Below are positions 1 to 4,112 of a stretch of DNA of 4,112 nucleotides, one piece after another. The DNA comes from a virus. Lineage: Duplodnaviria; Heunggongvirae; Uroviricota; Caudoviricetes. Location: the IMG/VR virus record IMGVR_UViG_2695420478_000009; one strand, 5' to 3'. Within the stretch, counting starts at the first letter, position 1. Each line of letters begins with the position of its first letter. The position numbers were made by a program, and so were the translations under genes. The notes below the pieces were generated by a model. The model made no database searches, was not told where the DNA came from, and saw nothing but the letters and a program-made list of their open reading frames with translations.

Positions 1-51
1 AACGCACTCAGCCGGGTATGGTTCAGCCCATTTTTCCCGGCGTCTCATGCC

Positions 52-181
52 GCAAATGTTAACTGCTGCCTGGTTAACATTTGCTGAAAAAGCCAGTTAA
101 CATTTTTTTCGCACAACAAACTGAATAATAAAGATAAAAACCGCAAAAATGCCCGGGCAGCCAGTTAACATGTTAACTGGC
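52..181. promoter_or_regulatory. Array of five GTTAAC-core half-sites (consensus about GCCAGTTAACAT) including a perfect 22-bp palindrome at 160-181; candidate terminase small-subunit (cosB-like) or dimeric regulator binding sites
   Basis: GTTAAC cores at 58, 73, 96, 164 and 172. There is a 12-bp inverted repeat at 52-63 / 73-84, and GCCAGTTAACATGTTAACTGGC at 160-181 is its own reverse complement. Confidence 0.5.
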
Positions 182-204
182 CTGAAACAGGAATTTTTTC
201 TCTG

Positions 205-271
205 CATGAGACGGGGGGCGGTGTCCGGAGCGATCGTTTTTCACGCCGGATGATACCCCCCCCCGCTCGGG
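205..271. other. GC-rich quasi-symmetric element with a C9 homopolymer, immediately 3' of the HNH gene; candidate cos (cosN-like) site
   Basis: GAGACGGGGGGCGGTGTCCGG...CGTTTTT...C9 resembles the lambda cosN region (ACG GGGCGGCGACCT CGCGGGTTTTCGC) as I remember it. HNH genes typically sit directly beside cos in HK97-like phages. Confidence 0.3.
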
Positions 272-637
272 TTACAGTCCGATGATGTCGTCCGCTCTGC
301 CACTACCTCCGGACACCTCCGGCAGCGTCGGGTCCGGCATACCACCCGCCGCTTCACGAGCAGACTTTTGTCGATGGCATTCGGTACAGAGCGTCCAGAG
401 ATTCGTCTCCTCATTACCACCACCGAACTGAAGTGCAATTCGGTGATCGAGTTCACTGTCACAGAGGTCAACCACACGACCACAGAGACAGCACTGCCCG
501 GCATCCCTGAGCCAGATATGACGCTTGAGGGAAACACGTGCACTGCCACTGACACGACGCTGTTCACCCTTCAGAATATTCACCCGTCGGGTATTCAGTG
601 TTTTGATTCTGCTCTGGAGTGTACGAAGCTCAGCCAT
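272..637 (-). CDS. Phage HNH endonuclease, 121 aa (copy 1)
   Basis: The provided ORF contains the motif CCLCGRVVDLCDSELDHRIALQFGGGNEETNLWTLCTECHRQK (Cys pairs plus H..N..H, a zinc-finger HNH fold). A GGGGA Shine-Dalgarno-like sequence lies about 6 nt upstream of the ATG. Confidence 0.85.
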   Translation of the reverse strand: MAELRTLQSRIKTLNTRRVNILKGEQRRVSGSARVSLKRHIWLRDAGQCCLCGRVVDLCDSELDHRIALQFGGGNEETNLWTLCTECHRQKSAREAAGGMPDPTLPEVSGGSGRADDIIGL

Positions 638-678
638 GTAAAATCCCCGTCATATGGCAATCAGTAAAGGAAATAAAT

Positions 679-725
679 ATGTCATCGAAAAACCGGACCC
701 GCAGAACCACAACCCGCAATATCCG
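679..725 (+). pseudogene. 5' fragment (first 15 codons) of the ylcI-like gene, cut off at the repeat junction
   Basis: Matches 1503-1549 with one synonymous difference. After 725 the frame runs into unrelated sequence (the tail of the provided ORF 619-909). Confidence 0.6.
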
Positions 726-873
726 AGCGGCAATGGCTGACGCTGTTTTGTTTTTCCCGGACATGAGCGCCAGCGCAAATTTTCGTTTTTGCGTTGTCAG
801 CACAGCCTCCTCCCGGGTCCATAACGCACTCAGCCGGGTATGGTTCAGCCCATTTTTCCCGGCGTCTCATGCC

Positions 874-1003
874 GCAAATGTTAACTGCTGCCTGGTTAAC
901 ATTTGCTGAAAAAGCCAGTTAACATTTTTTTCGCACAACAAACTGAATAATAAAGATAAAAACCGCAAAAATGCCCGGGCAGCCAGTTAACATGTTAACT
1001 GGC
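874..1003. promoter_or_regulatory. Second copy of the GTTAAC half-site array (palindrome at 982-1003)
   Basis: Identical to 52-181 at offset 822. Confidence 0.5.
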
Positions 1004-1026
1004 CTGAAACAGGAATTTTTTCTCTG

Positions 1027-1095
1027 CATGAGACGGGGGGCGGTGTCCGGGGCGATCGTTTTTTTCGCCGGATGATCCCCCCCCCCCGGGGCGGG
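1027..1095. other. Second, sequence-diverged copy of the GC-rich cos-like element (C11 homopolymer at 1077-1087)
   Basis: Homologous to 205-271 but carries several substitutions and a 2-nt longer C-run. Confidence 0.3.
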
Positions 1096-1461
1096 TCACA
1101 GTCCGATGATATCGTCTGCCCTGCCATGACCTCCGGACACCTCCGGCAGCGTCGGGTCCGGCATACCACTCGCCGTTTCACTGACTGACTTCTGGCGATG
1201 GCATTCGGTACAGAGCGTCCAGAGATTCGTCTCCTCATTACCACCACCGAACTGAAGTGCAATGCGGTGATCGAGTTCACTGTCACAGAGGTCAACCACA
1301 CGACCACAGAGACAGCACTGCCCGGCATCCCTGAGCCAGATATGACGCTTGAGGGAAACACGTGCACTGCCACTGACACGACGCTGTTCCCCCTTCAGAA
1401 TATTCACCCGTCGGGTGTTCAGAGTTTTGATTCTGCTCTGGAGTGTACGAAGCTCAGCCAT
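1096..1461 (-). CDS. Phage HNH endonuclease, 121 aa (copy 2, variant C-terminal tail)
   Basis: The first 92 residues are identical to copy 1 and the nucleotide differences there are all synonymous. The C-terminal 29 residues carry 5 replacements. Confidence 0.85.
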   Translation of the reverse strand: MAELRTLQSRIKTLNTRRVNILKGEQRRVSGSARVSLKRHIWLRDAGQCCLCGRVVDLCDSELDHRIALQFGGGNEETNLWTLCTECHRQKSVSETASGMPDPTLPEVSGGHGRADDIIGL

Positions 1462-1502
1462 GTAAAATCCCCGTCATATGGCAATCAGTAAAGGAAATAA
1501 AT

Positions 1503-1688
1503 ATGTCATCGAAAAACCGTACCCGCAGAACCACAACCCGCAATATCCGTTTCCCCAATCACATGATTGAACAGATCAACATCGCCCTTGAGCATAAAGG
1601 GTCCAGTAACTTTTCAGCGTGGGTTATTGAAGCCTGCAGAAGAAGGCTGTCAACAGAGAGTTCGGGTATGAATTACATAATTAAGTAA
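1503..1688 (+). CDS. Small DUF3950-like protein, 61 aa (YlcI/YnfO-like, possible ribbon-helix-helix DNA binder)
   Basis: Strong SD (AAGGA) 8 nt upstream of ATG 1503. The protein MSSKNRTRRTTTRNIRFPNHMIEQINIALEHKGSSNFSAWVIEACRRRL matches my recollection of YlcI/YnfO from DLP12/Qin. It is divergent from the HNH gene with a 41-bp gap. Confidence 0.65.
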   Translation: MSSKNRTRRTTTRNIRFPNHMIEQINIALEHKGSSNFSAWVIEACRRRLSTESSGMNYIIK

Positions 1689-1820
1689 CATGGTGTTCAC
1701 AGAACACGCAGTTACCGGACACATCAGTTTTCCATTCGCTCCCCGGCAGTACAGGCTTCCCCTCTGACGGGATAGCCTGAAAAAATAACACAGAAAATTA
1801 TTTGTTATAATTAATATAAC

Positions 1821-1961
1821 TTACTCAAAAAAAAGCGACGAGAAAATCAGCATCAACGAACAATAAGCGCCAATACGTGATAACAAATGGCAGCCATATT
1901 TATCTGCAGTATAAGCAATGGACAGGATAACCACACCAGAAACCGTCAGCATAAAATCCAT
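1821..1961 (-). CDS. Candidate 46-aa hydrophobic small protein in the AT-rich island (MDFMLTVSGVVILSIAYTADKYGCHLLSRIGAYCSLMLIFSSLFFE)
   Basis: Hand-translated ORF ending in TAA, with a purine-rich GGGGAAG about 6 nt upstream of the ATG. No recognised homolog, and it is below the ORF-track size cutoff. Confidence 0.2.
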   Translation of the reverse strand: MDFMLTVSGVVILSIAYTADKYGCHLLSRIGAYCSLMLIFSSLFFE

Positions 1962-2311
1962 TTGAACTTCCCCGGACAAAATCGACTCATCTAAAGATTT
2001 ACAGCTCTTTTTATTATCAATATGTTAAAAGTAAAATAAACAGATGTTCAATAACACGAATACAAAAACGTGCTGAAATTCAATGAATCCATTTCTGTGT
2101 CATCAATTAATAGTGATAAACATCCGGCTTCTTCCACCATCGCACCGGACAGGCGACTATGAGGGGACAACGCCGCGCTCCGTTAACGCGGTAAACCCCG
2201 GTGTGTATCGTTTTTGATTATCCCCGCACACTCGCGCAGAGGAGTCTCCCTGTCGGGCTGCGGTCTCTGTTAATGAGGGAATACAGCGACGATACGGCGC
2301 ATCAACAAAAC

Positions 2312-2779
2312 TTATTTCAGGCACTGAGTGCGGATATAGTCCTGTGCCCCTTCCAGTTGCTTCTGCATTGTCATCAACCGCTCTCTGAGGGTGAAATAAT
2401 CCCGTTCAGCGGTGTCTGCCAGTCGGGGGCCGGTTGCATTATCCATTCCGGAGGTGCCGGTGGCTTCACGCACGGTACCGGAGCAGGTGGCGTTGATCCG
2501 CAGGCGCTTACGACCAGCGGCAACATCAGCACGCAGAGTTTCATTTTCAGCTCTCGCATCGGCTAATTCCCTCGAGTATTTTGCATCGAGCGCAGCAACA
2601 TCGCGCTGGCGCACCTGCATATCAGTAATGGTTGCATTTGCCAGCTCCAGCTCACTGACTTTTTTATCGCGCTGCTCTTTGTAGGTTATGGCGTTATCAC
2701 GGTAATGATTCAGCCCCAGACTAAGCGCACCACAGGCCACCAGCAGGGCAATGATGACCACGCACAGTACGCGGTTCAT
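2312..2779 (-). CDS. Rz: Rz i-spanin, 155 aa
   Basis: The protein from MNRVLCVVIIALLVACG... has an N-terminal TM segment followed by NHYRDNAITYK...DVAALDAKY...RLADTAERDYFTLRERL.TMQKQLEG, closely matching lambda Rz. Start taken at ATG 2779 because the track's 2803 start is a TTG. Confidence 0.9.
   Translation of the reverse strand: MNRVLCVVIIALLVACGALSLGLNHYRDNAITYKEQRDKKVSELELANATITDMQVRQRDVAALDAKYSRELADARAENETLRADVAAGRKRLRINATCSGTVREATGTSGMDNATGPRLADTAERDYFTLRERLMTMQKQLEGAQDYIRTQCLK
2374..2559 (-). CDS. Rz1: Rz1 o-spanin lipoprotein, embedded in the +1 frame of Rz
   Basis: MRELKMKLCVLMLPLVVSACGSTPP...CVKPPAPPEWIMQPAPDWQTPLNGIISPSESG has a lipobox (VSAC) and a proline-rich body, matching lambda Rz1. 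Confidence 0.85.
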   Translation of the reverse strand: MRELKMKLCVLMLPLVVSACGSTPPAPVPCVKPPAPPEWIMQPAPDWQTPLNGIISPSESG

Positions 2780-2780
2780 T

Positions 2781-2882
2781 TCACCACCAGCGTATCTGAC
2801 CAATGAAATAACCGGAAGCCATAATCACAAACACCAGCCAGATAAGGATGAACTTCCAGGTGGATAATTTTTCAGCCATCAT
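2781..2882 (-). CDS. Candidate 33-aa single-pass membrane protein (MMAEKLSTWKFILIWLVFVIMASGYFIGQIRWW) between the endolysin and Rz
   Basis: GGGAG SD 6 nt upstream of ATG 2882. Its TGA stop lies 1 nt before the Rz ATG (TGAAATG). The longer 72-aa version in the track starts at a GTG inside the terminator hairpin. Confidence 0.35.
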   Translation of the reverse strand: MMAEKLSTWKFILIWLVFVIMASGYFIGQIRWW

Positions 2883-2954
2883 TCGAATCTCCCGAATCAG
2901 TTTGCTAAAATCAAACACACTTTCTCCTTTGACTTTTCCGGAGTCAGGAAACAC

Positions 2955-2987
2955 AAAACCCCGCTTGCGGCCAACAAACGGGGTTTT
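2955..2987 (-). terminator. Bidirectional rho-independent terminator hairpin between the endolysin and the downstream small ORF/Rz
   Basis: AAAACCCCGCTTG / CAAACGGGGTTTT forms a 13-bp stem with one mismatch and a 7-nt loop, flanked by an A-run and a T-run so that a U-tract follows on either strand. Confidence 0.6.
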
Positions 2988-3076
2988 ACTTTTATTCACT
3001 TAGTTTTTGCCAGTTCGCAGGATTTCGTGTTATCCGCCCGTGTGAGCAAACCGCATTTTTCAGCAAAATATTCTGC

Positions 3077-3610
3077 TTATCTGTCAATTCCCCAGCACGC
3101 CAGCGCGCTCTCCTGGTCACGACGGGATACCTGACCGTAACAGTTGTTTGAACGAATACGGCAGTCTCTGCCACCGTCCTTAATCCACCAGCGAATCGCT
3201 TCGCAGGCACCTTTTCGATCACCTGCATTAATTCGTCTGTAAAACGTAGACGGGAAACACTTACCGGGACCAATGTTGTACGGACAGAATGACGCAATAC
3301 CCGCTTTCTGGGGTTCGGTCAGTGGCACTCTGATGTTTTTCGCCACCCATGCCAGCGCCTTATCACGTTCAATGGCGTTAACCTGGTCGCATTTTTCCTT
3401 CGACAACTTCATGCCCGGGAGGACAGGCTTACCATCCACCCGGGTGGCTCCACGGCAGATGGTCCAGATACCCGCACCATCACGGTATGCCGTGGTGTGG
3501 TTACCTTCCTTTTCATCCAGAAACTGGTCGAGGATTTCAGGCGCAGGCGCACCTGCGGCAATCAGCGCCAGAACGGCAGCCGACAGGCCGTATTTGATTT
3601 TGGTGTTCAT
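3077..3610 (-). CDS. SAR endolysin, 177 aa (T4-lysozyme-like muramidase, RrrQ-type)
   Basis: Gly/Ala-rich N-terminal signal-anchor (YGLSAAVLALIAAGAPAP) followed by a catalytic triad with E-x8-D-x5-T spacing (EGNHTTAYRDGAGIWT). The 177-aa length and sequence match my recollection of the Qin lysozyme. Confidence 0.9.
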   Translation of the reverse strand: MNTKIKYGLSAAVLALIAAGAPAPEILDQFLDEKEGNHTTAYRDGAGIWTICRGATRVDGKPVLPGMKLSKEKCDQVNAIERDKALAWVAKNIRVPLTEPQKAGIASFCPYNIGPGKCFPSTFYRRINAGDRKGACEAIRWWIKDGGRDCRIRSNNCYGQVSRRDQESALACWGIDR

Positions 3611-3652
3611 GGATATTTATCAGGGTTTATCGATTTCAAATCCCTGGATATG

Positions 3653-3985
3653 TTAAGTCTTCAGAGAACCAGTAATTATTCCCGGTAGTTTTCCTCTGTA
3701 GATTATCAACACATCCTGCGCCTCTAAAATGATGGGCCGCTTTTCCGGCAACGGACCATCCCCTTCACATAACCCGGCAGCAACATCCATGAAAAACTGC
3801 TTCGCCTGCTTTTTCGCCTCAGCTTCGTAAAACTCCAGCGTGGCACCTTCAGTACGGTCAAGACTAATCGCCACATCTGGCAACAACAGTGACGGATACC
3901 CACCAATTTCCAGTGCCACAGTAACAGTAATCTTATCCGGGTAATTATTTATCCCTTTAACAACCAGTTCGTATTTTTTCTTCAT
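3653..3985 (-). CDS. ydfR: YdfR-like DUF1327 protein, 110 aa, unknown function, sitting between holin and endolysin
   Basis: The ATG lies 4 nt after the holin stop with a GGGAGAG SD. The protein has no TM segment or signal peptide. The holin-ydfR-lysozyme order matches the Qin prophage as I recall it. Confidence 0.7.
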   Translation of the reverse strand: MKKKYELVVKGINNYPDKITVTVALEIGGYPSLLLPDVAISLDRTEGATLEFYEAEAKKQAKQFFMDVAAGLCEGDGPLPEKRPIILEAQDVLIIYRGKLPGIITGSLKT

Positions 3986-3989
3986 CGCT

Positions 3990-4112
3990 TTACTCTCCCC
4001 GGGCAGCCTTGCGACGGTCCTCTCTGATTTTGAAATACAGGTTAGTCAGATACGTCAGCAGGCCAAACAGCAGACTCCCCAGCACACCTATCGCCACCCA
4101 CTGGGACGGAGA
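3990..4112 (-). CDS. S21-type pinholin (class II holin), C-terminal 40 codons only; the 5' end lies beyond the window
   Basis: Hand translation gives [40 protein letters not shown], a TM segment plus charged tail that matches the phage 21 S / EssD C-terminus as I remember it. Confidence 0.7.

Follow-up and report, generated by a model that had tools for sequence, protein, structure and literature searches.

The five GTTAAC-containing sites at positions 52–181 of the window, the 4,112-nt stretch of viral DNA that we analyzed, most likely belong to a known functional class, the recognition sequences for the small terminase subunit (TerS) that lie beside cos. Judging from sequence comparisons, we consider it likely that TerS recognizes these sites and that they make up a candidate cosB-like array. 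The array lies on the genome-internal side of the predicted cut, between the cut and terS. A sequence-only reading of the same DNA had proposed a cosB-like array for a multimeric DNA-binding protein, and that proposal is supported by the position of the sites near the cut, their fixed offset from it, their retention in satellites and the way they track one TerS family.

The repeat array and the predicted cos cut

The window represents the late region of a Stx-converting lambdoid prophage of the BP-4795/2851/JLK-2012/Lys8385Vzw group, with the minus strand as the phage sense. On that strand the order is holin, a YdfR-like gene, lysozyme, Rz/Rz1, an HNH endonuclease, about 290 bp of non-coding DNA, terS, terL and the capsid genes. 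The cos site and the array occupy the non-coding stretch between the HNH gene and terS, whose intact copy starts 20 nt before window position 1. Between Rz/Rz1 and the HNH gene, about 1.3 kb from the array, the strand opposite to the late genes carries a DUF3950 gene. The features are as follows, with offsets counted from the predicted cut.

52–63 (core 56–63), plus strand: distal site 5, GCAAATGTTAAC, at +148 to +155; one arm of a 12-bp inverted repeat
73–84 (core 73–80), minus strand: distal site 4, GCAAATGTTAAC, at +131 to +138; the other arm of the 12-bp inverted repeat
92–106 (core 96–103), minus strand: distal site 3, AAATGTTAACTGGC, at +108 to +115
104–159, no strand assigned: A/T-rich spacer with T-tracts (minus strand CATTTTTGCGGTTTTTATCTTTATTATTCAG), read from the sequence
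160–181, no strand assigned: palindrome nearest cos, GCCAGTTAACATGTTAACTGGC, perfect 11+11 (22 bp), at +30 to +51
172–177 and 164–169, no strand assigned: abutting GTTAAC half-sites of the palindrome, at +34 to +39 and +42 to +47
182–210, minus strand: conserved block just inside the cut, CTCATGCAGAGAAAAAATTCCTGTTTCAGG; 210 is predicted to be +1 of the mature left end
211–220, minus strand: predicted 10-nt 3' cohesive end, CGCCCCCCGT, assigned by homology
221–264, minus strand: right-end (upstream) half of cos, with the GGACACCG core (221–229), CGATCG and a homopolymer run (plus-strand C9, 256–264)
272–637, minus strand: HNH endonuclease copy A, 121 aa, Pfam HNH E = 7.5e-7
679–726, plus strand: first 16 codons of DUF3950, joined at 725/726 to a truncated terS
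726–803, minus strand: truncated 5' end of terS, 26 codons, GTG at 803
874–1003, no strand assigned: five-site array in copy B of an 822-bp duplication, identical to 52–181
1004–1087, minus strand: second cos core, with predicted cut 1032/1033, cohesive end 1033–1042 and a C11 run (1077–1087)
1096–1461, minus strand: HNH endonuclease copy B, differing from copy A mostly in 229–371

The 8-mer GTTAACAT occurs 10 times in the window, five times in 52–181 (56–63 and 170–177 on the minus strand; 73–80, 96–103 and 164–171 on the plus strand) and again at +822 from each of these, within 874–1003. Only 0.10 copies would be expected in the window, and a count of 10 was reached in none of 200 shuffles. 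The 10-mer CAGTTAACAT is exact in four of the five sites while the fifth (71–80) reads TGGTTAACAT, and the extended consensus over the five is A-M-A-T-G-T-T-A-A-C-Y-R-G. The five clustered copies, the inverted repeat with 12-bp arms (52–63/73–84, complementary at 12 of 12 positions) and the perfect 22-bp palindrome (160–181) had all been pointed out from the sequence, and each was borne out. A motif search over related phages, suggested at the same time as a check, found copies almost exclusively inside arrays, which held 25 of the 26 copies across 102 kb of DNA from related phages, satellites and hosts, and five of six in 50 kb of BP-4795. The 17 kb of host DNA contained none.

The spacings of the distal sites (68, 23 and 15 bp) follow no helical phasing, which counts against the cosB-like reading. 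The spacer at 104–159 could possibly provide an intrinsic bend between the proximal and distal sites, as suggested by its T-tracts; the IHF consensus WATCAANNNNTTR was not matched within it even when one mismatch was allowed, a second point against that reading. A further inverted repeat of 15 nt (36–50/204–218, 87% complementary, with a perfect 10-nt core CGTCTCATGC/GCATGAGACG) joins sequence across the predicted cut to sequence just past the last GTTAAC site. It is imperfect in BP-4795 and absent from the satellites, no compensatory changes were seen among 59 sequence variants, and by this comparison it is probably fortuitous.

We placed the cut by homology to virion-derived ends. Phage Lys8385Vzw has 3' cohesive ends with cos CGCCCCCCCT according to a PhageTerm result (PMC7946995), and its TerS is 97% identical to that of BP-4795. 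Its virion-derived record ends in CGCCCCCCCT (in longer form, GGACACCGCCCCCCCT) and starts with CTCACGCAGAGAAAAAATTCC (also given as CTCACGCAGAG and CTCACGCAGAGAAAAAATTCCCGTTTCAGGGCAGTTAACATGTTAAC). The more distant Burkholderia phage Bcep176, whose TerS shows about 37% identity, agrees with this: its linear record has 10 nt and then CTCACGCGCAGA at its end. The cut is thus predicted at 210/211, and the staggered pair of nicks at 210/211 (top strand) and about 220/221. Counted from there, the palindrome occupies +30 to +51 and the other three sites +108 to +159, and terS starts at +230. The sequence-only reading had placed the array between a cos-like element and a minus-strand gene; this holds, with the predicted cut 30 bp from the palindrome and terS as the gene. 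The right-end half of cos is conserved in the family and in satellites, and the same core is present in D3-type phages.

The C run of the plus strand (G on the phage strand) before cos measures 9 residues at 256–264 and 11 at 1077–1087. Among relatives its length varies from about 6 to 13 residues, while its position is constant across the family and in satellites. It may be a termination (cosQ-like) element or an HNH-related one.

An 822-bp tandem duplication (1–725 vs 823–1549) has left the window with a complete cos, an array and an HNH gene in each of its two copies. At the junction (725/726), DUF3950 codon 16 is fused to terS codon 26. The copies are identical over 1–228 and 823–1050 (228/228), then differ at 21 positions in 229–371 and at five in 372–725, a mosaic pattern whose boundary, as read from the alignment, is the point at 229 where divergence starts. 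Complete conservation of the array between copies had earlier been offered as an argument for the motif; the identity stands, but it is uninformative about the motif because it extends equally over the spacer and flanks. The junction as one piece was absent from 5,426 complete E. coli genomes, and the duplication could reflect recombination of two related prophages or an assembly artefact.

Motif position in related phages and the protein that may read it

Relatives were collected by a TerS-alignment scan with one genome per species, which yielded 80 loci from Enterobacterales, Pseudomonas, Burkholderiales, Brucella and Acinetobacter. Motif offsets in these loci were anchored on the conserved post-cut block, the counterpart of 182–210, which is conserved over all 80. 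Nearly all share one layout: before the predicted cut, a G-run and then GGACACCGC or TAGACCGC; after it, CTCACGCNCAGA, an A/T run, TCCC, a Shine-Dalgarno sequence and then TGTTAAtggctTTAACA across the terS ATG. The motif counts were as follows.

Non-enterobacterial loci, GTTAA at +33 to +37: 61/61
Non-enterobacterial loci, TTAAC at +44 to +51: 52/61
Enterobacterial loci, GTAAACATGTTAAC with GTTAAC at +41/42: 17/19

Background frequencies of the motifs are 0.0011 and 0.0003 per position. The offset from the cut to the proximal site is therefore constant in 78 of 80 loci (61/61 non-enterobacterial and 17/19 enterobacterial). The enterobacterial offsets are exactly those of both GTTAAC sequences in the window palindrome: the GTAAAC/GTTAAC pair of 17 of the 19 enterobacterial relatives matches it, and the second half-site overlaps the terS ATG. 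Several lineages have extra copies of the motif, either in a 13-bp register (e.g. L048, L055 and L058) or scattered over a spacer of greater length (L067 and L088).

The GTTAA/TTAAC pair usually spans the terS start codon, and there it keeps a rare TTA codon. The leucine codon within the motif is TTA in 64 of 80 loci, compared with 2.8% of the 4,566 leucine codons in terS and terL. For loci with a GC content above 0.55 the figures are 44 of 56 and 1.4% (binomial 6e-71, without phylogenetic correction), and TTA at the terS start is kept even in hosts exceeding 60% GC. Four loci read ATGGCCTTTAAC (M-A-F-N), so that TTAAC is kept in a shifted frame. These codon data make a clear case that the constraint acts on DNA and not on protein, with a DNA motif restricting the coding sequence. 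The start of terS is displaced from the cut in E. coli (by 229 nt), Proteus (L025), Pantoea (L027), Paraburkholderia (L067) and Cupriavidus (L088); the cos-proximal pair stays put in these loci and the leucine codon becomes CTG, CTA or TTG. By this comparison, the position of the motif is tied to the cut and not to the start codon.

The N-terminal 56 residues of TerS matched Pfam Terminase_2 (residues 2–57, E = 1.7e-8, 35.7 bits against a cut-off of 26.1), and the same match was found in 30 of 30 diverse TerS relatives. A profile of the family matched helix-turn-helix (HTH) domains in the PDB, those of SF6 (4zc3, 2cmp, 3zqp), Pam5 (21di) and 7joq, with E of about 1e-4. The small terminases matched in this search are ring oligomers that carry many HTH domains, and by analogy the TerS studied here probably forms a ring oligomer as well. 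The way in which nonameric small terminases of the HTH type recognise DNA remains a matter of debate (PMC7672466, PMC11331095). In a model for the TerS of PaP3, an HTH-type nonamer, a dimer of adjacent HTHs binds a cos site roughly 20 bp long (PMC7672466), an arrangement that fits the 22-bp palindrome.

Co-occurrence within the family cannot separate TerS from the HNH endonuclease or TerL as the binding protein, because an HNH protein of one family is encoded upstream of terS in 77 of 80 loci (the other three loci are truncated or masked). The main alternative is that the HNH endonuclease or TerL binds the GTTAAC sites as part of the nicking complex, and the HNH protein does accompany the motif as strictly as TerS does. 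It is reportedly required for cos cleavage in HK97-like phages. We regard this alternative as unlikely in view of the D3-type Pseudomonas phages, whose HNH protein matches the family profile with E = 4.9e-25 and is 34% identical to that of the window. These phages also have the same GGACACCGCGCCCCC (also GGACACCGC) cos core and a related TerL N-terminus, yet no GTTAA/TTAAC pair was found between the cut and terS in 49 distinct sequences. Their TerS is not of the Terminase_2 type, and their post-cut sequence is unrelated to that of the window family. From this contrast, the left half of cos changes with TerS while the right half follows the HNH protein; since the D3-type phages amount in effect to one lineage, the contrast is supportive but not conclusive. 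Binding by HNH or TerL is also at odds with the distance of 30–160 bp between the sites and the nicks, and the repeats and palindrome would suit an oligomer with many HTH domains. In the D3-type phages (L212 and L217–L286), modular exchange is seen exactly at the cos cut.

Satellites and the remaining alternatives

A scan of viral contigs for the palindrome core returned 68 loci of the family with 59 distinct sequences. All 68, diverged variants included, have five GTTAAC sites each, and the palindrome is invariant in the 59 distinct sequences and in four satellites. One of these satellites, L168 (1–11150), itself among the 68 loci, is an 11.7-kb element that encodes an integrase, Ash, a D5-type primase, SSB and lambda E-like and D-like capsid proteins. 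No terS, terL or HNH gene was found in it, and we classed it as a PICI-like satellite for that reason. Three similar elements (L214, L215 and L216; about 1–6700), likewise devoid of terminase and HNH genes, adjoin yejO or thiM in complete E. coli genomes. The satellites also carry PerC, and their capsid genes are either E/D-like or a ClpP-protease/MCP fusion. The fusion of L215 showed no similarity to the BP-4795 MCP, which leaves cos as the only link to the helper.

All four satellites have a cos core at the end of the element together with the five sites, whose spacing is unchanged. Identity between the window and L168 was distributed as follows.

Five 8-mer cores: 38/38
Rest of the array: 58/92 (63%)
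Beyond the last site: 18/51 (35%)

Similarity stops just past distal site 5. The spacer at 104–159 is 68% identical, against 35% beyond the array, and the core of distal site 3 is the same in variant phages and satellites despite differing flanks. The satellites keep the sites without an adjacent gene to regulate, which points to a cis-acting packaging signal. A conserved ORF of 93 aa lies directly upstream of cos in the satellite (L168:10114–10395).

These identities also bear on the possibility that the distal sites were left behind, without function, when the 5' end of terS was duplicated repeatedly, or that a host architectural protein binds them. In favour of relics, a tiny ORF beginning MLT opens at each minus-strand ATGTTAAC (three such short ORFs are present), and a single ancestral segment in Kluyvera and Salmonella phages aligns both to the palindrome region and to the Shine-Dalgarno/start region of E. 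coli terS. We nevertheless find both possibilities improbable: the cores are identical between phage and satellite at 38 of 38 positions but the flanks at only 63%, five sites are kept in all 59 distinct sequences including diverged ones, and the short ORF is broken in the satellite (ATG TTA ACT GCC TGA). A host protein would have to be shared from Acinetobacter to Brucella, and the IHF consensus is missing.

A role of the inverted repeats at the RNA level, for instance as a structured leader in the late transcript that controls terS translation, is quite doubtful. Minus-strand RNA from 40 to 215 does fold to -57 kcal/mol (z = -4.4), and the TGTTAA-N5-TTAACA pair flanks the terS start codon in most relatives. 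The sequence itself is invariant, however, which leaves no covariation, and in six non-enterobacterial loci the first half-site persists although the second is gone. The distance from the pair to the start codon downstream is 100–190 nt in E. coli, L067, L087 and L088, the satellites retain five sites without a downstream gene, and the outer stem (36–50/204–218) is not preserved in BP-4795 or the satellites. A search of Rfam found no known RNA family.

An operator or promoter for a transcription regulator such as the DUF3950/YlcI protein, which had been raised earlier for the adjacent small protein, is hardly credible: palindromic repeats do look operator-like, DUF3950 is encoded about 1.3 kb away in the window and there are weak plus-strand promoter-like matches (composed of the motif itself), but DUF3950 was detected in none of the 80 motif-carrying loci and in no satellite, the terS strand has no sigma-70 promoter-like site, the region is inside the late operon, and the motif is fixed to the cut site and not to any gene start. 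The count of 0/80 excludes a DUF3950 operator as a general explanation.

Two other kinds of repeat array came up in other viral contigs. Low-GC (33–40%) contigs of uncultured phages (L174:6760–7110, L197, L167, L108, L172, L104, L109 and L191) contain four to six direct repeats of TTAACATGTTAACTAT, with a C-rich hairpin (CTATCCCC...GGGGATAG) beside them and a terL-like gene immediately downstream. These contigs matched none of the annotated phages, and their repeats may be a counterpart of the present array, serving packaging or acting as a promoter. In L123:11250–11650, part of a viral contig with 39% GC, an AT-rich stretch is flanked on either side by GTTAAC repeated every 10 bp (GTTAACggacGTTAACggacGTTAAC), an iteron-like or operator-like arrangement unrelated to a cos context.

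Proposed mechanism, comparison with known systems and significance

We propose that the array is the TerS recognition region, functionally cosB, of an HNH-assisted cos with 3' overhangs. The N-terminal HTH of TerS (Terminase_2 type), probably within a ring oligomer, would bind the GTTAAC half-sites, and by analogy two neighbouring HTH domains would occupy the palindrome at +30 to +51. With TerS held there, TerL and the HNH accessory protein would be positioned over the cut, a set number of base pairs away. The three distal sites (+108 to +159) would be reached across the A/T-rich, probably bent spacer and would engage further HTH domains of the same oligomer, by wrapping or looping. The complex so stabilised would sit on the left genome end, which would be packaged first. 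In this scheme, TerS as the binder, the wrapping or bending of the DNA and the stoichiometry are what we infer.

Several of these elements have counterparts in lambda, where cosB (R3-I1-R2-R1, bound by gpNu1) is likewise a TerS array made of repeats, placed inside the genome end between the nick and terS, with a critical cos-proximal site at a strict distance and distal sites in mixed orientation (PMC9026076). In both, terS starts about 190–230 bp from the end. Lambda differs in its 12-nt 5' overhang, in working without an HNH protein and in its Nu1-type winged HTH, whereas TerS here matches Terminase_2 only. The 16-bp R sequences are unrelated to GTTAAC, lambda has an IHF site while the window spacer lacks the consensus, and the proximal element of the window is a perfect palindrome of two half-sites. 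On these comparisons the array functions, as proposed, like cosB but is not a homologue of lambda cosB. The cosB of N15 has one cos-proximal site (PMC9026076), as do most relatives of the window family.

A comparison with HK97, which had been suggested for the cos region, showed that the HNH-cos layout is common to both while the TerS type and the recognition element differ. Like the window, HK97 has an HNH gene (gp74) directly upstream of cos. Its overhang is 10 nt long and 3', which is what homology predicts for the window, and its TerS, as proposed for the window, recognises DNA within some tens of bp of the left end, where there is an A/T tract (PMC11331095). Its TerS (gp1) is not of the Terminase_2 type and binds a single 15-bp site at +15 to +29 over an A-tract, with the DNA threaded through the channel (PMC11331095), and the HK97 cos is without a GTTAAC pair. 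Because HK97 TerS binds in about the same place, the conserved A-tract block at +8 to +23 of the window may, by analogy, be part of the TerS site or even its primary element.

PaP3 and the SF6/SPP1 G1P family share a homologous N-terminal HTH domain with the window TerS, but the match covers only about the first 56 residues, with no similarity detected in the oligomerisation core. SPP1 pacL and pacR combine repeated boxes with bent DNA. SF6 and SPP1 package by the headful mechanism (pac), whereas defined cohesive ends are reported for Lys8385Vzw, the phage with the 97%-identical TerS; PaP3 differs in its 5' overhangs and in being without an HNH protein. We searched the literature for GTTAAC in connection with terminase or cos, PaP3, SF6 and SPP1 included, and found nothing relevant; nor did the search find a description of the motif or of cosB for this phage group.

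The satellites resemble Gram-negative PICIs of the EcCICFT073 type, which also have a helper-type cos at their end, near capsid-like or decoration-like genes (PMC9026076, PMC6092414). They differ from lambda-helped PICIs, which replace the helper cosB and retarget TerS through Rpp (PMC9026076, PMC6092414): the satellites here keep the helper's five sites unchanged.

A broader scenario, which we put forward tentatively, is that the TTAAC inverted pair is an ancient code of one HTH-type TerS family, fixed to cos from Enterobacterales to Burkholderiales, Pseudomonas, Brucella and Acinetobacter. Since the pair normally overlaps the terS start codon, TerS binding could couple the initiation of packaging to terS autoregulation. 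In the Stx-type E. coli phages the pair would have been duplicated to five sites and uncoupled from the start codon, and satellites would have copied the array intact, to be packaged by the unmodified helper TerS without an Rpp-type factor. The array itself probably arose by duplication of an ancestral segment that comprised the site and the start.

The phage family carries Shiga-toxin genes and is widespread: of 5,426 complete E. coli genomes, more than 5,000 have sequence similar to part of the late region, about 1,160 match 80% or more of the window, and about 1,250 contain the cos and terS region. The points of interest are the deep conservation at the DNA level over the terS start, the five-copy expansion in Stx-type phages and the intact arrays of satellites. 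Biochemical and structural studies would also have a favourable substrate in a perfect 22-bp palindrome with auxiliary sites, kept across host phyla. With cos and its recognition sites defined, it would become possible to annotate the cos ends of thousands of prophages, to predict which satellites and plasmids can be mobilised, and to design packaging-defective or cos-plasmid tools.

Follow-up and report, generated by a model that had tools for sequence, protein, structure and literature searches.

The stop codon of an HNH endonuclease gene in a stretch of 4,112 nucleotides of viral DNA (the window) is followed by a long poly-C tract and a GC-rich element, which raises the question of whether the phage genome is cut for packaging at this element, to what type such a site would belong and what part the homopolymer plays. 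The original prediction had read the element as resembling the lambda cosN neighbourhood, beside a tract that could be a slippage hotspot or simply error-prone sequence. We find that the element is a real cos site, rightly placed by that prediction but given the wrong type.

The window covers the late region of a lambdoid E. coli prophage, with genes on the minus strand, and contains the following genes and gene fragments:

3653-3985, minus strand: YdfR-family ORF
3077-3610, minus strand: lysozyme gene
2312-2803, minus strand: Rz gene
1503-1688, plus strand: short DUF3950/YnfO gene
1096-1461, minus strand: HNH endonuclease gene copy 2 (121 aa; Pfam PF01844)
728-803, minus strand: 5' fragment of terS (GTG at 803-801, about 25 codons), truncated by the duplication junction 727|728
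272-637, minus strand: HNH endonuclease gene copy 1 (121 aa; Pfam PF01844, E 7.5e-7)

The HNH genes are paired through a direct repeat of 822-824 bp in which 1-727 matches 823-1551 with 96% identity. The duplicated unit is terS'-cos-HNH, and each copy has its own HNH gene, a gap (the non-coding 1-271 in copy 1) and an intact cos. The two HNH copies differ chiefly at residues 95-111, and their stop codons lie at 272-274 (copy 1) and 1096-1098 (copy 2). An intact terS should start outside the window, roughly 20 bp left of position 1. We found the 822-bp tandem duplication with two intact cos sites in no relative, all of which are single-copy, and it is the sole unusual feature of the window.

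The letters of the element are as first described: ACGGGGGGCGGTGTCCGG occupies 211-228, CGTTTTT lies at 235-241 and runs into CACG in copy 1 but TTCG in copy 2, and the poly-C tract is C9 at 256-264 and C11 at 1077-1087, with GCTCGGG flanking the first and GGGGCGGG the second. Its closeness to the HNH stop also holds, as the GC-rich core starts 52 bp past the stop codon and both copies of the element lie just past an HNH stop.

In relatives, the gene carries the annotation "HNH endonuclease". These relatives include the Stx phages BP-4795 and phage 2851 as well as E. coli prophages: of 5,426 complete genomes of the species, about 1,460 have homologues of this HNH-cos region, frequently several each. 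The gene order in the relatives is lysis genes, ynfO, HNH, a 290-bp gap, terS, terL and capsid genes, with the HNH-gap-terS-terL order annotated in BP-4795, in one E. coli chromosome and in the Stx1 phage Lys8385Vzw. A Pfam search placed TerS in PF03592. The BP-4795 terL, directly downstream of the homologous terS, matches PF03354 (E 2e-11) and PF20441 (E 5e-10), and it is from BP-4795 that the TerL class is read, the window's own terL and head genes lying outside the window. The element thus sits between terS and the HNH gene that closes the late operon, which is the HK97-type placement.

A tblastn search with the HNH protein identified Lys8385Vzw (MT225100), induced from E. coli O103:H11 strain RM8385, whose HNH protein is 99.2% identical to copy 1. 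The physical ends of this phage have been reported, in a one-sentence statement, as PhageTerm class cos with 3' cohesive ends and with the cos sequence CGCCCCCCCT at the genome end (PMC7946995; Zhang et al. 2021). Its record ends ...GGACACCGCCCCCCCT and restarts CTCACGCAGAG (in a longer read, it ends ...CGATCGCTCCGGACACCGCCCCCCCT and starts CTCACGCAGAGAAAAAATTCCC), a break that is homologous to window 210|211. With the homologue of the Lys8385Vzw cos at 211-220, the motif singled out in the original prediction starts exactly at the cohesive end: the mapped 10-nt end begins at the first base of that motif, 211, bearing out the suggestion that cos lies here as it does in HK97-like phages. Termini mapping elsewhere, or headful packaging, had been named as the outcomes that would overturn the suggestion, and the ends of this near-identical phage agree with cos instead. 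We count the cos site as known, because it has already been mapped in Lys8385Vzw.

On the strand that runs toward terS, the poly-C of the window is a poly-G, the local form of a G-rich box (G-box) found 31-35 bp before the cohesive end. Read along the minus strand, the order is HNH stop, CCCGAGC, G9, TATCATCCGGCGTGAAAAACGATCGCTCC, GGACAC, CGCCCCCCGT and CTCATGCAGAGAAAAAATTCC, and the parts of the element are as follows:

256-264, minus strand: G-box copy 1, G9, ending 35 nt before the cohesive end
227-255, minus strand: spacer from the G-box to GGACAC, TATCATCCGGCGTGAAAAACGATCGCTCC, which starts with (A)TCA and contains TCCGG...CCGGA dyad elements
221-226, minus strand: GGACAC block (GTGTCC on the plus strand), directly 5' of the cohesive end, with conserved GAC(AC)
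211-220, minus strand: cohesive end copy 1, 5'-CGCCCCCCGT-3' (ACGGGGGGCG on the plus strand), matching CGCCCCCCCT of Lys8385Vzw at 9/10 positions, with identical flanks
210/211 on the minus strand and 220/221 on the plus strand (CG|GT): predicted nicks of copy 1, which would leave a 10-nt 3' overhang
190-210, minus strand: CTCATGCAGAGAAAAAATTCC, bases +1 to +21 of the virion left end, of which +12 to +17 are an A6 tract
1077-1087, minus strand: G-box copy 2, G11, with the same allele and flanks in another locus (L027)
1033-1042, minus strand: cohesive end copy 2, with the same sequence as copy 1

Judged from sequence, 190-264, and again 1012-1087, is very probably an HK97-type, HNH-assisted cos of a BP-4795/Lys8385Vzw-like lambdoid E. 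coli prophage, working by the mechanism that we propose below. The assignment rests on the mapped ends of the near-identical Lys8385Vzw rather than on those of this prophage's own virions, and a cos site does not by itself make a functional prophage, as defective prophages can retain cos.

Aligning the element to the cos sites of HNH-associated phages, a check that the original prediction had proposed, revealed a layout shared with HK97, phiP27, SfV, D3, fLi-Aba02 and Lys8385Vzw. In HK97, phiP27, SfV/SfI and D3 it runs from a G-box through TCA, some 25 nt and GAC(AC) to a C-rich 10-mer. The G-rich box, its distance to the overhang, the block before the cut and the cohesive end are, in each phage:

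HK97: box G9, 32 nt to the overhang, GAC, CGCCGCCAAA, a 10-nt 3' overhang (PMC11331095, PMC9410871)
phiP27: box GGGGAGGGGCGGG, 31 nt, GAC, CGCCCGCCCC, with the cos site annotated in the record
SfV/SfI: box GGGGAGGGGCGGG, 31 nt, GAC, TGCCCGCCCC, a 10-nt gap from end sequencing (PMC3636060)
Pseudomonas D3: box GGGGTGGGGCGGG, 34 nt, GGACAC, CGCGCCCCCA, the last 10 nt, read from the right end of the record only
Acinetobacter fLi-Aba02: box G6, 35 nt, GGACAC, CGCCCCCCAT, from PhageTerm and a heat/anneal gel (PMC7354433)
Lys8385Vzw: box G7, 34 nt, GGACAC, CGCCCCCCCT, from PhageTerm (PMC7946995)

Window copy 1, with 35 nt from box to overhang, fits this layout, and further boxes are present in sal3 (GGGGAGGGGCGGG) and Salmonella FSL SP-016 (G8). 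The cohesive end is C-rich on the terS-directed strand in all six listed phages. GGACAC occupies the same place in Lys8385Vzw, fLi-Aba02, D3 and FSL SP-016, with GAC there in HK97, SfV and phiP27, and the nick register of the window is that of HK97, phiP27, D3 and fLi-Aba02. In the lactococcal phage sk1, a C8 run lies some 40 nt from the right end; we do not count this phage as support because its gene order differs.

We condensed the layout into a structured pattern (G4, N0-4, TCA, N20-32, GAC, N0-2, YGCC[CG]) built from HK97, SfV, phiP27 and fLi-Aba02 only, which is our own operational criterion rather than a published definition. The pattern matches the window exactly twice, at 216-261 and 1038-1083 on the minus strand, compared to 0.0045 matches expected per dinucleotide-shuffled window. 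A scan of species-representative genomes with the 14-nt core GGACACCGCCCCCC served as a negative control only, its matches being mostly chance ones in GC-rich genomes; none of the 120 mostly chance matches listed carried the structured pattern. An nhmmer profile of HK97, SfV, phiP27, sal3 and fLi-Aba02 found its best window match in the correct place (1086-1035, minus strand) at a non-significant E value of 0.77, so that it is architecture, not overall sequence similarity, that ties the site to HK97, phiP27 and D3. In FSL SP-016, where the gap between HNH and terS is only 106 bp, the whole block from G-box to A-tract is kept and is homologous to window 164-263 with 78% identity. As just this block is kept, we consider it the constrained core of the site.

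Literature searches with the 10-mers returned unrelated matches only (e.g. a 16S primer and human promoters). A search of IMG/VR with a one-sided pattern for virome contigs that end at the cut found none; all 37 matches were prophage regions of isolate genomes and hence supply no physical ends.

Past the cut, the first 21 nt of the virion left end are conserved in Lys8385Vzw (CTCACGCAGAGAAAAAATTCC), in FSL SP-016 and in Acinetobacter fLi-Aba02 (CGCACGCACAAAAAAAATTCC). Between the cut and terS, AGTTAACAT motifs form an array in each copy of the repeat:

56-178: array copy 1, with motifs at 56-64 (minus), 72-80 (plus), 95-103 (plus), 163-171 (plus) and 170-178 (minus)
878-1000: array copy 2, with motifs at 878-886, 894-902, 917-925, 985-993 and 992-1000

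The last two motifs of copy 1 form the palindrome CCAGTTAACATGTTAACTGG. The window contains 11 matches to AGTTAACAT compared to 0.8 expected, a count that none of 200 shuffles reached, and fLi-Aba02, which has a homologous TerS, carries three AAGTTAAA repeats at the same position. In HK97, the TerS binding site is an A-tract at +15 to +29 (PMC11331095); analogy with this site and with the R sites of lambda makes the window's A-tract and AGTTAACAT repeats a probable cosB-like TerS-binding region. No IHF consensus was found in the gap between HNH and terS.

For the cut itself, we propose that the concatemer would be nicked on the minus strand at 210/211 and on the plus strand at 220/221, giving 10-nt 3' ends of 5'-CGCCCCCCGT-3'. 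The HNH enzyme would probably make the plus-strand CG|GT nick and TerL the other, 10 nt away. The G-box, 31-35 bp inside the right end of virion DNA and thus on the last-packaged side of the cut, would position the nuclease machinery. TerS would probably bind on the other side of the cut, at the A-tract (+12 to +17) and at the five AGTTAACAT repeats that precede terS. The proposed split of the two nicks draws on the sequence at the plus-strand position, which falls within GGCG|GTGT; the matching nick is CG|GT in HK97, phiP27, D3 and fLi-Aba02, and CA|GT in SfV. Several cos-adjacent phage HNH enzymes are strand-specific nickases that cut at CG|GT or close variants of it (Xu and Gupta, PMC3592412). 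As the plus-strand nick lies in this HNH nickase motif, the HNH enzyme probably makes it. In HK97, the HNH protein gp74 stimulates cos cleavage by TerL (PMC9410871), and a 2024 paper on HK97 TerS raises a split of the strand cuts between TerL and gp74 as a possibility (PMC11331095). HK97 gp74 alone has been reported to be non-specific (PMC3592412), and assigning the CG|GT nick to HNH is therefore conjecture. Together, the G-box and the CG|GT motif amount to a concrete hypothesis for how TerL and HNH might share the work in HK97-type packaging.

The length of the G-box varies. Across 39 copies, drawn from 37 IMG/VR loci, locus L002 and the window's own two copies, we counted G7 in 9, G8 in 19, G9 in 8, G10 in 1 and G11 in 2; in 3 of the 39, the G-run is followed by TATCATTC in place of TATCATCC. 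Length varies even within one flank haplotype, and from these differences between same-flank copies it follows that the tract is mutationally labile, prone to sequencing error, or both. Two neighbouring homopolymers vary as well (an A run of 6-8 and the C run of the cohesive end, 5-7), and sequencing errors may account for some of the length differences among older draft assemblies. The 655 bp that end at the right terminus of Lys8385Vzw, with a G7 box, are 100% identical in RM8385 and at least 24 further complete genomes. An allele found unchanged in at least 25 complete genomes and an induced phage is not simply sequencing noise, and is inherited stably. The suggestion that the tract is slippage- or error-prone thus stands as far as its length varies from 7 to 11, but falls short as a full account given the constancy of G7.

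A single-stranded fold from the G-box through the cohesive end gives a long imperfect hairpin, with z of -2.8 in copy 1 and -1.3 in copy 2. The G-run and the C-run of the cohesive end are complementary, with arms of GGGGCGGG and CCCGCCCC in SfV and phiP27, a symmetry that may be a mere consequence of a G-box beside a C-rich end.

How the site should be read depends on what else could produce such an element. A lambda-type cosN, with a 12-nt 5' overhang made by a Nu1/gpA terminase, would explain why 216-227 matches GGGCGGCGACCT at 9/12 positions with a T-run after it, but the window holds 3 matches of 9/12 quality when 3.22 are expected, the terminase families are PF03592 and PF03354 rather than Nu1/gpA, and the ends of Lys8385Vzw are 3' cohesive and 10 nt long. 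The core also faces the other way relative to terS, being C-rich on the terS-directed strand. A site of this type is close to untenable here, and we rejected cosN homology on the chance-level match, the wrong orientation and the wrong enzyme type; the original prediction's lambda likeness erred in both terminase and overhang type. Its doubt about orientation was justified, because the site is not lambda-type, although what had seemed the opposite orientation is the normal one for HK97-type sites. Headful (pac) packaging, with the GC-rich element unrelated to it (e.g. a terminator or regulatory site downstream of HNH), can hardly be correct either: beyond the position just 3' of a gene we found nothing more in its favour, whereas Lys8385Vzw is classed as cos by PhageTerm, the combination of HNH with an HK97-type TerL module is characteristic of cos phages, the element has no Rfam match and terminator-like sites in 1-1700 number 0 compared to 1.7 expected. 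An intrinsic terminator was rejected separately, no GC-rich hairpin with a T-run being present on the minus strand in 1-1700. An HK97-type cos remains our reading of the element as a whole.

Within that HK97-type cos, the homopolymer admits readings of its own. The core could be real and the poly-C a functionless, slippage- or error-prone run between the HNH stop and cos, a reading that draws on lengths of 7-11 in the 39 copies and within a single flank haplotype, on the variable A and C runs nearby and on the many loci from older draft assemblies. Against it, phages of Escherichia, Shigella, Salmonella, Pseudomonas and Acinetobacter, which differ in TerS family and whose flanks are otherwise unalignable, have a G-rich box at the same 31-35 nt from the overhang, the pattern is absent from the 120 listed chance core matches and G7 is stable in at least 25 complete genomes; we regard a functionless tract as unlikely on balance. 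Alternatively, a G/C run of at least 9 bases that is length-polymorphic between lineages could be a phase-variable (contingency) homopolymer through which HNH or terS expression is switched. The tract, however, lies outside ORFs: the HNH stop codon is 8 nt upstream of it, and downstream come first the cos cut and then, at least 229 nt away, terS. The tract occupies no promoter spacer, our search for a promoter-like site spanning it found none, and one allele is the same in many genomes, all of which makes such a switch very improbable. The chances are roughly even, by analogy and given its cosQ-like placement, that the G-box is a recognition, positioning or termination subsite for TerL and/or the HNH nuclease, and the tolerance of 7 to 11 G would make sense if what counts is G-richness and not an exact length.

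A broader proposal is that the G-run works as a subsite in HK97-type cos sites generally, a counterpart of lambda cosQ that docks or stalls TerL/HNH when packaging terminates. We put this forward tentatively, as falling somewhat short of an even chance; if it is true, length differences among the natural alleles (G6-G11) might adjust packaging efficiency or the compatibility of co-resident prophages. The HK97 packaging papers that we examined make no mention of the G-box element. What goes beyond these papers is the breadth of G-box conservation and the agreement of the nick position with an HNH nicking motif.

With exact cos coordinates, the ends of the virion genome are defined for a very common STEC prophage family. 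Such coordinates aid annotation of Stx and other lambdoid prophages, and help to predict which defective prophages or satellites could be packaged by a neighbour's terminase.

Among known systems, Lys8385Vzw is the closest. It shares with the window GGACAC, CGCCCCCC(C/G)T, CTCA(C/T)GCAGAGAAAAAATTCC, the AGTTAACAT repeats and a distance of 228-229 nt to the terS start codon, and differs at one base of the 10-mer, which is C where the window has G, and in its G7 box compared to G9/G11. The phage and its host genome have one copy of the unit, whereas the window has two in tandem.

HK97 has the same placement of cos between the HNH gene and terS, the same TerL Pfam family and an A/T tract past the cut, together with a G9 box 32 nt before the overhang, GAC followed by a CGCC... 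overhang and a bottom-strand nick at CG|GT. The differences are the lack of significant overall similarity, two added bases (AC) after GAC in the window, the TerS family (PF03592 in the window; HK97 gp1 has no Pfam match) and the 49 bp from cut to terS, compared to a 290-bp gap with a five-motif array in the window.

The Acinetobacter phages fEg-Aba01/fLi-Aba02, with 3' cohesive ends of 5'-CGCCCCCCAT-3' (PMC7354433), have a nearly identical GGACAC|CGCCCCCC(A/G)T. In fLi-Aba02, we also find the G6 box 35 nt upstream, a left-end start of C.CA.GCA.A.AAAAAATTCC, AGTTAA-type repeats before terS, and TerS and HNH proteins with 30% (E 4e-16) and 34% identity. Its host genus is different, as are its three direct AAGTTAAA repeats in place of the window's five AGTTAACAT including a palindrome, its leader of 72 bp compared to 229 bp, and a 225-bp ORF between HNH and cos.

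Lambda cos (cosQ-cosN-cosB) follows the same logic, with a GC-rich nick core, an element on the right-end side (cosQ or the G-box) and a small-terminase repeat array (the cosB R sites or AGTTAACAT), but differs in its 12-nt 5' overhang, the absence of HNH, the Nu1/gpA enzyme and the opposite strand polarity of the G-rich core.

The window carries an ~822-bp tandem duplication and therefore has two intact, directly oriented cos sites with a spacing of 822 bp. The features of the duplication are as follows:

1-727 (copy 1) and 823-1551 (copy 2), duplicated unit: 5' end of the small terminase gene terS, leader, cos, the gene for the cos-adjacent HNH endonuclease, and 5' end of ynfO
56-178 and 878-1000, cos-terS gaps: five AGTTAACAT motifs in each

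The novel junction at 727|728 fuses codon 16 of ynfO to approximately codon 25 of terS, and imperfect microhomology is present there (AATATCC vs AATAACC). A search of 5,426 E. coli genomes gave 1,259 matching records, the top-ranking of which showed no contiguous junction, and it was absent from the 37 IMG/VR prophage loci compared. The duplication may instead be a misassembly.

The two units of the tandem duplication have different closest relatives, namely locus L038 for copy 1 (99.4%) and locus L037 for copy 2 and the right flank (99.2% and 99.96%, respectively), and this difference indicates that they derive from different prophage lineages. Nearly all differences between the copies fall within 229-372 vs 1051-1196, a stretch comprising the flanks of the G-box (the poly-C tract read on the minus strand) and the final ~27 HNH codons (protein residues 95-111), while the remainder is almost identical. 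This clustering suggests a mosaic recombination boundary within the 3' end of HNH.

The AGTTAACAT motif is enriched, with 11 matches in the window vs 0.8 expected, and the array includes a perfect palindrome, CCAGTTAACATGTTAACTGG, at 162-181. Acinetobacter phage fLi-Aba02, which encodes a homologous TerS, has three AAGTTAAA repeats at the equivalent place. The AGTTAACAT repeats are probably TerS binding sites.

In the lysis region, a 61-aa ORF (2374-2559, minus strand) is nested inside Rz (2312-2803, minus strand), in the usual place of the Rz1 o-spanin gene. Its N-terminus, MRELKMKLCVLMLPLVVSACGS, looks like a lipoprotein signal, and lambdoid lysis cassettes usually contain an embedded ORF of this kind.

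Outside the window, the poly-C tract of PPompW prophages contains ISEc20, an IS110-family element:

L051 (PPompW_132418, LC567822.1) 2850-4320, homologous to window ~259: ISEc20 insertion, ...GGATGATCCCCC|GTTACTTT...GGGGCACCCCCCC|GAAAGG

Past ISEc20, these prophages continue into tRNA genes and the Q gene, and thus lack the HNH and lysis genes. Lactococcus phage sk1, a cos phage with an HNH gene, has a C8 run ~40 nt from its right end, but this run and the G-box of the enterobacterial phages are on opposite strands.

The mapped overhang implies a bottom-strand nick within CG|GT (plus strand 219-222 and 1041-1044). Characterised HNH endonucleases encoded next to cos nick this motif (PMC3592412). 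Among related prophages (IMG/VR loci L010, L033, L042 and others), the C-run of the cohesive end varies, reading CCGCCCCCG, CCGCCCCCCG, CCGCCCCCCC or CCGCGCCCC(C/G). Part of this variation may be sequencing error; if it is real, co-resident prophages would differ in overhang length or sequence. The last of these variants is similar to the end of D3, and the ends of HK97, phiP27, D3 and fLi-Aba02 all have CG|GT at the nick, as does the window.

Follow-up and report, generated by a model that had tools for sequence, protein, structure and literature searches.

A moron-like AT-rich cassette between Rz and ylcI in Escherichia coli lambdoid prophages, probably holding one gene for a small predicted membrane protein

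The AT-rich island between the Rz and ylcI genes in the 4,112-nt stretch of Caudoviricetes DNA analyzed here (IMG/VR record IMGVR_UViG_2695420478_000009; hereafter the window) is probably a moron-like cassette of about 410–470 bp, confined to E. coli lambdoid prophages, with one real gene, that for the 46-residue protein ECs1538/WP_000347013.1. The gene is already known, having been annotated since the Sakai genome and listed as translated in a 2017 ribosome-profiling study. With annotation and published Ribo-seq support in place, the finding is correct but ordinary.

The gap and its AT-rich cassette

The ORF list and the Pfam and NCBIfam matches of the flanks place the gap exactly where a sequence-only reading had put it, i.e. 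623 bp from the ylcI stop to the Rz stop (1689–2311), with the ylcI ORF ending at 1688 and the minus-strand Rz ORF at 2312. That reading had noted the lack of an ORF of normal size, and the longest in the gap are indeed of 52–55 aa. The AT-richness it described at 1780–2110 is real as well, with 31.4% GC in this segment versus 51.6% in the remaining window; in 200-bp windows GC is 0.335–0.36 across 1801–2100 versus about 0.5 in the flanks. Its view of the whole gap as one island held for about 1655–2121 and failed for 2122–2311, which is ordinary conserved lambdoid linker. The gap consists of two parts, a linker of normal GC and an AT-rich cassette (Table 1). A class II holin fragment is already present in the window.

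Table 1. Positions of the features in and around the gap
Feature	Position	Strand	Basis or remark
ylcI/ynfO-family gene (DUF3950), left flank	1503..1688	+	Convergent with late genes; Pfam/NCBIfam
AT-rich cassette, 36% GC	about 1655..2121	none	Prophage alignments, composition
Whole gap	1689..2311	none	Flanking ORFs and family matches
Candidate antisense promoter, perfect extended -10 TGTTATAAT	1803..1811	+	10 nt past the ORF stop, facing into the ORF
46-aa ORF MDFMLTVSGVVILSIAYTADKYGCHLLSRIGAYCSLMLIFSSLFFE (WP_000347013.1)	1821..1961	-	ATG at 1961, stop 1821-1823; 83% identity to SHP24
T8 run at the 3′ end of the ORF	1827..1834	-	Sequence, alignments
Shine-Dalgarno-like GGGGAAG	1967..1973	-	5 nt before the ATG
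Identity segment including the promoter-like block	1990..2039		86% identity to SHP24
Other non-coding segments			69-72% identity to SHP24
35-nt block GTTTATTTTACTTTTAACATATTGATAATAAAAAG, candidate promoter	2007..2041	-	Alignments
-10-like GATAAT within the 35-nt block	2018-2013	-	52 nt upstream of the ATG
Overlapping candidate promoter TTGAAC-18-TAACAT	2051-2022	-	Sequence scan
Conserved lambdoid linker, normal GC	2122..2300	none	Prophage comparisons
Rz spanin gene (PF03245), right flank, end of lysis cassette	2312..2782	-	ORF list, Pfam
Rz1, embedded in Rz	2374-2559		ORF list

The linker, which is widespread among lambdoid elements, was 95–100% identical across E. coli prophages with differing flanks and terminase types, and is homologous to lambda at about 46.86–47.03 kb, upstream of bor and between it and a ybcV-like gene. 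Codon-position counts detected no coding signal in it and RNAalifold no structure signal, the covariation terms of +0.83 and −1.01 for the two strands leaving a structured linker RNA unsupported. A 55-aa ORF at 2157–2324 matched phrog_6954 (“Rz-like spanin”) but was rejected as coding because polymorphic sites were distributed 13:14:9 over the codon positions; PGAP annotates nothing in this stretch.

The AT-richness marks a discrete insertion or replacement module. Comparison with related prophages showed the cassette to be missing from DS566-2 and ZH193, which are collinear with the window and have both flanks in common with it, and alignment with these empty sites showed that the last ylcI codons are also replaced by the cassette. 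In a third lineage, L007/L008, homology to the window is confined to 1711–2121. The cassette occurred in 734 of 5426 complete E. coli genomes (13.5%), nearly always as a single copy, and carriers include the major pathogen lineages O157:H7, O104:H4, O55:H7, and O111. No copy turned up among 185,579 species-representative genomes (GTDB scan, tblastn-confirmed). Distant blastn of the island DNA gave no plasmid match, and among 50,697 phage records it hit only 2, each derived from an E. coli prophage. A repeat search aimed at mobile elements and trans-acting antitoxins returned chance-level inverted or direct matches of 10–13 nt only.

The earlier suggestion that this position is the moron slot that holds bor in lambda was correct as to a variable slot and incorrect as to bor. 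Some prophages have nothing in this slot, which extends from the lysis cassette to the ylcI/ynfO gene; in K-12 it holds ybcV and ybcW in DLP12 and six genes (cspI, ymcF, ynfR, ynfN, gnsB, and ydfO) in Qin. Most of these genes are small and run in the direction of the lysis genes, as does the 46-aa ORF, but their products are cold-shock-like, DUF1398 or Gns proteins without sequence similarity to it. In lambda and DLP12, bor lies between Rz and the ~180-bp linker, whereas the AT-rich island lies across the linker. Lambda bor is likewise an accessory gene between Rz and the packaging genes, but it is on the opposite strand and on the Rz side of the linker, and Bor is a lipoprotein of 97 aa, whereas the product of the 46-aa ORF has no L-x-x-C lipobox, no homology to Bor, and no Pfam family. 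The bor gene is said, after Barondess and Beckwith, to be a lysogen-expressed lipoprotein moron.

The term moron is used here in what is reportedly the sense of Juhala et al. 2000. The gene is absent from the same place in close relatives (DS566-2, ZH193), and its base composition is unlike that of the surrounding phage genes. There was no intrinsic terminator 3′ of the ORF, and for this reason the cassette is not a textbook moron; the terminator scan gave just a weak hairpin at 1707–1693, and an AT-rich hairpin 3′ of the ORF stop is deleted in L007.

The 46-residue protein and selection on its gene

The hydrophobic minus-strand ORF of 46 aa singled out by the sequence-only reading does exist, with a GRAVY of 1.11 and with the Shine-Dalgarno-like and −10-like motifs upstream that had been assigned to it. 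It is RefSeq WP_000347013.1 and UniRef A0A066T8Z3_ECOLX, and is the same gene as ECs_1538 (NP_309565.1) of prophage Sp6 of O157:H7 Sakai, with no difference in the protein and an identical context of Rz, linker, ORF, ylcI, HNH, and terS. The annotation of ECs_1538 is “hypothetical protein” only, and a full-text literature search found no main-text mention of ECs1538/WP_000347013.1, which appeared only in the supplementary tables of PMC5597208. The earlier proposal of a small membrane peptide as a real coding signal is borne out by its annotation, by its conservation and selection, and by transcription and ribosome coverage in Sakai.

The ORF was intact in 87 of the 87 copies collected, save for slippage in the T run at the last codon, where T8 and T9 variants alter the C-terminus to ...FFE*, ...FF* or ...FFFLSKLY*. 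It is open in three lineages, i.e. the common one, L007 (95% nucleotide identity), and SHP24/L095 (83%). In the frame of the ORF 19 of 37 substitutions were synonymous versus 11.1 expected (P = 0.004), and once the absence of stop codons was taken in as well the joint probability was 0.0014, in a test of just 37 events, a few of them perhaps recombinational or double-counted. The synonymous excess was absent from the other five frames. Replacements were conservative (V/I, S/A, M/I) and hydrophobicity was kept (P = 0.013); at 83% nucleotide identity it persisted together with the loop motif and the start codon. Adjacent downstream ORFs, which serve as an internal control, were broken in the diverged lineages. 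On the L007 branch alone there were 5 replacement versus 2 silent changes. Taken over the alignments, these patterns indicate that the ORF is under measurable purifying selection.

AlphaFold modeled the protein as a hairpin of helices 2–21 and 25–44 (pLDDT 85, with a 4-sequence alignment behind the model), and the TMSEG prediction for ECs1538 is of 2 transmembrane helices, with the protein placed in the inner membrane (PMC5597208 S9). The product is thus predicted to be an inner-membrane hairpin of two hydrophobic helices joined via a short conserved basic loop (DKYG..LLSR), and under the positive-inside rule the loop would be in the cytoplasm and both termini periplasmic. Searches for relatives gave no Pfam, NCBIfam, PHROG or PADLOC match; a word-indexed protein search with the single sequence and with a profile matched E. 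coli only; phmmer against 1.84 billion representative proteins returned the protein itself and low-complexity noise; Foldseek against BFVD found generic helical hairpins only, all with E of at least 0.55; and tblastn of the peptide, a check suggested earlier, found no match in GTDB species representatives. With no homologue outside E. coli and no family match, any function given to the protein is a guess.

Signals upstream of the ORF were conserved to different degrees. The Shine-Dalgarno-like motif is GAGGAAG in O157, GGGGAAC in SHP24, and a degraded GGGTTAC in L095/L096, and for ECs1538 it has been listed as 4 bp upstream with a dG of −3.6 (PMC5597208 S4 table). The 35-nt block is the same in the window and SHP24, and neither L007 nor L095/L096 departs from it at more than one position; in the non-coding DNA beside it, identity of the window to SHP24 is about 72%. 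BPROM predicts a promoter on CATATTGATAAT in Sakai (LDF 8), with a predicted rather than mapped start site, and the promoter candidates for the ORF reached a score of 8/12, at which the standard scan made no call.

Expression and alternative explanations

Published data show ECs1538 to be transcribed and covered by ribosomes in Sakai. In uninduced cells in LB its RNA was at 57.6 RPKM and its ribosome footprints at 26.1 RPKM, with 98% of the ORF covered and an RCV of 0.46 (PMC5597208 S2), and it passed the Ribo-seq criteria of that study. The RCV is modest, and footprints can partly arise without productive translation. There was no entry for ECs1538 in the supplements of PMC5331693 (EDL933 Ribo-seq). 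The sequence-only reading had staked itself on transcription of the region and on conservation of the ORF in related prophages, and both were found. The late-gene neighbors ECs1530, ECs1536, and ECs1537 had RNA at 8.4, 10.1, and 3.0 RPKM, respectively (PMC5597208 S2), so that uninduced ECs1538 RNA was 6- to 19-fold over them, a contrast possibly inflated because the neighbors are multi-copy in O157 but the island is single-copy.

The ORF has the orientation of the lysis and late genes, and would therefore be transcribed in lytic growth at the far end of the late message. In uninduced lysogens, low-level expression appears to come from its own sigma-70-type promoter in the 2007–2041 block, which is consistent with the published RNA-seq and Ribo-seq and for which the start site is a candidate. 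Our best guess is that the gene works through its protein, a small modulator in the lysogen's inner membrane that would act, e.g., on a host membrane protein or on an incoming phage; a role as an RNA or as a lysis enzyme seems less likely.

An alternative, which we consider unlikely, is that the ORF is a late lysis accessory, the last gene after Rz/Rz1 on the Q-antiterminated transcript, tuning lysis and inactive in the lysogen; such an accessory might, for example, depolarize the membrane or pair with a holin or antiholin. The ORF is co-oriented with and directly downstream of the holin, endolysin, and Rz genes in all contexts examined, including prophages with three different packaging modules, no terminator intervenes between the late genes and the ORF, and the predicted two-helix membrane peptide would suit such a role. 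However, related prophages with the same lysis genes do not have the cassette, so the ORF is dispensable for lysis. The C-terminus (...SSLFFE) lacks the charged tail typical of holins, the ORF is situated beyond Rz and a 190-bp linker, and there was no match to any holin family. The RNA excess over the late neighbors in uninduced cells, with the copy-number caveat given above, and the conserved promoter-like block directly upstream likewise favor expression in the lysogen.

It is somewhat less probable still that the cassette is a type I toxin-antitoxin-like module, in which the 46-aa protein would be a membrane-damaging toxin restrained by an antisense RNA from TGTTATAAT and would serve prophage stabilization or abortive infection. 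The peptide is below 60 aa, is hydrophobic, and has two predicted helices, expression of the ORF is low, and the analogous slot of Qin has a GnsA/GnsB “addiction module toxin.” Moreover, TGTTATAAT is the sole TGNTATAAT match in the window, where 0.12 would be expected by chance, and it was kept in 84 of the 87 copies collected. These copies are the common lineage, however; the motif has become TATGAC in type B and is missing by deletion from L007, both of which keep the ORF. No terminator for the antisense RNA and no suitable direct repeat were found, and the structure of the region is ordinary. The short hydrophobic inner-membrane toxins Hok, Ldr, TisB, Ibs, ShoB, ZorO, and DinQ, and also GhoT, some of them prophage-borne, resemble the 46-aa protein in kind, and in the common lineage the likeness extends to the candidate antisense promoter, but the 46-aa ORF has no family match, no conserved antisense promoter, and no partner gene. 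Specifically, Pfam and NCBIfam gave no Hok, Ldr, Ibs, TisB, ShoB, Zor or DinQ match, PADLOC gave none, and no remote homologue was found among the 1.84 billion representatives. GhoT is a two-helix toxin; the majority of type I toxins known from E. coli are single-helix peptides, whereas two helices are predicted here. The ORF is also translated in growing cells without obvious harm.

About equally improbable is that the island is non-functional AT-rich recombination filler, its ORF a chance T-rich frame picked up by gene finders and lit by pervasive light transcription and translation. An ORF of at least 46 aa with an ATG arose in 46% of dinucleotide-preserving shuffles of the island, so length is no evidence by itself; hydrophobic ORFs arise readily from T-rich strands, and the hydrophobicity of this one ranked no higher than the top 5% when set against shuffled ORFs. 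No relatives were found for this orphan sequence, the L007 branch has mostly replacement changes, and two neighboring ORFs that are not conserved, XECs147 and XECs148, were called translated too (PMC5597208). A chance frame would not readily account for a synonymous excess specific to the ORF frame with zero stops in 37 changes, for the features kept at 83% identity while neighboring chance ORFs break over the same divergence, or for Ribo-seq coverage of nearly the whole ORF.

The weakest explanation, and a very improbable one, is the earlier alternative of a small regulatory RNA, trans-acting or 3′-UTR-derived, with the ORF incidental: many sRNAs do occur at moron sites of lambdoid prophages in pathogenic E. 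coli (PMC4104026; bioRxiv 10.64898/2026.05.13.724894), the region is transcribed in Sakai, and a conserved promoter-like block lies upstream, but Rfam 15, which holds models for AgvB, AsxR, Esr41, and STnc100, had no match at E ≤ 1 in the whole window, minimum free energy fold z-scores for island and linker on both strands were ordinary (−0.68, −0.56, 0.0), no terminator hairpin was found, substitutions follow a codon pattern, known prophage sRNAs map ahead of the holin gene, close to PR′ and Q, and not at the island, and the PMC4104026 supplements list no Hfq-bound RNA for ECs1536, ECs1538, ECs1539 or these coordinates. The published svsR and Pas sRNAs are at other sites.

Relation to small membrane regulators and significance

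MgrB, AcrZ, and SgrT are small membrane regulators that bind larger membrane proteins. They and the prophage protein DicB are similar in size to the 46-aa protein, and MgrB and AcrZ are in the inner membrane, but the analogy is one of kind only, without homology. DicB is prophage-encoded and protects against phage (PMC6832061). There is a small chance that the 46-aa protein is the founding member of a group of E. coli-specific prophage membrane effectors, either a type I-like toxin restrained in the common lineage by a convergent antisense RNA from TGTTATAAT or an inner-membrane protein that blocks superinfection or modulates a host transporter or sensor in the pathogenic lineages named above.

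The value added by the present analysis is a clean example of a species-restricted orphan small membrane protein under measurable purifying selection. Its gene occupies a clearly delimited exchange slot in lambdoid prophages; the cassette in that slot is carried by more than one in eight complete E. coli genomes. Should the protein turn out to act in exclusion or as a toxin, it would join the small proteins of prophages that affect host physiology.

The gap between Rz and ylcI and its gene for a 46-residue protein

The window is late-region DNA of a lambdoid E. coli prophage. Its lysis genes all lie on the minus strand, and an HNH endonuclease gene lies to the left of the YlcI/YnfO gene. As the sequence-only reading had described, the gap between the Rz and ylcI stops (1689-2311) is AT-rich, with 31.4% GC in 1780-2110 versus 51.6% in the remaining window and values down to 0.335-0.36 in 1801-2100, and it has no ORF of normal size, the longest inside it being at most 55 codons. 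The 46-aa ORF is present with the weak SD (GGGGAAG, 5 nt before the ATG) and the -10-like hexamer (GATAAT, 52 nt upstream) that had been noted.

Coordinates of features in the window
Feature	Position	Strand	Remark
Duplicated segment	1-725 and 823-1548		imperfect tandem copies
HNH endonuclease genes	272-637 and 1096-1461		one per copy
YlcI/YnfO gene	1503-1688	+	DUF3950
Counterparts of XECs147 (54 aa) and XECs148 (35 aa)	1656-1817	-	XECs148: window ORF 1681-1791
Extended -10 TGTTATAAT	1803-1811	+
46-aa ORF	1821-1961	-	ATG 1961, stop 1821-1823
T8 homopolymer	1827-1834		T on coding strand
TTTACA-17-TATGTT	1998-2026	+
35-nt block	2041-2007	-	reported within 1990-2039
Linker	2122-2300
55-aa GTG ORF	2157-2324	-
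Rz	2312-2782	-	PF03245; Rz1 embedded
72-aa PHROG-6632 ORF	2781-2999	-
Lysozyme	3077-3610	-
DUF1327/YdfR	3653-3985	-
Holin fragment		-	lysis genes

The 46-aa ORF is a real gene with an existing annotation: in O104:H4 and EDL933 the PGAP call is WP_000347013.1, and ECs_1538 (NP_309565.1) of Sakai prophage Sp6 encodes an identical protein. Novelty is therefore low, because the gene is already known as ECs1538. Its length alone carries no weight, since 46% of dinucleotide-preserving shuffles of the AT-rich island contain an ATG ORF of 46 aa or more, and its GRAVY of 1.11 is only within the top 5% of shuffled ORFs. The comparison of related prophages that had been proposed, here 87 copies from IMG/VR and other loci plus two diverged lineages, found the ORF conserved, with the ORF, its ATG and a central ADKYG..LLSRIGAYC motif all kept across 17% nucleotide divergence. 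The L007-like lineage encodes MDFM(Q/L)TVSGVVILFIAYTADKYGYHLLSRIGAYCSVMLIFSSLFFD, and type B, i.e. SHP24 (WP_000523825.1) and L095/L096 (P0018), encodes MGLMLT(I/V)AGVIVLFIACNADKYGYPLLSRIGAYCALILIFSSLFF(E). Synonymous changes made up 19 of 37 inferred substitutions, against 11.1 expected under a spectrum-matched null (P = 0.004), although events are few and some are possibly shared via recombination; the joint probability of this excess and of zero stop codons is 0.0014, and no such excess was seen in the other five reading frames (P = 0.12 to 0.98). Replacements are mainly V/I, S/A and M/I with hydrophobicity kept (P = 0.013). The next two ORFs downstream, which correspond to XECs147 and XECs148, serve as an internal control and are disrupted in each of the diverged lineages. 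The L007 branch on its own has 5 replacements versus 2 silent changes, and the SD is degraded in L095/L096.

The T8 homopolymer sits in the final codons of the ORF. T8/T9 length variation is frequent in the set of copies, the C-terminus switching between ...FFE-stop, ...FF-stop and ...FFFLSKLY-stop, and the run could be a slippage-prone site. Elsewhere in the window, the 72-aa ORF that separates the endolysin gene from Rz contains a hydrophobic stretch in its C-terminal part (WKFILIWLVFVIMASGYFIG) and hits phrog_6632, a family of unknown function (E = 1.8e-29); judged from its sequence, it would be a further small membrane protein within the lysis cassette, and at the corresponding site the RefSeq annotation has shorter ORFs. 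The tandem duplication in 1-1548 has a period of ~822-824 bp, and its copies are 94-98% identical. It gives two HNH endonuclease genes, with proteins that differ near the C-terminus, and a truncated ylcI start (679 onward) joined to sequence normally upstream, towards terS. In the best 15 matches listed from complete E. coli genomes both copies fall on one ~985 bp locus, and the duplication is therefore rare, recombinational or a product of assembly.

The island, its slot and the linker

The window was aligned with prophages of O104:H4 and EDL933, with phage PPyecE_EH1910, and with prophages of strains DS566-2, ZH193 and ST130. The gap has two components, the AT-rich island (about 1655-2121) and the linker. 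DS566-2 and ZH193 lack the island, and there a slightly longer ylcI directly abuts the linker; this makes the island a cassette, present in some prophages and absent from others, that takes the place of the last ylcI codons too. In island-bearing prophages ylcI ends in ...STESSGMNYIIK, as opposed to a longer, different C-terminus at empty sites, which places the cassette boundary inside ylcI (1655-1688), with the last ~11 codons rewritten. In a third lineage, L007/L008, homology spans 1711-2121 and is followed by a different packaging module. The same slot holds ybcV and ybcW in DLP12 and cspI, ymcF, ynfR, ynfN, gnsB and ydfO in Qin, so the assignment to a moron slot shared with small Qin genes stands, but bor, which had been placed there too, lies in lambda and DLP12-type prophages on the Rz side of the linker, unlike the island. 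Presence/absence and composition are those of a moron, and a search of the relevant strands gave no intrinsic terminator of the island's own. The island is carried by 734 of 5426 complete E. coli genomes, almost always in single copy and at 97-100% identity (81% in one lineage), and by 2 of 50,697 phage records; it was absent from the plasmids searched, and a scan with tblastn confirmation over 185,579 species-representative genomes, which covers the suggested tblastn of the peptide, did not find it. The feature is thus a moron-like cassette restricted to E. coli.

The adjoining linker (180 bp) is nearly invariant even where both flanks differ: prophages with different flanks and terminase types share it at 95-100% identity. 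It is carried by 1891 of 5426 complete E. coli genomes and by many Stx phages. In lambda its homologue lies at ~46.86-47.03 kb, between a ybcV-like gene and bor, and the DLP12-type order is nohD, ylcI, ybcW, ybcV, linker, bor, rzpD. With variable gene slots on either side, it could serve as a joint for recombination. Neither codon-position bias (polymorphic sites 13:14:9) nor unusual fold stability or covariation was detected in it, and we treat it as a conserved, non-coding lambdoid linker; in EC22 a single compensatory pair lies in its CCGG...CCGG stem. The 55-aa GTG ORF overlapping the Rz stop and the linker matches phrog_6954, annotated "Rz-like spanin" (E = 1.4e-16). It is probably not a gene, as third-position bias is lacking and PGAP makes no call, and the label probably comes from over-annotated ORFs.

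Predicted product and alternative readings

An AlphaFold model from a 4-sequence alignment (mean pLDDT 85) has helices at 2-21 and 25-44 joined by a turn at Y22-C24. Basic residues (K21, R29) mark the loop and the termini are acidic, which by the positive-inside rule suggests a cytoplasmic loop with both ends periplasmic. Searches for relatives of the protein beyond E. coli, by word index over 5.8 billion proteins (single sequence and profile) and by an exhaustive phmmer search of 1.84 billion representatives, found none, and Pfam, NCBIfam, PHROG and PADLOC models gave no match. Foldseek of the model against BFVD returned nothing but generic helical hairpins (all E >= 0.55). The product is modelled as a two-helix inner-membrane protein for which no family match suggests a function, and in the family searches made the cassette falls in no known toxin, holin or RNA family. 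The idea of a small membrane peptide in a moron slot proves largely right.

A type I toxin-like reading is kept alive by one feature, the perfect extended -10 TGTTATAAT, which lies 10 nt beyond the ORF stop, is directed back through the ORF, and has no other match in the window (chance expectation 0.12); it is, however, altered in type B and deleted in L007, while the ORF is kept in both. That the protein is a new toxin or exclusion factor seems rather improbable. The proposal that the gap encodes a small RNA is not supported, as Rfam, which holds AgvB, AsxR, Esr41 and STnc100 models, matched no family in the window at E <= 1, island and linker fold no better than shuffled sequence, the terminator search was empty, and the prophage sRNAs known from EHEC/EPEC map close to PR' and Q and not to this gap (PMC4104026; bioRxiv 10.64898/2026.05.13.724894).

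Transcription and candidate promoters

Absence of transcription had been named as what would speak against the proposal, and the gene is transcribed in Sakai. Hücker et al. 2017 (PMC5597208, supplementary tables) tabulate the 250 shortest annotated Sakai genes whose RCV in LB is 0.25 or more; ECs1538 is one of them, and in LB it passes the authors' thresholds.

Published expression of ECs1538 in Sakai (PMC5597208)
Condition	RNA (RPKM)	Footprints (RPKM)	RCV	ORF coverage
LB	57.6	26.1	0.46	0.98
BHI control	32.7	7.3	0.23	0.81
BHI stress	2.1	0.6	0.29	0.13

Neighbouring late genes are far lower in LB RNA (ECs1530, holin, 8.4 RPKM; ECs1536, 10.1; ECs1537, 3.0), a contrast possibly inflated because those genes are multi-copy in O157, and ylcI (ECs1539) reaches 45.6 RPKM (PMC5597208). 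The same study reports for ECs1538 an SD 4 bp upstream (dG -3.6), no terminator, a BPROM promoter (LDF 8), a machine-learning call of "real", and an inner-membrane location with 2 transmembrane helices; its stated promoter distance for XECs147 and XECs148 falls on CATATTGATAAT in Sakai (PMC5597208). These data agree with the conservation profile of the window against SHP24, in which identity is 96% in the linker, 72% in 2040-2121, 86% in 1990-2039, 71% in the 5' UTR, 83% in the ORF and 69% downstream of it. The 35-nt block has no differences from SHP24 and covers the expected -35 to +1 of the candidate GATAAT promoter. Promoter candidates for the ORF score just 8/12 and, given also the possible inflation of the neighbour contrast, the ORF's own promoter is inferred rather than shown.

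On the opposite strand, TTTACA-17-TATGTT is the sole promoter-like site by standard scan in 1500-2500 (9/12 matches). It overlaps the block and, running antisense to the late genes, faces the linker and Rz; in type B its -35 reads ATTACA. The block may serve this strand, the ORF strand, or both.

Hücker et al. 2017 (PMC5597208) described XECs147 and XECs148 as new intergenic ORFs that are translated in Sakai. The footprints over them are more likely to come from the 3' end of the ECs1538 transcript, which would extend antisense into the 3' end of ylcI, than from real genes. The 46-aa protein is probably made in small amounts in lysogens and a second time from the late transcript.

What the first reader, a model, noticed from the sequence alone, without database searches (positions are those of the whole stretch)
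2781..2987. Terminator plus candidate 33-aa membrane micro-ORF inserted between endolysin and Rz
A strong bidirectional hairpin terminator (2955-2987) follows the endolysin. About 70 nt further on there is a short ORF with a good SD (GGGAG, 6-nt spacing) encoding a single hydrophobic helix (WKFILIWLVFVIMASGYFIG) and a C-terminal RWW. Its stop is 1 nt from the Rz start (TGAAATG), which suggests translational coupling to the spanin gene. I do not recall a gene at this position in lambda or phage 21. A small membrane protein coupled to the spanins could modulate spanin or holin function, or it may be an unannotated small protein.
Basis: seen in the sequence. Interest (0 to 1): 0.45.

Follow-up and report, generated by a model that had tools for sequence, protein, structure and literature searches.

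The report
Antisense-guarded small phage membrane-protein cassette
The short reading frame between the phage lysozyme and spanin genes is a real, widely conserved 45-residue membrane-protein gene that moves between phages as a cassette with its own upstream terminator, a hairpin next to its ribosome site and, by sequence prediction only, a promoter for a small antisense RNA, so it looks like a tightly throttled toxin-like late gene rather than a spanin accessory.

Summary
The hairpin, the ORF, its hydrophobic helix, the RWW end and the TGAAATG junction with Rz are all present. The gene is longer than reported. The conserved frame starts at GTG 2918 (AAGGAG 5 nt upstream) and encodes 45 aa, a full-length match to PHROG phrog_6632 (unknown function). 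The proposed start, ATG 2882, is Val in most E. coli relatives.

The gene is under protein-level selection. About 900 of 5426 complete E. coli genomes carry it, mostly unannotated. Relatives occur in phages of Salmonella, Enterobacter, Citrobacter, Yersinia, Pantoea, Edwardsiella and Pseudomonas. It lies between endolysin and spanin genes (four unrelated endolysin families), but also among baseplate, tail, portal and toxin-antitoxin genes. It is therefore a mobile cassette, not a spanin-specific partner.

In all 28 lineages examined the cassette has the same four parts:
- a two-way terminator;
- a covarying hairpin next to the ribosome site;
- a start codon that is GTG or TTG in most lineages;
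- an invariant extended -10 motif (TGNTANNNT) on the opposite strand of codons 3-6.

That motif would drive a ~76-nt antisense RNA across the ribosome site, ending at the terminator. The layout resembles P22 sar/ant and type I toxin-antitoxin loci. I found no expression data, and the protein's function is unknown.

The parts
2781..2918 (-). 45-aa small membrane-protein gene (GTG start, TGA stop 2781-2783): VFDFSKLIREIRMMAEKLSTWKFILIWLVFVIMASGYFIGQIRWW. It has an N-terminal amphipathic, positively charged helix, a kink, a transmembrane helix, and ends in RWW.
   Evidence: Full-length phrog_6632 match. 87 relatives in the 5.8-billion-protein search and 75 clusters at 50% identity. Purifying selection. 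AlphaFold2 pLDDT 80.7, helices 4-17 and 20-43.
2781..2882 (-). It is the C-terminal two thirds of the real gene. The invariant Met14 is ATG 2879-2877, with GGGAG at 2889-2893 upstream, so an internal start giving 32 aa is possible.
2924..2929 (-). Shine-Dalgarno AAGGAG, 5 nt before GTG 2918.
   Evidence: Read from the sequence. A purine-rich ribosome site lies at the same place in most of the 25 lineages.
2923..2951 (-). Small hairpin next to the Shine-Dalgarno sequence (UUUCCUGACU...AGUCAAAGGAGA). It pairs the ribosome site with upstream sequence.
   Evidence: Fold. Covariation: 4 of 5 pairs change on both sides and 90% of cells are paired. Own-versus-swapped arm test p 0.0001-0.006.
2954..2988 (.). 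Two-way intrinsic terminator hairpin: A-tract, 15-bp GC-rich stem, T-tract. It is the 5' boundary of the cassette.
   Evidence: Present in all lineages. Helix 1 is 94.5% paired, with 6 pairs changed on both sides. There are 18 G-U cells against 4 A-C cells, so the inner stem is tuned for the sense RNA.
2903..2911 (+). Predicted extended -10 promoter element TGCTAAAAT on the strand opposite the gene (TG 2903-2904, hexamer 2906-2911). It overlaps codons 3-6. A weak -35-like TCGAAT lies at 2883-2888 (17-nt spacer).
   Evidence: The motif TGNTANNNT is at the same codons in 25 of 25 lineages (expected 3.4 under synonymous recoding) and in 3 of 3 further lineages tested afterwards. The third bases of codons 4 and 5 are invariant. 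Not shown experimentally.
2917..2994 (+). Predicted ~76-nt cis-antisense RNA: start about 2917-2919, two hairpins, ending in the T-tract of the two-way terminator. It is complementary to the start codon, the Shine-Dalgarno sequence and the whole 5' leader of the small gene.
   Evidence: Geometry. Inferred; no transcript data found.
2312..2779 (-). Rz i-spanin gene (context). Its ATG is 1 nt after the small gene's stop. Rz1 is embedded at 2374-2559.
   Evidence: PF03245 E 3e-50 and phrog_13. ORF list.
3077..3610 (-). Endolysin R (context; Ala/Gly-rich N-terminus like a signal-anchor-release lysozyme).
   Evidence: PF00959 E 1.4e-24 and phrog_7. The signal-anchor reading is my own reading of the sequence.

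Best explanation
Shown:
- Window 2781-2988 (minus strand) is one copy of a mobile phage cassette.
- Its gene encodes a 45-aa tail-anchored inner-membrane protein. It has a basic amphipathic cytoplasmic helix, a kink at Ser/Pro-x-Trp, one transmembrane helix and a C-terminal RWW at the periplasmic face.
- The cassette always starts with a two-way intrinsic terminator. A hairpin that pairs the ribosome site follows it. The start codon is GTG or TTG in most lineages.
- The cassette contains no conserved promoter for the gene itself.

Inferred:
- The gene can only be transcribed by RNA polymerase reading through the terminator from the upstream late operon. In this lambdoid phage that would be Q-modified polymerase.
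- An invariant extended -10 element (TGNTANNNT) on the opposite strand of codons 3-6 fires a ~76-nt antisense RNA. This RNA covers the start codon and Shine-Dalgarno sequence and stops at the same terminator.
- In a lysogen, or early in infection, the antisense RNA together with the terminator and the hairpin would keep the protein off. Heavy late transcription would out-titrate the antisense RNA and occlude its promoter, so the protein appears only late.
- Such triple throttling implies that premature synthesis is harmful. I therefore read the protein as a membrane-perturbing, type-I-toxin-like late function, for example one that aids or times lysis. It is not a dedicated spanin partner.
- In lambdoid contexts the 1-nt gap to Rz probably couples Rz translation to it.
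For: Real gene:
- Full-length phrog_6632 match.
- 85 of 85 E. coli-type loci are intact, with 7 synonymous and 2 non-synonymous variants and a per-site N/S of 0.08.
- Across 25 lineages pN/pS is 0.41, with conservative I/L/V/F and R/K replacements through residues 2-13.
- The sense frame scores BLOSUM 2.95 per site against 1.76 for the best antisense frame.
- The AlphaFold2 model is helix-kink-helix, pLDDT 80.7.

Mobile cassette:
- The same unit lies between four unrelated endolysin families and three spanin types.
- It also lies between baseplate genes, after tail gene K, near portal and T7_gp14-like genes, and among toxin-antitoxin modules.
- Homology to the other contexts begins inside the hairpin and ends at the stop codon (hit H17).

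Structured leader:
- 93.5% of cells are paired against 80.2% in shuffles (0 of 500 reach it).
- 10 of 18 pairs change on both sides. The covariation score is 0.347 against 0.098. Slid controls give 38-59% paired.

Antisense promoter:
- TGNTANNNT sits at the same codons in 25 of 25 lineages as 7 different 9-mers, against 3.4 expected.
- Elsewhere in the 25 segments of 295 nt the motif occurs only 3 times on the antisense strand and 5 times on the sense strand.
- Residue 5 is Ser, Ile or Thr, always with an A-N-C codon. The third base of codon 4 is always T across Phe, Ile, Tyr, Leu and Ser.
- Synonymous divergence is depressed in codons 2-13 (0.49 against 0.82).
- Three further lineages fetched after the motif was defined all carry it: TGATAAAAT, TGGTATAAT, TGATATAAT.
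- The predicted RNA folds into two hairpins.

Precedents:
- The 68/69-nt sar RNA of P22 pairs with ant mRNA and represses antirepressor synthesis (PMC12197685).
- The type I system hokW-sokW in Stx prophage Sp5 assists lysis and phage release (PMC8621323).
Against: - I found no transcript, start-site, ribosome-profiling or toxicity data for this locus. The antisense RNA and the late-only expression are inferences from sequence.
- The -35 is weak (TCGAAT, 3 of 6).
- Rfam has no family here; the best hit is rimP leader at 22.6 bits against a gathering score of 47.
- The Hfq cross-linking catalogue of EHEC Sakai lists no sRNA at an R-Rz junction. In the four Sakai prophage lysis regions inspected (Sp4, Sp6, Sp10, Sp15) the slot holds other cargo, so this is only weakly informative.
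- Classical type I toxins have their own promoter and a stable mRNA; this cassette has none.
- RNAalifold on a plain MAFFT alignment predicted no structure.
- A first own-versus-swapped pairing test that included the T-tract was not significant (p 0.15).
- The covariation counts come from an alignment fitted to the model, which favours the structure.
- The invariant bases could reflect some other constraint on the first codons, such as an A/U-rich, unstructured initiation region. That would not explain the invariant C in codon 5.
- A few database copies are frameshifted.
- No homology to any protein of known function: Pfam, NCBIfam, PADLOC and PDB all gave nothing.
Confidence: 0.5

Rival explanations
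1. It is a lysis-cassette accessory that acts specifically on the spanin or holin. A small membrane protein would be translationally coupled to Rz and would modulate spanin or pinholin function.
For: In enterobacterial lambdoid prophages it sits directly between endolysin and spanin genes, whatever the endolysin family (PF00959, GH19, Peptidase_M15_4) or spanin type (PF03245, DUF2570/LysC). The stop is 1 nt from the spanin ATG in three diverged lineages. Other small transmembrane ORFs, some also ending in RWW, occupy the same slot in other prophages.
Against: The same cassette lies between baseplate genes, after tail gene K, near portal and T7_gp14-like genes, and next to toxin-antitoxin modules, far from any spanin. 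The R-Rz junction also accepts unrelated cargo such as an antirepressor gene or nothing, so position alone is weak evidence. The most conserved part is the cytoplasmic N-terminal helix, not the membrane or periplasmic part that could meet Rz.
Confidence: 0.2
2. It is a classical moron expressed from the prophage. It would give the lysogen a membrane-level benefit such as superinfection exclusion, as described for the HK97 gp15 tail-region moron.
For: It shows presence/absence polymorphism between otherwise related prophages. It sits at known cargo hot spots such as the tail K/I junction and the region before terminase. It is a small inner-membrane protein. The HK97 gp15 comparison is from my own knowledge and was not tested here.
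Against: No conserved sense promoter lies inside the cassette, and the leader between the terminator and the start codon is only 36-44 nt. A sense-optimised terminator sits immediately upstream. The only conserved promoter-like element points the other way. PADLOC has no match.
Confidence: 0.15
3. The functional product is the small plus-strand RNA itself, a trans-acting or anti-phage sRNA. The open frame on the minus strand would be incidental, or the real frame would be the plus-strand ORF 2848-3003.
For: Prophages of EHEC encode many short terminator-ended sRNAs at cargo sites (PMC4104026). Synonymous sites of codons 2-13 are constrained. The plus-strand frame shares third codon positions with the minus-strand frame and stays open over codons 2-27 in 23 of 25 lineages.
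Against: The minus-strand protein is conserved down to about 30% identity. The pattern of amphipathic helix, Trp-Lys/Arg-Phe and a hydrophobic helix is preserved while the DNA diverges. It scores BLOSUM 2.95 against 1.76 for the plus-strand frame. The plus-strand frame is broken in 19 of 25 lineages once it is extended through the leader and terminator that it would have to cross.
Confidence: 0.07
4. It is a chance ORF in an intergenic spacer behind the endolysin terminator, with no function.
For: It is short and usually unannotated, and a few frameshifted copies exist.
Against: 85 of 85 sampled loci are intact, with a 7:2 synonymous excess. There are 75 clusters at 50% identity across Enterobacterales and Pseudomonas phages. 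The frame is conserved in unrelated genomic contexts.
Confidence: 0.02

Closest known systems
PHROG phrog_6632 (45-aa phage protein family, function unknown); RefSeq WP_000459345.1 'hypothetical protein'
   Same: The window protein matches the whole profile (1-45 of 45, E 1.8e-29). PGAP calls the same 45-aa frame in some genomes.
   Different: Nothing differs; this is the family. The family has no described function, regulation or structure.
P22 sar RNA / ant (antisense control in the immI region)
   Same: As predicted here: a ~70-nt antisense RNA that pairs with the target mRNA and blocks its translation. sar is listed as 68/69 nt, pairing with ant mRNA and inhibiting antirepressor synthesis (PMC12197685). 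From my own knowledge, its promoter lies inside the start of ant and the RNA ends at the arc-ant intercistronic terminator. That is the same geometry.
   Different: The target here is a 45-aa membrane protein, not an antirepressor. There is no sequence similarity. The RNA here is predicted only. The cassette is mobile and is found in many phage types.
Type I toxin-antitoxin systems (hok/sok, symE/SymR, ibs/sib, zor/orz; hokW-sokW of Stx prophage Sp5)
   Same: A small hydrophobic membrane protein, a sequestered ribosome site, and a cis-encoded antisense RNA over the translation start. hokW-sokW shows that such a pair in an Stx prophage can assist lysis and phage release (PMC8621323).
   Different: No homology to any known toxin or antitoxin. 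The toxin gene has no promoter of its own and depends on read-through of an upstream terminator. The protein has a 22-residue conserved cytoplasmic helix that classical type I toxins lack. Toxicity is untested.
Phage morons (Juhala et al. 2000; e.g. lambda bor/lom, HK97 gp15)
   Same: An extra gene inserted between conserved late genes, present in some relatives and absent in others, at known cargo hot spots.
   Different: Morons are described as promoter-gene-terminator units expressed from the prophage. Here the terminator is upstream and no sense promoter is conserved.
Holin/antiholin dual-start genes (lambda S105/S107, S21 68/71)
   Same: A small membrane protein in a lysis cassette, with two possible in-frame starts (GTG 2918, and the invariant Met14 with its own GGGAG) and an RNA hairpin at the upstream ribosome site.
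   Different: It has one transmembrane helix and 45 aa, matches no holin family, lies downstream of the endolysin, and occurs outside lysis cassettes.

Membership tests
phrog_6632 | Significant full-length match to the family profile | tested here: met
   E 1.8e-29, residues 28-72 of the 72-aa frame matched to profile positions 1-45 of 45.
Type I toxin-antitoxin system | Small (<60 aa) hydrophobic membrane protein as the toxin candidate | tested here: met
   45 aa. Hydrophobic stretch from residue 23 to about 41. AlphaFold2 helix 20-43.
Type I toxin-antitoxin system | Antisense RNA transcribed from its own promoter that pairs with the toxin mRNA | tested here: inconclusive
   An extended -10 motif is conserved in 28 of 28 lineages, with a two-way terminator at the right distance. 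No transcript data exist.
Type I toxin-antitoxin system | Toxin gene has its own promoter and its product is toxic when over-produced | tested here: not met
   The promoter half was tested and not met. No conserved sense promoter exists, the leader is 36-44 nt, and a sense terminator lies directly upstream. Toxicity cannot be tested with these tools.
Type I toxin-antitoxin system | Homology to a described toxin or antitoxin family | tested here: not met
   No Pfam, NCBIfam, PADLOC or Rfam match.
Moron (promoter-gene-terminator insert expressed from the prophage) | Extra DNA between genes that are adjacent in related phages | tested here: met
   R and Rz are adjacent in K-12 Qin. In Sakai prophages the slot holds other cargo. 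The cassette is present in about 900 of 5426 E. coli genomes.
Moron (promoter-gene-terminator insert expressed from the prophage) | Own promoter upstream and terminator downstream of the gene | tested here: not met
   The terminator is upstream. The next gene starts 1-22 nt after the stop in the lysis-cassette and baseplate contexts read. No sense promoter was found.
Holin / antiholin | Match to a holin family, or the position and topology of a holin | tested here: not met
   No holin family hit. The cassette's own class II holin lies upstream at 3990-4112. This protein has a single transmembrane helix and lies downstream of R.
Spanin (Rz/Rz1) | Periplasmic coiled-coil domain (i-spanin) or lipobox lipoprotein (o-spanin) | tested here: not met
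   Only 3 residues follow the membrane helix, there is no lipobox, and there is no PF03245 match.
Intrinsic (rho-independent) terminator, two-way | GC-rich stem-loop followed by a U-run, on both strands | tested here: met
   -22.8 kcal/mol, z = -4.35. T-runs on both sides in all lineages. Compensatory changes in 6 of 13 pairs. Termination itself was not measured.
sar/ant-type cis-antisense control | Promoter inside the 5' coding region of the target, a ~70-nt RNA over the ribosome site, ending at an intercistronic terminator | tested here: inconclusive
   The geometry fits: -10 at 2906-2911, predicted start 2917-2919, terminator 2954-2988 with T-run to 2994. Expression cannot be tested here.

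The most novel reading that the evidence does not exclude
This would be a previously undescribed, widely spread family of phage cassettes that work like a type I toxin-antitoxin pair turned inside out. The only autonomous promoter is the antisense one, and it is built into codons 3-6 of the gene. That would explain why residue 5 can only be Ser, Ile or Thr (codons A-N-C). The membrane toxin would be made only when late-operon polymerase reads through the cassette's own terminator and swamps the antisense RNA. The result would be a threshold switch that releases a membrane-active peptide at the end of the lytic cycle, to time or assist lysis. In a lysogen it could possibly silence the same gene, and the coupled spanin, of a superinfecting relative.
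Probability: 0.35. Interest if true: 0.72.

Novelty: new variant of a known kind. Interest (0 to 1): 0.58.

Why it matters
About one in six complete E. coli genomes carries this gene. So do sequenced Shiga-toxin phages, including H-19B, CP-1639 and many Stx1a, Stx2a and Stx2c phages. Annotation mostly skips it, and I found no paper that mentions it.

If the predicted antisense control is real, it would be a compact, portable expression-threshold device. It would also be a clear case of a promoter on one strand dictating which amino acids the other strand may encode.

If the protein affects membrane integrity or lysis timing, it bears on how Stx phages release toxin and progeny. A type I system in an Stx prophage has already been shown to halve phage release when deleted (PMC8621323).

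The practical point for annotators is simple. The frame should be called as 45 aa from the GTG, not as 33, 32 or 72 aa.

Tried and rejected
- Pfam, NCBIfam, PADLOC, and a PDB search with a family profile: no informative match.
- Rfam at a permissive threshold: only sub-threshold noise.
- Full-text search for the peptide, the accession or the PHROG id: 0 papers.
- Supplements of the Sakai small-gene ribosome-profiling paper: no occurrence.
- Hfq cross-linking sRNA catalogue of EHEC Sakai:
  - EcOnc22 lies in the I-J tail intergenic region next to an unrelated 39-aa ORF.
  - EcOnc11 lies downstream of Rz, not in the R-Rz gap.
  - The four Sakai prophage lysis regions inspected carry other cargo in the R-Rz slot.
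- Plus-strand sigma-70-like site at 2796-2825 from the consensus scan: rejected as the antisense promoter because a by-eye comparison found it absent from homologues.
- 72-aa GTG 2999 frame: rejected as not conserved.
- Plus-strand ORF 2848-3003: rejected.
- RNAalifold on a MAFFT alignment of the leader: no structure predicted, because the arms were misaligned.
- Automated segmentation of the hairpins failed.
- Own-versus-swapped duplex test including the T-tract: not significant. It became significant only after the T-tract was excluded.
- G-U/A-C asymmetry for the second helix: not interpretable, because the window-type hairpin is forced into the model's register.
- An integron attC-like or attachment-site reading of the hairpin was considered and dropped. 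It is an ordinary A-tract, GC stem, T-tract terminator.
Full report
**1. Setting**

The window is the late region of a lambdoid, Stx-phage-type prophage, read on the minus strand.
- The end of a class II holin gene lies at 3990-4112.
- A YdfR/DUF1327 gene lies at 3653-3985.
- The lysozyme R lies at 3077-3610 (PF00959).
- The i-spanin Rz lies at 2312-2779 (PF03245), with Rz1 embedded at 2374-2559.
- The stretch 2700-3100 is 100% identical to E. coli E2863 and to Stx2a and Stx2c phage records.

**2. The observation**

- The hairpin at 2954-2988 folds as a 15-bp stem with a 5-nt loop. With its flanks the energy is -22.8 kcal/mol (z = -4.35). T-runs lie on both sides.
- The 33-aa frame from ATG 2882, the GGGAG 6 nt upstream, the hydrophobic helix, the RWW end and the TGAAATG junction with Rz are all as described.

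The frame is longer than reported.
- GTG 2918, preceded by AAGGAG at 5 nt, gives 45 aa. This form matches PHROG phrog_6632 over its full length (E 1.8e-29).
- PGAP sometimes calls this same frame (WP_000459345.1). One phage record calls a 72-aa GTG 2999 frame instead.
- In homologues from other contexts the ORF is the 45-aa frame.
Met14 is invariant.

**3. Is it a gene?**

The comparative evidence says yes.
- The 5.8-billion-protein search found 87 relatives. They come from Escherichia, Salmonella, Enterobacter, Citrobacter, Klebsiella, Trabulsiella, Providencia and Pseudomonas.
- A profile search of 1.84 billion cluster representatives found 75 clusters, 25 of them below E 1e-10.
- One genome per species added Yersinia, Edwardsiella, Sodalis, Brenneria and Pantoea.
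- In 85 E. coli-type loci (32 distinct sequences) the frame is never broken. Nine sites vary, seven of them at third codon positions. There are 7 synonymous and 2 non-synonymous variants, a per-site ratio of 0.08.
- Across 25 lineages that differ by more than 10% in DNA, pN/pS is 0.41 with synonymous sites near saturation.
- Replacements in residues 2-13 are conservative (I/L/V/F/M, R/K, D/N/E) and use many different codons.

One caveat applies. The plus-strand ORF 2848-3003 shares third codon positions with the minus-strand frame, so the codon-position pattern alone does not pick the strand.
- The plus-strand frame scores worse (BLOSUM62 1.76 against 2.95 per site).
- It is interrupted in 19 of 25 lineages once it is carried through the leader and terminator that it would have to cross.

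AlphaFold2 with the family alignment gives helix 4-17, a break at 18-19 and helix 20-43 (pLDDT 80.7). With five basic residues before the hydrophobic helix and only RWW after it, the topology I infer is N-terminus inside and C-terminus outside, that is, tail-anchored.

**4. Where it occurs**

About 900 of 5426 complete E. coli genomes carry the 220-nt unit at 80% coverage or more. Most sampled records have no annotated feature under it.

In lambdoid prophages it lies between endolysin and spanin genes, and the partners are not homologous from case to case.
- Here the partners are a PF00959 lysozyme and Rz.
- In Enterobacter the upstream gene is a GH19 endolysin.
- In other E. coli prophages the endolysin is Peptidase_M15_4 (one of them also carries a GH108 enzyme). 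The spanin is either Rz or DUF2570/LysC.

The same gene also lies in quite different settings.
- Between baseplate spike and wedge genes in Salmonella phage SEN34, Rac-SA53 and an E. coli O169 prophage.
- After tail gene K in Pseudomonas aeruginosa siphoviruses and in another lineage.
- Just before a portal gene, and beside a T7_gp14-like gene.
- Next to ParE/RelB and HicAB modules upstream of a terminase.

The R-Rz junction itself is a cargo slot.
- K-12 Qin has nothing there.
- Sakai Sp10 and Sp15 have an antirepressor gene plus a different 48-aa membrane ORF.
- Sakai Sp4 has another small membrane ORF ending in AIRWW behind the same leader.

Position therefore does not argue for a spanin-specific role.

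**5. The cassette**

Homology between contexts starts inside the hairpin and ends at the stop codon (hit H17). Every lineage examined has the same order of parts.
- An A-tract, a GC-rich hairpin and a T-tract.
- A 36-44-nt leader (about 75 nt in one lineage) in which a short stem pairs the ribosome site.
- A start codon that is GTG or TTG in most lineages.
- The 44-51-aa frame.

I built a covariance model from 11 hand-checked sequences. It found the element in front of the gene in 28 places. On the resulting alignment:
- 93.5% of cells pair, against 80.2% in shuffles (0 of 500 reach the observed value);
- 10 of 18 pairs change on both sides;
- the covariation score is 0.347 against 0.098;
- sliding the partner drops pairing to 38-59%.

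The alignment is fitted to the model, so these numbers lean towards the structure.

An independent test asked whether each lineage's own 5' arm pairs better with its own ribosome-site arm than with those of other lineages. It gave p 0.0001-0.006 once the T-tract was excluded. With the T-tract included it was not significant.

In the terminator, 18 G-U cells against 4 A-C cells show that the inner stem is tuned to fold in the sense RNA. The hairpin is therefore selected to act on transcripts coming from the upstream late gene.

No conserved sense promoter exists between the terminator and the start codon.

**6. The antisense element**

The opposite strand of codons 3-6 reads TGCTAAAAT in the window (2903-2911). 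This is an extended -10 promoter element.
- In 25 of 25 lineages the same position reads TGNTANNNT, as seven different 9-mers.
- The five specified bases are invariant, while the N positions vary.
- Given each lineage's amino acids and the family's codon usage, 3.4 matches are expected.
- Elsewhere in the 25 segments of 295 nt the motif occurs three times on that strand and five times on the other.
- The third base of codon 4 is always T, although the residue is Phe, Ile, Tyr, Leu or Ser.
- Residue 5 is Ser, Ile or Thr, always encoded A-N-C.
- Synonymous divergence in codons 2-13 is 0.49, against 0.82 in codons 14-27.

After defining the motif I fetched three more distant lineages as a test. 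All three carry it at the same codons: TGATAAAAT, TGGTATAAT and TGATATAAT.

The -35 is weak (TCGAAT at 2883-2888, 17-nt spacer).

A start 6-8 nt downstream of the hexamer (2917-2919) and termination in the plus-strand T-run (to about 2994) would give a ~76-nt RNA with two hairpins. This RNA is complementary to the start codon, the Shine-Dalgarno sequence and the whole leader.

This part is inference. I found no transcript data. Rfam has no family here. The Sakai Hfq catalogue is uninformative because the Sakai prophages I inspected lack this gene.

**7. Mechanism proposed**

Shown: a conserved tail-anchored membrane protein whose gene is preceded by a sense terminator and a ribosome-site hairpin, and which mostly uses weak start codons.

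Inferred:
- The gene is transcribed only by read-through from the late operon.
- A constitutive antisense RNA blocks translation of stray transcripts until late transcription overwhelms it.

The geometry is that of P22 sar/ant (PMC12197685, plus my own knowledge of where the promoter and terminator lie) and of type I toxin-antitoxin loci. hokW-sokW of Stx prophage Sp5 is a precedent for such a pair assisting lysis and phage release (PMC8621323).

Three independent brakes suggest that early expression is harmful. For that reason I favour a membrane-perturbing late function.

My estimates are:
- about 0.95 that this is a real 45-aa gene of phrog_6632;
- about 0.85 that the terminator-leader-gene unit is a mobile cassette;
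- about 0.55 that the antisense promoter is active;
- about 0.35 that the protein behaves as a toxin-like aid to lysis or a lysis timer.

**8. Comparison and novelty**

The protein family is catalogued but uncharacterised. It fails membership of holins, spanins and known type I toxins by homology. It lacks the toxin promoter of classical type I systems. It also lacks the promoter-gene-terminator order of classical morons.

It works like a sar/ant or type I pair, and is best filed as a new variant of antisense-controlled small membrane-protein genes.

The full-text search returned no paper mentioning it.

Noticed in passing
window 2190-2238 (+): This stretch lies 74-122 nt past the Rz stop and antisense to the lysis genes. 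The surrounding alignment is 95% identical to the part of Sakai prophage Sp10 that holds the abundant Hfq-bound peak EcOnc11 (the same RNA as EcOnc10 and EcOnc12; Tree et al. 2014, Table S2). The window therefore probably encodes that uncharacterised prophage sRNA.
   Followed up: partly
window 1-822 and 823-1640: Tandem duplication of about 822 bp (94-98% identity). It gives two copies of a 121-aa HNH endonuclease gene (272-637 and 1096-1461, minus strand) and two long C/G runs (256-265, 1075-1087). The YlcI/YnfO-like frame is complete only in the second copy (1443-1688, plus strand).
   Followed up: partly
window 2877-2893 (-): Met14 (ATG 2879-2877) is invariant in all 25 lineages and is preceded by GGGAG (codons 9-10; the Glu10 codon is GAG in 96%). 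An internal start giving a 32-aa protein without the amphipathic helix is possible. This would resemble dual-start holin genes or the sas/sieB switch of P22.
   Followed up: partly
L155 5615-5867 (Sakai Sp4); L007 1600-2170; L154 1249-1395 (Sakai Sp15): The R-Rz slot of other prophages holds other small single-helix membrane ORFs. ECs_1094 (37 aa, ending AIRWW) lies behind the same terminator and leader but has a different N-terminus. ECs_5741/ECs_1966 (48 aa) follows an antirepressor gene. Phage vB_EcoS-783R2 has three such ORFs in a row.
   Followed up: partly
L028 2919-3005, 3623-3711, 5149-5237: One prophage carries three copies of the terminator-plus-leader element among ParE/RelB and HicAB-type modules. 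Two of them precede a second kind of RWW-ending small membrane ORF (MNSTDAGIV...AIRWW) that lacks the antisense -10 motif.
   Followed up: partly
window 3653-3985 (-): A 110-aa YdfR/DUF1327 gene of unknown function sits between the class II holin and the endolysin, as in K-12 Qin.
   Followed up: no
window 1821-1979 (-): A 52-aa hydrophobic ORF (MSGEVQMDFMLTVSGVVILSIAYTADKYGC...) lies in the AT-rich stretch downstream of Rz. It was not examined.
   Followed up: no
L151 3192-3431 (Sakai Sp15, I-J tail intergenic region): The ~85-nt Hfq-dependent sRNA EcOnc22 maps antisense to the tail operon in a 240-nt gap. The gap also holds a 39-aa non-membrane ORF on the tail-gene strand. This is another small ORF with an antisense RNA at a tail cargo site, unrelated in sequence to the cassette studied here.
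   Followed up: partly

Follow-up and report, generated by a model that had tools for sequence, protein, structure and literature searches.

A YdfR-family (DUF1327) gene as an optional, moron-like insert between holin and lysozyme in a lambdoid lysis cassette

The open reading frame at positions 3653-3985 of the window (the whole stretch of 4,112 nucleotides analysed here, in which this gene lies on the minus strand) genuinely belongs to the YdfR/DUF1327 family of Escherichia lambdoid prophages and is found in its usual place. It is optional and foreign in composition, a moron-like insert between the holin and lysozyme genes. Its product is a small acidic cytoplasmic protein consisting of a constrained domain (residues 1-74) and a loosely constrained, probably disordered tail (residues 75-110). 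We infer that this protein is not a core lysis protein and stands outside the lysis machinery. [quoted passage not shown] That ydfR is a common annotated accessory gene with an E. coli K-12 namesake is already known; what the present analysis adds is the division of the protein into core and tail, the usurpation of exactly the holin-coupled ribosome site, the origin of the window allele by deletion and the standalone homologues found in tail gene regions.

Family membership is shown by a match of residues 1-100 to PF07041 (DUF1327; E-value 2.2e-45, 153.3 bits against a cut-off of 25), by a match to phrog_406 (E-value 1.4e-61) and by the name 'YdfR family protein' that PGAP gives to the gene in 99.9% identical genomes, all of which agrees with the ydfR-like DUF1327 gene of 110 codons described in an earlier note made from the letters of the sequence. 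An NCBIfam search with the protein gave no matches and a PDB sequence search came back empty. The same note had called the product soluble and free of transmembrane segments and signal peptide, and this holds as well, the best 19-residue Kyte-Doolittle mean being 1.18 and the N-terminus not being signal-like. Its view of the interruption as a departure from the canonical lysis cassette has to be given up, as the Qin cryptic prophage of K-12 has the same arrangement (essQ, a 4-nt gap, ydfR (b1555, P76160), rrrQ and rzpQ/rzoQ) and 3159 of 5426 complete E. coli genomes contain detectable ydfR DNA, at up to 8 copies each.

The right half of the window is a lambdoid lysis cassette on the minus strand. 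It begins with the 3' part of an S21-type class II holin gene (3990-4112; the last 40 codons and a TAA stop), which is cut by the end of the window. This fragment matches PF04971 (P21 holin S; E-value 1.9e-18) and the holin family phrog_9876, and the complete gene in locus L001 codes for 68 amino acids and is labelled 'class II holin family protein'. It is followed by the YdfR-family gene (an ATG start, 110 codons and a TAA stop), a 42-nt spacer and the gene of an RrrQ-type lysozyme of 177 amino acids (3077-3610; PF00959, E-value 1.4e-24), 89% identical to K-12 RrrQ. The N-terminus of this lysozyme (YGLSAAVLALIAAGAPAP) is Gly/Ala-rich, hydrophobic and signal-anchor-release-like, and its catalytic motif is E35-x8-D-x5-T. 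An S21-family holin together with a SAR-type lysozyme marks the two, by their sequences, as a pinholin/SAR-endolysin pair, which is how the earlier note had named these neighbours, and pinhole formation and SAR release would be expected of them from homology. Further downstream, a second accessory small ORF (2781-2918, minus strand; 45 amino acids with one transmembrane segment) is placed between lysozyme and Rz. It matches phrog_6632 (E-value 1.8e-29), had no match in a Pfam search, has a GC content of 42% and corresponds to the hypothetical protein WP_000459342.1 in L001; its maximal open reading frame reaches 2999 and its stop lies 1 nt ahead of the Rz ATG. In other cassettes, an Ant-like gene holds this position between lysozyme and Rz. 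The Rz i-spanin gene (2312-2779, minus strand; PF03245, E-value 3e-50) comes next, with the Rz1 o-spanin gene (2374-2559; PF06085, E-value 1.5e-19) embedded within it.

The upstream junction of ydfR in the window reads GGGGAGAG-TAA-AGCG-ATG. The holin stop codon lies at 3992-3990 and the ydfR start codon at 3985, leaving a gap of 4 nt, and a GGAGAG Shine-Dalgarno sequence (3998-3993) within the final holin codons serves the next gene, so that the short gap and good ribosome site reported from the letters alone are both present. On the other side, ydfR ends with a TAA at 3655-3653 and the lysozyme ATG follows at 3610, behind the 42-nt spacer (3652-3611). The lysozyme leader (GAUAAAUAUCC) contains no GGAG, GAGG or AGGA, and therefore no Shine-Dalgarno sequence, again in line with what had been noted; an in-frame TAA lies 9 nt upstream of the lysozyme ATG.

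A bulged 8-bp hairpin had also been proposed in this spacer, and it did not survive. What can form is a 5-bp CAGGG/CCCUG stem (3646-3621) with a weak inner part, at -7.6 kcal/mol, with a z-score of -1.28 (20 of 200 shuffles fold equally well) that becomes 0.07 when 86 nt of context are included. All spacer variants keep the AU-rich leader GAUAAAUAUCC but not the hairpin, and the sole substitutions seen in the latter are transitions to G-U wobble pairs. The shuffles, the absence of the hairpin from other spacers and an Rfam search of the window that found nothing rule it out as a regulatory element. Upstream of ydfR, no promoter-like sequence was found, site counts being at chance level. An internal lysozyme promoter within ydfR was rejected as well: there is one 9-of-12 match (3702-3675), and here too the counts are at chance level.

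The optional nature of ydfR is best seen in phage PA5, in which the same holin gene is directly followed by that of the same lysozyme. There the junction is GGGGAGAG-TAA-GCTG-ATG, the ATG being that of the lysozyme, and PA5 thus reads ...GGGGAGAGTAAGCTGATG into lysozyme where the window reads ...GGGGAGAGTAAAGCGATG into ydfR. In a three-way alignment the difference is a clean indel bounded by the ATG codons of ydfR and the lysozyme. As the lysozyme ATG of PA5 stands at the holin-coupled site, ydfR holds the slot and the ribosome site that are those of the lysozyme in ydfR-less cassettes. In all ydfR-positive cassettes, the lysozyme has the same AU-rich leader devoid of a Shine-Dalgarno sequence, whatever the sequence upstream of it. 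The junction itself (holin stop, 4 nt, ATG) is essentially invariant among 91 surveyed loci, and the downstream gene always belongs to the same lysozyme family. The 3' side of the gene is plastic in these loci: the protein ranges from 89 to 329 amino acids (forms of 103, 110, 114, 176-183 and 268-329 amino acids were seen), and the gene is separated from the lysozyme by -4, 42, 50 (most often) or 233-404 nt. Fusions of holin and YdfR (PF04971 plus PF07041, 173-187 amino acids; P0011, P0074, P0090 and P0093) are rare; they apparently arise from 1-nt indels in the 4-nt junction, and errors of sequencing or assembly may lie behind them.

The 1.8-kb cassette of the window is 99.9% identical to several E. 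coli chromosomes, and at least 80% of it is present in 1814 of the 5426 complete E. coli genomes. The family is narrow, with 92 members in a profile search of 1.84 billion representative proteins, and in one-genome-per-species data it is essentially confined to Escherichia and Shigella. Of the records in the phage collection, 427 contain the holin family, about 374 the lysozyme (at 80% identity or more) and 101 DUF1327, the last two numbers ruling out an obligatory linkage of YdfR to the 177-aa lysozyme. The holin and lysozyme families are found without ydfR in about three quarters of the phage records. DUF1327 is present in 41 of 47 Stx1a records and 15 of 17 Stx2c records as against 2 of 124 Stx2a records, a contrast that is probably a phage-lineage effect.

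The base composition of ydfR (GC 45%, GC3 47%) departs from that of holin, lysozyme and Rz (GC 54-56%, GC3 57-66%). Like the lambdoid morons bor, lom and nanS-p, it is an optional gene lying between conserved late genes and unlike its flanks in composition, and the PA5 indel shows the presence and absence between collinear phages that is typical of such elements. Classic morons come with a promoter and a terminator of their own, and lysogens express them. In contrast, ydfR has neither and is translationally coupled to the holin, 4 nt away. Of the possibilities listed from the sequence at the outset (lysis-timing factor, endolysin or holin regulator, moron), the moron is the one favoured by the clean presence/absence, by the GC content and by remote homologues in tail regions. 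These homologues are standalone proteins of 72-76 amino acids that end where the core domain ends. Where their context is recoverable they lie outside lysis cassettes, among lambda-like tail genes, either after tail gene I or between M and L.

The core DUF1327 domain (codons 1-74; 3764-3985, minus strand) was modelled by AF2 with a diverse alignment at a pLDDT of 91.2 and a pTM of 0.78. In the predicted fold, three antiparallel strands form a sheet, after which comes one long helix (beta1, 5-14; beta2, 18-27; beta3, 37-43; alpha, 50-73). A fold search had been proposed together with structure prediction; Foldseek against PDB and BFVD returned nothing significant. The window protein has the beta-beta-beta-alpha core of about 72 amino acids that characterizes the family, along with its conserved positions Y5 and Y53-E54, which are invariant or near-invariant among 22 diverse members. 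The core has a pI of 5.1 in the window and is acidic in every homologue examined (pI 4.5-5.2). A double-stranded RNA-binding domain (dsRBD; alpha-beta-beta-beta-alpha with basic RNA-contact patches) was considered and rejected, the first helix being missing and the domain acidic. Between the two main allele classes, the core has a dS of 1.7-2.1, a dN of 0.41-0.43 and a dN/dS of 0.20-0.24, values that point clearly to purifying selection.

The C-terminal tail (codons 75-110, GDGPLPEKRPIILEAQDVLIIYRGKLPGIITGSLKT; 3656-3763, minus strand) is mosaic and predicted to be disordered, with a pLDDT below 50 in the full-length model. Between the same allele classes its dS is 0.19-0.24 and its dN/dS 0.5-0.6. 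Given this low dS, the near-invariance of the tail reflects recent recombinational spread and not strong constraint; strong constraint at the protein level is ruled out by the low dS and the dN/dS. The tail is joined to a different N-terminus in P0153, and long forms carry an extra helical C-terminal module. The window allele is the 114-aa form minus 20 nt between two CTGAAGACT repeats: it ends in ...GSLKT where the longer form ends in ...GSLKTPPLA, and its spacer measures 42 nt instead of 50 nt. The 110-aa form accounts for 5 of the 91 loci (the window included) and the 114-aa form for 66. The 114-aa allele of Stx1a/Stx2c prophages, which lies in the same cassette, is 95-99% identical to the window protein over 110 residues. 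Fusion forms of 268-329 amino acids consist of the DUF1327 core, the tail and a large C-terminal region ending in ...PAYWFHPGLTYLKGRI (L014, 1161-2150; L089, 3001-3807; L100, 2501-3307, which is orf5 of phage 86). One relative, P0034, has a KilAC/ANT domain (PF03374).

K-12 YdfR belongs to the same Pfam family and occupies the same place 4 nt after an S21-type holin. Residues 1-74 of the two proteins align without gaps at 47% identity, the window core belonging to the other, more divergent allele class. The tail of K-12 YdfR (residues 75-103) is unrelated to that of the window protein, and the K-12 ydfR stop codon overlaps the lysozyme start (ATGA) where the window has its 42-nt spacer.

The one functional study that we found in the literature on DUF1327, the YdfR family, essQ/rrrQ and pinholin cassettes concerns the K-12 protein (RNA Biol 2026, PMC13232886). 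The earlier note had held the function of the family to be unknown, which has to be brought up to date: binding of K-12 YdfR 1-72 to RNase E/G has now been reported. A genomic two-hybrid screen recovered residues 1-72 three times, and in bacterial two-hybrid assays RNase G, RNase E 1-597 and full-length RNase E each produced a signal with this fragment, while full-length T25-YdfR gave one with RNase E 1-597 only (PMC13232886). Strep-YdfR co-purified Rne1-598-FLAG together with DNase-resistant nucleic acid, although a contaminant as the source of the RNA could not be excluded by the authors (PMC13232886). Overexpression of K-12 YdfR was not toxic and changed few transcripts, and K-12 ydfR is essentially silent under standard growth (PMC13232886).

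The RNase E-interacting region of K-12 YdfR (residues 1-72) coincides with the conserved core domain described above. RapZ, like K-12 YdfR, is classed as an RNase E N-terminal-domain binding protein. There is precedent for phage-encoded modulators of RNase E in Dip of phiKZ (PMC4980113). As the interacting region is the conserved core, and as phages are known to target RNase E, binding to RNase E/G is the best-supported mechanism. In this cassette, ydfR has taken over both the 4-nt coupling site and the Shine-Dalgarno sequence within the holin gene, and the lysozyme is left with an AU-rich leader lacking such a sequence. Being coupled to the holin, ydfR would be made together with it from the late transcript. 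The scenario we propose is that the YdfR-family protein would act by binding a host protein, the best candidate being the catalytic N-terminal half of RNase E (and RNase G), and could in this way modulate RNA processing or decay in late phage development, the target RNA possibly being the long late transcript itself. Several points count against this reading. Identity between the window core and the K-12 domain that was tested is only 47%, and the beta2-beta3 loop of the window core is completely different; the effects reported in the paper are weak; such an acidic domain is unlikely to bind RNA well by itself; and the strict holin-adjacent position in Escherichia could reflect a link to lysis.

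T4 Srd and T7 gp0.7 bind RNase E and alter RNA decay. The mode of action proposed for the YdfR family, a small phage protein binding RNase E, would be shared with these two and with Dip/gp37 of phiKZ (PMC4980113). No sequence or fold relationship was detected between any of the three and the YdfR family, however, and the part of RNase E that is bound differs, being the C-terminal scaffold for Dip and the N-terminal half for K-12 YdfR. Dip, Srd and gp0.7 are also products of early genes of virulent phages, while ydfR is a late gene of temperate ones.

If the RNase E lead holds, the YdfR-family protein would be the first modulator of the RNase E catalytic domain from a temperate coliphage, and late-gene and Shiga-toxin output could be affected, the gene being carried by over half of the complete E. 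coli genomes and by most Stx1a and Stx2c phages. A wider generalization, in which YdfR proteins are a widespread family of temperate-phage late modulators of the RNase E/G catalytic domain that tune late-gene or toxin expression, is a long shot. Were it true, co-translation with the holin would let control of mRNA decay balance the expression of lysis, virion and toxin genes (the last in Stx1a and Stx2c phages), and the convergent partner ORFs described below could be cognate regulators.

The position of ydfR would also be accounted for if its product were a regulator of lysis timing, that is, a cytoplasmic partner of the C-terminal tail of the pinholin or of the cytoplasmic N-terminus of the membrane-tethered SAR lysozyme that, made in a fixed ratio to the holin, delays or sharpens triggering in the manner of T4 RIII. 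We consider this unlikely. Escherichia ydfR does always lie between holin and lysozyme, with the 4-nt coupled junction kept, and in the supplementary lists of PMC3879167 (cited by PMC13232886) the K-12 ydfR deletion is positive in an envelope-integrity (CPRG) screen, but this Keio deletion could owe its phenotype to polarity on the lysozyme gene downstream. T4 RIII offers a likeness in that it is a small, soluble cytoplasmic antiholin cofactor and RNA-decay modulator, tied both to holin control and to an endoribonuclease pathway (PMC9409239); it differs in having no homology to YdfR and in belonging to a T/RI lysis-inhibition partner system without counterpart here. Most phage records, including almost all Stx2a phages, use the same holin and lysozyme families without ydfR, and a dedicated timing or endolysin-regulator role, as had been suggested from the sequence, is therefore unlikely to be essential. 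The holin has a dual-start antiholin motif of its own (MYQMEK... in P0074), distant homologues of the core occur in tail regions and overexpression of K-12 YdfR had no effect on growth (PMC13232886). Nor does the protein resemble antiholins of the S21-71, lambda S107 or P1 LydB type, as it has no membrane segment and is encoded by a separate ORF in another frame.

Equally doubtful is a role in lysogenic conversion, anti-defence or exclusion, in which the protein would be a small acidic inhibitor directed not at RNase E but at some other target in the host or in a competing phage. Its moron-like composition and patchy distribution, its small size and acidity, its presence in up to 8 copies per genome and the frequent pairing of variants and remote homologues with a convergent ORF of 80-100 amino acids would all suit such a factor. 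However, PADLOC gave 0 families at E-values up to 0.1, K-12 ydfR is essentially unexpressed under standard growth (PMC13232886), and neither a promoter nor a terminator could be found for the gene itself, which is coupled to a holin that must stay silent in lysogens.

More doubtful still is a purely cis-acting or neutral insert whose protein matters little and which persists by moving the lysozyme off the strong holin-coupled site (with less or uncoupled synthesis) or by hitch-hiking, for although the lysozyme leader is devoid of a Shine-Dalgarno sequence in all ydfR-positive cassettes, the holin-embedded one is used in ydfR-less cassettes and the 3' part of ydfR is highly plastic in length and in its gap to the lysozyme (-4 to 404 nt), the core is under purifying selection (dN/dS of 0.2 across a saturated dS of about 2) and is kept as a standalone gene in unrelated contexts.

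Wherever the lysozyme is not close behind, DUF1327 is followed by a convergent ORF of 79-104 amino acids (for example L003, 4311-4589; L004, 4500-4766; L100, 3317-3631; also L091-L093 and L096-L098). The remote standalone homologues in tail regions adjoin convergent ORFs as well; the window has no such ORF. These ORFs fall into at least 6 unrelated sequence families. Homology among them was looked for and not detected: comparison revealed no mutual similarity (hhalign probability 1.4%), and they have no Pfam match.

Outside the lysis cassette, the window contains an AT-rich stretch (1790-2100) with a small hydrophobic ORF on the minus strand (1821-1961), which corresponds to a 46-aa hypothetical protein in L001. 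It also contains a tandem direct repeat (1-790 and 823-1610). The repeat period is 822-824 nt, the two copies are 94-98% identical, and just one copy is present in the nearest complete E. coli genomes. An HNH endonuclease ORF (272-637 and 1096-1461, minus strand) is found in both copies, as is a perfect 22-nt palindrome, GCCAGTTAACATGTTAACTGGC (160-181 and 982-1003). The first copy truncates a DUF3950/YnfO-like ORF that is intact at 1503-1688.
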